Shown here piece after piece: positions 1 to 52,414 of a stretch of DNA of 52,414 nt. This DNA is from Burkholderiaceae bacterium. Lineage in GTDB: Bacteria > Pseudomonadota > Gammaproteobacteria > Burkholderiales > Burkholderiaceae_E. The DNA is taken from the NCBI GenBank assembly GCA_044359175.1, contig JBIKMO010000001.1, forward strand, positions 1-52,414, read 5' to 3'. A program made the translations under genes and the position numbers. Below the pieces are notes generated by a model. The model was not told the origin of the DNA. It did no database searches and saw nothing but the letters and a program-made list of their open reading frames with translations. The stretch's first letter is position 1; every line of letters begins with the position of its first letter.

Positions 1-2
1 AC

Positions 3-1085
3 CTCGAGCGCGAGGGCGAGCGCGTGCATCCGATCACGAAGCGGCTGGCCAACGAGAGCCGGCACTTCGAGCGGCAGGCGGGTGAGCACGACCTGCAGGC
101 CTTCTTCGCGCTGCGCACCATGGACGAGATCATGGCGCGCAACTTCATGACGTTCGTCGACCTGCTCGAGGCCGAGCACTACGACCTGGTGGTCGGCGAC
201 GAGGCCTGGGACGTCGACTACCACTACCACGAGAACCCCGAGCTCAAGCGCCAGCCCTTCGTGTTCCTCACCGACTTCGTCGGCTGCCTGCCGATGAGCG
301 ACGACGAGCGCGAGCACTACCTCTGCGCGGACCGCAACGCCGACGACCTCGAGCACATCGCCCGCTATCCGTGGATCCGAGACCGCGCGATCTTCGTCGG
401 CAACCCCGACGACGTGCCCGATCTGCCCTTCGGTCCGGGCCTGCCGAACATCCGTGACTGGACGAGGCGCAACTTCGCGTTCTCAGGCTATGCGCTGCCC
501 TTCGATCCCGCGGCGCTCGCCGACACCGATGCGCTGCGCGCCCGGCACGGCTACCTTCGCGAAGAGAAGCTGATCGTGGCCGCCGTGGGCGGCACCTCGG
601 TGGGGCGCCCGCTGCTCACGAAGATCGCGCAGGCGTTCGACGACATGAAGCGCCGCGAGCCCGCGCTGCGGATGGTGCTGGTGGCCGGCCCGCGCCTGCC
701 GACCGATGCGTTCCCCGAGCGGCGCGGGCTCGAGGTGAAGCCCTACGTGCACAACCTCTTCGAGCACCTCGCCTGCGCCGACCTCGCGCTGGTGCAGGGC
801 GGCCTCAGCACGACGATGGAACTGGTGGCGACGCGCCGGCCGTTCCTGTCGTTTCCGCTCGAGCGCCATTTCGAGCAGTGCATCCACGTGCGCAACCGGC
901 TCGCGAACTACTGCGCGGACTGCTCGGTGCGGTTCCGCGAGGTCTCGCCCGCCGAGCTCGCGGACCGCGCGCTGGCGACGATGCACGCGCCGGTGACCTA
1001 TCGGCCGGTGGAGACCGACGGGGCCGCGCGGGCGGCGGCGCACATCCTCGCGGTGATGGCGAATCGGGCGTGGGCGAGCGCGTGA
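3..1085 (+). CDS. glycosyltransferase, GT-B fold (GT1/GT28-like), 5'-partial
   Basis: The frame is open to the window edge, with no stop upstream of the listed Met at 24. The C-terminal GT-B signature is VQGGLSTTMELVATRRPFLSFPLERHFEQ. GC3 is high throughout. Confidence 0.7.
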   Translation, partial: LEREGERVHPITKRLANESRHFERQAGEHDLQAFFALRTMDEIMARNFMTFVDLLEAEHYDLVVGDEAWDVDYHYHENPELKRQPFVFLTDFVGCLPMSDDEREHYLCADRNADDLEHIARYPWIRDRAIFVGNPDDVPDLPFGPGLPNIRDWTRRNFAFSGYALPFDPAALADTDALRARHGYLREEKLIVAAVGGTSVGRPLLTKIAQAFDDMKRREPALRMVLVAGPRLPTDAFPERRGLEVKPYVHNLFEHLACADLALVQGGLSTTMELVATRRPFLSFPLERHFEQCIHVRNRLANYCADCSVRFREVSPAELADRALATMHAPVTYRPVETDGAARAAAHILAVMANRAWASA

Positions 1086-1502
1086 ACCGAACCGGGTACC
1101 GGCAGTGGCCAGTGCGTCATGGCCCGGCGAGTCAGCGATGGCGGGGGTCGAGGTCACGATGCGGCGGACTCACCCGATGGGTGAGAGCACACGCAGGCAA
1201 CGGGCGGCGCTGAGTCGAGTCGGCGAGAAGGACGGGATGGCGCAGGGCCGGCCATCCTGCTGGGCCCGTTAGCGCTCGACCTGCGGTGGCAACGGCAGGG
1301 CATCGCGCAATCACTGAGGTTCTATACGCTCACGACGGCGGTGCGCCTGTCCGACCCGCTCGGCTGCTTCTGCGTGCTGACGCATCCGCTGCAGTCCTGG
1401 CGTCGATCGGCGATCTCAACGGCCCGAACGCGACGCCGTCGGCGGCCGACGGAGCGGCCCGTCACCGGGCCGGGCAGTGCGTGCGTGCCGGCTCCGCCCG
1501 CG

Positions 1503-2303
1503 TCAATAGTGGATCGATCCCGGCGAGCCGCCGCCGGTGTCGATCGCACTCCCGTTGACCGCGAGCGCCTTCGGCGAGCACAGGAACGCGACGACGAAGG
1601 CGACTTCGCGCGCGTCGACCAGGTGGCGGACGAGATTGCGCTCGGCCATGCCGCGCTCGATGTCGGCTTCGGGCCTGCCGGTGCGCTTCGCCTGCCAGGC
1701 CACCACGCCGGGCGTCGCCTCCGTGCGGGTCAGGCCGGGGTGCACGCAGTTGACCGTGATGCCGCTGCCGGCGAGTTCGTCGGCGAGGTTCTTCGTCAGG
1801 GCCATCACGGCGACGTTGCGCATGCTGCCGACCAGGTTGCCGGTCTGGCGCGCGCCGAGTCCGCTCACGTTGACGATGCGGCCCCAGCCTTGCGCCCGCA
1901 TGTGCGGCACGACCTCGCGTGCGACGCGCAGGTAGCCCATCACCTTCACGTTCATGTGATCGAAGAATTCCTCGGTCGTGACCTCGGCGAGCGTCGGCGG
2001 CAGGGACTGGCCCGAGGGCTTCGCGGCGCTGTTGACCAGGATGTCGACGCGGCCGTGAGTCGCCACGACGCGCTCCACCAGGGTCCGCACGTCGGCATCG
2101 ACTCCGGTGTCGCAGGCGAAGCCCTCGATCCGGCGGCCGGTCACCTGCGCGAGTTCCCGCGCGGTGGCCTCGACGGCCGTGCGGTTGCGCGCGGCGAGCG
2201 CGACATCGGCACCTTCCTCCGCGAGCACGCGCGCGATCGCCTTGCCGATGCCGCGGCTGCCTCCGGTGACGATGGCGACGCGGCCGTCCAGTTCCAGGTC
2301 CAT
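1503..2303 (-). CDS. short-chain dehydrogenase/reductase (SDR) family protein with atypical active site
   Basis: Rossmann motif TGGSRGIGKA lies near the N-terminus, with NSAA and HPG motifs further on. An AGGAGA RBS precedes ATG 2303. The longer ORF to 2429 adds an Arg/Pro-rich extension, so I reject it. Confidence 0.88.
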   Translation of the reverse strand: MDLELDGRVAIVTGGSRGIGKAIARVLAEEGADVALAARNRTAVEATARELAQVTGRRIEGFACDTGVDADVRTLVERVVATHGRVDILVNSAAKPSGQSLPPTLAEVTTEEFFDHMNVKVMGYLRVAREVVPHMRAQGWGRIVNVSGLGARQTGNLVGSMRNVAVMALTKNLADELAGSGITVNCVHPGLTRTEATPGVVAWQAKRTGRPEADIERGMAERNLVRHLVDAREVAFVVAFLCSPKALAVNGSAIDTGGGSPGSIHY

Positions 2304-2689
2304 GGCGTTCTCCTGTGCGATCGGCGAGCCGAACCGCGAGTCGTTCGGGGCGAGCGTCGGGTCAGCGCGAACCGACCCCGCGCGGGGCCCGTGCGGCCAC
2401 GGCGCTGCCGGTTCGCTCCCCGGTGGCATGGCATCGATACGGTCGGCCGGATGATAGCGCCTGCCGGTGGGGCGGGCCGATCGTCATCCGAAAGGTCTTC
2501 GCGGCGTCGCTGCCTCAGGTCGTGTTCGCCGAGGCGATGCCGCGACGTGCGGCCGCCGACTCGCGGGTCCGTACCGGTTCGCGGATCGCCGCCGTTCGAG
2601 CAGCCCGCCCGGCGTCGGCCACGCGGCGACCCGCCGCAGCTCGCGCAGCCGGTCGTCCGACGGCGAGGGTCCCTCGCCAGCCCACCCGT

Positions 2690-3151
2690 TCACCCGCGGC
2701 CGGACGTCTCTCGCGCCCGCGCCTGCGCCGCGACCGCGTCCGCGTGCGGCACGTGGAGCAGGTCGACGATCTTGCGCATCAGGTGCCGCTCGTGGGCGCT
2801 GATCTCGGCGTCGGCCCAGGCGACCGCCCACATGCCCTCGATCACCTTCAACTTCTGCTCGGGCGTGAAGCGTCGGTTGATCAGCGACGTGAACTGGAAG
2901 TAGTCGGTCGCCAGCCTCGCCTCCTCGTCGGCGAGCGCGATCAGCCGCTCGGCCTCGTCGGCGGGCAGGCCGAACTTCGAGCGCACCGCGGCGAGCGCGG
3001 CCGCGCGCTCGGTCTCGCGGACCTCGGCGTCGATACGCACCGTCTCGACGAGCAGCGCGGCCGTGGCGAGGCGGATCGCATGCTCGTCGTCGCGCTCGGG
3101 GGTCGCGGGGGAGACGTGGCGGTCGAAGAACTCGACGAGGGCGCGCAGCAT
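2690..3151 (-). CDS. TerB-family (tellurite-resistance TerB / DjlA N-domain-like) protein
   Basis: About 150 aa and acidic-helical: ...AIRLATAALLVETVRIDAEV...EQKLKVIEGMWAVAWADAEISAHERHLMRKIVDLLHV..., typical of TerB-like proteins. I prefer ATG 3151. GTG 3193 is an alternative start. Confidence 0.75.
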   Translation of the reverse strand: MLRALVEFFDRHVSPATPERDDEHAIRLATAALLVETVRIDAEVRETERAAALAAVRSKFGLPADEAERLIALADEEARLATDYFQFTSLINRRFTPEQKLKVIEGMWAVAWADAEISAHERHLMRKIVDLLHVPHADAVAAQARARETSGRG

Positions 3152-3247
3152 GGCGGTTCGGACGGGTGGCGTGCGGAAGGCGTCATGGTGCACGATCGGC
3201 GCGCCGGACGGCCTTCACGGCGCCGCGGGCACCGGTCGGAGGTCGTC

Positions 3248-3520
3248 TCCCGGTTCGGGCAGGCGGCGGGGTCACTCGCGCCGATCGACGCGATCGACCC
3301 GGTGTTCGCCGACCCGCACAGGATGGCACGCGAGGCGATCGTACCCAGGTCCGACGGCCAGGACCGGATGCAGAACGTCGTGCCCCGGTTCACCCGCGAG
3401 CCCGGCACGGTCCGCGGCACGGCCGGCGCGCTCGGCGCCCGCAACGACGAGGACTACGGCGACCGGCTCGGCCTGGCCGCCGCGCAGCGCGAGCGTCTCG
3501 AGGCGGAGGGCACGAGCTGA
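3248..3520 (+). pseudogene. 3' remnant (about 90 codons) of a family III (CaiB/BaiF) CoA-transferase
   Basis: The translated tail APIDAIDPVFADPHRMAREAIV...VPRFTREPGTVRGTAGALGARNDEDYGDRLGLAAAQRERLEAEG matches the conserved C-terminus of CaiB/BaiF CoA-transferases. The upstream ~300 codons are missing, because the opposite-strand TerB gene occupies that space. Confidence 0.55.
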
Positions 3521-3617
3521 GGTCCCGCCCGCGCGGGTTCGCCGGACCGATCTCTGCCCGCGCCGCGGGCCTCGGCCGACCATCGCCTTGCCGATCTTGC
3601 GGTACCCTCTCGTCACC

Positions 3618-3938
3618 GTGGACGACCTGCACCGGGCCAGCGACGAACAGAGCCTTCGCCTGACGCGGGCGGCGCTCCGGCGCCTGATCGCCCGACCGGA
3701 CTTGCTCGAGCAGGTCCGCGCCACCCTGGACCACTGGGACCGGGTGGCACCGCCGGGCTCGAAGCCCTTGCGCGACGAATGGCGCCGCATTCTCGAGCTG
3801 CGCGACTGGGACGCTGCCCTCGACGGCGGCGACCGCGGTCAGCGGCTGCGGCAGGCCTCACCGCTGGGCCGCGCGCTCGACGCACGAACGCGCTGGGCCA
3901 TCATCCGCCAATGCAAAGGTCGCAGCTCGAACACCTGA
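3618..3938 (+). CDS. small hypothetical protein (possible antitoxin-like partner of the downstream nucleotidyltransferase)
   Basis: About 106 aa with high GC3, ending 28 nt inside the next gene. The GTG 3618 start is tentative; TTG near 3597 is also possible. I recognise no motif. Confidence 0.45.
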   Translation: MDDLHRASDEQSLRLTRAALRRLIARPDLLEQVRATLDHWDRVAPPGSKPLRDEWRRILELRDWDAALDGGDRGQRLRQASPLGRALDARTRWAIIRQCKGRSSNT

Positions 3939-4429
3939 TCCGTGCGGCCGCCGAGATCACGAACGAGTACGAGTTCGTGGTCGTCGGCAGCCAGTCGATC
4001 CTCGGCGCGTTGACCGCACCGCCTCCGGAGTGCCTGATCTCGATGGAGGCGGACATCTATCCGATGCACGCACCGGAGCTGGCCGATCTGATCGACGGCG
4101 CGATCGGCGAGCTCTCGCCGTTTCACGCCCACTTCGGCTACTACGCACAGGGGGTATCGCCCACGACGGCCATCCTGCCGCCCGGTTGGGAGCGCCGGCT
4201 CGTGCGGCTGCAGTCGGCGGGAACGAACGGACGGATCGCCTACTGCCTGGATCCCCTGGATCTGTTCGTTTCGAAGGCCTGCGCCGCCCGCGAGAAAGAC
4301 GTCGAGTTCGACCGTGCGTTGCTGCGCAGTGGTGTCGTCGACATCGACGAAGCGGTACGAAGGGCCGAGACCCTGCCCGACCCGGATCGCGTGGCGCGGG
4401 TCGTGCAATGGATCCGGCGTCTGGCATAG
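3911..4429 (+). CDS. minimal nucleotidyltransferase-fold protein (DUF6036-like)
   Basis: Begins MQRSQLEHLIRAAAEITNEYEFVVVGSQSILGA...ISMEADIYP, i.e. a GS...ExD pol-beta-type NTase motif. It also carries GAIGELSPFHAHFGYYAQGVSPTTAILPPGW and SKACAAREKDVEF, typical of this family from memory. ATG at 3911. Confidence 0.72.
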   Translation: MQRSQLEHLIRAAAEITNEYEFVVVGSQSILGALTAPPPECLISMEADIYPMHAPELADLIDGAIGELSPFHAHFGYYAQGVSPTTAILPPGWERRLVRLQSAGTNGRIAYCLDPLDLFVSKACAAREKDVEFDRALLRSGVVDIDEAVRRAETLPDPDRVARVVQWIRRLA

Positions 4430-4643
4430 CCGGACCTGCGACACCGCGCCGCGCGCGCCCCAACCGATCACCGCCGCCGCGAACGCTCGCAGTCTTCTCG
4501 GGGACACGGCCCGGTGAGGATCTGCTCGGGCGAGAGCATGCCGGCCGCGGGTGCTGCCGTTCGAATGGCTGCGGCTGTCTGCGGTCGTACCGGTCGCGTT
4601 CCACGGTCTGTTCCGGCCACACGCGGCCGAGGCCTGATCCGAA

Positions 4644-5534
4644 TCAGGCGGCCGTCTGGGCAGCCGCCGCGGCGATCGCCCCCGCGTTCGTGAGCCAGCA
4701 CCGGTCGCGGTGCGCCGCCACGTGCTCCAGCGCGCGCCGCAGCGCCCGCAGCCGGAACGGCTGCCCGACGATCATCGCGTGCAGCGCGATGCCCATCACC
4801 AGCGGCGTGCCGGCCTCGGCCTGCGCCCGCATCTCGTCGAACTGGTCGATCACCATCGTCGCAAAGTCGTGGGCGTCGACGCGCCGGCCGATGATCGCCG
4901 CGCTGTCGTTGAGCTCCTGCGGGTAGGGCACCGACAGGATCCGCCCGCCGCGCGTGCGCAGCCAGACCGGCTGGTCGTCCATGCACCAGTCGAGCAGGTA
5001 GCGGTAGCCCGCCTCGTGAAGCAGGTCGGGCGTGCGCTCGGTCTCGGCGATCCACGGCGACAGCCAGCCGGCTGGGGGCACGCCCTCGCGCGCGGCGATC
5101 TCGCCGGTGACGTGCGCGATCAGCGCACGCTCGGTCGCCTCGTCGAGCCCGGCCTGGTGTTCCGCGTTGGTTCGGCCGTGCGCGGCGATCTCGGCGCCCA
5201 TCGCGCGGAACCGCGCGGGCAGACCGGGCCAGGTCAGGTAGAGCGCCGAGTTCACCAGCAATGTGGGGGGCCAGCCGAGCCGCTCGAACTCGTCGGCGAG
5301 CCGCCACGCGCCGACCCGGTTGCCGTACTCGCGCCAGGAATCGTTGAGCACGTCGGGCGGCGGGATGCCGGGGCACAGGTCTTCGACGCGACCCTCGCCG
5401 AACGCGTACTGCTCGAGGTTCAGCGCGACATAGACCGCGAGCCGGCGCCCGCCTGGCCACGGGGCGAGCGCGCGGTCGGTGATCGGCCGTTCCTCGAAGC
5501 GGCCGTGCCGGCGCGGCGATTCGAACCCGCTCAC
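4644..5534 (-). CDS. polysaccharide deacetylase family protein (PuuE/allantoinase-like)
   Basis: 296 aa containing WPGGRRLAVYVALNLEQYAFGEG...EIAAHG...GWLSPW...VPYPQELND. GTG start 5534 overlaps the upstream stop by 4 nt (GTGA). The 555-aa ORF to 6311 is an artefact. Confidence 0.85.
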   Translation of the reverse strand: MSGFESPRRHGRFEERPITDRALAPWPGGRRLAVYVALNLEQYAFGEGRVEDLCPGIPPPDVLNDSWREYGNRVGAWRLADEFERLGWPPTLLVNSALYLTWPGLPARFRAMGAEIAAHGRTNAEHQAGLDEATERALIAHVTGEIAAREGVPPAGWLSPWIAETERTPDLLHEAGYRYLLDWCMDDQPVWLRTRGGRILSVPYPQELNDSAAIIGRRVDAHDFATMVIDQFDEMRAQAEAGTPLVMGIALHAMIVGQPFRLRALRRALEHVAAHRDRCWLTNAGAIAAAAAQTAA

Positions 5535-6283
5535 TGCGCGTCCGAGCCGCCGAAGCGCGCGGCGAGCGCGGGGCCCACGCCGTGCTGCGCGCGCGTGGGC
5601 AGCGGGGCGAGGCTGCCCGTACGCGGCTTCGCAGGCCGCGCGTCGACCAGCATCTGCGCGACGCGGACCGCGCAGGTCACGCCGTCGACGATCGGTACCG
5701 GCACCTGCGGCTGCAGCCGTACGGCGACACCGGCCATCACCGCGCCGGTCAGCACGATCGCCTCGCAGCCGTCGCGTGCGGCCAGATCGCAGGCGGCCTC
5801 GATCGCGAGCGCGTCGGACGCGGTCGTATCGCCGGGCGAATAGGGCGCGTCGGAGACGATGCCGCGCCACGCGACCACGCGCGTGCCGTAGCCGTGGCGC
5901 TCGACCACCTCCCGGTAGATCGGCAGTACGCGGTCGCCGAAGACCACCATTCCGATCCGAGTGCCGAGCAGGCTCGCGGTGACCAGCGCGGCTTCGGTGA
6001 TGCCCACCACCGGAATGTCGAGCATCTCGCGCGCGGCCCACAGCCCGCAGTCGTACGAGACGGCGATGATCGCCGCGTCGCAGCCGGACGCATGCTCGGC
6101 GAGCAGCTCCACCGTTGCGTGCTCGGCGACCGCGAGCTCGGTGCGCGTGGCGATCACGCGCGCGCCGAAGCGGCCGGTCACCGCGACGATCTCGGTACCC
6201 AGCCGCGCCGCGGTACGCGCGCCTTCGGCGACCCGACCGGTCACGAAGTCGGAGGTGTTCGAATTGGCGACCAGCAGTCTCAT
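5531..6283 (-). CDS. Asp/Glu/hydantoin racemase family protein
   Basis: 250 aa starting MRLLVANSNTSDFVT and containing ...IIAVSYDCGLWAAREMLDIPVVGITEAAL...EAIVLTGAVMAG..., typical of hydantoin/allantoin racemase-like proteins. ATG 6283. Confidence 0.85.
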   Translation of the reverse strand: MRLLVANSNTSDFVTGRVAEGARTAARLGTEIVAVTGRFGARVIATRTELAVAEHATVELLAEHASGCDAAIIAVSYDCGLWAAREMLDIPVVGITEAALVTASLLGTRIGMVVFGDRVLPIYREVVERHGYGTRVVAWRGIVSDAPYSPGDTTASDALAIEAACDLAARDGCEAIVLTGAVMAGVAVRLQPQVPVPIVDGVTCAVRVAQMLVDARPAKPRTGSLAPLPTRAQHGVGPALAARFGGSDAQ

Positions 6284-6548
6284 CGGGGCTCCGATGCGGG
6301 GGCCCGCGCACCGGTCGCGGGCCCCGCGGGCTCGCCCGGCCGGGCCGGCCTGTCCAGTATCGCCGGGTGCGGCCCGCACGTCAGCACGGCTCTTGCAAGG
6401 ACACGACCATGACCGATCGCGGCCCCCGTCTGCACCACGATGTCGCCGTCCCGTGCACCGTCGCGGGGTGGGCGATGCGGTTGAGCACAGCGGTCGTGCA
6501 TGCCGGGCCGGAAACCGATTCATCGCGAGTGTGTCGGCACTGCGAAGC

Positions 6549-8102
6549 ATGTCCGTCGACCGGACGCCGCAGGGGGACGTGCAGGTGACGGGAACCGAGA
6601 CCCTGTGTCTGCGCGGCGCCCGGGTGCTCGCGCTCGATGACGCGGATACCGAGTGGGACGAGGCCGACGTCGTCGTCGAGGGCGCCCGCATCGTCGCCAT
6701 CGGCCCGGGCGCCGCGCAGGCGTTTTCGCGGCCGTTCGCGCGGACGATCGATGCGCGCGGCCTGCTCGCGATGCCGGGCCTCGTCAACGGCCACTTCCAT
6801 TCGCCGGGTAACCTGATGAAGGGGGGCCTGCCCGGCTACCCGCTCGAGCTGTTCATGTTGCACGAGGTGCCGCCGCTGGCCGAGGGCGGCGACGCCGTGC
6901 GGCTCGCCTACGTGCGGACCGCGATCGGCGCGCTGGAGATGCTGCGCCGGGGTGTGACCGCGGTCCACGACGACGCTTACCACGTGCCGATCGCGACGCC
7001 CGAGGGCATCGACGCGATCTTCGCCGCCTACCGCGACGCGGGCCTGCGCGCGACGGTGACGATCGACCAGCCCGAGCTCGTCGAGCACGAGAAGCTGCCC
7101 TGGATCGGCGAGATGCTTCCGCCCGACTTGAAGCGCGCGATGGACGAGGCGCCGAGGCAGTCGGGCGACGAGCTGATCGCCCTCTACCGCGGGATGATCG
7201 CGCGGTGGCACGGTGGCGAGGGCGGTCGGCTGCGCGTCGCGGTCTCGTGCTCGGCGCCGCAGCGGGTGAGCGTGCCGTACCTGCAGGCGCTGTCCGAGTT
7301 GTCGCGCGAGAACGATCTTCCGTTCGATGTCCACCTGCTCGAGACTCGCCTGCAGCGCGCGCATGCGCTGCTCGCCTGGGGCATGTCGCCGATCCGCCGG
7401 CTGCACGAGCTGGGCGTGCTCGACGAGCGGATGCTCGCGATCCACGCGATCTGGATCGACGAGGCGGACCTCGCGATGCTGGCCGACGCCGGCTGCACGG
7501 TCGCGCACAACCCGGTCTGCAACCTGCGCCTGGGCAGCGGCGTGATGCCCTGGCGCGCGCTGCACGACGCGGGCGTGCCGGTCTGCCTGGGGTCGGATGA
7601 GATGAACGCCGACGACAGCGTGAACCCGTGGTTCGTCGGCAAGACCGCGGCGCTGGTGCACACGCTCGCCAGCCCCGACTTCGACCGCTGGCCGAGGCCG
7701 GCCGAGGTGCTGCGCGCGATGACCCGCGGCGGCGCGCGCGGCATGCGCGCCGAGGGCGAGTTCGGCACGCTGTGCGTCGGCGCCCGCGCTGACCTGCTGC
7801 TGCTCGATCTGGACACCGTGGCCTTCACGCCGCTCAACGACCTGCGCCGTCAACTCGTCCATTGCGAGGACGGGCAGTCGCTGCGGATGACGATCGTCGA
7901 CGGACGCGTCGTCTACGACGCCGGCCGGATCACGACCGTTGACGAAGCCGCGCTGCGTGCCGAGATGCGCGAGCTGATGTTCGGCTTTCGCGCCCGCACC
8001 GCCGCCGCCGCCGCGCAGGCCGAACGCCTCGAGCCCTACTACCGTGCGATGCACGCCCGCGCGTCGACGCTCGACGTCGGGTTGCGCCGCACCCTCTACT
8101 GA
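6549..8102 (+). CDS. amidohydrolase family protein (cytosine/guanine/chlorohydrolase-type deaminase-like)
   Basis: Metal-binding GLVNGHFHS, HLLET, the MLAIHAIW region and CLGSDE. ATG 6549 is used here. GTG 6585, with AGGGGGA 7 nt upstream, is a plausible alternative start. Confidence 0.85.
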   Translation: MSVDRTPQGDVQVTGTETLCLRGARVLALDDADTEWDEADVVVEGARIVAIGPGAAQAFSRPFARTIDARGLLAMPGLVNGHFHSPGNLMKGGLPGYPLELFMLHEVPPLAEGGDAVRLAYVRTAIGALEMLRRGVTAVHDDAYHVPIATPEGIDAIFAAYRDAGLRATVTIDQPELVEHEKLPWIGEMLPPDLKRAMDEAPRQSGDELIALYRGMIARWHGGEGGRLRVAVSCSAPQRVSVPYLQALSELSRENDLPFDVHLLETRLQRAHALLAWGMSPIRRLHELGVLDERMLAIHAIWIDEADLAMLADAGCTVAHNPVCNLRLGSGVMPWRALHDAGVPVCLGSDEMNADDSVNPWFVGKTAALVHTLASPDFDRWPRPAEVLRAMTRGGARGMRAEGEFGTLCVGARADLLLLDLDTVAFTPLNDLRRQLVHCEDGQSLRMTIVDGRVVYDAGRITTVDEAALRAEMRELMFGFRARTAAAAAQAERLEPYYRAMHARASTLDVGLRRTLY

Positions 8103-8130
8103 CCCCGATGACCCCTCACGAGGATTCCCG

Positions 8131-9186
8131 ATGAACCATCGCCTGCTCTGCGCGTTCACCCTGTGCTCGCTGCTCGGCTTCTCGGCCCCGGCCGCCCACG
8201 CCGCCAACCCGACGTCGATGCGCGTCGCCGGCAACTTCTCGTCCAACAAGAACCACGTCGACGGGATCGAGCGGCCGTTCTTCACCGCGCTGCCCAAGCT
8301 GATGGGCACCGGCCTCGCGGTGAACTACAACCCGATGGACGTGCTCGGGGTGCAGGCCGCAGACGCGTTTCGCCTGTTGCGCTCCGGCACCTTCGACGTG
8401 ATGAGCGTGCAGATCGGCATGGCCTCGCGCGACGATCCTTTCTTCGAGGGTATCGACCTGATTGGCGTGTCCACGAACATGGAAGACCTGAAGAAGGCGG
8501 TCGACGCCTATCGCCAGGCGTTCGACGAGCGGTTGCAGAAGAAGTTCAACGCGAAGGTCATGACGCTGTGGCCGTTCGGCCCGCAGGTCTTCTACTGCAA
8601 CAAGCCGATCAAGTCGGTCGACGACCTGAAGGGGCTGAAGGTGCGCAGCTTCACGCCGTCGATGGCCGCACTGATCCAGAGCTTCGGTGCGACTCCGGTG
8701 ACGATGCAGTTCTCCGAGGTCTATCCGTCGCTGCAGCGCGGCGTGGCCGACTGCGGGGTGACTTCGCCCACGTCCGGCAATTCCGGCAAGTGGCCGGAGG
8801 TCACGACGCACTTCCTGCCGCTGTCGGTCTCCGGCTCGGTCCAGGGACATTTCATGAATCTCGACTACTGGAACAAGTTCTCGCCCGAGGTGCAGAAGAG
8901 CCTGATGGCGCAGTTCAAGAAGATGGAGGACGAGATGTGGTCGTTGGCCCATCGGGCCAACGGCGACGCGATGAATTGCAACGTCGGCAAGGAGCCTTGC
9001 AAGGAGGGCACGAAATTCTCGATGACGCTCGTGCCGGTTTCACCCGCCGACGAGAAGAAGGTGAAGGACGCGGTGACCAAGGTCGTGCTGCCGATCTGGA
9101 AGACCTCTTGCAACAAGATCGACCCGAAGTGCACCGAGATCTGGAACGCCACGGTCGGAAAGGCACGCGGCCTGAAGATCGATTGA
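8131..9186 (+). CDS. dctP: TRAP transporter substrate-binding protein (DctP family)
   Basis: Signal peptide MNHRLLCAFTLCSLLGFSAPAAHA/A. DctP-type motifs GLKVRSFTP and FSEVYPSLQRGVADCG. A GAGGA RBS precedes ATG 8131. It is followed by the Q and M subunits. Confidence 0.9.
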   Translation: MNHRLLCAFTLCSLLGFSAPAAHAANPTSMRVAGNFSSNKNHVDGIERPFFTALPKLMGTGLAVNYNPMDVLGVQAADAFRLLRSGTFDVMSVQIGMASRDDPFFEGIDLIGVSTNMEDLKKAVDAYRQAFDERLQKKFNAKVMTLWPFGPQVFYCNKPIKSVDDLKGLKVRSFTPSMAALIQSFGATPVTMQFSEVYPSLQRGVADCGVTSPTSGNSGKWPEVTTHFLPLSVSGSVQGHFMNLDYWNKFSPEVQKSLMAQFKKMEDEMWSLAHRANGDAMNCNVGKEPCKEGTKFSMTLVPVSPADEKKVKDAVTKVVLPIWKTSCNKIDPKCTEIWNATVGKARGLKID

Positions 9187-9187
9187 G

Positions 9188-9201
9188 CGACGCGCGCGTC
9201 G
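9188..9201 (+). other. perfect 14-bp palindrome CGACGCGCGCGTCG between dctP and dctQ (possible intercistronic stem-loop)
   Basis: Read directly from the sequence, 2 nt after the dctP stop. No U-tract follows. Confidence 0.4.
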
Positions 9202-9225
9202 GCCGGCCGGGAAGGGCAGCGGTCC

Positions 9226-9831
9226 ATGGATGACAATCGGGTCTGGCGCGGGTTTTCCGCGCTGGTGAGATTCTTCACGCTGGCCAGCGGCTGGTGGCTG
9301 ATCGCGCTGTCGGTCGCCACCTGTGTCGAGATGGTGGCGCGCAAGTTCTTCGGCTTCAGCCTGCAGGGTGTCGACGAGGTCGGCGCCTACACGCTTGCCG
9401 TGATCAGCGCGCTCGGCTTCTCGTACGCATTGCTGATGCGCGGCCACACCCGCGTCGACTTCCTGCTGTCCCGTCTCCCCGTCCGGCTGCAGGCGGCGCT
9501 GAACACGCTCGCGATGGCGACGCTGGCCGCGGTCGCGATCTTCGCCGCCTGGCGGGCGTGGGCCGTGCTGTCGGAGAGCATCGAATTCGACAGCCATTCG
9601 ACCTCGCCGCTGCAGACGCCGCTCTGGCTGCCGCAGTCGCTGTGGTTCACCGGCTACGTGTTGTTCGCGGCGGCGGCCGCGGCGATGGCCGCGCACGCCT
9701 GCTGGCTGCTGACCCGCGACCACGCGCGGCTGAACCAGGTCTACGGGCCGCCGACGCTCGACGAGGAGATCGAGGCCGAGACCGGCGGCGTCACGCTCGG
9801 TGCGGGTGCCGGGAGGGAGGGCACGCGATGA
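9226..9831 (+). CDS. dctQ: TRAP transporter small permease (DctQ family)
   Basis: 201 aa with four hydrophobic segments, positioned between dctP and dctM. Its stop overlaps the dctM start (ATGA). Confidence 0.85.
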   Translation: MDDNRVWRGFSALVRFFTLASGWWLIALSVATCVEMVARKFFGFSLQGVDEVGAYTLAVISALGFSYALLMRGHTRVDFLLSRLPVRLQAALNTLAMATLAAVAIFAAWRAWAVLSESIEFDSHSTSPLQTPLWLPQSLWFTGYVLFAAAAAAMAAHACWLLTRDHARLNQVYGPPTLDEEIEAETGGVTLGAGAGREGTR

Positions 9832-11135
9832 TCGGGCCGCTGGAGATCGCGATCGGCTTCGGGCTGATGCTGGTGCTGATGTTCATGGGTCTGCACGTCG
9901 CGACGGTGATGGCCGGCGTGGCGATGATCGGCGCGGTGACGTACCTGGGCACGCCTGTGGTCTTCGCCTTCGGCAACCAGCTGTGGGGCGCGACCGAGGA
10001 CTACGTGCTGCTGTCGATCCCGCTCTACATCCTGCTGGGCGAGATCCTCGTGCGGGGCGGCGCGACCGGCCGGATGTACGCGTCGCTCGCCGACTGGCTG
10101 AACCCGCTGCCGGGCGGGCTGCTGCACACGAACGTCGGCTCGTCCGCGCTGTTCTCCGCAGTCTCGGGCTCGTCGGTCGCGACCGCGGCGACGATCTCGA
10201 CGATCGCGCTGCCGGCGTTCCGCCACCGCGGCTACGACCAGCGCCTCGTGCTCGGCTCGATCGCCGCGGGCGCGAGCCTCGGCAACCTGATCCCGCCGGG
10301 CATCGCGTTCCTGGTCTACGGCGCGATGACCAACACGTCCGCGGGCCGGCTCTATGCGGCCGGCCTGCTGCCGGGCGCGATCATGACCGTGCTCTTCATG
10401 GCGACGATCGTGCTGATCGCGCTCGCGCGCCCGAAGCTGGCCGGCGTGAAGGAGCCCGATGCGCCGATGTCCGAGAAGCTCGAGCGCCTCGTCCACCTGC
10501 TGGCGCCGCTGTTCGTGTTCGTGGTGGTGATGGGCAGCATCTACACCGGCTGGGCGACGGTCTCGGAGAGCGCGGCGTTGGGGGTGGTCTGTTCGCTGGC
10601 CGTTGCCGCCGCCTACCGCAAGCTCACGGTGAAGATGCTTCACGAGAGCTTTCTCGCGACCGCACGGCTGACCGCGATGAGCCTGCTGATCCTCGCCGCG
10701 GCGTTCTACCTGAACTTTGTGCTGGGTCTGCTCGGCGTGACCCAGTCGCTGTCCGAGGTGGTGAAGTCGATCCAGGCGTCGCCCGCGGTGCTGCTGTGGG
10801 CGCTGGCGCTGTTCTACCTGGTGCTGGGCATCTTCTTCGAGACCTTGCCGATGCTGGTGGGCACGGTGCCGATCGTGTTTCCGTTCGTGACGGCGGCCGG
10901 CATCGACCCGGTCCACTTCGGCGTCTTCATGGTGTTGATGTGCGAGATCTCGCTGCTGAGCCCGCCGGTGGGGATGACGCTCTACGTGATCCAGGGCGTA
11001 CGCAGAGAGGGATCGATCGATGAGGTGTTCCAGGGGACGTGGCCGTTCCTGGTGTCGATGGTGGCGATGACCGCGATCCTGATCCACGTGCCGCAGACGG
11101 CACTGTGGTTGCCGAATCTGTTCTTCGGAAAGTAG
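9828..11135 (+). CDS. dctM: TRAP transporter large permease (DctM family)
   Basis: Starts MIGPLEIAIGFGLMLVLMFMGLHVATVMAG... and is polytopic, about 435 aa. ATG 9828 overlaps the dctQ stop. The 613-aa ORF from 9294 is an out-of-context extension. Confidence 0.9.
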   Translation: MIGPLEIAIGFGLMLVLMFMGLHVATVMAGVAMIGAVTYLGTPVVFAFGNQLWGATEDYVLLSIPLYILLGEILVRGGATGRMYASLADWLNPLPGGLLHTNVGSSALFSAVSGSSVATAATISTIALPAFRHRGYDQRLVLGSIAAGASLGNLIPPGIAFLVYGAMTNTSAGRLYAAGLLPGAIMTVLFMATIVLIALARPKLAGVKEPDAPMSEKLERLVHLLAPLFVFVVVMGSIYTGWATVSESAALGVVCSLAVAAAYRKLTVKMLHESFLATARLTAMSLLILAAAFYLNFVLGLLGVTQSLSEVVKSIQASPAVLLWALALFYLVLGIFFETLPMLVGTVPIVFPFVTAAGIDPVHFGVFMVLMCEISLLSPPVGMTLYVIQGVRREGSIDEVFQGTWPFLVSMVAMTAILIHVPQTALWLPNLFFGK

Positions 11136-11303
11136 GTGCGCGGTCGTGTTCGCTGGCCAGGGTGAGGTGCGTTCCGCGTAAGGGCCCGGGTGCGCACCCA
11201 GGCGCTCCTCCCCGCACGGACGGCGCCGCCTACGGTGCGCTCGATCCCGTGGGCGGTCGATCGTAGGGCTGGGCTCGATGGCGCGCCGGGGACGCAACTT
11301 GCG

Positions 11304-11705
11304 TTGATCGTCGTCGACGCGTCCACGCTGCTCGAGGTGCCGCTTCGGGGTCCGTGCGCGAACCGGGTCGGCGCGCGTCTCCTCGCCCACGGTGCCGGTG
11401 TCGCGGCCCCTCACCTGATCGACCTCGAGGTGGCCCAGGTGCCGCGACGGATCGCCTCCCGAGGGCTGCTCTCGGCAGAGCGCGCCGCACAGGCCTTCGA
11501 GGATCTCGCGGCGATGTCGATCACTCGGTGCGCTCACCGACCCTGCTGCCCGGGATCGGGTCGCTGCGCGACGCCCTGAGCGCGTACGATGCGGCCGACT
11601 CCGCGCTGGCCGAGGCGCTGGGCGCGACGCTCGTCACCTGCGACGCCGCGCAGCGCGGCGCCCCGGGTCGCGCGGTGGACAGGGGCGTGATCGAGCGAGA
11701 CCGGG
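11304..11705 (+). pseudogene. frameshifted PIN-domain toxin gene (vapC-like)
   Basis: The N-terminal part, (L)IVVDASTLLEV...APHLIDLEVAQVPRRIASRGLLSAERAAQAFEDLAAMSITR, is in one frame. The C-terminal part, TLLPGIGSLRDALSAYDAADSALAEALGATLVTCDAA, is in the frame advanced by 2 nt. Only 2 nt (cg, 11538-11539) sit where a codon is expected. The reading frame then runs on to 11842 without the usual stop. Confidence 0.6.
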
Positions 11706-12046
11706 AACGCGTCGGAGGTCTGCCGTCCGATCTCGTTGCCGCGAACGGGCACGCACCGACACCGTCGACTGGCTCCAGGACTTCGGTCGGGACACCGTTC
11801 GTTCGAGGCTGCACCGGGTGCAGGGTACCCGCTCTTCAATGAAGACGTTGCGCGCCGCTCCAGGAGCGACGGCACTCACTCGGTGAGATCGCCGGACGTC
11901 GCCGCGAGCGCGGACGTCGACCCGATAGCGCCGGTCGGCCGCCTCGGGCGTGGCGCGGGCCAGGATGTGCTCGCTCGAGCGGCGGATGTGCTCGGTGTCG
12001 GGCTCGGGGGTGCAGCGCTCCACGAACCAGCGCATCCGATCCGCAT

Positions 12047-12367
12047 GCGTGGCGCCCGGCCAGTGTGATGGGCGGTGTGTCGTTCTCGCGCGTGCAGGCG
12101 GTCGAGGGTGGGCTGCGCTTCGAGGGCGAGGTGAGGCTCGAGCACAACGGCGGCTTCGCCTCGATGCGGCGCGTCGCGCAGTGGCCGCCCGGCAGCGCCG
12201 GTGCGCGCGTCACCGCCCGGGGGCCCGTCCAGGCGCAGCGCGATCAGCCCCTTCCGCATCACGGGGTTCTCCGGGGGGTGAAGGGCGACGAGAGCGCAGC
12301 GCGCGTTCGGGCCGCACGTACCGCGCGGCCGCCGCATCGCGCATGTCCAGGGTCGGCCCCAGGTTGA
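12047..12367 (+). pseudogene. CIA30-family (complex I intermediate-associated protein 30-like) domain remnant
   Basis: AWRPASVMGGVSFSRVQAVEGGLRFEGEVRLEHNGGFASMRR matches the N-terminal core of CIA30 domains (W..v.D.VMGGvS...F.G.vs.e.nGGFAs.R). There is no in-frame start upstream of the conserved Trp, and the downstream part no longer resembles the family. Confidence 0.4.
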
Positions 12368-12834
12368 CAGGTCGGCCCTGCGAGGACGGTAGTCGCACCG
12401 ACGCAGGTCGCGACGTCATGGCCCGGCAATCGGCCTGCGGCTGCCCTTCGCGCGAGGAGCCCCCGCGTGACATCGTCCATTCATTCTGCTGCCGCCCGCT
12501 GGGTCGCACATCGGCTCTCCGCCGAGCGCCTCGCCCAGGATACCCAGGGACGCACTCCGGACAACGTCAAGAGGGCTCTCCGGACCATCCTGGGCGCCGA
12601 GCGTGCGTCGACCCTGCGGATCACCCCGCAGGACCTGGACTCGAGCATGAAGGGCTCTCACCGGCTGCTCGGCACGCGCTGATCCCGTCCCGGCACGGCG
12701 CACGGATCCTTCCCCGGCGCAGTCGACCCGCGACGCGCCGAGTCGGGTCGCTCGCCCGCTCGCGCGGTGGTGTAGGCGCCGCGCGGATTGCACCATAATG
12801 CATCGCCACGGTCCGACGACACAGGGAGAGAGCG

Positions 12835-14505
12835 ATGAAGACCTGCCCCGATGACACGACGCCCGCCGGTCGAGGCGCGCACTCCAGCCCGGACGCCGGT
12901 CCGCGTCTGAGCAAGCGCTCGATGTTGACCGCGGGCGGCGCACTGGTCGCAGCCGCGGCCGTGCCGGCCCTGCCCAGGTCGGCCAGCGCGCAGACGCCGC
13001 GCACGGCGCTCGTGATCGCCGCGCAGATCGACGATCTGGTTGCGCTCGATCCGCATCATTCCTTCGAGGTCACCGGCAGCGACGCGCTGAAGAACATCTA
13101 CGATCAGCTGTTCGCCATCGACGAGACCAAGCCGACCGCCGAGCTCAAGCCGGGCCTGGCCGAGTCCTTCACGGTCTCGGAAGACGGCAAGACCTTCACG
13201 TTCCGGATCCGTCCGGGGGTGCGCTTCCACTCCGGCAACGAACTGAGCGCCGCCGACGTCGTCTTCTCGTTGCGCCGGCCGCTGCTGATCAATCGTACGC
13301 CCGCCTTCATGTACCGCTCGGTCGGGCTCAGCAAGGAGAACGTGGAGCAGGCCATCCAGCAGGTCGGCAATCTCGAGGTGCGGGTGACCTTCGATCGCGC
13401 CTACGCGCCCACGCTGATCCAGAACCTGTTCACCGCGACCATCGCCTCGGTGGTCGACAGCAAGCTGGTGATGCAGAACGCCGGCGATGACCTGGGCAAT
13501 ACCTGGCTCAACCGCAACTCGGCAGGCTCGGGCGCATTCCGGCTGACCCGCTATCAGCCGAACGAGAGCTACACGCTCGATCGCAACGACGCCTGGTGGC
13601 GCGGCCGCGCCGAGATGCAGCGGGTGATCGTGCGCCACGTGCCCGAGGCGGCGACCCAGCGGCTGCTGCTCGAGCGCGGCGACGTCGACGTCGCGCGCAA
13701 CCTCACGCCCACCGAGATCGCCGGGCTCAAGGGTCGGCAGGGCATCACGATCCTGGAGTTCCCGCGCGGCACGATCCAGTACTTCTGCGCGAACATGGGC
13801 GATCCGACGCTGTCCAACCCCAAGGTCATCGAGGCGCTGAAACTGCTGGTCGACTACGACGCCCTCTCGAACAACCTGCTGCCCGGACAGGTGTTCCCGC
13901 ATCAGTCCTTCATTCCGCGCGCCATCCTCGGCGAAGTCGATCGCCGCCCCTGGCGCTACGATCCGGAGCGCGCACGCAAGCTGCTCGCCGAGGCCGGTCA
14001 TCCGGGGGGGATCCGGCTCGCGATGGATACCGCCAACACGTTCCCGTCACTGGACGTGGCGCAGGCACTGCAGGCGAGTTTCGCCAAGGGCGGGGTCACG
14101 CTCGAGGTGCTGCCCGCCACCGGCGCGCAGGTGCTCGCGAAGGTGCGCGCACGCAAGCACCAGCTGTTCATCGGCATCTGGGGGCTGGGTTATCCCGACC
14201 CTCACTACAACGCCGACAGTTTCGCCCACAACCCGCCCGGCCGAGAGAATCCGGGCAAGCTCACCTGGCGCAACAACTGGGAGATTCCCGAGCTCAGCAA
14301 GCGCACCGAGGCGGCGATGCAGGAGCGCGACCTGAACGCGCGTGCGGCGCTGTACCGCCAGATCCAGGACACCTTCATGAACAGCTCGCCCTTCGTGGTG
14401 TTCGCGCAGCAGCAGGTGCAGGTGGCCGTGCGCAGCAACCTGAAGGGCTACATGGCGAGCTCACCGGGGCTGTCGGCGATCTACTGGCGCGCGACCAAGG
14501 CTTGA
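12835..14505 (+). CDS. ABC transporter substrate-binding protein, family 5 (peptide/nickel, DppA-like)
   Basis: 556 aa with an N-terminal signal-like region (...MLTAGGALVAAAAVPALPRSASAQ). Family-5 features include LDPHHSFE, RPGVRFHSG and the WGLGYPDPH region. A GGGAGAG RBS precedes ATG 12835. Confidence 0.88.
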   Translation: MKTCPDDTTPAGRGAHSSPDAGPRLSKRSMLTAGGALVAAAAVPALPRSASAQTPRTALVIAAQIDDLVALDPHHSFEVTGSDALKNIYDQLFAIDETKPTAELKPGLAESFTVSEDGKTFTFRIRPGVRFHSGNELSAADVVFSLRRPLLINRTPAFMYRSVGLSKENVEQAIQQVGNLEVRVTFDRAYAPTLIQNLFTATIASVVDSKLVMQNAGDDLGNTWLNRNSAGSGAFRLTRYQPNESYTLDRNDAWWRGRAEMQRVIVRHVPEAATQRLLLERGDVDVARNLTPTEIAGLKGRQGITILEFPRGTIQYFCANMGDPTLSNPKVIEALKLLVDYDALSNNLLPGQVFPHQSFIPRAILGEVDRRPWRYDPERARKLLAEAGHPGGIRLAMDTANTFPSLDVAQALQASFAKGGVTLEVLPATGAQVLAKVRARKHQLFIGIWGLGYPDPHYNADSFAHNPPGRENPGKLTWRNNWEIPELSKRTEAAMQERDLNARAALYRQIQDTFMNSSPFVVFAQQQVQVAVRSNLKGYMASSPGLSAIYWRATKA

Positions 14506-14520
14506 GGCCTCCGTCCGGCC

Positions 14521-15525
14521 ATGCTGCGCCAGGCGCCGTCGTTCCTGCTGCAGGTCGCGCTGACGCTGCTGGGCCTGCTCGCGGTCACCTTCTTCATCGG
14601 ACGGGTCGTGCCGATCGATCCGGTGCTGGCGGTGGTCGGCGATCAGGCACCCAAGGATGTCTACGAGGCCGCGCGCCGCGAGCTCGGGCTGGATCGGCCG
14701 CTGCCGGCCCAGTTCGGGATCTACATCCAGAAGATGGTCGCCGGTGACTTCGGTCAGTCGCTGGTCACCCACCGGCCGGTGCTGCAGGACATCGCGCGGG
14801 TCTTCCCGGCCACGCTCGAGCTGGCCACCATCGCGACCCTGATCGGCGTGCTGGTGGGCGTACCGATGGGCGTGGCCGGCGCGGTCTGGCAGGATCGCTG
14901 GCCCGACCAGATCGTACGAGTGGTCGGACTGGTCGGCTATTCGATGCCGATCTTCTGGCTCGGGATCATCGGTCTGCTGCTGTTCTACGGCATGCTGGGC
15001 TGGGTGAACGGCCCGGGCCGGCTGGGCGTGTTCTTCGAGGATGTCGTTCCGGTCGTCACCGGCGTGATTCTGATCGACGCCGCGATCGCGGGCGAGTGGG
15101 AGGTCTTTCGCAATGCCGTCGGTCACGCGGTGCTGCCCTCCGCGGTCCTCGGCTACTTCTCGGTCGCCTACATCGCCCGGATGACGCGCTCCTTCATGCT
15201 CGAGCAGATGAACCAGGAGTACGTGATCGCCGCCCGTGCCAAGGGCGTGTCGGAGGCGCGCATCGTCTGGGTCCATGCGCTGCGCAACGTCGCGGTGCCG
15301 TTGGTGACCGTGATCGCACTGTCCTACGCGCGCCTGCTCGAGGGCGCGGTGCTGACCGAGACGGTGTTCGCCTGGCCGGGGCTGGGTCGCTACCTGACCA
15401 CCGCCCTGCTGGCCGCCGACATGAATGCGGTCCTGGGCGCCACGCTGGTGGTGGGCGTGGTCTTCGTCGGCATCAACCTGCTCTCGGACCTGCTCTACCG
15501 GGTCCTCGATCCGCGCGCGAGATGA
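14521..15525 (+). CDS. ABC transporter permease (DppB-like)
   Basis: 334 aa and polytopic. It has the typical N-terminus MLRQAPSFLLQVALTLLGLLAVTFFIGRVVPIDP and an EAA-like loop, YIARMTRSFMLEQMNQEYVIAARAKG. Confidence 0.9.
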   Translation: MLRQAPSFLLQVALTLLGLLAVTFFIGRVVPIDPVLAVVGDQAPKDVYEAARRELGLDRPLPAQFGIYIQKMVAGDFGQSLVTHRPVLQDIARVFPATLELATIATLIGVLVGVPMGVAGAVWQDRWPDQIVRVVGLVGYSMPIFWLGIIGLLLFYGMLGWVNGPGRLGVFFEDVVPVVTGVILIDAAIAGEWEVFRNAVGHAVLPSAVLGYFSVAYIARMTRSFMLEQMNQEYVIAARAKGVSEARIVWVHALRNVAVPLVTVIALSYARLLEGAVLTETVFAWPGLGRYLTTALLAADMNAVLGATLVVGVVFVGINLLSDLLYRVLDPRAR

Positions 15526-15535
15526 GCCCGTCGCG

Positions 15536-16438
15536 ATGAACGGCTGGCGTGAAGCGCTGCTGTCCGACAACCCGGGCTCGCGCCGCGATGCGAAGCTCGG
15601 TCAGTTCTATCGCGGCTGGCTGCAGTTTCGCCGCAATCGCCTGGCCCTGCTGGGTCTGACGATCGTGCTGGCGCTGGTGGTGATCGCGGCATTCGCTCCG
15701 TGGATCGCAACCCACCCCCCTGACGAGCAGAACCTCGCGCAGCGGCTGCTGCCCCCGGGCGCGCCGGGTCACTGGCTCGGCACCGACGAGTTCGGCCGCG
15801 ACGTCTTCTCCCGGCTGGTCCACGGTGCCCGGATCACGCTTTACATCGTGGTGCTGGTCGCGCTGATCGCGGCGCCGATCGGCCTGATCGTCGGCACCGC
15901 CGCCGGGTACCTGGGAGGCTGGGTCGATGCGGCGCTGATGCGCATCACCGACGTCTTCCTCGCCTTTCCGAGTCTGATCCTCGCGCTGGCGTTCGTCGCC
16001 GCGCTGGGTCCGGGCATCGAGAACGCCGTGATCGCGATCGCGCTGACCTCCTGGCCGCCCTATGCGCGGATCGCGCGGGCCGAGACCCTGACCATCCGCA
16101 ACAGCGACTACATCGCCGCGGCCCGGATGCAGGGCGCCCGTACCGGGCGGATCCTGTTCCGGCACGTGATGCCGCTGTGCGTGTCCTCGCTGACGGTACG
16201 GGTCACGCTCGACATGGCCGGCATCATCCTGACGGCCGCCGGTCTCGGCTTTCTCGGGCTGGGCGCCCAGCCGCCGATGGCCGAGTGGGGCGCGATGGTC
16301 TCGGCGGGTCGCCGTTACGTCCTCGACCAGTGGTGGGTCGCCACCATTCCCGGGGTCGCGATCTTCGTCGTGAGTCTGGCGTTCAACCTGCTCGGCGACG
16401 GGCTGCGGGACGTGCTCGACCCGAGGCAGAAGAAGTGA
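15536..16438 (+). CDS. ABC transporter permease (DppC-like)
   Basis: Contains FRRNRLALLGLTIVLALVVIAAFAPWI...HWLGTDEFGRDVFSRLVHGAR...YIAAARMQGA. ATG 15536. Confidence 0.9.
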   Translation: MNGWREALLSDNPGSRRDAKLGQFYRGWLQFRRNRLALLGLTIVLALVVIAAFAPWIATHPPDEQNLAQRLLPPGAPGHWLGTDEFGRDVFSRLVHGARITLYIVVLVALIAAPIGLIVGTAAGYLGGWVDAALMRITDVFLAFPSLILALAFVAALGPGIENAVIAIALTSWPPYARIARAETLTIRNSDYIAAARMQGARTGRILFRHVMPLCVSSLTVRVTLDMAGIILTAAGLGFLGLGAQPPMAEWGAMVSAGRRYVLDQWWVATIPGVAIFVVSLAFNLLGDGLRDVLDPRQKK

Positions 16439-17271
16439 GCGCACTGCTCGAGGTGAACGATCTGCGCGTGTCATTCGACACGCCGCGCGGTCCGTTCCAC
16501 GCGGTGCGGGGCGTGTCGTTCGCACTGGGGCGCGAGCGGCTGGGCATCGTCGGCGAGAGTGGTTCGGGCAAGTCGCTGACCGGCCGTTCGATCCTGCGCC
16601 TGCTGCCGCCTTCGGCGTCGCTGCAGGCCGAACGCCTGACGTTCGACGGAGTGGATCTGCTGCGGGCCTCGCCGCGGGTGCTGCGCGGCATTCGCGGCGC
16701 GCGGATCTCGCTCGTGCTGCAGGACCCGAAGTATTCGCTCAATCCGGTGATGACCGTGGGCGAACAGATCGACGAAGCCGGCCGCATCCACCTGGGCCTG
16801 AACGCGGTCGCGGCGCGGCGCAAGACGCTGGAGATGCTGCAGGCGGTGCGCATCCGAGATCCCGAGCGGGTGGTTCGGCTTCATCCGCACGAGGTCTCGG
16901 GCGGCATGGGCCAGCGGATCATGATCGCCATGATGCTGGTGCCCGAGCCGGATCTGCTGATCGCCGATGAGCCGACCAGTGCGCTCGACGTGACGGTGCA
17001 GATGCAGGTGCTGGCGATCCTCGATGACCTGGTGACGCGCCGCGGCATGGGGCTGATCTTCATCAGCCACGACCTGGACCTGGTGGCGTCGTTCTGCGAC
17101 CGGGTGCTGGTGATGTACGCGGGTCGTGTGGTGGAGGAGCGATCGGCCGGCGAGCTCGCCTCGGCGACCCACCCGTACACGCAGGGCCTGTTGCGCAGCC
17201 TGCCGCGGATCGGCGAGGTCCGCGCCGAGCTGCCCGTCCTCGACCGCGATGCGGCCTGGCTCGAGGGCTGA
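16435..17271 (+). CDS. ABC transporter ATP-binding protein (DppD-like)
   Basis: Walker A GESGSGKS, signature VSGGMGQR, Walker B LLIADEPTSALD. GTG 16435 overlaps the upstream stop (GTGA). Confidence 0.9.
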   Translation: MSALLEVNDLRVSFDTPRGPFHAVRGVSFALGRERLGIVGESGSGKSLTGRSILRLLPPSASLQAERLTFDGVDLLRASPRVLRGIRGARISLVLQDPKYSLNPVMTVGEQIDEAGRIHLGLNAVAARRKTLEMLQAVRIRDPERVVRLHPHEVSGGMGQRIMIAMMLVPEPDLLIADEPTSALDVTVQMQVLAILDDLVTRRGMGLIFISHDLDLVASFCDRVLVMYAGRVVEERSAGELASATHPYTQGLLRSLPRIGEVRAELPVLDRDAAWLEG

Positions 17272-17275
17272 CCCG

Positions 17276-18049
17276 ATGATCTCGGTGCTCGACCTGCAGG
17301 TCAGCTTCGGCGCCGGGCGCAATGCGGTTCACGCGGTACGGGGCGTGTCCTTCGACGTCGGGCCCGGCGAGAGCTACGGCCTGGTCGGCGAGAGCGGCAG
17401 CGGGAAGTCGACCGTGCTGCGGGTGCTGGCCGGCCTGAACCGCGGCTGGCAGGGGCGCGCGAGCATCTCCGGCATCGACGTCGCACGGGCCGATCGTGGG
17501 CTGGTGCGGGTTGCGCAGATGGTGTTCCAGGATCCCTATGCGTCGCTGCATCCACGGCATACCGTCGATCGGGCGCTCTCCGAGCCGCTGGAGATCCATC
17601 GGATCGGCGATGTCGCCGACCGGGTCGCGAAGGCGATGGCCGATGTCGGCCTGAGCCCGGCCTTTCGATTCCGGTACCCGAATCAGCTGTCGGGCGGTCA
17701 GCGGCAGCGGGTCGCGATCGCCCGCGCGTTGATGCTCGAACCCAAGGTCCTGCTGCTCGACGAGCCGACCAGTGCGCTCGATGTGAGCGTGCAGGCCGAG
17801 ATCCTCAATCTGCTCGCGCGGCTGCGTCGGGCGCAGCAGCTGACCGTGGTCCTGGTGAGCCACAACCTCGCGGTCATCGCCCACATGTGCGATCGCCTCG
17901 CGGTGATGAACCGCGGACGGATCGTCGAGCAGATGGATGTCGCCACGCTGCGGCGTGAGGCGCCGCGCGAGGCCTACACCCGGCAGCTGCTGCTGGCGTC
18001 GCGGGGTTTCGACCGCGACGAGGCCCGGCGGCTGGTCACCTACGACTGA
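17276..18049 (+). CDS. ABC transporter ATP-binding protein (DppF-like)
   Basis: Walker A GESGSGKST, signature LSGGQRQR, Walker B LLLDEPTSALD. ATG 17276. Confidence 0.9.
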   Translation: MISVLDLQVSFGAGRNAVHAVRGVSFDVGPGESYGLVGESGSGKSTVLRVLAGLNRGWQGRASISGIDVARADRGLVRVAQMVFQDPYASLHPRHTVDRALSEPLEIHRIGDVADRVAKAMADVGLSPAFRFRYPNQLSGGQRQRVAIARALMLEPKVLLLDEPTSALDVSVQAEILNLLARLRRAQQLTVVLVSHNLAVIAHMCDRLAVMNRGRIVEQMDVATLRREAPREAYTRQLLLASRGFDRDEARRLVTYD

Positions 18050-18073
18050 TCGAGCCTGGAGGCCCGAGCGACC

Positions 18074-19042
18074 ATGCTGAAGTGGGAAGCCCACACCTGC
18101 CTGCCGCTGCACCCCGACGCCGACTTCTCGCCCCTGGAGGAGTACCGTGCCTGCGGCGTGAACTACTGCAGCATCAACATCGGCATGGACATGAATCCGC
18201 TCGAGCAGATCCTGCCGGTGATCGCCGCGTTCCGAGCGCGCCTGGCCGCCCGGCCGGACCGCTATCTGCTGCCGCGCACCGTGGCCGAGATCGAGGCTGC
18301 GGCGGCCGAGGGCCGGCTCGCGGTCGGCTTCGATCTCGAGGGGGCGATCCCGCTGCGGGGCCGGCCCGAGATGGTCGAGCTCTTCAGGGATCTGGGCGTG
18401 CGCCAGATCCACTTCGCCTACAACCGCAACAACGAGGTCTCGGGCGGATGCCATGACGAGGAGCGGGGTCTCAGTGCGCTGGGGCGCCGGATGGTCGAGG
18501 CGATGAACCGGGCGGGCGTGCTGATGGATTGCTCCCACACCGGCCGACGCGCCTCGCTCGAGATCATGGAGGCCTCGAGCGCGCCGGTCGTGTTTAGTCA
18601 TGCGAACCCGCTGGCGCTGGTCGAGCACGGGCGCAACCTCTCCGACGAGCAGATCCGGCGCTGTGCGGCGACCGGCGGCGTCGTGTGCGTGAGCGGCGTC
18701 TCGCGCTTCCTGGGTCGTGCCTCGCCGAGCGCTCAGGATGTCGCGCGGCACGCGGCCTACGTGGCCGAGCGGGTCGGCATCGACCATGTCGGCATCGGGC
18801 TCGACATCAGCTTTCGTCAGCCGGGCATCGATGACACCCCGCCGGGCCCTCACGACCCCGGCTACTGGTGGCCGCCGTCGGCCGGCTACGATCGCGCACT
18901 GTCGACATCCACCTATCCGCCGGTCACGGCCTGGCGCGAGCTGCCCGCCGCGCTGCGTGCGCTCGGAATGGACGACCAGGACGCCTCGAAGGTGATGGGC
19001 GGCAACATGCAACGCGTCGCGCGGCAGGTGTGGGGCGGCTGA
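18074..19042 (+). CDS. membrane (renal-type) dipeptidase, peptidase family M19
   Basis: Contains GFDLEGA, GVRQIHFAYNRNNE, MDCSHTG, VFSHANP and GIGLD. A GGAGG RBS precedes ATG 18074. Confidence 0.85.
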   Translation: MLKWEAHTCLPLHPDADFSPLEEYRACGVNYCSINIGMDMNPLEQILPVIAAFRARLAARPDRYLLPRTVAEIEAAAAEGRLAVGFDLEGAIPLRGRPEMVELFRDLGVRQIHFAYNRNNEVSGGCHDEERGLSALGRRMVEAMNRAGVLMDCSHTGRRASLEIMEASSAPVVFSHANPLALVEHGRNLSDEQIRRCAATGGVVCVSGVSRFLGRASPSAQDVARHAAYVAERVGIDHVGIGLDISFRQPGIDDTPPGPHDPGYWWPPSAGYDRALSTSTYPPVTAWRELPAALRALGMDDQDASKVMGGNMQRVARQVWGG

Positions 19043-19071
19043 GCGGGCATTCAGGGTACGCCGAGCACCCG

Positions 19072-20277
19072 GTGCCCGCCCCTCGTGCGCCGTCGCTGCT
19101 CGGCTTCGCCTGGGTCGGCGGCGCCGAGGCGATCATTCGGGGCGTGACGCTCTCGGTGTATCCGCTGGTGCTGTATCGCGCCACCGGCAGCGCGATCCAG
19201 GTGTCGCAGGTCTATCTGCTCGTGGGCTGCGCGTCGCTCGCCACGGTGCTCGCCGTGCCGCTGCTCACGCGTGCGGTGCCCCGCCGCTGGGCACACTCGC
19301 TGGCGGTGGCGCTGTATCTGCTGTCGGCCGCGCTCGGCATCGCCGGCGGCGCGGCCACCGCGTTCGCGCTGCTGTCGGCAGCCACGGCGACCGCGATCGG
19401 GTTCGTCTGCTACAGCGCCAACATGCTCGACTACGTCGACCGCAACGAGCTGTCGCGGCTCGAGACGCTGAGGCTGTTCTCCGCCGGCTTCGGCTGGTCG
19501 GTCGGCCCGTTCGTGGGCGTGTGGCTGCTGCAGTTCTGGCACGGTGCGCCGTTCGTGGTGGTGGCCGTGGCCGCGGGCGCGATGGGCCTGCTGATCTGGC
19601 GCACCGGCATGGGGCCGGTGTCGCTGAAGGCCGGGCCGGTGCGGGTGTCGCCGAACCCGCTGCGCTACCTGCCTCGCTTTCTCGCGCAGCCGCGGCTGGT
19701 GGCCGGCTGGACCCTGGCGGTGATCCGGGGATGCGGCTGGTCGGTCTACCTGGTGTACGTCGGCATCTTCGCGGTGCAGGCCGGGCTGCCGGACACCGTC
19801 GGTGGGCTGGCCGCGTCCATCGCCTCGGCGAGCCTGTTCCTCACGCCGCTGATGCTGCGCTGGATGCGGCGCCGCACGGTGCGCCACGCGGTGCGCGTGG
19901 GCTTCGGTGCCGCAGGCCTGTGCTTCCTGGCCGCCATGGCCACCGCCGCCTGGCCGGCGGTGGCGATCGGCTGGCTGGTGCTTGGCGGCTTCTTCCTGGT
20001 GCTGCTCGATCTGTGCGGCGGGCTGCCGTTCCTGATGGCGGTGCGTCCGGCCGAGCGCACCGAGATGTCGGCGGTGTACTCCACGTTCCGCGACCTCGCC
20101 GCGGTCGTCACGCCCGGCCTGGCGTGGCTGGTGCTGCAGGTGGCGCCGCTGTCGGTCGTATTCGGCGTCGGTGGTGTGCTGCTGCTGTCGGCCTGGGGCG
20201 TGTCGGGCTTCGTGCATCCGAACCTCGGCGTACCCGCATCGCTGCGCCAGCGTCGCCCGCGTGCGGTGAGCCGCTGA
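19072..20277 (+). CDS. MFS-type transporter
   Basis: About 400 aa with roughly 12 hydrophobic segments, directly downstream of the dipeptidase. The start is uncertain; GTG 19072 is the first in-frame start after the upstream stop. Confidence 0.7.
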   Translation: MPAPRAPSLLGFAWVGGAEAIIRGVTLSVYPLVLYRATGSAIQVSQVYLLVGCASLATVLAVPLLTRAVPRRWAHSLAVALYLLSAALGIAGGAATAFALLSAATATAIGFVCYSANMLDYVDRNELSRLETLRLFSAGFGWSVGPFVGVWLLQFWHGAPFVVVAVAAGAMGLLIWRTGMGPVSLKAGPVRVSPNPLRYLPRFLAQPRLVAGWTLAVIRGCGWSVYLVYVGIFAVQAGLPDTVGGLAASIASASLFLTPLMLRWMRRRTVRHAVRVGFGAAGLCFLAAMATAAWPAVAIGWLVLGGFFLVLLDLCGGLPFLMAVRPAERTEMSAVYSTFRDLAAVVTPGLAWLVLQVAPLSVVFGVGGVLLLSAWGVSGFVHPNLGVPASLRQRRPRAVSR

Positions 20278-20438
20278 CGCGGCCGCGGCGCCCCCGGCGG
20301 GCGCAGCGTGGGATCGAGATGGCCGAGTCCGGGTCCAGCGCGTGCGGCCGGTGCGGCTGCAGCGCGGTGATGATGCCGCCGGGTGTCGGGCACCCCGTGG
20401 CCGACCCTCGGCAGACCGGCTGTCCCCGGGCGCGAGGA

Positions 20439-21083
20439 TCAGTGCACCCCCAGCGTCACGACCTCCTTGATCAGGATGGCGGTGCCGAGCACGACGAAAC
20501 CGATCGCGAACGCGAGGTCGAGCGCCGACTGGAAGCGCCGTATGCGATCGCGCAGCCCGTGCAGACCGACGACCAGCACGAGCAGCACGTACCACAGGGT
20601 GTTCCCGGCGAGGAAGACCGCAGCAATCGTGGCGGGCGATCGGGACAGCAACTCATGACTCGCGAATTGCGGAAACAGACTGAGGAAGAACAGGCTGACC
20701 TTCGGATTCAACAGGTTGTTCAGCAGGCCCTGCCGGATCGCCGTGACCGGCCTCATGCCCGGCTCCACCCCCGCGGCAGCAGCGGATTCCGGGTTCCGGG
20801 CGCGCGTCATCAGCGTGCTCGCGCCCAGATGGACGAGGTAGATCGCGCCCAGCACGCGTACCCCGAGGTACAGCGTCGGGGAGTGCTGCAGTGCCACCGA
20901 CAGCCCCGCGATGGCGGCTGCCAGGTGCGTGCACAAGCCGATGCGGTTGCCCAGAAGGGTCATGAAGCCGATGCGGCGCCCTTCGAGCAGGGTATGGCGC
21001 ACGATCAGGAACGAGTCGGGGCCCGGCGAGGCCGCAAGGGCGAAACCGAGCGCGAAGAGACTGGTCGCCGTCGAATCCATCAT
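20439..21083 (-). CDS. LysE/RhtB family amino-acid exporter
   Basis: 214 aa containing ASPGPDSFLIVRHTL...NLLNPKVSLFFLSLFPQF, typical of LysE translocators. ATG 21083 (MMDST...). Confidence 0.85.
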   Translation of the reverse strand: MMDSTATSLFALGFALAASPGPDSFLIVRHTLLEGRRIGFMTLLGNRIGLCTHLAAAIAGLSVALQHSPTLYLGVRVLGAIYLVHLGASTLMTRARNPESAAAAGVEPGMRPVTAIRQGLLNNLLNPKVSLFFLSLFPQFASHELLSRSPATIAAVFLAGNTLWYVLLVLVVGLHGLRDRIRRFQSALDLAFAIGFVVLGTAILIKEVVTLGVH

Positions 21084-21461
21084 CGGTGCCCGCGTGCGGC
21101 CTTCATCGACCGGGTCCCGAGCCACGCCCGGTGGGTTCCCGGGCAGTCACGTGCCGGAGCAGACGCGATCCAGCCTCGGCCGGCCATGATGACGCACTGT
21201 CGCGGGAGGTCCGGCATCTTCGGTGGCATCGGGGCGGCCGCCGGTGCCGCGATGGGGTGCTCGCGCAGCATGGGGCCCCGCGCGCGGCTCGCGGATTGCC
21301 CCGAATCGCACCGCCGGGCAGAATCGCCGGCCGTAGGGCGGGCGGGGCGTGCTGCCGCGGTCTGGCTCGCCCGGGTCCCCGGTTCGTGCACGATGAGCCC
21401 GAGGTCGAAGGCGACGCGCCCGGCCCGGTGAAGCCAACCGTTCCCTGGGGGCTGCCAGCCG

Positions 21462-22691
21462 ATGACAGGATTCCTGCAACGACTGGGCGTGCCGCGCCGG
21501 CTCAATGCCGCGGGCACGCTCACGCGACTCGGTGGGGCGCTGATGGCGCCCGAGGTGCTGCAGGCCATGCAGGAGGCGGCCGTTGCCTCGGTGGACGTGG
21601 CCGAGCTGCAGACGGCCGCCAGCGCGCGCATCGCCGAGCTCACCGGGGCGCAGGCGGGGCTCGTCACCTCCGGTGCGTCGGCCGGGCTGACGTTGGCCAC
21701 CGCGGCCTGCCTGGCCGGCTGGGACAGCGCGCGCATGGCGGCCCTGCCGGATGCCCGCGGCATGCCCCACCGGGTGCTGATGCACCGCACGCACCGCAAC
21801 AGCTACGACCACGCAGTGCGGTTGGCGGGCGCGCAGATCGTCGACGTCGGCCACAACGACCGGGGTACCGGGGCGGGGGTGCGCGTGCTCGAGGCCTGGG
21901 AGATCGAGGCCGCGCTGGACGATCGCACCGCAGCCTTCGTCTTCGTCGCCTCGGCCGAGTCGCTGTCCCAGCTGCCCGTGGTCGTGGAGGTGATGCACCG
22001 CCACGGCCATCCGGTCGTGGTCGACGCGGCGGCGCAGCTGCCGCCGCGGGAAAACCTGCGCCGCTTCATCGCGATGGGGGCCGACCTCGTGGTCTTCAGC
22101 GGCGGCAAGGCGCTGGGAGGCCCGCAGTCCAGCGGTCTGCTGATCGGGCGGCGCGACCTGGTCGGCTCGGCTCTGCTGCAGATGATGGACATGGACGTGC
22201 ACCCGCTGACCTGGGCGCCCGCAGGCCTGGTGGACCGCGAGCGGCTGCGCGGCACCCCGCTGCACGGCATCGGCCGCGGCTTCAAGGTCGGCAAGGAGGA
22301 GGTGGCCGGGCTGCTGTGCGCGCTGGAGCGCTTCGTGCACGTCGACGAAGCCGCTCGGCAGCGCCTGTGGAGCGAGCGGCTGCGGGCGATCGAGCAGGGG
22401 CTGCAGGCGCAGGTGGCGGCGCGCGCGGACCTGCGGCTGGTGCTGCAGGAGGCTGCGGGGCAGCAGGCGGTACCGCTGCTTCACCTGCATCTGCACCTCG
22501 GCGAATCGGGCGCCGCCGCCGCGCAGGCTGCCGCGGCGCTGTGCAGGCGGTTGCAGTCGCGCCCGCTGCCGGTGCATCTGGTGGAAGGCCGGCTCGACGA
22601 GGGGGTCGTGAGCATCAACCCGCTGGCGCTGCACCCGGATGACGACCGGCTCCTGGTGGAGGCGATCGTGCAGGCGCTGGACACGCGCTGA
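21462..22691 (+). CDS. SelA-like PLP-dependent enzyme (L-seryl-tRNA(Sec) selenium transferase-related / DgaE-like)
   Basis: Begins RLNAAGTLTRLGGALMAPEVLQAM. FSGGKALGGPQSSG contains the PLP-lysine motif seen in SelA (FSGDKLLGGPQ). Confidence 0.75.
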   Translation: MTGFLQRLGVPRRLNAAGTLTRLGGALMAPEVLQAMQEAAVASVDVAELQTAASARIAELTGAQAGLVTSGASAGLTLATAACLAGWDSARMAALPDARGMPHRVLMHRTHRNSYDHAVRLAGAQIVDVGHNDRGTGAGVRVLEAWEIEAALDDRTAAFVFVASAESLSQLPVVVEVMHRHGHPVVVDAAAQLPPRENLRRFIAMGADLVVFSGGKALGGPQSSGLLIGRRDLVGSALLQMMDMDVHPLTWAPAGLVDRERLRGTPLHGIGRGFKVGKEEVAGLLCALERFVHVDEAARQRLWSERLRAIEQGLQAQVAARADLRLVLQEAAGQQAVPLLHLHLHLGESGAAAAQAAAALCRRLQSRPLPVHLVEGRLDEGVVSINPLALHPDDDRLLVEAIVQALDTR

Positions 22692-22753
22692 CGGCGCGCA
22701 GCGCAGCGATCCCGGCATCGCGCTCCGCACCTCGCGCCCTCGGCGGCCGACGA

Positions 22754-25540
22754 TCAGCGCGCGGGCCGCAGCCGGCGCAGCACCGTCTTCTCGAGCTCGA
22801 GCACGACCAGCACCGTCACGCCTGCGGCCAGCACCGGCAGCGCGAACTCGATGCCGAGCGCCCGCGTGTGGAACAGCCGCTGCATCGCGGGCAGGTACGT
22901 GAACGCCGCCTGCAGCACGACGACGGCCGCGACCGACGCGAGCACGCGCGGCGTGCCGCGCACGCCCTGCAGCGTGAACGAGCGTGCCTTCAGGTAGCGC
23001 ACGCTGAACAGGTAGAACACCTCCATGCATACCAGCGCGTTGACCGCGACGGTCCGCGCGGTCTGGACGTCGGCGCCGCGCGCGAGCGCCCACTCGTACA
23101 GCCCGAAGATGCCGGCGAGGAACAGCGCGGACACGAACGCGATCCGCCACACCAGGAACCCCGACAGCAGCGGCTCGGTCGGCGGCCTCGGCGGGCGGCG
23201 CATCACGTCGGGCTCGGTCGGCTCGAAGGCCAGCACCAGCGCGAGTGCGACCGAGCTCACCATGTTCACCCACAGCACCTGAGCGGGCAGGATCGGCAGC
23301 GCGACGCCGAGCAGCACCGCCACCAGCAGCGTCAGCGACTCGCCGCCGTTGACCGGCAGCAGGAAGGTCACGGTCTTGCGCAGGTTGTCGTACACCGTGC
23401 GGCCGGCCTCGACCGCGACCGCGATCGACGCGAAGTTGTCGTCGGCGAGCACGATCGCGCCGGCCTGCTTGGCGGCCTCGGTGCCCTTGCGGCCCATCGC
23501 GACGCCGACGTCGGCCTGCTTGAGCGCCGGCGCGTCGTTGACGCCGTCGCCGGTCATCGCCACGACCTCGCCCCGGGCCTTGAGCGCGCGCACCAGCCTC
23601 AGCTTGTGCTCGGGATTGGCGCGGGCGAACACGTGCGTGCGCGCGACCGCCGCGTCCAGGCCGGCGTCGTCGAGCGCGTCGATTGCGCTGCCCGCGACCA
23701 CCACGGGCGACTCCGCGAGCCCGAGCTGGCTCGCCACCGCCGAGGCGGTGACGGCGTGGTCGCCCGTGATCATCACCACGCGGATCCCTGCCGCCCGGCA
23801 CGCGGCCACCGCGCGGATCGCTTCGTCGCGAGGCGGGTCGATGATGCCCACGAGTCCGACGAGCACCAGCCCGTGTTCCACGTCCGACGGCGCGAGCGTG
23901 CGCGTACCGGGCGGCATCTCGCGCATCGCGATCGCGAGCACGCGCCGTCCTGCGCGGGCCTGCGCGTCGATGCGAGCGCGCCAGGCCGCCGGGTCGAGCG
24001 GGGCGGTCGAGCCGTCGGGCAGGGCCTCGCGCTCGCACATCTCGAGCACGCGCTCGGGGGCGCCCTTCACGAACGCAACCGGTCCGTTGTCGCCGGGGTG
24101 CAGCGTCGCCATGAAGCGGTGCTCGGACTCGAACGGGATCGCGTGCAGCCGCGGTTGCCGGCGGCGCAGCTCGGCGGGGTCCAGCCCCGCCTTCATCGCG
24201 AGGGTCAGCAGCGCACCCTCGGTCGGGTCGCCGGCGAGCACCCAGGTGCCGTCGTCCTCGTGCAGCGACGCGTCGTTGCACAGCACCGCGGGCAGCGCGA
24301 CGCGCCGGATCGCGGCGAGAGCCGCGGGGCCCGACGGGTCGAACTCGCCGTGCGGCGCATAGCCCGCACCGCCCACGTGGACGTCCAGCCCGGGGCAGCC
24401 GACCTGCTGGACGGTCATCTCGTTGCGCGTGAGCGTACCGGTCTTGTCGGAGCAGATGACCGTGACCGAGCCGAGCGCCTCCACTGCCGGCAGCCGACGC
24501 ACGATCGCGTGCCGTCGCGCCATGCGCTGCACGCCGATCGCCAGCGTGATCGTGAGGATCGCCGGCAAGCCTTCGGGGATCGCCGCCACCGCGAGCCCGA
24601 CCGCGGCCATGAACACCTCCACCGCGGGCAGGTCGCGCACGGTCACGCCGAACCCGAACAGCGCGGCGGCCGCCACGAGGATGACCGCGGTGAGGCGCCG
24701 CTCGAACACCGCCATCCGCGCGAGCAGAGGCGACGTCCCGGGATCGACCGTGCCGATCAGCCGGCCGATCCGTCCGAGTTCGCTGCGGGCGCCGGTGGCG
24801 ACGACCACGCCGCTCGCCTGGCCCTGCACGACCATCGTGCCGGCGTAGGCCATGCAGGTGCGGTCGGCGACCGGGGACGGGGGCGGCACGGGGCCGACGT
24901 CCTTGTCGACCGGCACCGACTCGCCGGTCAGCGCTGATTCGTCGACGCGCAGGCCGTGGGCCTCGAGCAGTCGCAGGTCCGCGGGCACGCTGTCGCCCGA
25001 GGCGACGAACACCCGGTCGCCGGGCACCAGCCCCGACGCCTCCACCGGCACGCGCCGTCCGTCGCGCAGCGCGACGGCGCCCGGCGCGAGCAGGTGCCGG
25101 ATCGCCTCGAGCGACTGCTCGGCCCGCCCCTCCTGCAGGAAGCCGATCGTCGCGTTCAGCACGATCACCGCGCCGATGACCACCGCGTCCACCCAATGCC
25201 CGAGCAGCGCGGTGACGAGCACCGCCGCCATCAGCACGTACAGCAGCAGGTTGTCGAACTGGCGGGCGAAACGTCGCAGCGCGCCCGGCGGTTCCGGCTC
25301 CTCGAGCCGGTTCGGGCCGTGCAGCGCGATCCGTCGCCGGACCTCCCCCGCGTCGAGCCCCGCGTCACTCGAACCCAGCGTTCGCGCGACCGCGTCGGCG
25401 TCGAGCGCGTGCCAGCCTTCCGGCGGCTCGGGGACCGGGGCGAACGGGGAGCCGGACGCCGCGGCGTCGCGGTCGAGGGGGTGCGCGGACACGGTCGGAA
25501 CGTCCCGTGAAGAAGGCGAGGAGGTACGGGCGCGGCGCAA
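22754..25540 (-). CDS. cation-transporting P-type ATPase (type II, Ca2+/Mg2+-like)
   Basis: Motifs TGES, PEGL (AIPEGLPAI), [15 protein letters not shown] and [20 protein letters not shown], with about 10 TM segments. The start is uncertain: TTG 25540 (maximal ORF) or GTG 25492. Confidence 0.9.
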
Positions 25541-25775
25541 CGAGCCGCCCAGGCGGGAGTGTACCGGCGCGCGGCGCCGCCCTGAATGCGGAGCTTACTG
25601 CGGCGCCTCAGCAAGAACCGAAGCACCCGCGGGGACGTGCGCGGCCGGTCGCACGGTATCGAACATCGGGTCGAACGCGCCGAGCCGCGCGGCGGGCGCA
25701 TGGTCGGACCGACCGCGCCGGAGGGCGGTGTGACGCGACATCACGCGACCGGCGCCGTTCGACGAGCGGAATCAG

Positions 25776-25800
25776 GTCGACGCTGCGGGGTTGCGTCGAC
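25776..25800 (-). terminator. stem-loop just downstream of the Bug-family gene (8-bp stem GTCGACGC/GCGTCGAC, 9-nt loop)
   Basis: An inverted repeat read directly, starting 8 nt from the stop at 25808. The trailing U-tract is weak (CUGAUUCC), so an intrinsic-terminator function is tentative. Confidence 0.4.
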
Positions 25801-25807
25801 GCACCGC

Positions 25808-26800
25808 TCACTCGGGCTTGATGCCGGCGGCCTTCACCACCGGAGTCCAGCGTTCGATCTGCCGCCGGATGTACTCCGTGTACTCCGCGGGCGACGAGCC
25901 GTGCAGTTCGTAGCCCTGCTTGATGAGCCGATCGCGCACGTCGGGCTGCGCGAGGATCTCGCGGACGCTGGCGTTCAGGCGATCGATGATCGGTTTCGGC
26001 GTGCCGGCCGGCGCCATCAGGCCGAAGAACCCGCCCCCCACCAGGTCGGGGAAACCCGCTTCGGCGGTGGTCGGCACGTCGGGCAGCAGCGCCGAGCGCT
26101 TCGGCGCGGCGTAGGCGATCGCCCGCAGCTTGCCCGCATGGACCTGCGCACCCGAGGGGATGTACCCGTCGAACAGCACGGTGAGCACGCCGGCGAGCGC
26201 GTCGTTGAGCGCTGGCGTCGAACCCTTGTAGCCGATGTGGACCAGGTTCGCGCCGGTGGCCACCTTCAGGCCCTCGCCGATCAGGTGGGGCATCGAGCCG
26301 ACCCCCGCGGTGCCGTAGTTCAGCCCGTTGGGTGACGCGCGGGCCGCGCGCACGATGTCGTCGATCGTGCGGTACGGGGTGGACGGGTGCACGAGGATCA
26401 GCGCGCCGCCGCTGGCCACCAGTGAGATTGGCGCGAAGTCGCGCATCGTGTCGTACGGGGTCTTCACGCCGAGCGCCTGGTTCAGCGCGATCGGCGCGGC
26501 TGCGAAGAGCAGCGTGTACCCGTCGGGGGCGGCCTTCGCCACCGTGTCGTTGCCGATGATGTTCGCCGCCCCGGGCTTGTTCTCGACCACGAACGGCTGG
26601 CTCAGCCGTTCGCCGAGCTTCTGCGACACCAGCCGCGCCACCGTGTCGAGCGCACCGCCCGGCGCGAAGGGCACCACCACGCGCACCGCTCGCGCGGGGT
26701 AGCCATCGGCGCCCGACTGCGCCAGCGCCGAGCGCGGAGCGACGGCGCCCGCGGCCAGCGCGGCGCCGATCACGACCGTTGTCAGGATTCGTCCGAGCAT
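25808..26800 (-). CDS. Bug-family (TctC-like) tripartite tricarboxylate transporter substrate-binding protein
   Basis: Signal peptide ...GAALAAGAVAPRSALAQ, then YPARAVRVVVPFAPGGALDTVARLVSQKLGERLSQPFVVENKPGAA and APDGYTLL. A GGAGA RBS precedes ATG 26800. Confidence 0.9.
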   Translation of the reverse strand: MLGRILTTVVIGAALAAGAVAPRSALAQSGADGYPARAVRVVVPFAPGGALDTVARLVSQKLGERLSQPFVVENKPGAANIIGNDTVAKAAPDGYTLLFAAAPIALNQALGVKTPYDTMRDFAPISLVASGGALILVHPSTPYRTIDDIVRAARASPNGLNYGTAGVGSMPHLIGEGLKVATGANLVHIGYKGSTPALNDALAGVLTVLFDGYIPSGAQVHAGKLRAIAYAAPKRSALLPDVPTTAEAGFPDLVGGGFFGLMAPAGTPKPIIDRLNASVREILAQPDVRDRLIKQGYELHGSSPAEYTEYIRRQIERWTPVVKAAGIKPE

Positions 26801-27010
26801 CGGTGTCTCCGGGTGGGCCGTCGTCGCGGGCGTCGCACTCGTCCGTATCGTACCAAGCCTGGCCCGACGATTGCCGCACGATCCGCGCTCGGAGACCTCG
26901 ACGGCGATGGCGGGCCGGACATCGTGACCGCGAGCGGCTCGTCGTACGCGGTCTCCTTGGATCGGGCAACCGTACCGGGCGTGATCGGCGCGCCGACGTG
27001 CCTCGCGCCG

Positions 27011-28345
27011 CTACCGCGCCGGGATCCGGCTCGCCAGCGGCTTGACCGTGTAGTCGGGCACGAAGCGGCAGTCGGCCACCGGCGCCCCGGCGGCGGCCTG
27101 GCGCTCCCGGCAGCGGTCGGCGATGCGCTGCGGCGTCGGCCGGTCGTTGCGGTCCACCCAGGCGAGCAACGCCTCGAACAGGGGCGGGTAGATCGCGTCG
27201 CCCAGATAGCTGTGCTCGCGCGAGTCGACGAAGGTCGTCACCAGCCGCTCGCCGTTGCCGGCCGCGGTCATGCGGGTGCGCAGCGCGTCCTGGCCCTCCA
27301 CGAACACGGTGGCATCGCCGATGCCGTGGGTGGAGATCACCGGCATCGCGAAGCGTCCGCCATGGTCCGCGTCGGCCGCGAAGCTCGCGCGGGCGGCCGG
27401 GCTGGCGGCGAATCGCAGACCGGCCCGGTCGATGGCCGCATTGAACGCCGCGTCGTCGTCCGAACCCGTGTAGCGCACGCCCGCGTTGCCGATCGGCGGG
27501 CCGCCGTGACGGCGGGTCACGTCGGCGAGCGTGAAGGTGCCCCAACTCAGGTGGCTGCGGATCGAGCCCTCGGGCACCCGGACGACGTCGGCGATCAGCG
27601 TTGCCTTGCGCCGCTGCTCGGGCGTGCGCTCGGCCGCCGGCCGGTCGAGCGCCAGGCATTGGTTGATGCGCGCGTCGAGGTCCGCGTGGGTCATCCTGCT
27701 GCCCGCCGGCAGCCCGAGCGACAGCGGATAGGCGGGCTCGTCGGCACGCGGGTGGTTGCCGCACAGGAGCTGATAGACCACGCGGATGTCCAGCCGGAAG
27801 TCGTAGGTGGCCGGTCCGGCGACCACGCCGCTGGTCAGCAGCATCGCGTTCCACGGCCTGGGGTACAGCTCGGCGGCGCGCGTGGCCACCATCGCGCCCC
27901 AGGACTGGCCGTGCAGCACGGTGCGCCGCGGCGTACCCACGTGGTCGACGAAGATGCGCCGCACCCGCTCGGTGTCCTCGGCCGCGGTGGTCACCGCGAA
28001 GCCGCCCTGGCGGAACACCGACGCCGCGTACGCGTGCCCCTCGCGCACGACGATCGACCAGCGCTTGATGTCCTCGTCGGCCCGCGCGTCGGTGGGTGCG
28101 CCCAGGAACGGCCCGCCGTGGGCGTGCACGACCAGCACGCCGCTCCAGTTCGCGGGTACCACGATCAGGTAGGGGGCGCCGGCCGAGTCCTTGCCGCGAA
28201 GGCAGCGTGCGCCCGGGGGCGGGCCGTCGGGACAGGCGACCGCGGCGGGGGCGGCCTCGGGGGGCGGGGCGTTCAGGGCCGTGCAGCCGCCGAGTGCGAA
28301 GGCGAGGGCGGCGGCGAGCGAGGCGGTGGCGATGTGCGCGGTCAT
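27011..28345 (-). CDS. lipoprotein, alpha/beta-hydrolase fold
   Basis: Lipobox LGGC after MTAHIATASLAAALAFA. Nucleophile elbow GQSWG. ATG 28345. The 531-aa ORF to 28606 is an upstream extension. Confidence 0.75.
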   Translation of the reverse strand: MTAHIATASLAAALAFALGGCTALNAPPPEAAPAAVACPDGPPPGARCLRGKDSAGAPYLIVVPANWSGVLVVHAHGGPFLGAPTDARADEDIKRWSIVVREGHAYAASVFRQGGFAVTTAAEDTERVRRIFVDHVGTPRRTVLHGQSWGAMVATRAAELYPRPWNAMLLTSGVVAGPATYDFRLDIRVVYQLLCGNHPRADEPAYPLSLGLPAGSRMTHADLDARINQCLALDRPAAERTPEQRRKATLIADVVRVPEGSIRSHLSWGTFTLADVTRRHGGPPIGNAGVRYTGSDDDAAFNAAIDRAGLRFAASPAARASFAADADHGGRFAMPVISTHGIGDATVFVEGQDALRTRMTAAGNGERLVTTFVDSREHSYLGDAIYPPLFEALLAWVDRNDRPTPQRIADRCRERQAAAGAPVADCRFVPDYTVKPLASRIPAR

Positions 28346-28613
28346 GGTGGGGTTCGGCAGGGGTGGGGGAGCGAGTCGCTCGCAGTGTGACCGGGGCGCG
28401 GGCCGATGGCGATTTCGTCCGACGAGGATCCGCATCGCAATGCCGACGCGGCCGCCATGAACGCCCGCACCCGGGCCGCGAGGGCCGCAGTCGCGCTGCG
28501 CCACGACCTGTGGCGGGCGACCAGCGACCCGAAGGACTCCCGGCCCGCCCGGCGTCCGGTCGTGTTCGCGCCGCCGTCGCCCACGCTGTGCGGCACGCTG
28601 ACGCACATCGGGG

Positions 28614-28642
28614 CTGTCACGCGCGCGTCACGCGGGCTGCTC
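28614..28642 (+). promoter_or_regulatory. Pho-box-like 11-bp-phased direct repeats (CTGTCAC gcgc GCGTCAC gcgg GCTGCTC)
   Basis: 7-bp repeats spaced by 4 bp, 33-61 nt upstream of the ATG of the metallophosphatase/5'-nucleotidase gene. Compare the canonical PhoB box CTGTCAT-N4-CTGTCAT. Confidence 0.3.
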
Positions 28643-28674
28643 ACCCTCGCAGCTTCCCGACCCGGACCGCTCCG

Positions 28675-30672
28675 ATGAAGCCGAACCCGCGCGCTGCCGT
28701 CTCGGTCTGCCTGCTGACGGTCGCATGGTCGATTGCAGCGTGCTCTCCGTCGATCACCACGCCGGAGACCGCATTCGAGCTCCAGCTGCTGCATGTCGCC
28801 GACATGGACAGCGGCGGCGACCTGGTCACCAACTCGAAGTCGATCTCGGCGCTGGTGCAGCGGTTCCGGTCGGAGCGGCCCGACGCCACGCTGTTCGTGT
28901 CCTCGGGCGACAACTACATCCCGGGCCCGTTCTTCAACGCCGCCGACGACGCGTCGCTCGCCCCCGAGCTCGGGGTGCCGTCGGCCGGGCGTGCGGACAT
29001 CGCGATCCTGAATGCAATGGGGCTGCAGGCGTCGGCGTTCGGCAACCACGAGTTCGACAACGGCACGCGCACGGTGAGCGACCTGATCCGGCCCTCGGGC
29101 ACGTGGCCCGGCGCCCGGTTCCCCTACCTGTCGACCAACCTGAACTTCACCGGCGATTCCAACCTCGCTGCTGCGGCTGCGGCTGCCAACGACGGCGCCC
29201 TCGCCTCGACGCTCGCGGGTCGGATCGCGAAGTACGCGGTGGTGGAGGTCGGCGGCCAGTCGATCGGCCTGGTTGGCGCGACCACGCCGACGCTGCCGTC
29301 GATCACCACCGTGGGCGGCGTCACGGTGCGGCCCACCGGCGCGCAGGCCGGCGACGTCGATGCGCTCGCCGCGGAGATCCAGCCGTCGGTGGACGCGCTG
29401 CGCAGCCGAGGCATCGACAAGATCGTGCTGCTCGCGCACATGCAGCAGATCAGCGTGGAGCAGCAGCTCGCGACCCGGTTGCGACACGTCGACGTGATCG
29501 TGGCCGGCGGCTCGAACACCGGCCTGTACGACACGAACGACCGGGTCCGTCCCGGCGACACCGGCCGTGGCACGTACCCGCAGGTCTACACGTCGGCCAG
29601 CGGTGAGCCGGTGCTGCTGGTCAACGTCGACGCCGACTATAAGTACCTGGGCCGCCTGTTCGTGCCGTTCGACGTCGGTGGCCGCGTGATCGTCGACCGG
29701 CTCGACCCGGTGCGCAGCGGCGCGTACGCGACCGACGCGGACGGCCTCGCCGCCGTCGGGCTGAGCCTGTCCGATGCGATGCCGCAGGTGCGTGCGATCG
29801 CCGACAAGATCGGCGCGGTCATCGCGACGAAGGACGGCAACCTCTTCGGCGCCACCTCGGTCTATCTCGAAGGCGACCGGGTGCTGGTGCGCAACCAGGA
29901 GACCAACCTCGGCAACCTGTCGGCCGATGCGAATCTCGCGTGGGCCCGCAGCATCGACTCGGCGGCGACGATCTCGTTCAAGAACGGCGGCGGGATCCGA
30001 TCGTCGATCGGGGTGATCGATGCGCCCGCGGGCTCGACCGCGGGCGGCACGAAGGTCCGACCCGCGGCCAACCCGGCGGTGGGCAAGCAGGCGGGCGACG
30101 TATCGCAACTCGACATCGAGTTCGCCCTGCGCTTCAACAACGGACTCGCGATGCTGACCTTGACCGCCGAGCAGCTCAAGCAGGTGCTCGAGCACGGCGT
30201 GGCGAACTGGACGCCCACCTCGACCGCCGGGCAGTTTCCGCAGGTCGGCGGCGTGCGGTTCAGCTTCGATCCGACTGCCCCGGCCGGGTCTCGGGTTCGA
30301 ACGGTGGTTGTGGACGATCCGGACGGTGCGGGCCCGATCAACGGTCCGCAGGTGGTCTACTCGGGCGGTACGCTTCAGGTGCCCGCCGGTACGACCTACC
30401 GCACGGTGACGCTCGACTTCCTCGCCGATGGCGGCGACGCGTACCCGTTCCCCGCGTTCGTCACCGCGAATGCTGCGCTGGTCAATCGGGTGAATCTCGT
30501 GCCCGCCGGCACGACACGCACCTTCACCACGCCGGGCGGCGAGCAGCACGCGTTTGCGCAGTACCTGCGCGCACGTCATCCCCGTACCACGCCGTTCGCG
30601 GTCCCCGACGTGCCGGCGGCCCAGGACGCGCGCATCCAGAACCTGTCCCAGCGAGCGCAGGCACTGCCCTGA
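28675..30672 (+). CDS. bifunctional metallophosphatase/5'-nucleotidase lipoprotein
   Basis: Lipobox SIAAC. Calcineurin-like phosphoesterase motifs HVADMDSGGD, SSGDNYIPG and GNHEFD. The C-terminal 5'-nucleotidase domain includes NGGGIRSSI. ATG 28675. Confidence 0.85.
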   Translation: MKPNPRAAVSVCLLTVAWSIAACSPSITTPETAFELQLLHVADMDSGGDLVTNSKSISALVQRFRSERPDATLFVSSGDNYIPGPFFNAADDASLAPELGVPSAGRADIAILNAMGLQASAFGNHEFDNGTRTVSDLIRPSGTWPGARFPYLSTNLNFTGDSNLAAAAAAANDGALASTLAGRIAKYAVVEVGGQSIGLVGATTPTLPSITTVGGVTVRPTGAQAGDVDALAAEIQPSVDALRSRGIDKIVLLAHMQQISVEQQLATRLRHVDVIVAGGSNTGLYDTNDRVRPGDTGRGTYPQVYTSASGEPVLLVNVDADYKYLGRLFVPFDVGGRVIVDRLDPVRSGAYATDADGLAAVGLSLSDAMPQVRAIADKIGAVIATKDGNLFGATSVYLEGDRVLVRNQETNLGNLSADANLAWARSIDSAATISFKNGGGIRSSIGVIDAPAGSTAGGTKVRPAANPAVGKQAGDVSQLDIEFALRFNNGLAMLTLTAEQLKQVLEHGVANWTPTSTAGQFPQVGGVRFSFDPTAPAGSRVRTVVVDDPDGAGPINGPQVVYSGGTLQVPAGTTYRTVTLDFLADGGDAYPFPAFVTANAALVNRVNLVPAGTTRTFTTPGGEQHAFAQYLRARHPRTTPFAVPDVPAAQDARIQNLSQRAQALP

Positions 30673-30765
30673 CGGCACGGGCGGCGCGCGCCGCGGCGTC
30701 GGCGCCGCAGGCGACCCGGCGCGCGTCGGCTGCGCTGCCCGCTGCAGACGGTATGCTCGACGTCG

Positions 30766-31695
30766 ATGACGTCCCCGTCCTTCCTCGGTACGCCGGCGGC
30801 GGCGAGCCGCCGGGCGCGCGAGCGGCGCGGCATGCTGCTCGGCCTGCTCGGCGTGACGATGTTCGCGCTCACCCTGCCGATGACGCGGCTGGCGGTCGGC
30901 GATGCGTCCGCCCCGCAGCTGTCGCCGCAGTTCGTCACCGCCGGGCGTGCTGCGCTGGCCGGCCTGCTGAGCGTCGCGTGGCTGCTCTGGGTGCGGGCGC
31001 CATGGCCGGGCAGGCACCTGTGGCTGCCGATCGCGCTCACCGCGCTGGGGACGGTGGTCGGCTTTCCGCTGTTCCTCGCGCTGGCGCTGCGTCATGTCGA
31101 GTCGATGCACGCGGCGGTGGTCACCGGCGTGATCCCACTCGCCACGGCGGCGATCGCTGCCGCCTTCCTGCGCCAGCGCGCCTCCGCGGGCTTCTGGGCC
31201 TGCGCGGTCCTCGGGTGTGGGCTGGTGCTCGCGTTCGCGGTGGTCGCCGGCGGCGGCCGGCCGGTGGCCGCCGATGCGCTGCTGCTGGCGGCGGTGCTGA
31301 GCACCGGCGTCGGTTACGTCAGCGGCGCGAAGGTGTCGACCGAGCTGCCCGGGGAGCAGACCGTCTGCTGGGTGCTGGTGATGTCGCTGCCGCTCACCGT
31401 GCCGGCGATGCTGCTCACCTGGCCGCAGGCGGCGGTCGGGGCGACCGCCTGGGTCGGCCTGGCCTACGTGACGCTGTTCTCGATGTGGATCGGGTTCTTC
31501 GCCTGGTACCGTGGACTGGCGATGGGCGGGGTGATGCGGGTGAGTCAGGTGCAGCTGCTGCAGCCGTTCATCGCGCTGCTGGCCGGCGTGCCGATCCTCG
31601 GCGAGCGGCTGGACGCGATGACCGTGGGCTTCGCGCTCGCGGTGGTCGCCGTGGTGCTCGTCGGGCGGCGCATGCCGGCGGGCCGGCCCGCGTGA
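30766..31695 (+). CDS. DMT superfamily (EamA-like) transporter
   Basis: About 10 hydrophobic segments in two EamA-like halves. An internal Met (MLLGLLGV...) is an alternative start. Confidence 0.8.
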   Translation: MTSPSFLGTPAAASRRARERRGMLLGLLGVTMFALTLPMTRLAVGDASAPQLSPQFVTAGRAALAGLLSVAWLLWVRAPWPGRHLWLPIALTALGTVVGFPLFLALALRHVESMHAAVVTGVIPLATAAIAAAFLRQRASAGFWACAVLGCGLVLAFAVVAGGGRPVAADALLLAAVLSTGVGYVSGAKVSTELPGEQTVCWVLVMSLPLTVPAMLLTWPQAAVGATAWVGLAYVTLFSMWIGFFAWYRGLAMGGVMRVSQVQLLQPFIALLAGVPILGERLDAMTVGFALAVVAVVLVGRRMPAGRPA

Positions 31696-31703
31696 CCGCC
31701 GCC

Positions 31704-32762
31704 TCAGGCGGCACCGAACCGGATCACTCCGTCGTCACCGACCCGGCGCGCCAGCTGGCCCGCGTACCACAGCGCGTGCAGGTGGGCGAGCGACTCGCCC
31801 AGCGCGAACATCATCTGGTGGGCGTCGAACTCGCGGCCGAAGATCACCGGGACCATCGCCGCGGCGGTGCCGGGCCGCTCGCGGCACGCCGCCTCGACCA
31901 CGGCGAGCCGCTCGTCGTGATGCGCGCGCAGCTGCGCGATCCGACGGTGCAGCCCGCGAAACGGGCGGCCGTGCGAGGGCAGCACCAGCGTGTCCGGCGC
32001 GCATGGCTGGAAGCGCTCGAGCGACGTCAGGTACCAGGCGAGCGGGTTCGATTCCGGCTCCAGGTCGAAGACCGACACGTTGGTCGAGATCCGCGGCAGC
32101 ACCATGTCGCCGGAGATCAGCAGGCCGTCGTCCGCGGCGTGCAGCGCGGCGTGCTCCGGGGAGTGGCCGGTGCCCACGATCACGCGCCAGGTGCGGCCGC
32201 CGATCGGGATCGGCTCGCCGTCGACGATCCGTCGGAACGACAGCGGCATCGCCGGCACCAGCGACGGGAAGTGGCTGCGCACCCGACGTGACAGCGCCTC
32301 GAGCTGGGGCCCGTCGCTCATGCCGTGGCGCTTGTAGTGCTCGTAGCCGGAATTCGGGTTCGCCCCGGGCATCGCCACGGACAGGATCCGGCCCATCGCG
32401 TACTCGCCGAGCGTCATCCACAGCGGCGCATCGAACCGGTCGCACAGCATCCGCGCGAGCCCGACGTGATCCGGATGCGTGTGGGTGCACAGCACGCGCA
32501 CGATCGGCAGTCCGTCGAGCCCGTGGGCGAACAGCGTCTCCCAGTGCGCGCGGATCGCATCGGAGGCCACGCCGCAGTCGATCACCGTCCAGCCGTCGCG
32601 CCCGCGGAACGTGTCACGCAACAGCCACAGGTTGATGTGATCGAGCGCGAACGGCAGCGGCATGCGCAGCCAATGGATCCCGGGCGCGATCTCGCGCCGC
32701 ACGGCGGGTGCGGGCAGCGCATCGCCGAACGGGTAGGCGAGCTCGTGCTCGTGCGGATTCAT
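31704..32762 (-). CDS. MBL-fold metallo-hydrolase
   Basis: The THTHPDH motif (HxHxDH), GHSPEH and LPSHG. ATG 32762. The listed 1185-aa ORF is an upstream artefact. Confidence 0.85.
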   Translation of the reverse strand: MNPHEHELAYPFGDALPAPAVRREIAPGIHWLRMPLPFALDHINLWLLRDTFRGRDGWTVIDCGVASDAIRAHWETLFAHGLDGLPIVRVLCTHTHPDHVGLARMLCDRFDAPLWMTLGEYAMGRILSVAMPGANPNSGYEHYKRHGMSDGPQLEALSRRVRSHFPSLVPAMPLSFRRIVDGEPIPIGGRTWRVIVGTGHSPEHAALHAADDGLLISGDMVLPRISTNVSVFDLEPESNPLAWYLTSLERFQPCAPDTLVLPSHGRPFRGLHRRIAQLRAHHDERLAVVEAACRERPGTAAAMVPVIFGREFDAHQMMFALGESLAHLHALWYAGQLARRVGDDGVIRFGAA

Positions 32763-32990
32763 CGGTGCGGCATTCCCGGACGCTCCAGCCTGCCGCGAGT
32801 GTACCCGGGCCCCTCCGGGCGACCCCGGTCCGGCCGGGCTGGCCCGCGCGCGCCGCCGGGCCGGCCTGGCCTTCCGGGCGCGCCCGAACCCTCCTATGCT
32901 TGCGCCTGCGCCGCGCCGACCCTGCCCGATGACCCGACCGACGATCGACCGCGTCCCAAGCCCCCCGCCCCTCGGGTCGGATCGCCGCAG

Positions 32991-35234
32991 ATGACCGTGA
33001 CCGAGCCTTCCGTCGCCGTCAGGGCAGCTCGCATCGCGGTGTTCGCGCTCACGATCTTCGTGAGCGCGTTCCTGCTGTTCCAGGTCCAGCCGATGGTGAG
33101 CAAGGCGATCCTGCCCTGGTTCGGCGGCGGACCGGCGGTGTGGACCGCGGCCATGCTGTTCTTCCAGTGCGCGCTGTTCGGCGGCTACCTGTACGCGCAC
33201 GCGCTGGCGTCGATCCGCTCGGCGCGGCTGCAGGCGGCGGCGCACCTGCTGCTGCTCGCCGCCGCCGCGCTGCTCGCGCAGTCGGTGATCCCGGGAGCGG
33301 GCCTGCGGCCGGTGACCGAGCACTCGCCGGTCACGCAGATCCTGTGGATCCTCGCGCTCAGCGTCGGTCTGCCGTACTTCTGCCTGGCCAGCACCGGGCC
33401 GCTGCTGCAGCACTGGTTCGCGCGGGCCGCGGTCGCCGGCTCGGTATACCGGCTGTTTGCGCTGTCGAACCTCGGGTCGCTGCTCGCGCTGCTGTCGTTT
33501 CCGTACCTGTTCGAGCCATGGTTCGAGCTGCCCGCGATCGGTGCGGGCTGGACCTGGGGGTTCTGGCTGTTCGCGATCGCCTGCGGCACCGTGGCCCTGA
33601 TCCAGGTCCGCGCAATCGAGGCGCGCACCGACGCGGGGGCCCCGCAGGCCGAGCGGTCCGCAGACCCGCCGACCCCGCATGCGTCCGGCGCCGCCGGTGG
33701 GTCCGGGCGCTGGCGCGAGACCGCGTCCTGGGTGCTGCTGCCCGCGCTCGCCTCGGTGCTGTTCATCGCGACCACGGATCAGGCGAGCCACAACATCGCG
33801 CCCGAGCCTCGGCTGTGGATCCTCACGCTGTCGATCTACCTGCTCACCTTCATCGTGAGCTTCGATCATCCGCGCTGGTATCGGCCCGGGCCGGTCGCGG
33901 CGCTGGCGCTGATTGCGGTGCTGGGCGTGGCCGGCCGGTACGCGATCCCGGACCTGTTCGACTGGGACGTGAGCTACGGTGCGGCCGATCTGCGCTACCT
34001 GTTCGCGCTGATGCTGTTCCTGGTCTGCCTGGTGTGCCACGGCGAGCTCTATCGGCGACGCCCGTCGGACCCCGCCCGCCTGACCGCGTACTACCTTTGG
34101 ATGTCGTTCGGCGGCGCGTGCGGTGGGCTGTTCATCGCGCTGGTCGCCACGCATCTGTTCGCCGACTTCCACGAGTGGCCGATTGCGCTGGCGGCCGGCG
34201 CCGCGCTGTGCGTTCGGGTGATCGCGCGCGAGGTCCGCGGCCGCTGGGGCCGGGACGGACCGCAGCCGGGCGCGCGCACGCTCCTCGGTCGCATCCCGGT
34301 GGGGCTCGCCACCCTGGTCTGCGCGGGGCTCGCCTTCTGGTGGGACAACCCGGTGCGTGGTCGCACCGGTGCGATCGCGGGCGCGGCCGAATCCACGCTC
34401 GATCAGTCGCGCAACTTCTACGGCGTGGTCGCGGTGGTGGAGCGCCGCTTCCCCGAGGACCCGTCGCGCGATCACCGGGTCTTCTACAGCGGTCAGGTCA
34501 CCCATGGGATCCAGCTGATCGGCCCAGGGCGGCAGCGTCAGCCCGTCAGCTACTACGACCGCGACAGCGGGATCGGCGAGACGCTCGAGTACCTGAAGTC
34601 GCGCAAGCCCGCGCTCGACGTCGCGGTCACCGGGCTGGGCGCGGGGACGGTGGCGCTGTACGCCCGGCCCACCGATCGCTACGACTTCTTCGAGATCAAC
34701 CCCGAGGCCGAGCGCATCGCCCGCGGCTGGTTCACCTTCCTGGCCGACTCGCCGGCGCGCGAACTGCGGGTGCTGATCGGCGATGCCCGGCTCACGTTCG
34801 CCCGTCTGCCCGAGGGCACCCGCTACGACCTCATCCTGCTCGCCGCCTTCAGCGGTGGCTCGGTGCCCGTGCACCTGCTCACGCGCGAGGCGTTCGCCCA
34901 GTACGCCGAGCGCCTGGCCCCCGACGGCTTCCTGGTGGTCAACATCACCAACGCATACCTGAACCTGTATCCGGTGGTGAAGCGGCAGGCCGAGGCGCTC
35001 GGGATGGCGGTGCGCAGCCGCTTCCAGGAGCGGGACCCGAAGCGCTTCATCCGCGAGAACCACTACATGATCCTCACCCGGGACGCCGACTACCTGCGCG
35101 CGTATCCGTCGGTCGACCGCCCGATCCGCGACGCCGAGGGCCGGGTGATCGGAACCCGCCAGTACGACCTGCCCGGGGTCGGCCTGTGGACCGATGCGTT
35201 CAGCAGCATCACGCCGCTCGAGTGGCGTGACTGA
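32991..35234 (+). CDS. fused polytopic membrane domain / spermidine-synthase-like (class I methyltransferase fold) protein
   Basis: The N-terminal ~450 aa contain many TM helices. The C-terminal part contains VAVTGLGAGTVALYARPTDRYDFFEINPE...DLILLAAF...APDGFLVVN, typical of SpeE-like folds. ATG 32991. Confidence 0.8.
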   Translation: MTVTEPSVAVRAARIAVFALTIFVSAFLLFQVQPMVSKAILPWFGGGPAVWTAAMLFFQCALFGGYLYAHALASIRSARLQAAAHLLLLAAAALLAQSVIPGAGLRPVTEHSPVTQILWILALSVGLPYFCLASTGPLLQHWFARAAVAGSVYRLFALSNLGSLLALLSFPYLFEPWFELPAIGAGWTWGFWLFAIACGTVALIQVRAIEARTDAGAPQAERSADPPTPHASGAAGGSGRWRETASWVLLPALASVLFIATTDQASHNIAPEPRLWILTLSIYLLTFIVSFDHPRWYRPGPVAALALIAVLGVAGRYAIPDLFDWDVSYGAADLRYLFALMLFLVCLVCHGELYRRRPSDPARLTAYYLWMSFGGACGGLFIALVATHLFADFHEWPIALAAGAALCVRVIAREVRGRWGRDGPQPGARTLLGRIPVGLATLVCAGLAFWWDNPVRGRTGAIAGAAESTLDQSRNFYGVVAVVERRFPEDPSRDHRVFYSGQVTHGIQLIGPGRQRQPVSYYDRDSGIGETLEYLKSRKPALDVAVTGLGAGTVALYARPTDRYDFFEINPEAERIARGWFTFLADSPARELRVLIGDARLTFARLPEGTRYDLILLAAFSGGSVPVHLLTREAFAQYAERLAPDGFLVVNITNAYLNLYPVVKRQAEALGMAVRSRFQERDPKRFIRENHYMILTRDADYLRAYPSVDRPIRDAEGRVIGTRQYDLPGVGLWTDAFSSITPLEWRD

Positions 35235-35275
35235 CCCGTCGGCGGCCGGCGTACGGACCACCAGGAGACCCGAGG

Positions 35276-36157
35276 ATGGGCGACACCGTGTTCCGCGGCT
35301 ACGACCGGGCCGGACTGGATGCGCAGTACGACAACCGCGCGAAGGTGGCGGCGTTCGACGCGCACCTCGCGCGATGGACCGCCGACGGCGAGCGGGCTCG
35401 CGCCACGCTCGCGCCGCGGCTCGACGTGTCCGTCGGCCCCGGGGCCCGCGAGACGGTGAACGTCTTTGCGGCGCGCTGCGACGATCCGGGCGGCGCGCCG
35501 GTGCTGGTGTGGATCCACGGCGGCTACTGGCGCTCGCTCGCCAAGGAACTGAACGACTTCGTCGCGCTCGGTCTGGTGCCGCACGGCGTCGCGGTGGTCA
35601 ACGTCGAGTACGACCTGATGCCTGCGGCACGGATGCAGACGCTGGTGCATCAGGTCCGCGCGGCGGTGGCGTGGACGCTCGCGCACGCGGCCTCGTTCGG
35701 CGCGGACCCGGATCGGGTGTGGATCGGTGGCCACTCCGCCGGGGGGCACCTGACCGCGGCGGCGGCGGCCACCGACTGGGATCAGCGCACCGATCTGCCG
35801 ACCGGCCGGCGGCCGGCCGGCGGCTTCGCGGTGAGCGGCCTGCACGACCTCGAACCGATCCGGCGGTGCTTCCTCGACGAGTCGCTCGCGCTCACCGCGG
35901 CCGAGGTTGCCGCGTGGTCGCCGATCGCGATGCCGCCCCCGCCCGACGGCGACTGGACGCTGCTGGTGGGTGGGCTCGAAGGCCCCGAGTACCTTCGGCA
36001 GAGCGCCGATCTCGCTGCTGCCTGGGGTTCGGACGAGCGGCGGCGCGTCCGGCTCGAGGTGGCGGCGGGCGAAGACCACTTCTCGATCGTCGCGCCGCTC
36101 GCCGATCCGAACTCGGCGCTGTCGCACCGGCTCGCCGCCGCGATGCGCGCGCGCTGA
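35276..36157 (+). CDS. alpha/beta hydrolase (arylformamidase/esterase-lipase type)
   Basis: Oxyanion HGGYW and nucleophile GHSAGGH. Length 293 aa. Confidence 0.8.
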   Translation: MGDTVFRGYDRAGLDAQYDNRAKVAAFDAHLARWTADGERARATLAPRLDVSVGPGARETVNVFAARCDDPGGAPVLVWIHGGYWRSLAKELNDFVALGLVPHGVAVVNVEYDLMPAARMQTLVHQVRAAVAWTLAHAASFGADPDRVWIGGHSAGGHLTAAAAATDWDQRTDLPTGRRPAGGFAVSGLHDLEPIRRCFLDESLALTAAEVAAWSPIAMPPPPDGDWTLLVGGLEGPEYLRQSADLAAAWGSDERRRVRLEVAAGEDHFSIVAPLADPNSALSHRLAAAMRAR

Positions 36158-36194
36158 GCGCTGCGGCGAAGGCGAGGATTCATCCGCGCGTGCC

Positions 36195-37100
36195 TCAGGC
36201 GGTCAGTCTGCGGCAGGCCGCGACGATCATCCCTCGCAGCCACCGCTGAGCCGGATCCCGGTCCAGCCGCTCGGGCCATTGCATCGTCAGGTCGACCGGC
36301 GGGATCGTGAACGGCAGCCGGTGCACCTTCACCGGCAGATATCTGCCGAACTCGCGCGCGAGCCTGCTCTGGATCGTGATCACGAGGTCCGATCGCGCGA
36401 CGATCTCGACGGCGGCCAGGTAGCGCGGCGTGGTCATCACGACCATCCGTTCGCGCCGATGTCCTCGCAGCACGGCTTCCCACGTGCTCGTGAAGTTGCC
36501 GTCGGTGGAGACGACGATGTGCCTGGCGTCGAGGTAGCGGGCCATCGTGAGCGGCTTCGGGCCGAAGCGGTCGGCGCGTGCGACGCATACGTAGCCGTCG
36601 CTCAATACCCGCTCGCAGTGCCGACCTCCGCGGGATGCCGAAGCGAAACTCACGAACACGTCCGATCGCGCTGCGGCGAGGTCGGCCTCGAGTTCGAGCG
36701 CGGACATCGCCTGGATCTGCACTCGCGCCAGCGGTGCGGCCTGGCGCATCTGCTCGATCAGCAGCGGGCAGACCAGGCACTCGAAGTAGTCGGTCGTCGC
36801 GATCCTGAAGGTTCGCGTCGTGGTGGACGGATCGAAGCGGCTCGGTCCGAGCGCGGTCTCGATGTCCTGAAGCGCCCGGGCCACCGGCGCCCGCAGCGCT
36901 TCGGCTCGGGGCGTCGGGTTCATGCCGCGGGCGCCCCGGACGAAGAGCGCATCACCGGTCAGGGCCCGCAGCCGAGCGAGCGCATGACTCATCGCCGACT
37001 GACTCAGGTGCAGGGCCGAAGCTGCCCGGGTGACGCTGCCTTCCCTGAGCAGTGCGTCCAACGCGACGAGCAGGTTGAGGTCGATGCCGTGAAGATGCAC
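36195..37100 (-). CDS. LysR-family transcriptional regulator
   Basis: N-terminal HTH DLNLLVALDALLREGSVTRAASALHLSQSAMSHALARLR. GTG start 37100. It is divergent from the catabolic cluster. Confidence 0.9.
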   Translation of the reverse strand: MHLHGIDLNLLVALDALLREGSVTRAASALHLSQSAMSHALARLRALTGDALFVRGARGMNPTPRAEALRAPVARALQDIETALGPSRFDPSTTTRTFRIATTDYFECLVCPLLIEQMRQAAPLARVQIQAMSALELEADLAAARSDVFVSFASASRGGRHCERVLSDGYVCVARADRFGPKPLTMARYLDARHIVVSTDGNFTSTWEAVLRGHRRERMVVMTTPRYLAAVEIVARSDLVITIQSRLAREFGRYLPVKVHRLPFTIPPVDLTMQWPERLDRDPAQRWLRGMIVAACRRLTA

Positions 37101-37104
37101 GCGG

Positions 37105-37139
37105 TCGATATCGAGTGTGCTACGAATTCATTGTATCGA
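37105..37139. promoter_or_regulatory. candidate LysR operator / divergent promoter: palindrome TCGATATCGA plus distal TATCGA half-site in a locally AT-richer stretch
   Basis: TCGATATCGA at 37105-37114 and TATCGA at 37134-37139, read directly. They lie in the 142-bp gap between the LysR gene and the Ldh2-family gene. Confidence 0.35.
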
Positions 37140-37242
37140 ACGACGCTTGACGGACTAGCATCGCTCCACGAGGCGGCGCAGCGGTGCCGGCGACACCGGG
37201 TCGTCGACGGGCGACGTACACGACGGGGACCACCGGGCGGCG

Positions 37243-38316
37243 ATGGAGCGACGTCACGACGCATCTGCGGGCGGGAGCATCGCGACGATTCCGGTCGCAC
37301 CCGGGCGACTTCGGGCGTTCGTTCGCGACCTGGCCCGCGCCGCGGGCATGGAGGCCGCGAACGCCGAACGGTTCGGCGCGATCTACCTGCGGGCCACCCT
37401 GCGGGGGCAGGGCCACCATGACGTGTCCGACCTGCCGCTTCGCATCCAGGCCTTCCGGCGCGGCACGATGAACCCCAATCCGACGATCCGTCGCTCGGCG
37501 GGCCGGGCCGCGATCGAAGGCTACGACGGCGACAACGGCCCGGGCGAACTGTGCAGCGACTTCATCCTGGCGCGCGCGCTCGAGCTCGCGCAGGACCACG
37601 GGGTGGGCCTGTGCACGGTCAGCAACAGCAATCACTTCCTCGCCGCCGCACCGTACGTCGAGCAGGCGGCCGAACGGGGCTGTCTGGGGATCGTCCTCTC
37701 GCGCTCCAAGCCGGTGATGGGCGTGCCCGGGTGCGGGGAGCGACTGATCGGCAACGGGCCGCTGGGGTTCGCTGCGCCGACCGAGGCGGGGTACCCGGTG
37801 CTGCTCGACATCTGCGTCGCGTATGCGTCGTTCGGGACGCTCGAGGCGCTCGCCCAGGCGGGGGCCCGCGTGCCGCCGACGTGGGGTGGTGATTCGCACG
37901 GCGTGGCCACCACCGATCCGGCGGTGATCACCGACGCGGGGGTGTCCTACCCGATCGGCGGTCACAAGGGGTTCGGGCTGGGGTTGCTGGTCGAGATCCT
38001 GACCGGTGCGCTGGCGGGCGGTCCGGTGGCCGACGGAATCCATCCGGCGAACCCGAACGGCAGCGGCGTTCACTCGCAGACGGCCATCGTGATCCATCCC
38101 GACGCCCTGATGCCCGCGCACGCGTTTCGCGCCAAGGTGACCGAACTGATCGACCGCGTGACCGCCAGGGCGCCGACGGTCAGGATCCCCGGGCGGGCGT
38201 CGTTCGAGAAGCGGGAGCAGGCCGTGCGGGGCGACGCGATCCTGCTGCGTCGCGAGGTGGTCGGCGAGCTCGATGCGCTCGCCGTCGGGTTCGGCGTGGA
38301 GCCGATGTGCGCATGA
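37243..38316 (+). CDS. Ldh2-family (malate/L-lactate/ureidoglycolate dehydrogenase type 2) oxidoreductase
   Basis: Contains LRGQGHHDVSDLP, NSNHF, NGPLGFAAP and GGHKGFGLGLLVEILTGALAGG. Confidence 0.85.
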   Translation: MERRHDASAGGSIATIPVAPGRLRAFVRDLARAAGMEAANAERFGAIYLRATLRGQGHHDVSDLPLRIQAFRRGTMNPNPTIRRSAGRAAIEGYDGDNGPGELCSDFILARALELAQDHGVGLCTVSNSNHFLAAAPYVEQAAERGCLGIVLSRSKPVMGVPGCGERLIGNGPLGFAAPTEAGYPVLLDICVAYASFGTLEALAQAGARVPPTWGGDSHGVATTDPAVITDAGVSYPIGGHKGFGLGLLVEILTGALAGGPVADGIHPANPNGSGVHSQTAIVIHPDALMPAHAFRAKVTELIDRVTARAPTVRIPGRASFEKREQAVRGDAILLRREVVGELDALAVGFGVEPMCA

Positions 38317-38391
38317 TCCGACGCGGCACGCGCGGCGAGCCGCGCGTGCCGCGATACCGGAATCCGGGCGATGCCCGCGGAGGAGACGACG

Positions 38392-39402
38392 ATGATCCGT
38401 TCTGAATTCCGGGTCCGCAGCGGACCCGCGCCGGTGCGGCGCCGCGTGGCGAAGCTGGCCGCCCTCACCTTGCTCACCGCCGCACCGTGGGCCGCGGCGC
38501 AGGAGGTCGGGTATCCGACCAAGCCGATCCGCTTCGTCGTGCCGTACCCGCCCGGCGGCGGCAACGACGACGTCGCGCGGCTCCTCTCGGGCCGCCTCGG
38601 CGACGAACTCGGGCAGCGGGTGGTCGTCGAGAACCGCCCCGGGGCCTCGGGGATGATCGCGGGCGAGCATGTCGCGCGATCGGCACCCGACGGATACACG
38701 ATCATGATCGACCACGCGGGGATCGTGATGAACCCGGCGCTCTTTCGCAAACCCCTGATCGACGTGCAGCGGGACCTCGCACCGGTCACGCTCGCGGTGA
38801 CGCTCGGCAGCACGTTGCTGGTCCACCCGTCGGTGCCGGCGAACAACGTCGCCGAGCTGATCGCGCTGGCCAAGGCGCAGCCCGGGCGGCTCAACTACGC
38901 CTCGCCGGGCAACGGGTCGCCGCAGCACCTGGACATGGAGTTGTTCAAGCGGATGGCCGGGGTCGACATCGTCCACGTGCCCTACAAGGGCGGCGCCCCG
39001 GCGACGGTGGCGGTCCTCGCCAACGAGGTGCAGATGATCTTCAGCGGCACCACCGGTCTGCCGCACGTGAAGTCGGGCAAGCTGCGGGCGATCGCGACCA
39101 CCGGGCTGAGGCGCTCGAGCGTGCTGCCGGAGGTGCCGACGGTCGACGAGTCCGGCCTGAAGGGCTACTCGAGCGTCAACTGGCTGGGTATCTTCGCGCC
39201 CTCGCAGACGCCCCGGCCGATCATCGACCGGCTGAACGCGGCGTTCGTGAAGGTGCTGCAGGTGCCCGAGGTGCGGGCCGATCTGGCGTCGCGGAACTTC
39301 GACGTCGTCGCAAGCAGTCCGGAGGCGTTCGGCAGGGCGATCCAGGACGACGCCACTCGATACGGAGCGGTGATCCGCGAGTTCGGCATCAAGCTGGACT
39401 AG
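38392..39402 (+). CDS. Bug-family (TctC-like) substrate-binding protein
   Basis: Contains YPTKPIRFVVPYPPGGGNDDVARLLSGRLGDELGQRVVVENRPGASG and APDGYTIM. A GGAGGAG RBS favours ATG 38392 over ATG 38371. Confidence 0.9.
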   Translation: MIRSEFRVRSGPAPVRRRVAKLAALTLLTAAPWAAAQEVGYPTKPIRFVVPYPPGGGNDDVARLLSGRLGDELGQRVVVENRPGASGMIAGEHVARSAPDGYTIMIDHAGIVMNPALFRKPLIDVQRDLAPVTLAVTLGSTLLVHPSVPANNVAELIALAKAQPGRLNYASPGNGSPQHLDMELFKRMAGVDIVHVPYKGGAPATVAVLANEVQMIFSGTTGLPHVKSGKLRAIATTGLRRSSVLPEVPTVDESGLKGYSSVNWLGIFAPSQTPRPIIDRLNAAFVKVLQVPEVRADLASRNFDVVASSPEAFGRAIQDDATRYGAVIREFGIKLD

Positions 39403-39468
39403 AGGCGGCCGAACAGCGGTGCGGGGCGGCGGGCGGACCCCGCCTTGCGCAACGAAGCGAGGTGGGGA

Positions 39469-40515
39469 GTGAAGCTCGGAGACCGGTTCTGGCTGCGCGG
39501 CGCCTTCGACAAGGAGAGTCTCGCCTACATCCGACAGCTCGGTGCGGACGGTGCGACGATCAACATCGCGGGCGAGCTCAAGGGCAACGTCGAAGGCACG
39601 CGGGTGGTGTCCGATGCGCTGACCGAGCGGTTGCGAAGCGGCCCGTCCTGGGCGGTCGACGACCTGGTCGAGCTGCGCCGTGCGGTCGAGGCGTTCGGGC
39701 TCGAGCTGTTCGCGATCGGTCACGTGCCGCCGCATCGGTTCCGCAAGGCGTTGCTCGGACTGCCCGGCCGGGACGAGGAGATCGAGCACTGGTGCAGCTC
39801 GCTGCGCGCGATGGGTCAGGCCGGCATACCGATCCTGCAGTACGTCTGGCACCTGAACGACGGCGCGCGCGTGCTGAACTGGCACACGTCGACGGACATC
39901 CCGATCCGCGGCGGCGCACGTGGCGAAGGTTTCGACTACGCGGTGGCGCGCGCCGCACCGCTCACCGAGCTTGGGGTGGTCGAAGACGCGCAGCTCTGGG
40001 AGAGCCTCGAGTACTTCCTGAAGGCGGTCGTTCCGGTGGCCGAGGCGTCGGGCGTGCGGATGGCCATGCATCCGGCCGACCCGCAGGTCCCTTCGCTCGC
40101 CGGGATCGCCCGGATCATGCGCAGCCCCGCAGCCTTCGATCGGATGCTGGACATCATCCCCAGTCGGGCCAACGCGATCAACTTCTGCCAGGGGTGCTTC
40201 ACGCAGATGCTGGAGCCGCCCGACGTGTACCGGGCGATCGCCCATTTCGGCGCCCGGGACGCGATCGCGTTCGTTCACTTCCGCAACGTGGTCGGCAACA
40301 GCGAGAAATTCAGCGAGAGCTTCTGGGACGAAGGCAAGCTCGACATGGTCGAGGCGATTCGTGCGTATCGGGCCGCCGGCTTCCGCGGCTTCCTCACGCC
40401 CGACCACCATCCGCACGTGATCGACGACACGGTATGGGGCCACCGCAGCCGCGGGTTCGCGCTCGGCTACATGCGCGGGCTGGTGCAGAGCGCCGCTGCG
40501 ATGCGCTCGGGCTGA
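39469..40515 (+). CDS. uxuA: mannonate dehydratase family protein (UxuA-like)
   Basis: YFLKAVVPVAEASGVRMAMHPADP...LAGIARI...FGARDAIAFVHFRN...GKLDMVEAIRAY...TPDHHPH aligns by eye with E. coli UxuA ([24 protein letters not shown]...THLR...VDMYEV...RPDHGH). GTG 39469 with a GAGGTGGGG RBS is used. TTG 39445 is an alternative. Confidence 0.75.
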   Translation: MKLGDRFWLRGAFDKESLAYIRQLGADGATINIAGELKGNVEGTRVVSDALTERLRSGPSWAVDDLVELRRAVEAFGLELFAIGHVPPHRFRKALLGLPGRDEEIEHWCSSLRAMGQAGIPILQYVWHLNDGARVLNWHTSTDIPIRGGARGEGFDYAVARAAPLTELGVVEDAQLWESLEYFLKAVVPVAEASGVRMAMHPADPQVPSLAGIARIMRSPAAFDRMLDIIPSRANAINFCQGCFTQMLEPPDVYRAIAHFGARDAIAFVHFRNVVGNSEKFSESFWDEGKLDMVEAIRAYRAAGFRGFLTPDHHPHVIDDTVWGHRSRGFALGYMRGLVQSAAAMRSG

Positions 40516-40684
40516 GCGTCTGACGGCCTAGGGGCTGCGCGCCCGCGTTCGCCCGTCGGACGCCGATGTGCGGCATCATGGAAGGCCGACGTCAGGGGAG
40601 CGCCGAGATGCCTGCCAACCCGATCGCCCCGATCGTTTCCCCGGACGGCGAGCGGGTCGCCCCCATCCGTCCTCGGAGCCGCCC

Positions 40685-42388
40685 GTGGCCGATCGCGACG
40701 ACGCACACGCCACGCTGATCCTTCACGGCGGCACGGTGCACGCGCTGGGCGCCAGCGAGCGTGCGGCGCAGGCGATCGCGGTCGGCGCGGGGCGCGTGCT
40801 CGAGGTGGGCGACGACGCGGCGGTGCTCGCGCGCCGCGCGCCCGGCACGCGGGTCGTCGACCTCGCCGGCCGCTGCGTGGTGCCCGGCTTCTTCGACGCG
40901 CATCCGCACCTGGACCGGCTCGGTCTGCGCTCGCGCGCCGGGGTGCCGATCGGCCACTGCACGTCGGTCGCCGAGATCGTCGAGGTCGTGCGCGAGGCGG
41001 CCGCGCGCACGCCGCCCGGCGAGTGGATCGTGCTGCGGCCGATGGGCGCGCCGCCCGACGGCTACCTGAGCCATCCGTCGCAGCTCGCCGAGGGTCGCTT
41101 CCCGGATCGCCACGACCTGGACCGGGCCGCACCCGGGCACCCGGTCTTCATCCGTGCGCCCTGGGGCTGGTGGACTCGGCTGCCGCTGCCGGCGGTCGCG
41201 AACTCGCGTGCGCTCGCGGCGGCCGGCGTCGACCGCGCCACGCCCGCCCCGCACAAGGTCGAGATCGTCCGCGACGCCGCCGGCGAGCCGACCGGGGTGT
41301 TCCTCGAGCGCAACCGCGCGCCGACGCTGGAGGCGCTGCTGTTCGCGTGCGTGCCGCGATTCTCGTTCGAAGACCGGCTCGAGGGGCTGCGGGTCGGTGC
41401 GCGGCTGTCGGTCGCGGCCGGGACCACCGCGGCGTTCGAGGGTCACGGCCTGACGCCCGCGGTGCTGGACGCGTACCGCCAGCTCGCCGCCGAGGGCGAG
41501 CTGCCGCTGCGGATGCTGGCCGCGCTCAGCGTACCGAGCGCTGCCTACGGCGACGCGGCGATCGTCTCGCAGCTGGGCACCTGGGCGCCGCGGATCGCGC
41601 ACCGCGGCCGCGCAACCGGTCGGTGGGTCGAGGCGGGCGCGTGCCTGGACGTCGCTGATCCGCAGGTGGCTTGCGCACTGGCCCGCGCTCACCCCTACGA
41701 AGGCTGGGCCGGCCACTTCGTGCAGGCGCTGCCCAACGAGCGGCTGGTGACGCTGGGCGTCGCGTGCGCGCGGCTCGGCGTTCGGGTGTCGGTGCTGGTC
41801 TGCTACGAGCTCGAGCGCGTGCTCGAGGCGTTGGAGGCGATCGACGCGCAGGTGCCGCTCGCCGGTCGGCGCTGGGTCGCGGTGCACGTGGTCGCGGCCA
41901 CGCCCGAGCAGATCGCGCGGATGCGCCGGCTCGGCCTGCTGGCCACGGTTGCGCCGACCTTCATGCATCACGCGACCGACCGCTTCGGCCTGCACGCGCT
42001 GGGTGCGGCGGGCACGCCGATCCGTGCGCTGCTGGACGGCGGCGTGCCGGTGGCGCTGTCGACCGACGGCGTGCCGCACTCGATGCCGTTCGCGCTCTGG
42101 CAGGCGCTTGCGCGGCGCGACGCCGACACCGGCGACACGCTCGGCGACGCCGGTCTGTCGCGCCGCGAGGCGCTGCAGCTGGCGACGGTCGCCGGCCACG
42201 AGCTCACCTGGGACGAGGCGCGTCGCGGCCCGCTCGAGCCGGGACGCGACGCGGATCTCGTGGTCCTCGAGGGCGATCCGCTCGCCTGTCCGCTCGATGC
42301 GCTGCCGACGCTCGCGGTGGCGATGGCGGTGGTCGGCGGGGACGTGGTGCATGAGCGCGGCCGCGACCCGGTGCCCGAGCTGCCCTGA
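40685..42388 (+). CDS. amidohydrolase (amidohydrolase_3 / metal-dependent TIM-barrel hydrolase)
   Basis: Contains LILHGGTVHAL...VVPGFFDAHPHLD...ALSTDG...ADLVVLEGDPL. GTG 40685 with an upstream GGAG is preferred over GTG 40568. Confidence 0.8.
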   Translation: MADRDDAHATLILHGGTVHALGASERAAQAIAVGAGRVLEVGDDAAVLARRAPGTRVVDLAGRCVVPGFFDAHPHLDRLGLRSRAGVPIGHCTSVAEIVEVVREAAARTPPGEWIVLRPMGAPPDGYLSHPSQLAEGRFPDRHDLDRAAPGHPVFIRAPWGWWTRLPLPAVANSRALAAAGVDRATPAPHKVEIVRDAAGEPTGVFLERNRAPTLEALLFACVPRFSFEDRLEGLRVGARLSVAAGTTAAFEGHGLTPAVLDAYRQLAAEGELPLRMLAALSVPSAAYGDAAIVSQLGTWAPRIAHRGRATGRWVEAGACLDVADPQVACALARAHPYEGWAGHFVQALPNERLVTLGVACARLGVRVSVLVCYELERVLEALEAIDAQVPLAGRRWVAVHVVAATPEQIARMRRLGLLATVAPTFMHHATDRFGLHALGAAGTPIRALLDGGVPVALSTDGVPHSMPFALWQALARRDADTGDTLGDAGLSRREALQLATVAGHELTWDEARRGPLEPGRDADLVVLEGDPLACPLDALPTLAVAMAVVGGDVVHERGRDPVPELP

Positions 42389-42413
42389 ATCGATCCGAGC
42401 GACCGGAGGCGCC

Positions 42414-43676
42414 ATGGCTTTCGAGGACGACCGCGGGCTGCCGCTCGCCACCGGCTCGCGCGAGGCGCGCGATGCGTACTGCGACGGCGTCGCACGGCTG
42501 CTGTGCGCACGACCCGGCATCGAGGTCGCGCTGCAGGCGGCGGTTGCGGCCGATCCGGGTTTCTCGCTCGCGCACGCCGCGCTCGCGCGGGCGCACCAGG
42601 CCCACGGTCGCGGCGCGGCGGCGCGCGAGGCGATCGCGGTCGCGCGCGCGTGCGACGCGGCCTCCGAGCGCGAGCGCTCGCACGTGCATGCGCTCGATCG
42701 CGTGGTCACGGGCGACGCCGGTGGCGCGCTCGCGGCGATCGTCGCGCACCTCGGGCGCTGGCCGCGCGACGTGCTGGTGATGGCGCCGTGCACCGGGGTG
42801 TTCGGCCTGTTCGGTTTCTCGGGCCGCGAGGGCCGCGAGCGCGCGCTGCGCGAGTTCATCGAGCCGTTCGCGCCCGCACTGGGCGACGACGGCTGGTACC
42901 TTGCCAGTCGGGCGTTCGCGCGCTGCGAGACCGGGGCGCTCGCGGCGGCACGTGCCGACGTCGAGCGCGCGCTCGTGCTCGAGCCGCACAGCGCCCACGC
43001 CGCGCACGTGCATGCGCACGTGGGCTACGAGGAGGCCGAGGATGCGGCGGTGCTCGCCTGGCTGCGCGACTGGCTGACGGACTATCCGCGCGCCGGGATG
43101 ATGCACGGCCACCTGCACTGGCACCTCGCGCTCTCGGCGCTCGCGGTCGGCGACCTCGCGGACGCCCGCGCGACCTACGCGGCGGCGATCGCCCCCACGG
43201 CGTCGTGGGGGCCGCCGCTGAACCGGGTGACCGACACCACGTCGTTCATGCTGCGCGCGGCACTGTGCGGCGATCCGGTCGCGCCCGCGGTCTGGCGCGA
43301 GCTCGCCGAGGTGGCGCGCGGCACGTATCCGCAGCCCGGGGTCGCGTTCGCGGACGCTCATGTCGCGCTGGCGCTCGCGATGGCGGGCGAACACGCGGCA
43401 CTCGCCGGAGTGCGCGAGCGGGCGAGCGGCCCGGCCGCGGACGTGGTGGTCGCGCTGATCGATGCGTTCGTCGCGTTCGTCCGCGGCGACGACGCCGGCA
43501 CGCTGCGTGCGCTCGAACCGGTGCTGCCGCGCCACGAGCGCATCGGCGGCAGCCGCGCGCAGCGCGACCTGATCGAGCAGCTCGCCTGGGTGGCGATGCG
43601 GCGCGGCGGGCTCGACGTCGGATGGCGTCCGCGCGCCGGGCGTCCGATGCCACCCGGGCTGCGCGCGCCGACCTGA
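42414..43676 (+). CDS. TTC38-like tetratricopeptide-repeat protein
   Basis: The N-terminus DDRGLPLATGSREARDAYCDGVARLL...AVAADPGFSLAHAALA, plus the HGHLHWHLAL motif, is typical of the bacterial TTC38 family from memory. A GGAGG RBS precedes ATG 42414. Confidence 0.65.
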   Translation: MAFEDDRGLPLATGSREARDAYCDGVARLLCARPGIEVALQAAVAADPGFSLAHAALARAHQAHGRGAAAREAIAVARACDAASERERSHVHALDRVVTGDAGGALAAIVAHLGRWPRDVLVMAPCTGVFGLFGFSGREGRERALREFIEPFAPALGDDGWYLASRAFARCETGALAAARADVERALVLEPHSAHAAHVHAHVGYEEAEDAAVLAWLRDWLTDYPRAGMMHGHLHWHLALSALAVGDLADARATYAAAIAPTASWGPPLNRVTDTTSFMLRAALCGDPVAPAVWRELAEVARGTYPQPGVAFADAHVALALAMAGEHAALAGVRERASGPAADVVVALIDAFVAFVRGDDAGTLRALEPVLPRHERIGGSRAQRDLIEQLAWVAMRRGGLDVGWRPRAGRPMPPGLRAPT

Positions 43677-43689
43677 GGCGCGCGCAGTG

Positions 43690-43722
43690 CCGCCGGGCGG
43701 TGCGGGACGCACCGCCCGGCGG
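43690..43722 (+). terminator. strong GC hairpin (15-bp perfect stem, 3-nt loop GGA) after the TTC38-like gene
   Basis: CCGCCGGGCGGTGCG GGA CGCACCGCCCGGCGG, read directly, 14 nt after the stop. No U-tract follows, so it may be a terminator or an RNA-stability element. Confidence 0.5.
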
Positions 43723-43816
43723 GCCCCTGCGGTACCGCCCGATCCTCGGCACCGCCCCCGGTTCTGGCGGGCGGCGGGCGGGCGCAGGCAGAATCACGGG
43801 CAGTCGATCCGTCGCC

Positions 43817-44830
43817 ATGTCCGCCGCGCCGCTGACCCACCACGAGATCCTCGCGATCGTCGCGCCGTTCGCGCGCCGCGGCCTGCGCGTGGACCTCGGT
43901 GCGAGCGACCGCTTCGCCCGGCGCATCGCGTTCCGTGACGCCGAGCGCCCGGCGGACGACGCGCGCGGTCTGCCGGCGCTGCGCGAGTCCCTCGCGCTCG
44001 AGCCGCGCGATGCGGGCGGCTGGCGGCTGGTGCGCACGCTCGCGTGCGCCGACGGGCCGGCGTCCATGCTGACCCTGGCCGGTGCGCCGCCCGACGGGCT
44101 GCTCGCCGCGCTCGAGGCGGTCGACCTCCGGCGTCAGCTCGAGGCCGGGCCGGGCTGGGTGCTGGCGATCGACCAGCGGCTGGAGCTCGCGAGCGGCGCG
44201 TTCGATCCCTCGCACCCCGCGTCGGCGGGGGCCGCGCTGGTGCCGACCCGCGGCGTCGTGCGCACCCACGGCGTCGAGCTGACCATGACGATCCCGACCG
44301 TGAGCGGGATCTCGGCGGACATCGCGATCGCGGTCGGCGAGGGCGACCCGATCGAGCTGCCGGACGACCTGCTCGCAGTGCTCGGACGCGCGTGGGGACG
44401 GCTCGACCGCCGCGGCCGGGGCTGGAGCAGTCATGTCGGACTCTCCGGCAGTGGCGCGGCCCGGCTGCGCGACGCCGAGGCGCGGCTGCGCACGATGGCC
44501 GTGCACCTCGCGCACACGCTGTCCGAACCGCCGGCCCGCTACCACGAGCGGCTGCGTGCCGCGCGCTGGCGCACCGCCGCGCGGCGCACGGTGCCGCTGC
44601 TCGCGTGTCTCGGGCTGATCGCCGCCGCGGGTTCGGTGCCGAGCCTGGGCATCGCACGCGAGTCGCCGATCTGGATGCTGATCTTCAACGCGCCGCCGCT
44701 GCTGCTGGTCGCCTTCTTCTGTCTGCGCGAGATGCCGCGCATCGAGCTGCCGCGGATGCCGCGCGCACCCGCGGCGCCCTCGTGGCGCCCCGCGCCGCAG
44801 GACGGCGCGCCCGTGCGCCCGTCGGCCTGA
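43817..44830 (+). CDS. hypothetical protein, C-terminally membrane-anchored (two predicted TM helices)
   Basis: 337 aa with high GC3. I recognise no motif. The C-terminus has VPLLACLGLIAAAGSVPSLGI and IWMLIFNAPPLLLVAFFCL. Its stop lies inside the GAGG RBS of the next gene. Confidence 0.7.
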   Translation: MSAAPLTHHEILAIVAPFARRGLRVDLGASDRFARRIAFRDAERPADDARGLPALRESLALEPRDAGGWRLVRTLACADGPASMLTLAGAPPDGLLAALEAVDLRRQLEAGPGWVLAIDQRLELASGAFDPSHPASAGAALVPTRGVVRTHGVELTMTIPTVSGISADIAIAVGEGDPIELPDDLLAVLGRAWGRLDRRGRGWSSHVGLSGSGAARLRDAEARLRTMAVHLAHTLSEPPARYHERLRAARWRTAARRTVPLLACLGLIAAAGSVPSLGIARESPIWMLIFNAPPLLLVAFFCLREMPRIELPRMPRAPAAPSWRPAPQDGAPVRPSA

Positions 44831-44840
44831 GGCGCACGCG

Positions 44841-45944
44841 ATGACCGCCGACCCGATGAACGTGCCGCCGGTCTCGATCGCCACGGCCAAGGCCGCGCTG
44901 ATCGAGCAGTTCGCCGACCCGGTGCTGCGCCGGCGCGCGACGATGCTCTGGGGTACCCGCGGGGTGGGCAAGTCCTCGATCGTGCGCCAGCTCGCCGAAC
45001 GCTTCGGCGTGCCGCTGGTCGACCTGCGCCTCACCACGATCGAACCGGTGGACCTGCGCGGGGCGATCTACGCCGACGACACGCAGCGGCGCACCGTCTG
45101 GTTCCCGCCCGAGTTCCTGCCGACCGACGACCTGCCCGAGGGCATTCTGTTCCTGGACGAGCTCACCGCCGCGGACCAGCGGCTGCAGATCTCGGCGTAC
45201 TCGCTGATCCTGGATCGGCGGGTCGGCCGCTACCGTCTGCCCGACGGCTGGATGGTGGTCGCCGCGGGCAACGCGAGCAGCCACGGCGCGGTCAGCCACG
45301 AGATGGGCACCGCGCTCGCCGACCGGATGTTCCACTTCAACGTGCGCACCTCGATCGACGCGTTCCTCGCCTACGCGATCGAGCACGGCTTCGCACCCGA
45401 GGTGATGGCCTACCTGCGCGTGCGTCCCGACCGGCTGGACGACACCGCGGCCCAGCTCGCCGCCGATCACCTGGTGGGCGCGAGTCCGCGCGGCTGGGAG
45501 GACGTGTCCGCCGTGCTCCGGTCCGGGCTCACCGAGGCCGGCAAGCGCGCGTTCGTGCAGGGCCGCATCGGAGCAGCGAACGCCGCGGAGTTCTTCGGCG
45601 TGCTGCGCGAGCTCGCCGCGGCGGTCGACGTCACGAGGCTGCTCGCCGCCGCCCCGGGGCCGCAGACCGCGGCGCTGCTGCCGCGCACGCTGGATGCGCT
45701 GTACGGCATGGTCTACGGCCTGCTCGCGGCGGCGACCGACGCGCCCGCGATGGCGCGCGCGCTGCAGATCGTCGACCAGCTGCCGGACGCGGCGACGCGC
45801 GAGCCGCTGCCGGTGCGCGAGGCGCAGACGCTGTCGATGGAGCTGCTGATGCAGCGCGCGCTCGAGCGGGGTCTGGAGACCGCGATCCTCGACAGTCCGG
45901 CGTACCAGCGGCACCTCGACCGGCGGGCGGGCCGCACCCCGTGA
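44841..45944 (+). CDS. MoxR-like AAA+ ATPase
   Basis: Walker A GTRGVGKSS, Walker B ILFLDELTAAD, sensor-1-like VVAAGN, and the ALADRMFHF region. Confidence 0.85.
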   Translation: MTADPMNVPPVSIATAKAALIEQFADPVLRRRATMLWGTRGVGKSSIVRQLAERFGVPLVDLRLTTIEPVDLRGAIYADDTQRRTVWFPPEFLPTDDLPEGILFLDELTAADQRLQISAYSLILDRRVGRYRLPDGWMVVAAGNASSHGAVSHEMGTALADRMFHFNVRTSIDAFLAYAIEHGFAPEVMAYLRVRPDRLDDTAAQLAADHLVGASPRGWEDVSAVLRSGLTEAGKRAFVQGRIGAANAAEFFGVLRELAAAVDVTRLLAAAPGPQTAALLPRTLDALYGMVYGLLAAATDAPAMARALQIVDQLPDAATREPLPVREAQTLSMELLMQRALERGLETAILDSPAYQRHLDRRAGRTP

Positions 45945-47206
45945 GCGAGGCCGCGCCCGCGCTCGCGATCCATCGCGCGAGCCGCGCGGTCGAACGGATG
46001 GTCGAGCACGCACCGGCCACCGGCGGGCTCGCACTGTGGCTGCGCCACGTCGAGGCGCCCGAGGGCGATGCGGCGCCGCCGGCGTCCACCGACGGCCACG
46101 TGATCGCGTACGCGCCGTCGTTCGACGCGCTGCCGCTGCCCGAGCAGGCCGGCTGGGTCGCGCACCAGGTGCTGCATGTCGCGCTGCGCCACCCGCAGCG
46201 CCTGACCGAGCTGCGCGAACGGATCGGCGACGTCGACGCCCGGCTGTTCTGCACCTGCGCGGACGCGATCGTCAACTCGGCGCTCGGCCACCTGGCGTGG
46301 CTGCGGCTGGCGCCGGGTGCGCCGACGCTGGAGGCGCTGCTGGTGACCACGCTGGCGCTCCATCAGGACGTCGGCCGCTCGCTGCTCGAGTGGGACGTGG
46401 AGCGCCTGTATCGCACGATCGACGATCGGCTGCCGCCGAGCGACGGCCGGCCGCGCCGCGACGGTCCGCGCGCGGCGCGGGTGCGAGCGCTCGGCGCCGG
46501 CACACCGATCGACCTGCGCCGCTGCGACGATGCGCGCGACGCGCCCGAGGCGCGCGCCGAGCAGGCCCGCGACTGGGCCGAGCGACTGGTCCGCGCACAC
46601 GCCGGCGACGGCGCGCACTCGATGCTGCGCACGCTGCTCGCCGACCTGCCGCGATCGCGCACGCCCTGGGAGCAGGCGCTGCGGGTTCGGCTGGCGCGCG
46701 CGCTCGCCAGCCGCCCCGAGCCGTCCTGGTCGCGGCCCTCGCGCTCGTGGCTCGCCAACCGGGGCCGGGCCGGGCCCGGGCGTCGGCTGCCCTGGGAGCC
46801 GGGCTGGGTGTCGAGCCGACGCGTACCGCGTCTCGCGCTCGTGGTCGACGTCTCGGGTTCGATCGACGACGCGCTGCTCGGGCGCTTCGCCCGCGAGATC
46901 GATTCGATCACGCGGCGCGCCGAGGCGGGGCTGGTGCTTGTGATCGGCGACGACCGGGTGCGGCGGGTCGAGCACCGCGCGCCCGGCGACAGCGGCCTGC
47001 GCGAGCTGGCTCTGCAGGGCGGTGGCGGCACCGACTTCACGCCGCTGCTGGAGGAGGCCGATACGCACCGGCCGGACGTCGGCATCGTGCTCACCGACCT
47101 CGAGGGCCCCGCGCGCTTCCGGCCGCGCTGGCCGCTGACCTGGGCGGTGCCGGCCTCGCATGCGCGCGTGACCGCGCCGTTCGGGCGGCTGCTGGTGCTC
47201 GACTGA
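45941..47206 (+). CDS. putative metallopeptidase-like domain + VWA-like domain protein (COG3864 / DUF2201-type)
   Basis: The N-terminal region carries HQVLHVALRH where this family has HExxH. The C-terminal VWA has MIDAS-like VVDVSGSI, GGGGTDFTP and VLTDLEG. GTG 45941 overlaps the ATPase stop (GTGA). Confidence 0.8.
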   Translation: MSEAAPALAIHRASRAVERMVEHAPATGGLALWLRHVEAPEGDAAPPASTDGHVIAYAPSFDALPLPEQAGWVAHQVLHVALRHPQRLTELRERIGDVDARLFCTCADAIVNSALGHLAWLRLAPGAPTLEALLVTTLALHQDVGRSLLEWDVERLYRTIDDRLPPSDGRPRRDGPRAARVRALGAGTPIDLRRCDDARDAPEARAEQARDWAERLVRAHAGDGAHSMLRTLLADLPRSRTPWEQALRVRLARALASRPEPSWSRPSRSWLANRGRAGPGRRLPWEPGWVSSRRVPRLALVVDVSGSIDDALLGRFAREIDSITRRAEAGLVLVIGDDRVRRVEHRAPGDSGLRELALQGGGGTDFTPLLEEADTHRPDVGIVLTDLEGPARFRPRWPLTWAVPASHARVTAPFGRLLVLD

Positions 47207-47267
47207 GTCACCGTCCTCGCGCTCGGGCGCGCGCGCGCACGATCCGCGCGTCGCGGCGCCCGTCCGG

Positions 47268-48197
47268 TCAGTCGCGGGCGGTCGGTTCGCTCAGCAGCCG
47301 CAGCACCACCGCGTCGTCCAGGTGTCCCCAGCCGCGCTCGAACGCACGCTCGAAGACCGTGTGGGCCGCGGCGCCGAGCGGCGCCTCGAAGCCGGCGTCG
47401 TGCGCTGCGCGCAGTGCGAGCGCGGTGTCCTTGCGCAGCAGCGTGACCTGCGCGCGCGGCGCGTAGTCGCCGGCGATCGCGCGACGCATCCGGTCCGAGC
47501 CGACCCAGCTCTGGCCGCTGGACTGCTCGATCACCGCGAGCACGGTATGCAGGTCCATGCCCAGGCGCTGCGCGAGCGCCAGCGCCTCGGCGGCGCCGAC
47601 CAGGTTGATGCCGGCGAGCAGGTTGTTGACCAGCTTCATCCGGGCGCCGTCACCCGGTCGCCCGCCGACGACGAACGGCCGGCTCGACAACGCCTCGAGC
47701 AGCGACCGGTGCGACGCGTGCACCGCCGGCGCGCAGCCCACCATCAGGCTCATCGTCCCGTCGGCGGCGCGCTGCGGTCCGCCGGACATCGGCGCGTCGA
47801 TCGTCGCGGCACCGTCCTCGGCCAGGCGCGCCGCGAACCGCTCGACGTCCTCGGGCGCGATCGTCGGGCACAGCATCACCGTGTGCCCCGCGAGCCCGCC
47901 GGAGCGCGCGTGCACGCCGGCCTCGCCCCACAGCACGGCCTCGCACTGCGCTGCGTCGACCACCGCCACGATCGTGATCGGCACCTGCGCAGCGGCCGTG
48001 GCCGCGTCGGGGCAGGCGACGGCGCCGCGCACCGCCAGCGCGTCGACCTTGCCGCGCTCCAGGTCGTGTACCCGAACCCGCCAGCCGCGGGCGAGCAGGT
48101 TGAGCGCCATGCCCCCGCCCATGTTGCCGATGCCGACGACGCCGACGCTGCGGCCGCCGGGCGGGGAGGGTGGGCACGGATCGTCGGGCACGGGCAC
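47268..48197 (-). CDS. NAD(P)-dependent oxidoreductase, 3-hydroxyisobutyrate dehydrogenase family
   Basis: Contains VGVVGIGNMGGGMALNL (GxGxxG), the TIDAPMSGGP region and KLVNNLL. Start is GTG 48197 or 48191. The ORF to 48401 overlaps the upstream gene. Confidence 0.85.
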   Translation of the reverse strand: MPVPDDPCPPSPPGGRSVGVVGIGNMGGGMALNLLARGWRVRVHDLERGKVDALAVRGAVACPDAATAAAQVPITIVAVVDAAQCEAVLWGEAGVHARSGGLAGHTVMLCPTIAPEDVERFAARLAEDGAATIDAPMSGGPQRAADGTMSLMVGCAPAVHASHRSLLEALSSRPFVVGGRPGDGARMKLVNNLLAGINLVGAAEALALAQRLGMDLHTVLAVIEQSSGQSWVGSDRMRRAIAGDYAPRAQVTLLRKDTALALRAAHDAGFEAPLGAAAHTVFERAFERGWGHLDDAVVLRLLSEPTARD

Positions 48198-48255
48198 GAG
48201 TGTAGCGGCCTCGTCCGCTGCGCGGCGACCGCCCCCGGCCCGGCCGCCGTGGGGC

Positions 48256-49794
48256 TCAGCGGCCGTGCCGCTCGACCAGCAGGAACTTCTGCACCTTCCC
48301 GGTCGGCGTGCGCGGCAGCGCGGCGTCGCTGACCACCACGCGCTTGGGCGTCTTGAAGCCCGCCAGCCGCTCGCGACAGAACGCTCGCAGCGCGTCGGCA
48401 TCGATCGTCGTCCCCGCGGCGGGCACGATCACCGCGGTCACCGCCTCGCCCCACAGCGCGTCCGGCAGCCCGATCACCGCGCAGTCGGCCACGCCCGGGA
48501 ACGCGAGGATCGCGGCCTCGACCTCGGCGGCGTGCACGTTCTGGCCGCCAGTGATGATCATGTCCTTGACCCGGCCGCTGATGTACAGGTACCCGTCGTC
48601 GTCGAGCCGGCCGAGGTCTCCGGTGTGCAGCCAGCCGTCGCGAAAGGTCTCGGCGTTCTTGGCCGGGTTGTCGAAGTAACCGGTGATCGTGCTGGGCGAG
48701 CGGCCGCAGATCTCGCCGGTGACGCCGGCCGCAACGACCTGGTTCGACGAGTCGACCACCTTCACCTCGGCGAACAGCACCGGGCGGCCGATCGCATCCG
48801 GCCGGGCCGCGCGGTCCTCCGGGGTGCTGAGCACCAGCGCGCCGGTCTCCTGCATCCCGTAGTACTCGTAGAGCGACCGGCACAGCCGCACGATCGTCTG
48901 ATCGCGCACGGTCGGCGGCAGCATCGAGCCGGCGTAGACCACCGCACGCAGCGAAGAGAGGTCGCGCTCGGGCAGCGTCGCGTCGGCCAGCAGCATCGCG
49001 CCCATCGTCGCGACCAGGTTCACGATCGTGACCCGCTCGCGCTCGATCAGTGCCAGGCACTCGGCGGGCGCGAAGTTCATCAGCACGTTCTTCAGCCCGA
49101 ACATCGTCGCGCCCAGCACCCACGCGAAGCCGACCCGGCCGAACATCGGAAAGACGGTCATCACCACGTCGCGGCGCGACAGGTCGAAGCCGTCCATGAA
49201 CGGCCCGATCGAGCTGTTGTTGAACTGGGTGAGCACGTACGACTTGGGCAGCCCGGTCGTGCCCGAGGTGAGGTTGAAGTAGTACGGATCGGATTCGTCG
49301 AGGTCGACCTGCGGCTCGCGCGGCGACGAGCGTTCGAGCAGCGCCTCGTAGTCCTCGGCCCAGTCGGGCTGCGCCTCGCCGATCGAGATCATCCGCCGCA
49401 CCCCGGGCAGCGCCTGCGCGGCCTGGAGCGCGACCGGCTTGAAGCGGGCCTCGCAGATCAGCCCGCTGGCGTTCATCGCGCGCATCAGCTCGACCACCTC
49501 GGCCGGGGCGAGGCGGTAGTTGAGCGGTATGCCGACGATGCCGGTGCGAGCGAGCGCGAAGTAGATCTCGACCATCTCGGCGCGGTTGGTCGACAGGAAC
49601 GCGACCACGTCGCCCTTGCCGAAGCCCAGCGACATCAGCCCGTGCGCGAGCCGGTTCGTGCGCTCGTCGGTCTCGCGGTAGCGGAATCGCCGCCCGGTGG
49701 CGGTGCAGACGATCGATTCGTGGTCGGGGAAGCGGATCGCTGCGGTGGTCAGCACGTTGCCGACCAGCATCCTGCCCAGAGAGCCGCGGATCAT
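48256..49794 (-). CDS. AMP-dependent acyl-CoA synthetase/ligase
   Basis: AMP-binding motif FNLTSGTTGLPK, plus YGMQETG, GWLHTGDLG and PRTPTGKVQK. A GGAGA RBS precedes ATG 49794. Confidence 0.9.
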   Translation of the reverse strand: MIRGSLGRMLVGNVLTTAAIRFPDHESIVCTATGRRFRYRETDERTNRLAHGLMSLGFGKGDVVAFLSTNRAEMVEIYFALARTGIVGIPLNYRLAPAEVVELMRAMNASGLICEARFKPVALQAAQALPGVRRMISIGEAQPDWAEDYEALLERSSPREPQVDLDESDPYYFNLTSGTTGLPKSYVLTQFNNSSIGPFMDGFDLSRRDVVMTVFPMFGRVGFAWVLGATMFGLKNVLMNFAPAECLALIERERVTIVNLVATMGAMLLADATLPERDLSSLRAVVYAGSMLPPTVRDQTIVRLCRSLYEYYGMQETGALVLSTPEDRAARPDAIGRPVLFAEVKVVDSSNQVVAAGVTGEICGRSPSTITGYFDNPAKNAETFRDGWLHTGDLGRLDDDGYLYISGRVKDMIITGGQNVHAAEVEAAILAFPGVADCAVIGLPDALWGEAVTAVIVPAAGTTIDADALRAFCRERLAGFKTPKRVVVSDAALPRTPTGKVQKFLLVERHGR

Positions 49795-49890
49795 GGGAGT
49801 CTCCTGTGGGTGGGGCGGAGGCCGTCCCGCGGCGCGTGCTCGCAGCGGCGCATCGGGGCGACCTCGGCAAGGGTAGCGCGGGGCGGCAGG

Positions 49891-49954
49891 CCGTGGCCAG
49901 GCCGACGCGGCGCGGCGCGTCGTGGCCACGGTTTGGGCGGCTTGCGCAAGCCGC
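49891..49954. promoter_or_regulatory. two adjacent dyad elements in the divergent promoter region: imperfect long hairpin (49891-49931) and perfect 18-bp palindrome GCGGCTTGCGCAAGCCGC (49937-49954)
   Basis: Read directly. They lie between the acyl-CoA synthetase start (49794, minus) and the BLUF gene start (50017, plus). Confidence 0.35.
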
Positions 49955-50016
49955 TCGCCTGCGGCCAGTATGCCCGGGGTGCAGTGCGCCGTTCTCCACC
50001 GGGACCCCATCCTACG

Positions 50017-50493
50017 ATGCTGATCCAGCTGATCTACGTGAGCAAGGCGGTCGGCCCGCAGACGCCGCAGACCACCGAGGCCATCCTGCGCACTGCGCGC
50101 GCGTTCAATGCGGCGAACGACGTCACCGGGGTGCTCTGCGAGGGGCAGGGCGTGTACCTGCAGGCGATCGAAGGCGAGAGTCGGACCGTCACGGCGCTGT
50201 ACGCCCGGATCGCTGCCGATCCGCGCCACGGCGACCTGACGCTGATCCACTGCGAGAGCATCGCCGAGCGCCGCTATGGCGCCTGGACGATGGCGCGGGT
50301 GGATCTCTCCGACGTGGATCCCCAGACCCGCATCGACTGGCCGGCGCTCGACCCGTACTCGGCCCGAGGCCGGCAGGTGATGGCGCGCATCGACGAGCTG
50401 CTCGCGCTCGCGCCGGCGGGCGGGCACCCGACGGGCGCGCCCGCCGCCGGGTCCGACCCGCAGCCGCCCGGGGCGTTGCCCGGCACGCGCTGA
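50017..50493 (+). CDS. short BLUF-domain photoreceptor
   Basis: MLIQLIYVSKA (Tyr7), GVYLQAIEGE (Gln49), DPRH, and YGAWTMA (Trp90/Met92). This spacing matches the canonical BLUF photoactive residues. About 60 aa of C-terminal tail follow, partly Pro/Gly/Ala-rich. Confidence 0.85.
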   Translation: MLIQLIYVSKAVGPQTPQTTEAILRTARAFNAANDVTGVLCEGQGVYLQAIEGESRTVTALYARIAADPRHGDLTLIHCESIAERRYGAWTMARVDLSDVDPQTRIDWPALDPYSARGRQVMARIDELLALAPAGGHPTGAPAAGSDPQPPGALPGTR

Positions 50494-50562
50494 GCGGCCG
50501 TCCGCCCGGCGCCGGCGCGCGCGGCGAGACGAAGCTGCGGCCGTCCCGAAGCAGGACTCGGC

Positions 50563-50820
50563 ATGAAGCGCTGGGGCATGACCGGCGAGCCGTTCGGTAC
50601 GCCCGCCGACCGGCGCCACTGCGAGACGCTCCTCGGGCCGGTCATCGACACGCTGCGCGCGCTCGCCGAGGATTCATGCGCGATCGAGTGCGTCGTCGGC
50701 GTCGACGGCAGCCCGAGCTGCGGGGTCGACCGGACCTGCGTCGGCGACGAGGGCGGCGAGCCCGAGGACCTCGCGAGGAACGGGACCCTGCCGAGCGCCC
50801 GACTCACCTTCAGCGTCTGA
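50563..50820 (+). CDS. small hypothetical Cys-rich protein
   Basis: 85 aa with very high GC3, which supports coding. It has 5 Cys including GSPSCG. It lies 69 nt downstream of the BLUF gene on the same strand, and its 3' end overlaps the convergent ORF by 11 nt. Confidence 0.5.
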   Translation: MKRWGMTGEPFGTPADRRHCETLLGPVIDTLRALAEDSCAIECVVGVDGSPSCGVDRTCVGDEGGEPEDLARNGTLPSARLTFSV

Positions 50821-52414
50821 GCGCGCCGAAGTAGTGCGCGTTGAAGGTGGTGACCCAGGGCGCGGTCGCCTCGACGCCGTTCGGGTGGCGCGGCAGCGCG
50901 GTTTCGTGCAACCAGCGCACCAGGTTCGATTCGTCCTGGCGCAGCGTCGTGCGCCAGGACAGCAGCGCGGCGGCCACCGAGGACTTGACGCCCGAGGCCA
51001 CGAGCGCAGCCGGCAACTTCGCCGGTGGACTCGCGACGCCGATCGTCTCCTTCAGGGAGTCGGCGCTGCCTGCGAACATCGCATACCCGAGGGCGGACTC
51101 GAGGTCGCGCGAGCGCTGCCGGCGCTCCACCTCGGCGGCGGCCAGCCCCAGGAACTCGCCGAGCACCCGTGCGCGGTGATAGCCGGGCGGTTCGCCGTTG
51201 CGTGCCGACTGCGCCGACAGCCAGTCCATCGGTGAGGTGTTCGCTTGCGGGCCACGCTGCAGCTGGACGATGAACACGCCCGCCTGAGCCGACAGGCCGG
51301 TGTCCAGCAGCGCGCCGACGTAGCCGCGCAGCGCTTGGCGACCGCTGCTGCCGCCGCGGCCGGTCTGCAGCAGCGTGTTGTCGATCACGCCGCCGACGTC
51401 GGTGGCGATCACCGCCGACAGCGCGGCGAGCAGCTCGCGACGCACCGGGAGCGCGCTGGTGTTGAGTTGGCGGCTCTGCGCGAGGATCGGGCCGGCGGCG
51501 GCGACGAACGACGCCTTCTCTCGCGCGTTCGCGCTCTTCGACGCCGCGGCGGCCAGCCGTCGGAACAGCGACGGGTCACCGCGGACCTGCACCACGGTGC
51601 TGCCGAAGGCTCCGGTGGTCACCTGGGTGTCGAGCGGCAGCGCGGCGGCGACCATCGCATCGGTCGCAGGCCGGCCGAGCGCCGCGAACGCCGCCTCGAC
51701 CTCGGCCGCATTGCGCATTCCCGCGAACAGTTCCGCAGTCGCCCGTGCCGTCCCCGGCACGTCGCGGACCGCGTCGTCGGACAGCCGCTTGAGCAGCCCC
51801 AGCCGCTGCTCGAAGGTGCCCCGCCTGCCGACCGCCCGGGCGAAGTCGATCATCGTCGCCACCGCGGTCCCCGAGCGGCGCCGCTCGCCGCCGCTGGACG
51901 CATGCGCGATCCGATGCAGACTCGCCGGGTCCTGATCCGCGACCAGGTGCTCGAACAGCTGCCGGCGCTGTCTCGCATCGAGCGGGCCCAGGCCGAACAT
52001 GCCGGGCTGGGCCGATTCGGCGATCCAGCGCTGCAGCATCGAGCCGCGGGGCGACGCGGTGTTGGCGAGGCCGACCACCAACGCCTGCCGCTCGGCGCCC
52101 GTCAGTTGCTCGACCGTCCGGCTCAGCGTGGCCAGGTCGCGCCGCCAGACCACGGGACCGCCGAGCGCCCGGGCTGCCTCGGTCCGGGCCTGCGCCACGC
52201 GGGCAGGGTCGAACTGTCCCGGTGTGGCGTACAGCAGGGTTCCGATGCCGCCGGTGTCGACCTGCCGTTGCGCCCACTGCCGTACCGCGGCGCGATCGGC
52301 GAGGCCCGCCGGCACCCGATAGGTCGAGGTCCGCGAACGAACGACCGCGTGCCCGGAGGCGTGGCGGCCCATCACGAGCTGACCCCGGGAGGTACCGATG
52401 AAGTCGCCGGGTCG
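50810..52414 (-). CDS. large hypothetical protein, no recognisable domain, probably 5'-partial
   Basis: The frame has high GC3 and stays open upstream of the listed GTG/ATG (52375/52372) to the window edge. The protein is Ala/Arg/Leu-rich and helical-looking, with no motif I can name. Confidence 0.6.
   Translation of the reverse strand, partial: RPGDFIGTSRGQLVMGRHASGHAVVRSRTSTYRVPAGLADRAAVRQWAQRQVDTGGIGTLLYATPGQFDPARVAQARTEAARALGGPVVWRRDLATLSRTVEQLTGAERQALVVGLANTASPRGSMLQRWIAESAQPGMFGLGPLDARQRRQLFEHLVADQDPASLHRIAHASSGGERRRSGTAVATMIDFARAVGRRGTFEQRLGLLKRLSDDAVRDVPGTARATAELFAGMRNAAEVEAAFAALGRPATDAMVAAALPLDTQVTTGAFGSTVVQVRGDPSLFRRLAAAASKSANAREKASFVAAAGPILAQSRQLNTSALPVRRELLAALSAVIATDVGGVIDNTLLQTGRGGSSGRQALRGYVGALLDTGLSAQAGVFIVQLQRGPQANTSPMDWLSAQSARNGEPPGYHRARVLGEFLGLAAAEVERRQRSRDLESALGYAMFAGSADSLKETIGVASPPAKLPAALVASGVKSSVAAALLSWRTTLRQDESNLVRWLHETALPRHPNGVEATAPWVTTFNAHYFGALRR

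Follow-up and report, generated by a model that had tools for sequence, protein, structure and literature searches.

A conserved proteobacterial three-gene operon that joins an undescribed membrane protein family to an AAA+/VWA pair of phage N4 gp24/gp25 type

Introduction

Three adjacent genes on a contig of a Burkholderiaceae bacterium (JBIKMO010000001.1, assembly GCA_044359175.1) encode a membrane protein, an AAA+ ATPase and a protein that ends in a VWA domain. A first-pass annotation of the window (the whole 52,414-nt stretch of DNA analysed here) saw in them a candidate undescribed system. This raises three questions: whether the genes form a real and heritable unit, how much of that unit is new, and what it might do.

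Results

Structure of the locus

Gene 1 lies at positions 43817–44830 (+ strand, 337 aa), gene 2 at 44841–45944 (+, 367 aa) and gene 3 at 45941–47206 (+, 421 aa). These coordinates, as first proposed for the three same-strand genes, agree with an open reading frame check and with an independent public gene call for the source contig (ENA ERZ28008908 k141_1815991), which gives the same products of 337, 367 and 421 aa. The GTGA overlap reported between genes 2 and 3 is present at 45941–45944. Genes 1 and 2 are separated by 10 nt, as had been described, but the GAGG said to lie within that gap in fact straddles the TGA stop of gene 1: read directly from the sequence, this Shine-Dalgarno-like element for gene 2 occupies 44829–44832 (+), 8 nt from the gene 2 ATG at 44841. 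Across loci the median intergenic gaps are 15 nt between genes 1 and 2 and −8 nt between genes 2 and 3, a spacing that lends indirect support to co-transcription.

The 5' boundary of the unit is a GC hairpin at 43690–43722 (+). An inverted-repeat search recovered it as originally described, a perfect stem of 15 bp (arms of 15 nt each at 43690–43704 and 43708–43722, 100% complementary) with a 3-nt loop. The predicted fold of the surrounding 71 nt has an energy of −50.9 kcal/mol (z = −3.3; 1 of 200 shuffles gave an equally stable fold), and no second copy was found elsewhere in the window. The hairpin has no T-tract and was for that reason not called by a terminator scan; since the upstream + strand gene (418 aa) stops at 43676, 14 nt before it, the hairpin is most simply, and probably, the terminator of that gene. 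On the 3' side the expected convergent gene is there, encoding an NAD_binding_2 dehydrogenase; 61 nt separate its end at 47268 from the stop codon of gene 3. A strict sigma-70 scan of the region upstream of gene 1 found no promoter. A candidate −10 element, CAGAAT, may be located at 43789–43794 (+), 28 nt 5' of the start codon of gene 1; among 74 regions upstream of gene 1 orthologues, 17 contain CAGAATC (shuffles expect 0.45), and within the window's own clade it stands 27–29 nt from the ATG.

Gene 1 and its family

The 337-aa product of gene 1 was described at first pass as having two C-terminal transmembrane (TM) helices, and hydrophobic helices are found at aa 259–277 (TM1) and 284–301 (TM2). 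Together with a loop of ~11 residues they make up a transmembrane hairpin (44591–44719, +), which follows a cytoplasmic alpha/beta domain (aa 1–210) and a helical stalk (aa 213–257) and precedes a conserved cytoplasmic tail. The AF2 monomer model is confident, with a pLDDT of 91.6 and a pTM of 0.86. Hydropathy and charge analysis gave a net charge of +5.3 before TM1, ~0 in the loop and +2.4 after TM2, a pattern that predicts an N-in/C-in topology.

Conservation peaks in TM2 and in the acidic, proline-rich tail. TM2 contains a near-invariant MLIFNAPPLLL motif; F290 and P293 never vary, and P294 hardly does. In the juxtamembrane part of the tail (44726–44785, +; aa 304–323; R-E-M-P-R-I-E-x-P-x-x-P-R...W), modelled at a pLDDT of 75–87, E305 is kept in 44 of 45 sequences and P307, P312, P315 and W323 are invariant. 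Elsewhere in the protein H8 and H9 are invariant, and E10, D26, D31 and H230 near-invariant.

The first reading recognised no motif in gene 1, and the protein does not belong to a characterised family: there was no family match in Pfam, NCBIfam, PADLOC or PHROGs and no match among PDB sequences, and a fold search of the PDB and BFVD returned nothing similar (best PDB E 0.04, TM 0.16; best BFVD E 0.016). The family comprises at least 331 homologues, every one annotated 'hypothetical', and 479 clusters at 50% identity (E<=1e-3); some fragments aside, a single architecture of ~300–450 aa is common to all 150 clusters listed. Gene 1 is a member of a previously undescribed family of inner-membrane proteins.

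Genes 2 and 3

Gene 2 belongs to the AAA_5 family, as suggested (Pfam AAA_5 27.9 bits against a cut-off of 22, E 2.6e-6), and the Walker motifs recognised earlier are both present (Walker A GTRGVGKS, aa 38–45; Walker B ILFLDE, aa 102–107). It matches phrog_1297 in PHROGs (E 2.7e-68), and its matches among PDB sequences are midasin AAA modules only. Within the trio it is the best conserved, with a median identity of 77% across loci; 174 of its 367 columns are invariant or nearly so in 77 sequences, including K44, S45, D106, E107, N144 and R162, and an invariant Asn and Arg are placed as would be expected of sensor 1 and the Arg finger. The product is a predicted MoxR/AAA_5-type AAA+ ATPase.

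For gene 3 the assignment to DUF2201_N and DUF2201 was likewise correct (Pfam E 3.7e-57 and 1.8e-34). A zincin-like DUF2201_N domain (aa 11–288) and a minimal VWA domain (DUF2201, aa 298–421) are connected by a linker (aa ~233–290), and the protein matches phrog_1314 (E 5.3e-37). The AF2 model has a pLDDT of 77.7, with residues 233–260 and 266–274 below 50; the linker is disordered in this isolated model, yet conserved out to phage gp25 (PW.Q.L..., W.RP.R). The top Foldseek matches are mostly VWA/integrin I domains. The DxSGS MIDAS motif noticed earlier reads DVSGS (46847–46861, +; aa 303–307), and D303, S305, G306 and S307 are invariant in 68/68 orthologues, as are the further MIDAS-type residues downstream (T364/D365, T385/D386).

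The HExxH-type motif also attributed to gene 3 is not present. The window reads HQVLH (aa 75–79), the catalytic Glu being replaced by Gln within a degenerate zincin motif, H-Q-V-L-H-V-A-L-R-H (46163–46192, +; aa 75–84), and peptide-bond hydrolysis is predicted to be lost in this copy. Position 76 is E in 54 of the 68 orthologues, A in nine, Q in three and T in two. The Glu has thus been lost in 14 (~20%), in several lineages and in 5/6 sequences of the window's clade, while H75, H79 and H84 are retained in 66–68 of the 68; one orthologue (L006) lacks the first His of the motif. Given that the Glu is replaced in about a fifth of orthologues and that the His residues and the MIDAS are kept, proteolysis is probably not the conserved activity of gene 3.

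Linkage, distribution and inheritance

The gene 1 family is present in 309 of ~185,000 GTDB species. If the three genes constitute a unit, then gene 1 should accompany the AAA+/VWA pair in other genomes, and the synteny that the first pass proposed to check was found in 76 of 80 testable loci from Beta-, Gamma- and some Alphaproteobacteria-labelled genomes. The AAA+ gene is directly 3' of gene 1 in 74 of the 80, and two more loci are linked with rearrangement (L030, L076). The four unlinked copies are of a distinct paralogue type; in two loci paralogue-B copies of gene 1 come after a response regulator and a histidine kinase. The trio was also recovered when neighbourhoods were looked up from the gene 3 side, and all three genes are kept as one unit in dozens of genomes. 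Distance matrices correlate between gene 1 and gene 3 (Mantel r = 0.84) and between gene 1 and gene 2 (r = 0.71; p = 0.001). The commonest further neighbour cluster, a methyltransferase, occurs in just 10 loci, and HpaB in nine. Because flanking genes vary and no other gene recurs, the trio is an autonomous, self-contained module.

The flanks in the window are metabolic genes; upstream of the module, members of the window's clade keep an Amidohydro_3 gene, the 418-aa gene or both. Sequences group by genus (seven Thiocapsa and four Methyloversatilis species), with the module in every sampled species of both; between-class distances are about equal (about 0.30–0.34), implying that a degree of horizontal transfer has occurred. 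Searches of viral contigs and plasmids gave no gene 1 homologue, and the GC content of the module matches that of its surroundings. Comparative sequence data confirm the trio as a real, conserved three-gene operon of a few hundred proteobacterial species.

Relationship to phage N4 gp24 and gp25

How much of this operon is new depends on the component. The gene 1 partner is undescribed, in line with the first-pass annotation; the AAA+/VWA pair is not, being of a type known in phages as N4 gp24/gp25. The genes for gp24 (AAA+) and gp25 are uncharacterised core genes of N4-like viruses (Schitoviridae) (PMC7650795). N4-like and jumbo phages carry the pair, and rV5-like phages its AAA+ member (PMC7650795; PMC7824862); the pair has been described as a MoxR protein and a vWA protein with an N-terminal metallopeptidase domain (PMC7824862). 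It corresponds to PHROGs 1297 and 1314, the same families as genes 2 and 3 of the window. Gene 2 is homologous to N4-like gp24 (BLASTP 1e-33, 28% identity over 320 aa) and gene 3 to gp25 (hhalign probability 98.2%, E 3.9e-14, 322 columns); the gene 3 family and gp25 have in common HExxHxxxxH (HELWHVAYLH in gp25), the PW.Q.L / W.RP.R linker, DVSGS and GGT. Phage and cellular pairs share their gene order and close coupling.

The two also differ. Searches of PHROGs, BFVD, IMG/VR and a set of phage neighbourhoods turned up no gene 1 homologue to go with the phage pairs. The cellular pair sits on the chromosome, groups by genus and shows much stronger conservation; its copy in the window lacks the catalytic Glu, and identity between window and phage proteins is only ~24–35%. 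What is new is the joining of a previously undescribed gene 1 to an AAA+/VWA pair otherwise seen in N4-like and jumbo phages. The statement that the AAA+/COG3864 pair has no experimental role agrees with our literature searches for DUF2201, COG3864 and the Pfam/InterPro identifiers, which found nothing functional. The closest relatives of the pair outside the gene 1 clade are on phages and (conjugative-type) plasmids, a distribution that also fits a conflict role.

Discussion

Comparison with known MoxR/VWA systems

The maturation chaperones NorQ/NorD, CbbQ/CbbO and CoxD/CoxE resemble the trio in placing an AAA_5-type ATPase beside a protein with a C-terminal MIDAS-VWA domain and a family-specific N-domain, and in NorQ/NorD-type systems the client or dock is embedded in the membrane, as we propose for the trio. 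Genes 2 and 3 nevertheless have no family match to NorQ, CbbQ or NorD in NCBIfam or Pfam; compared with NorD-type partners, gene 3 has a zincin-like N-domain and a minimal VWA of ~124 aa, and the trio has, in place of a nearby enzyme target, a dedicated protein without a known fold match. The RavA/ViaA pair of E. coli, encoded by a two-gene MoxR/VWA operon, has respiratory complexes of the inner membrane as its targets (PMC3893208). It differs from the trio in its MoxR subfamily and in lacking both a zincin-like domain and a dedicated membrane partner gene in the operon, and no sequence-level match between the two was seen in Pfam, NCBIfam or PDB sequences.

A proposed membrane-tethered remodelling machine

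The reading that we favour, with confidence evenly divided between acceptance and doubt, is that the trio encodes a membrane-tethered MoxR/VWA remodelling machine, chromosomally inherited and active on the cytoplasmic side of the inner membrane. Gene 1 would be its dedicated client or dock. On the model of NorQ/NorD and CbbQ/CbbO, gene 2 would assemble into a hexameric ATP-hydrolysing ring on which a single copy of gene 3 would dock, the conserved linker (aa ~233–290) being a candidate contact with the ring or pore. A published model of MoxR/VWA systems holds that there is one VWA protein per hexamer, that its MIDAS binds carboxylates of the membrane target, and that specificity comes from the variable N-domain (bioRxiv 10.1101/2022.11.16.516607). 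The intact MIDAS of gene 3 would grip a partner carboxylate; the partner would be gene 1, its N-terminal domain and C-terminal tail both cytoplasmic, and the preferred ligand may be Glu305 in the juxtamembrane REMPRIE tail. ATP hydrolysis would then alter the conformation or assembly of gene 1, or of something that gene 1 holds in the membrane, and the zincin-like domain would serve mainly as a metal- or peptide-binding specificity domain. As output we presume not immunity but the maturation or remodelling of some membrane-associated assembly, in a housekeeping or stress-related role. The Walker A, Walker B, sensor 1/Arg finger-position and full set of MIDAS residues are invariant, and the machine is predicted to be competent. 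Gene 1 could alternatively be a docking site rather than a client, or an effector.

Alternative explanations

The first-pass annotation mentioned conflict or signalling systems. In a conflict or anti-phage system, the pair would sense an invader or restrain gene 1, an effector that on release depolarises or permeabilises the membrane (abortive infection). Ternary MoxR-vWA systems of VMAP, iSTAND, FtsH and beta-propeller types (Kaur, Burroughs, Iyer, Aravind 2020; PMC7159879), whose third component varies and which have been put forward as conflict systems, follow the same logic: one operon combines a MoxR ATPase and a vWA protein with a third, conserved protein. The presence of the pair's relatives among N4-like phage core genes and on conjugative-type plasmids, the restricted distribution of gene 1, and a kinked TM2 whose Asn and Pro-Pro are conserved beyond the needs of a passive anchor point the same way. 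We nonetheless regard the idea as unlikely, and the checks gave a defence role no support. PADLOC gave no meaningful match for any of the three proteins, and the flanks are metabolic, without mobile or defence genes. Gene 1 is not of VMAP, iSTAND, FtsH or beta-propeller type, has no effector/EAD domain and shows one invariant architecture rather than a swapped repertoire of effectors; gene 2 scores 18.5 bits with the bpMoxR model, under the 27-bit cut-off, and is unusually conserved. The module's syntenic position across the window's clade, its clustering by genus, with no sampled Thiocapsa or Methyloversatilis species lacking it, and the lack of gene 1 hits in viral contigs or plasmids also argue against conflict.

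Metal-centre maturation is the role of many characterised MoxR/VWA pairs (PMC3893208; bioRxiv 10.1101/2022.11.16.516607), and the trio might have it too, in the manner of NorQD, CoxDEF or chelatases, inserting metal into a membrane enzyme whose gene lies elsewhere, with gene 1 as dock and with the gene 3 His triad and the gene 1 N-terminal His-His-Glu handling the ion. Retention of H75, H79 and H84 even where the Glu is gone, and the conserved H8, H9, E10, D26, D31 and H230 of gene 1, are consistent with this; against it, metal binding is read from residues only, L006 lacks even the first His, and conserved neighbours include no metalloenzyme gene (the best being the methyltransferase and HpaB), so that we doubt it. 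A regulated-proteolysis switch, in which the ring presents or unfolds gene 1 and the gene 3 zincin cleaves it, releasing the cytoplasmic domain as a signal in anti-sigma-factor-like fashion, would suit the large cytoplasmic domain on a membrane hairpin, the intact HExxH...H of 54/68 orthologues, the paralogue-B copies that follow two-component genes, and the peptidolytic processing that Iyer et al. proposed for phage versions (PMC7824862). It is decidedly improbable: the Glu has gone from several apparently separate lineages, including the window, with no decay of protein or operon, and gene 1 has no Pfam-detectable DNA-binding or sigma-binding domain. As for a decaying prophage or integrated-element remnant that carries an N4-type pair without cellular function, the strong phage-family matches of genes 2 and 3 speak for it, and the reading is scarcely credible, essentially refuted by the conservation data: three intact frames strongly constrained across at least 80 species, no phage genes nearby in the window, low identity to phage proteins and an unremarkable GC content.

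With HExxH kept in 54 of 68 gene 3 orthologues, proteolysis may matter in most lineages.

Organization of the operon

Three forward-strand reading frames of the window encode a 337-aa membrane-hairpin protein (gene 1, 43817-44830), a 367-aa AAA+ ATPase (gene 2, 44841-45944) and a 421-aa protein (gene 3, 45941-47206). The positions match exactly those that the first-pass annotation had claimed for a candidate operon, and the same three products are present in public gene calls on a 239,927-bp metagenome contig containing the window (ENA ERZ28008908, k141_1815991). The tight coupling that it described is also evident: 10 nt separate the stop codon of gene 1 from the start of gene 2, and genes 2 and 3 overlap by 4 nt in GTGA. 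The GAGG reported for the first gap is indeed found 8 nt before the ATG of gene 2; however, it straddles the TGA of gene 1.

Upstream of the operon, the reported hairpin (43690-43722) has a perfect 15-bp stem with a 3-nt loop, exceeds 199 of 200 shuffles in stability and starts 14 nt past the stop codon of a 418-aa gene. It is probably the terminator of that gene; it carries no T-tract, and a consensus terminator scan did not call it. The possibility that it is a repeated REP-like element was rejected, there being no further copy in the window. A second perfect inverted repeat (43659-43687), with arms of 11 nt and a spacer of 7 nt, runs across the stop codon of the 418-aa gene and directly precedes the hairpin, giving two stem-loops in tandem. 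On the downstream side the operon faces, as had been noted, a convergent gene, which is 3-hydroxyisobutyrate-dehydrogenase-like and ends 61 nt from gene 3. A terminator following gene 3 was not detected, the intergenic fold being no better than that of shuffled sequences (z -0.88). The G+C content in the window is 70-77%.

Regions upstream of gene 1 are strongly enriched in a CAGAAT(C) box, with 17 of 74 containing it against an expectation of 0.45. In the clade to which the window belongs its distance to the ATG is 27-29 nt; this box is a candidate -10 element of the operon. Apart from one chance RpoE-like match, no sigma-54, RpoH, RpoE, LexA or Fur site was found upstream of gene 1, and a search of the whole window against Rfam gave no match to an RNA element.

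Gene 1 encodes a predicted membrane protein without a structural match in PDB or BFVD

The earlier statement that gene 1 has no recognizable motif is borne out by searches of Pfam, NCBIfam, PADLOC and PHROGs (E<=0.1) and of PDB sequences (E<=10), none of which gave a match. Homologues are nonetheless numerous: at least 331 were found among scored candidates, every one labelled "hypothetical", and a profile search of 1.84 billion representatives returned 479 clusters at E<=1e-3. The 150 clusters listed share, some fragments aside, a single architecture of approximately 300-450 aa, and no informative fusion occurs among these listed matches.

The AlphaFold model of gene 1 is confident (pLDDT 91.6, pTM 0.86) and comprises an alpha/beta domain (aa 1-210), a helical stalk, two hydrophobic helices (aa 259-277 and 284-301) and a structured tail. 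Net charge falls from +5.3 ahead of the first of these helices (TM1) to about 0 in the 11-residue loop and rises to +2.4 beyond the second (TM2), and the N-terminal domain and the tail are therefore both predicted to be cytoplasmic. Conservation is concentrated in N-terminal segments (PLTHHEIL...PFARRG...DL.ASDR and LPDDLLAVLG), in TM2 (MLIFNAPPLLL, with F290 and P293 invariant) and in the tail (REMPRIE.P..PR....W). A Foldseek comparison of the model with PDB and BFVD gave no match at E<=1e-3, the best PDB hit having a TM-score of 0.16; resemblances to the double-hotdog dehydratase and SAS-6 folds were dismissed as weak matches (TM 0.1-0.16). A confidently predicted structure for which no relative can be detected in PDB or BFVD is a result that stands alone. 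Gene 1 represents a new membrane-protein family, with no structural counterpart in either database, and is the third component of a MoxR/VWA ternary module.

Gene 1 is linked to the AAA+/VWA pair

The proposal that gene 1 is a dedicated partner of the AAA+/VWA pair (genes 2 and 3) agrees with its position elsewhere. In a survey of one genome per GTDB species, relatives of gene 1 were found in 309 species; the loci examined are the best 80 of that scan together with four from metagenomes. Among the 80 loci with enough downstream sequence, the three genes follow one another directly and in order in 74, with median gaps of 15 nt between gene 1 and the AAA+ gene and -8 nt between the AAA+ and VWA genes. 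Gene 2 adjoins gene 3 in all 67 loci measured for both (gap <=100 nt in 64), and searches started from gene 3 matches likewise yield the complete trio. The distance matrices of the three proteins are correlated (r = 0.71-0.84, Mantel p = 0.001). Measured against the window, the three are conserved to very different degrees, gene 1 having a median identity of 45%, gene 3 of 60% and gene 2 of 77%.

Departures from this order are few. In Methylibium sp. NZG (locus L030) an alpha/beta-hydrolase gene, a 408-aa frame on the opposite strand (L030:6960-8186), sits between gene 1 and the AAA+ gene; this is the sole locus with an interrupted trio. Locus L076 reads gene 1, AAA+, VWA and a second gene 1 copy, and four further loci (L062, L068, L072 and L075) carry unlinked copies. 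The unlinked copies and the second copy of L076 share a signature, with TM2 reading "YHVPTLL" and the tail "LQEMPRFEIPPWPR", by which they are a distinct gene 1 paralogue, type B (L062:6001-6984, L068:1914-2846, L072:6001-6945, L075:1-942 and L076:6001-6933). The metagenome-assembled genome (MAG) from which L075 derives also holds a complete trio (L023). In L062, and apparently in L072, paralogue B directly follows genes for an OmpR-type response regulator and a histidine kinase.

All-against-all clustering of neighbours across approximately 82 loci revealed neither a fourth conserved gene nor a client enzyme, only lineage-specific synteny that in no case extended beyond 10 loci. The commonest additional neighbours were a divergent Rv2258c-like methyltransferase gene (10 loci) and HpaB (9). 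The former encodes a SAM methyltransferase with a winged-helix domain; ten loci, L004 and L007 among them, have it on the opposite strand ahead of gene 1, and the window lacks it.

A conserved ATPase and a VWA protein with a dispensable peptidase residue

Gene 2 matches the full AAA_5 profile above its curated cut-off (27.9 bits against 22, E 2.6e-6, aa 35-163), and its only relatives among PDB sequences are the AAA modules of midasin. The Walker motifs noted in the first reading are confirmed (Walker A GTRGVGKS, aa 38-45; Walker B ILFLDE, aa 102-107), and across 77 orthologues K44, S45, D106, E107, N144 and R162 are invariant; from their positions we infer N144 to be sensor 1 and R162 the arginine finger. 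Seven MoxR subfamilies have been named (MRP, APE0892, RavA, CGN, APE2220, PA2707 and YehL; PMC3893208). AAA_3, the profile of the MRP type, scores only 13.3 bits against gene 2, for which NCBIfam gave no equivalog.

Gene 3 contains DUF2201_N (194.4 bits, E 3.7e-57, aa 11-288) and DUF2201 (118.9 bits, E 1.8e-34, aa 298-421), both above cut-off and in N-to-C order, which places it in COG3864. The VWA domain and MIDAS motif attributed to it are well founded: the MIDAS is complete, with DVSGS, T364/D365 and T385/D386 all invariant, and the top Foldseek matches of the C-terminal domain are mainly VWA and integrin I domains (probability 1.00 for these matches). The AlphaFold model has a mean pLDDT of 77.7; the linker (aa ~233-290) contains many invariant positions, yet is modelled with pLDDT <50.

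The HExxH motif claimed for gene 3 did not survive inspection: in the window it reads HQVLH, the catalytic Glu is absent, and the protein is predicted to be catalytically inactive. Of 68 orthologues, 54 keep this Glu (L005 and Thiocapsa among them) and 14 have Ala, Gln or Thr instead. The substitutions seemingly arose in several separate lineages and occur in five of the six sequences of the clade to which the window belongs. The three zincin His residues are essentially invariant and the remaining protein stays conserved. This combination is evidence against hydrolysis as the conserved function of the zincin-like domain. The label "predicted metal-dependent peptidase", usual for such proteins, is not a reliable description of gene 3, and is corrected by the dispensability of the peptidase Glu in a fifth of orthologues. 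In the orthologue at L006 (motif VANAVLHVAFRH) the first zinc-ligand His is lost as well as the catalytic Glu; its remaining sequence and the operon are intact.

Phage and plasmid relatives of the pair

Comparison with PHROGs assigned gene 2 to phrog_1297 (E 2.7e-68) and gene 3 to phrog_1314 (E 5.3e-37). Gene 2 matches 825 phage records, among them N4-like, rV5-like and jumbo phages. In N4-like phages the AAA+ ATPase gp24 and the VWA protein gp25 are adjacent and in the same order as genes 2 and 3; gp24 is 28% identical to gene 2 (E 1e-33), while gp25 (in phage St11Ph5, L085:4474-5649) is the counterpart of gene 3, to whose profile it aligns with 98.2% probability over 322 columns, including HExxHxxxxH, the linker motifs and DVSGS. 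The AAA+/VWA pair as such is, from these alignments, not new but homologous to gp24/gp25. Whereas the phage pair resides in phage genomes, that of the window is flanked by metabolic genes. Both gp24 and gp25 are listed as N4-like core genes, gp25 without a stated function (PMC7650795), and Iyer et al. described the same MoxR/peptidase-vWA pair in jumbo phages, proposing from sequence analysis alone a role in virion assembly (PMC7824862). The annotation of phrog_1314 is "HNH endonuclease", a label propagated into phage genome records, which looks mistaken because the alignment reveals a zincin-like HExxHxxxxH and a VWA/MIDAS domain.

Searches of PHROGs, BFVD, IMG/VR and plasmid sequences gave no match to gene 1. 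Distant relatives of gene 3 on plasmids of Ralstonia, Cupriavidus and Allomeiothermus match the VWA part only. Plasmid DUF2201 pairs were rejected as equivalents of the trio: gene 1 has no plasmid match, and in the two contexts inspected the arrangement differs, the gene 3 relative of the Allomeiothermus plasmid lying near SSB and ParB genes and the Ralstonia plasmid having an intervening 297-aa protein with no visible hydrophobic helix. The assertion that the AAA+/COG3864-type pair has no defined role is upheld in that the literature searched yielded no functional study of DUF2201, COG3864, PF09967, PF13203 or their InterPro counterparts.

Hosts and genomic setting

Carriers of the trio are mostly Burkholderiales (the Rubrivivax, Methylibium, Rhizobacter, Piscinibacter and Rhodoferax group), with others in Methyloversatilis, Thiocapsa, Steroidobacteraceae, Nevskiaceae and some MAGs labelled Alphaproteobacteria. 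The sequences cluster by genus, seven Thiocapsa species falling together, as do four Methyloversatilis species. Distances between classes reach a plateau at about 0.30-0.34, and some old horizontal transfer is therefore likely.

The window's genes upstream of the trio are metabolic (Ldh_2, TctC, UxuA and Amidohydro_3), and those downstream encode an NAD-binding dehydrogenase and an acyl-CoA synthetase. No mobile-element or defence gene was present in any neighbourhood inspected, related loci being surrounded by ordinary cellular genes. Among relatives in the window's clade, the Amidohydro_3 gene recurs upstream in L004 and L006-L008, and the 418-aa gene in L004, L007, L008, L010 and L011, in several cases beside the Amidohydro_3 gene. 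In the window the 418-aa gene occupies 42420-43676 (forward strand); it has no Pfam match and elsewhere is not part of the trio.

A candidate client encoded with its machine

Pairs of MoxR and VWA proteins are among the commonest uncharacterised ATP-driven machines of prokaryotes, the client being known for a minority of them. The best template is NorQ/NorD and CbbQ/CbbO, in which a MoxR hexamer binds one VWA protein; the MIDAS of the latter engages carboxylates on the surface of a membrane target, and its variable N-domain has been suggested to confer specificity (bioRxiv 10.1101/2022.11.16.516607). Were this template to apply, gene 2 would be the motor, gene 3 the adaptor and gene 1 the membrane-embedded client or dock. 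The MIDAS of gene 3 might then contact the gene 1 tail at Glu305, or else the acidic residues that are invariant in the gene 1 N-domain; the linker of gene 3 (aa ~233-290) would make the contact with the ring. Linkage to client-enzyme genes, looked for as the mark of maturation systems of the NorQD, CbbQO and CoxDE type, was not seen around the trio in approximately 82 loci. The client or dock of the DUF2201-type pair is probably encoded in the operon itself. What is new is gene 1 as a third component; the pair, and the ternary logic of MoxR/VWA modules, were already known.

Less probably, the trio is a defence or conflict system, as the first-pass annotation had hinted. MoxR-vWA ternary conflict systems are completed by a VMAP, iSTAND, FtsH-type or beta-propeller protein that usually bears effector or EAD domains (Kaur et al. 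2020, PMC7159879). Gene 1 is none of these, having no Pfam match at E<=0.1 and no fusions; no component of the trio matches a defence-system model in PADLOC-DB v2, where genes 1 and 3 gave no match and gene 2 only P-loop-level noise (E at least 0.015); and the bpMoxR score is 18.5 bits against a cut-off of 27. The absence of PADLOC matches, the metabolic flanks and the one gene 1 architecture all speak against the conflict-system suggestion. We prefer a housekeeping or stress remodelling role because gene 1 keeps that single invariant architecture, the presumed motor is extremely conserved, the neighbourhoods are metabolic and stable, sequences cluster by genus and PADLOC gave no hits. A metal-insertion system and a regulated-proteolysis switch are likewise less probable readings of the trio. 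Taken as a whole the earlier interpretation stands, with the peptidase motif and the hint of a conflict system in need of correction.

With a probable client or dock in the same operon, the question of what the DUF2201-type pair acts on becomes a testable three-protein problem, for which there are cultured hosts (Rubrivivax, Thiocapsa roseopersicina, Rhodoferax and Methyloversatilis). Its value is raised by the built-in candidate client and by the tie to a phage core pair, which make it experimentally tractable. The answer would carry over to phage biology, the pair being a core module of N4-like phages that is also found in jumbo phages and large plasmids. A bolder reading, which we consider rather improbable, is that gene 1 is a new-fold family and the natural client or receptor of gp24/gp25-type machines, that the trio reveals the target of the pair to be a membrane-embedded hairpin assembly, and that the partner-less phage pair hijacks or remodels a host membrane target in analogous fashion. 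If true, gene 1 would offer the first functional handle on a Schitoviridae and jumbo-phage core pair that has gone unexplained for decades.

Other features of the window

Two long frames have coding-type GC3 and no Pfam match: one of 980 aa at 32292-35234 on the forward strand (GC3 0.88; E<=1e-4), and one of at least 534 aa at 50810-52414 on the reverse strand, which runs off the end. A link to phototrophy, prompted by the many purple-bacterial hosts and a nearby BLUF gene, was dropped because non-phototrophs (such as Methyloversatilis, Methylibium, Rhizobacter and Steroidobacteraceae) also carry the trio. The BLUF gene (50017-50493, forward strand) encodes a 158-aa blue-light sensor protein and lies approximately 2.8 kb downstream of the trio, past two convergent metabolic genes.
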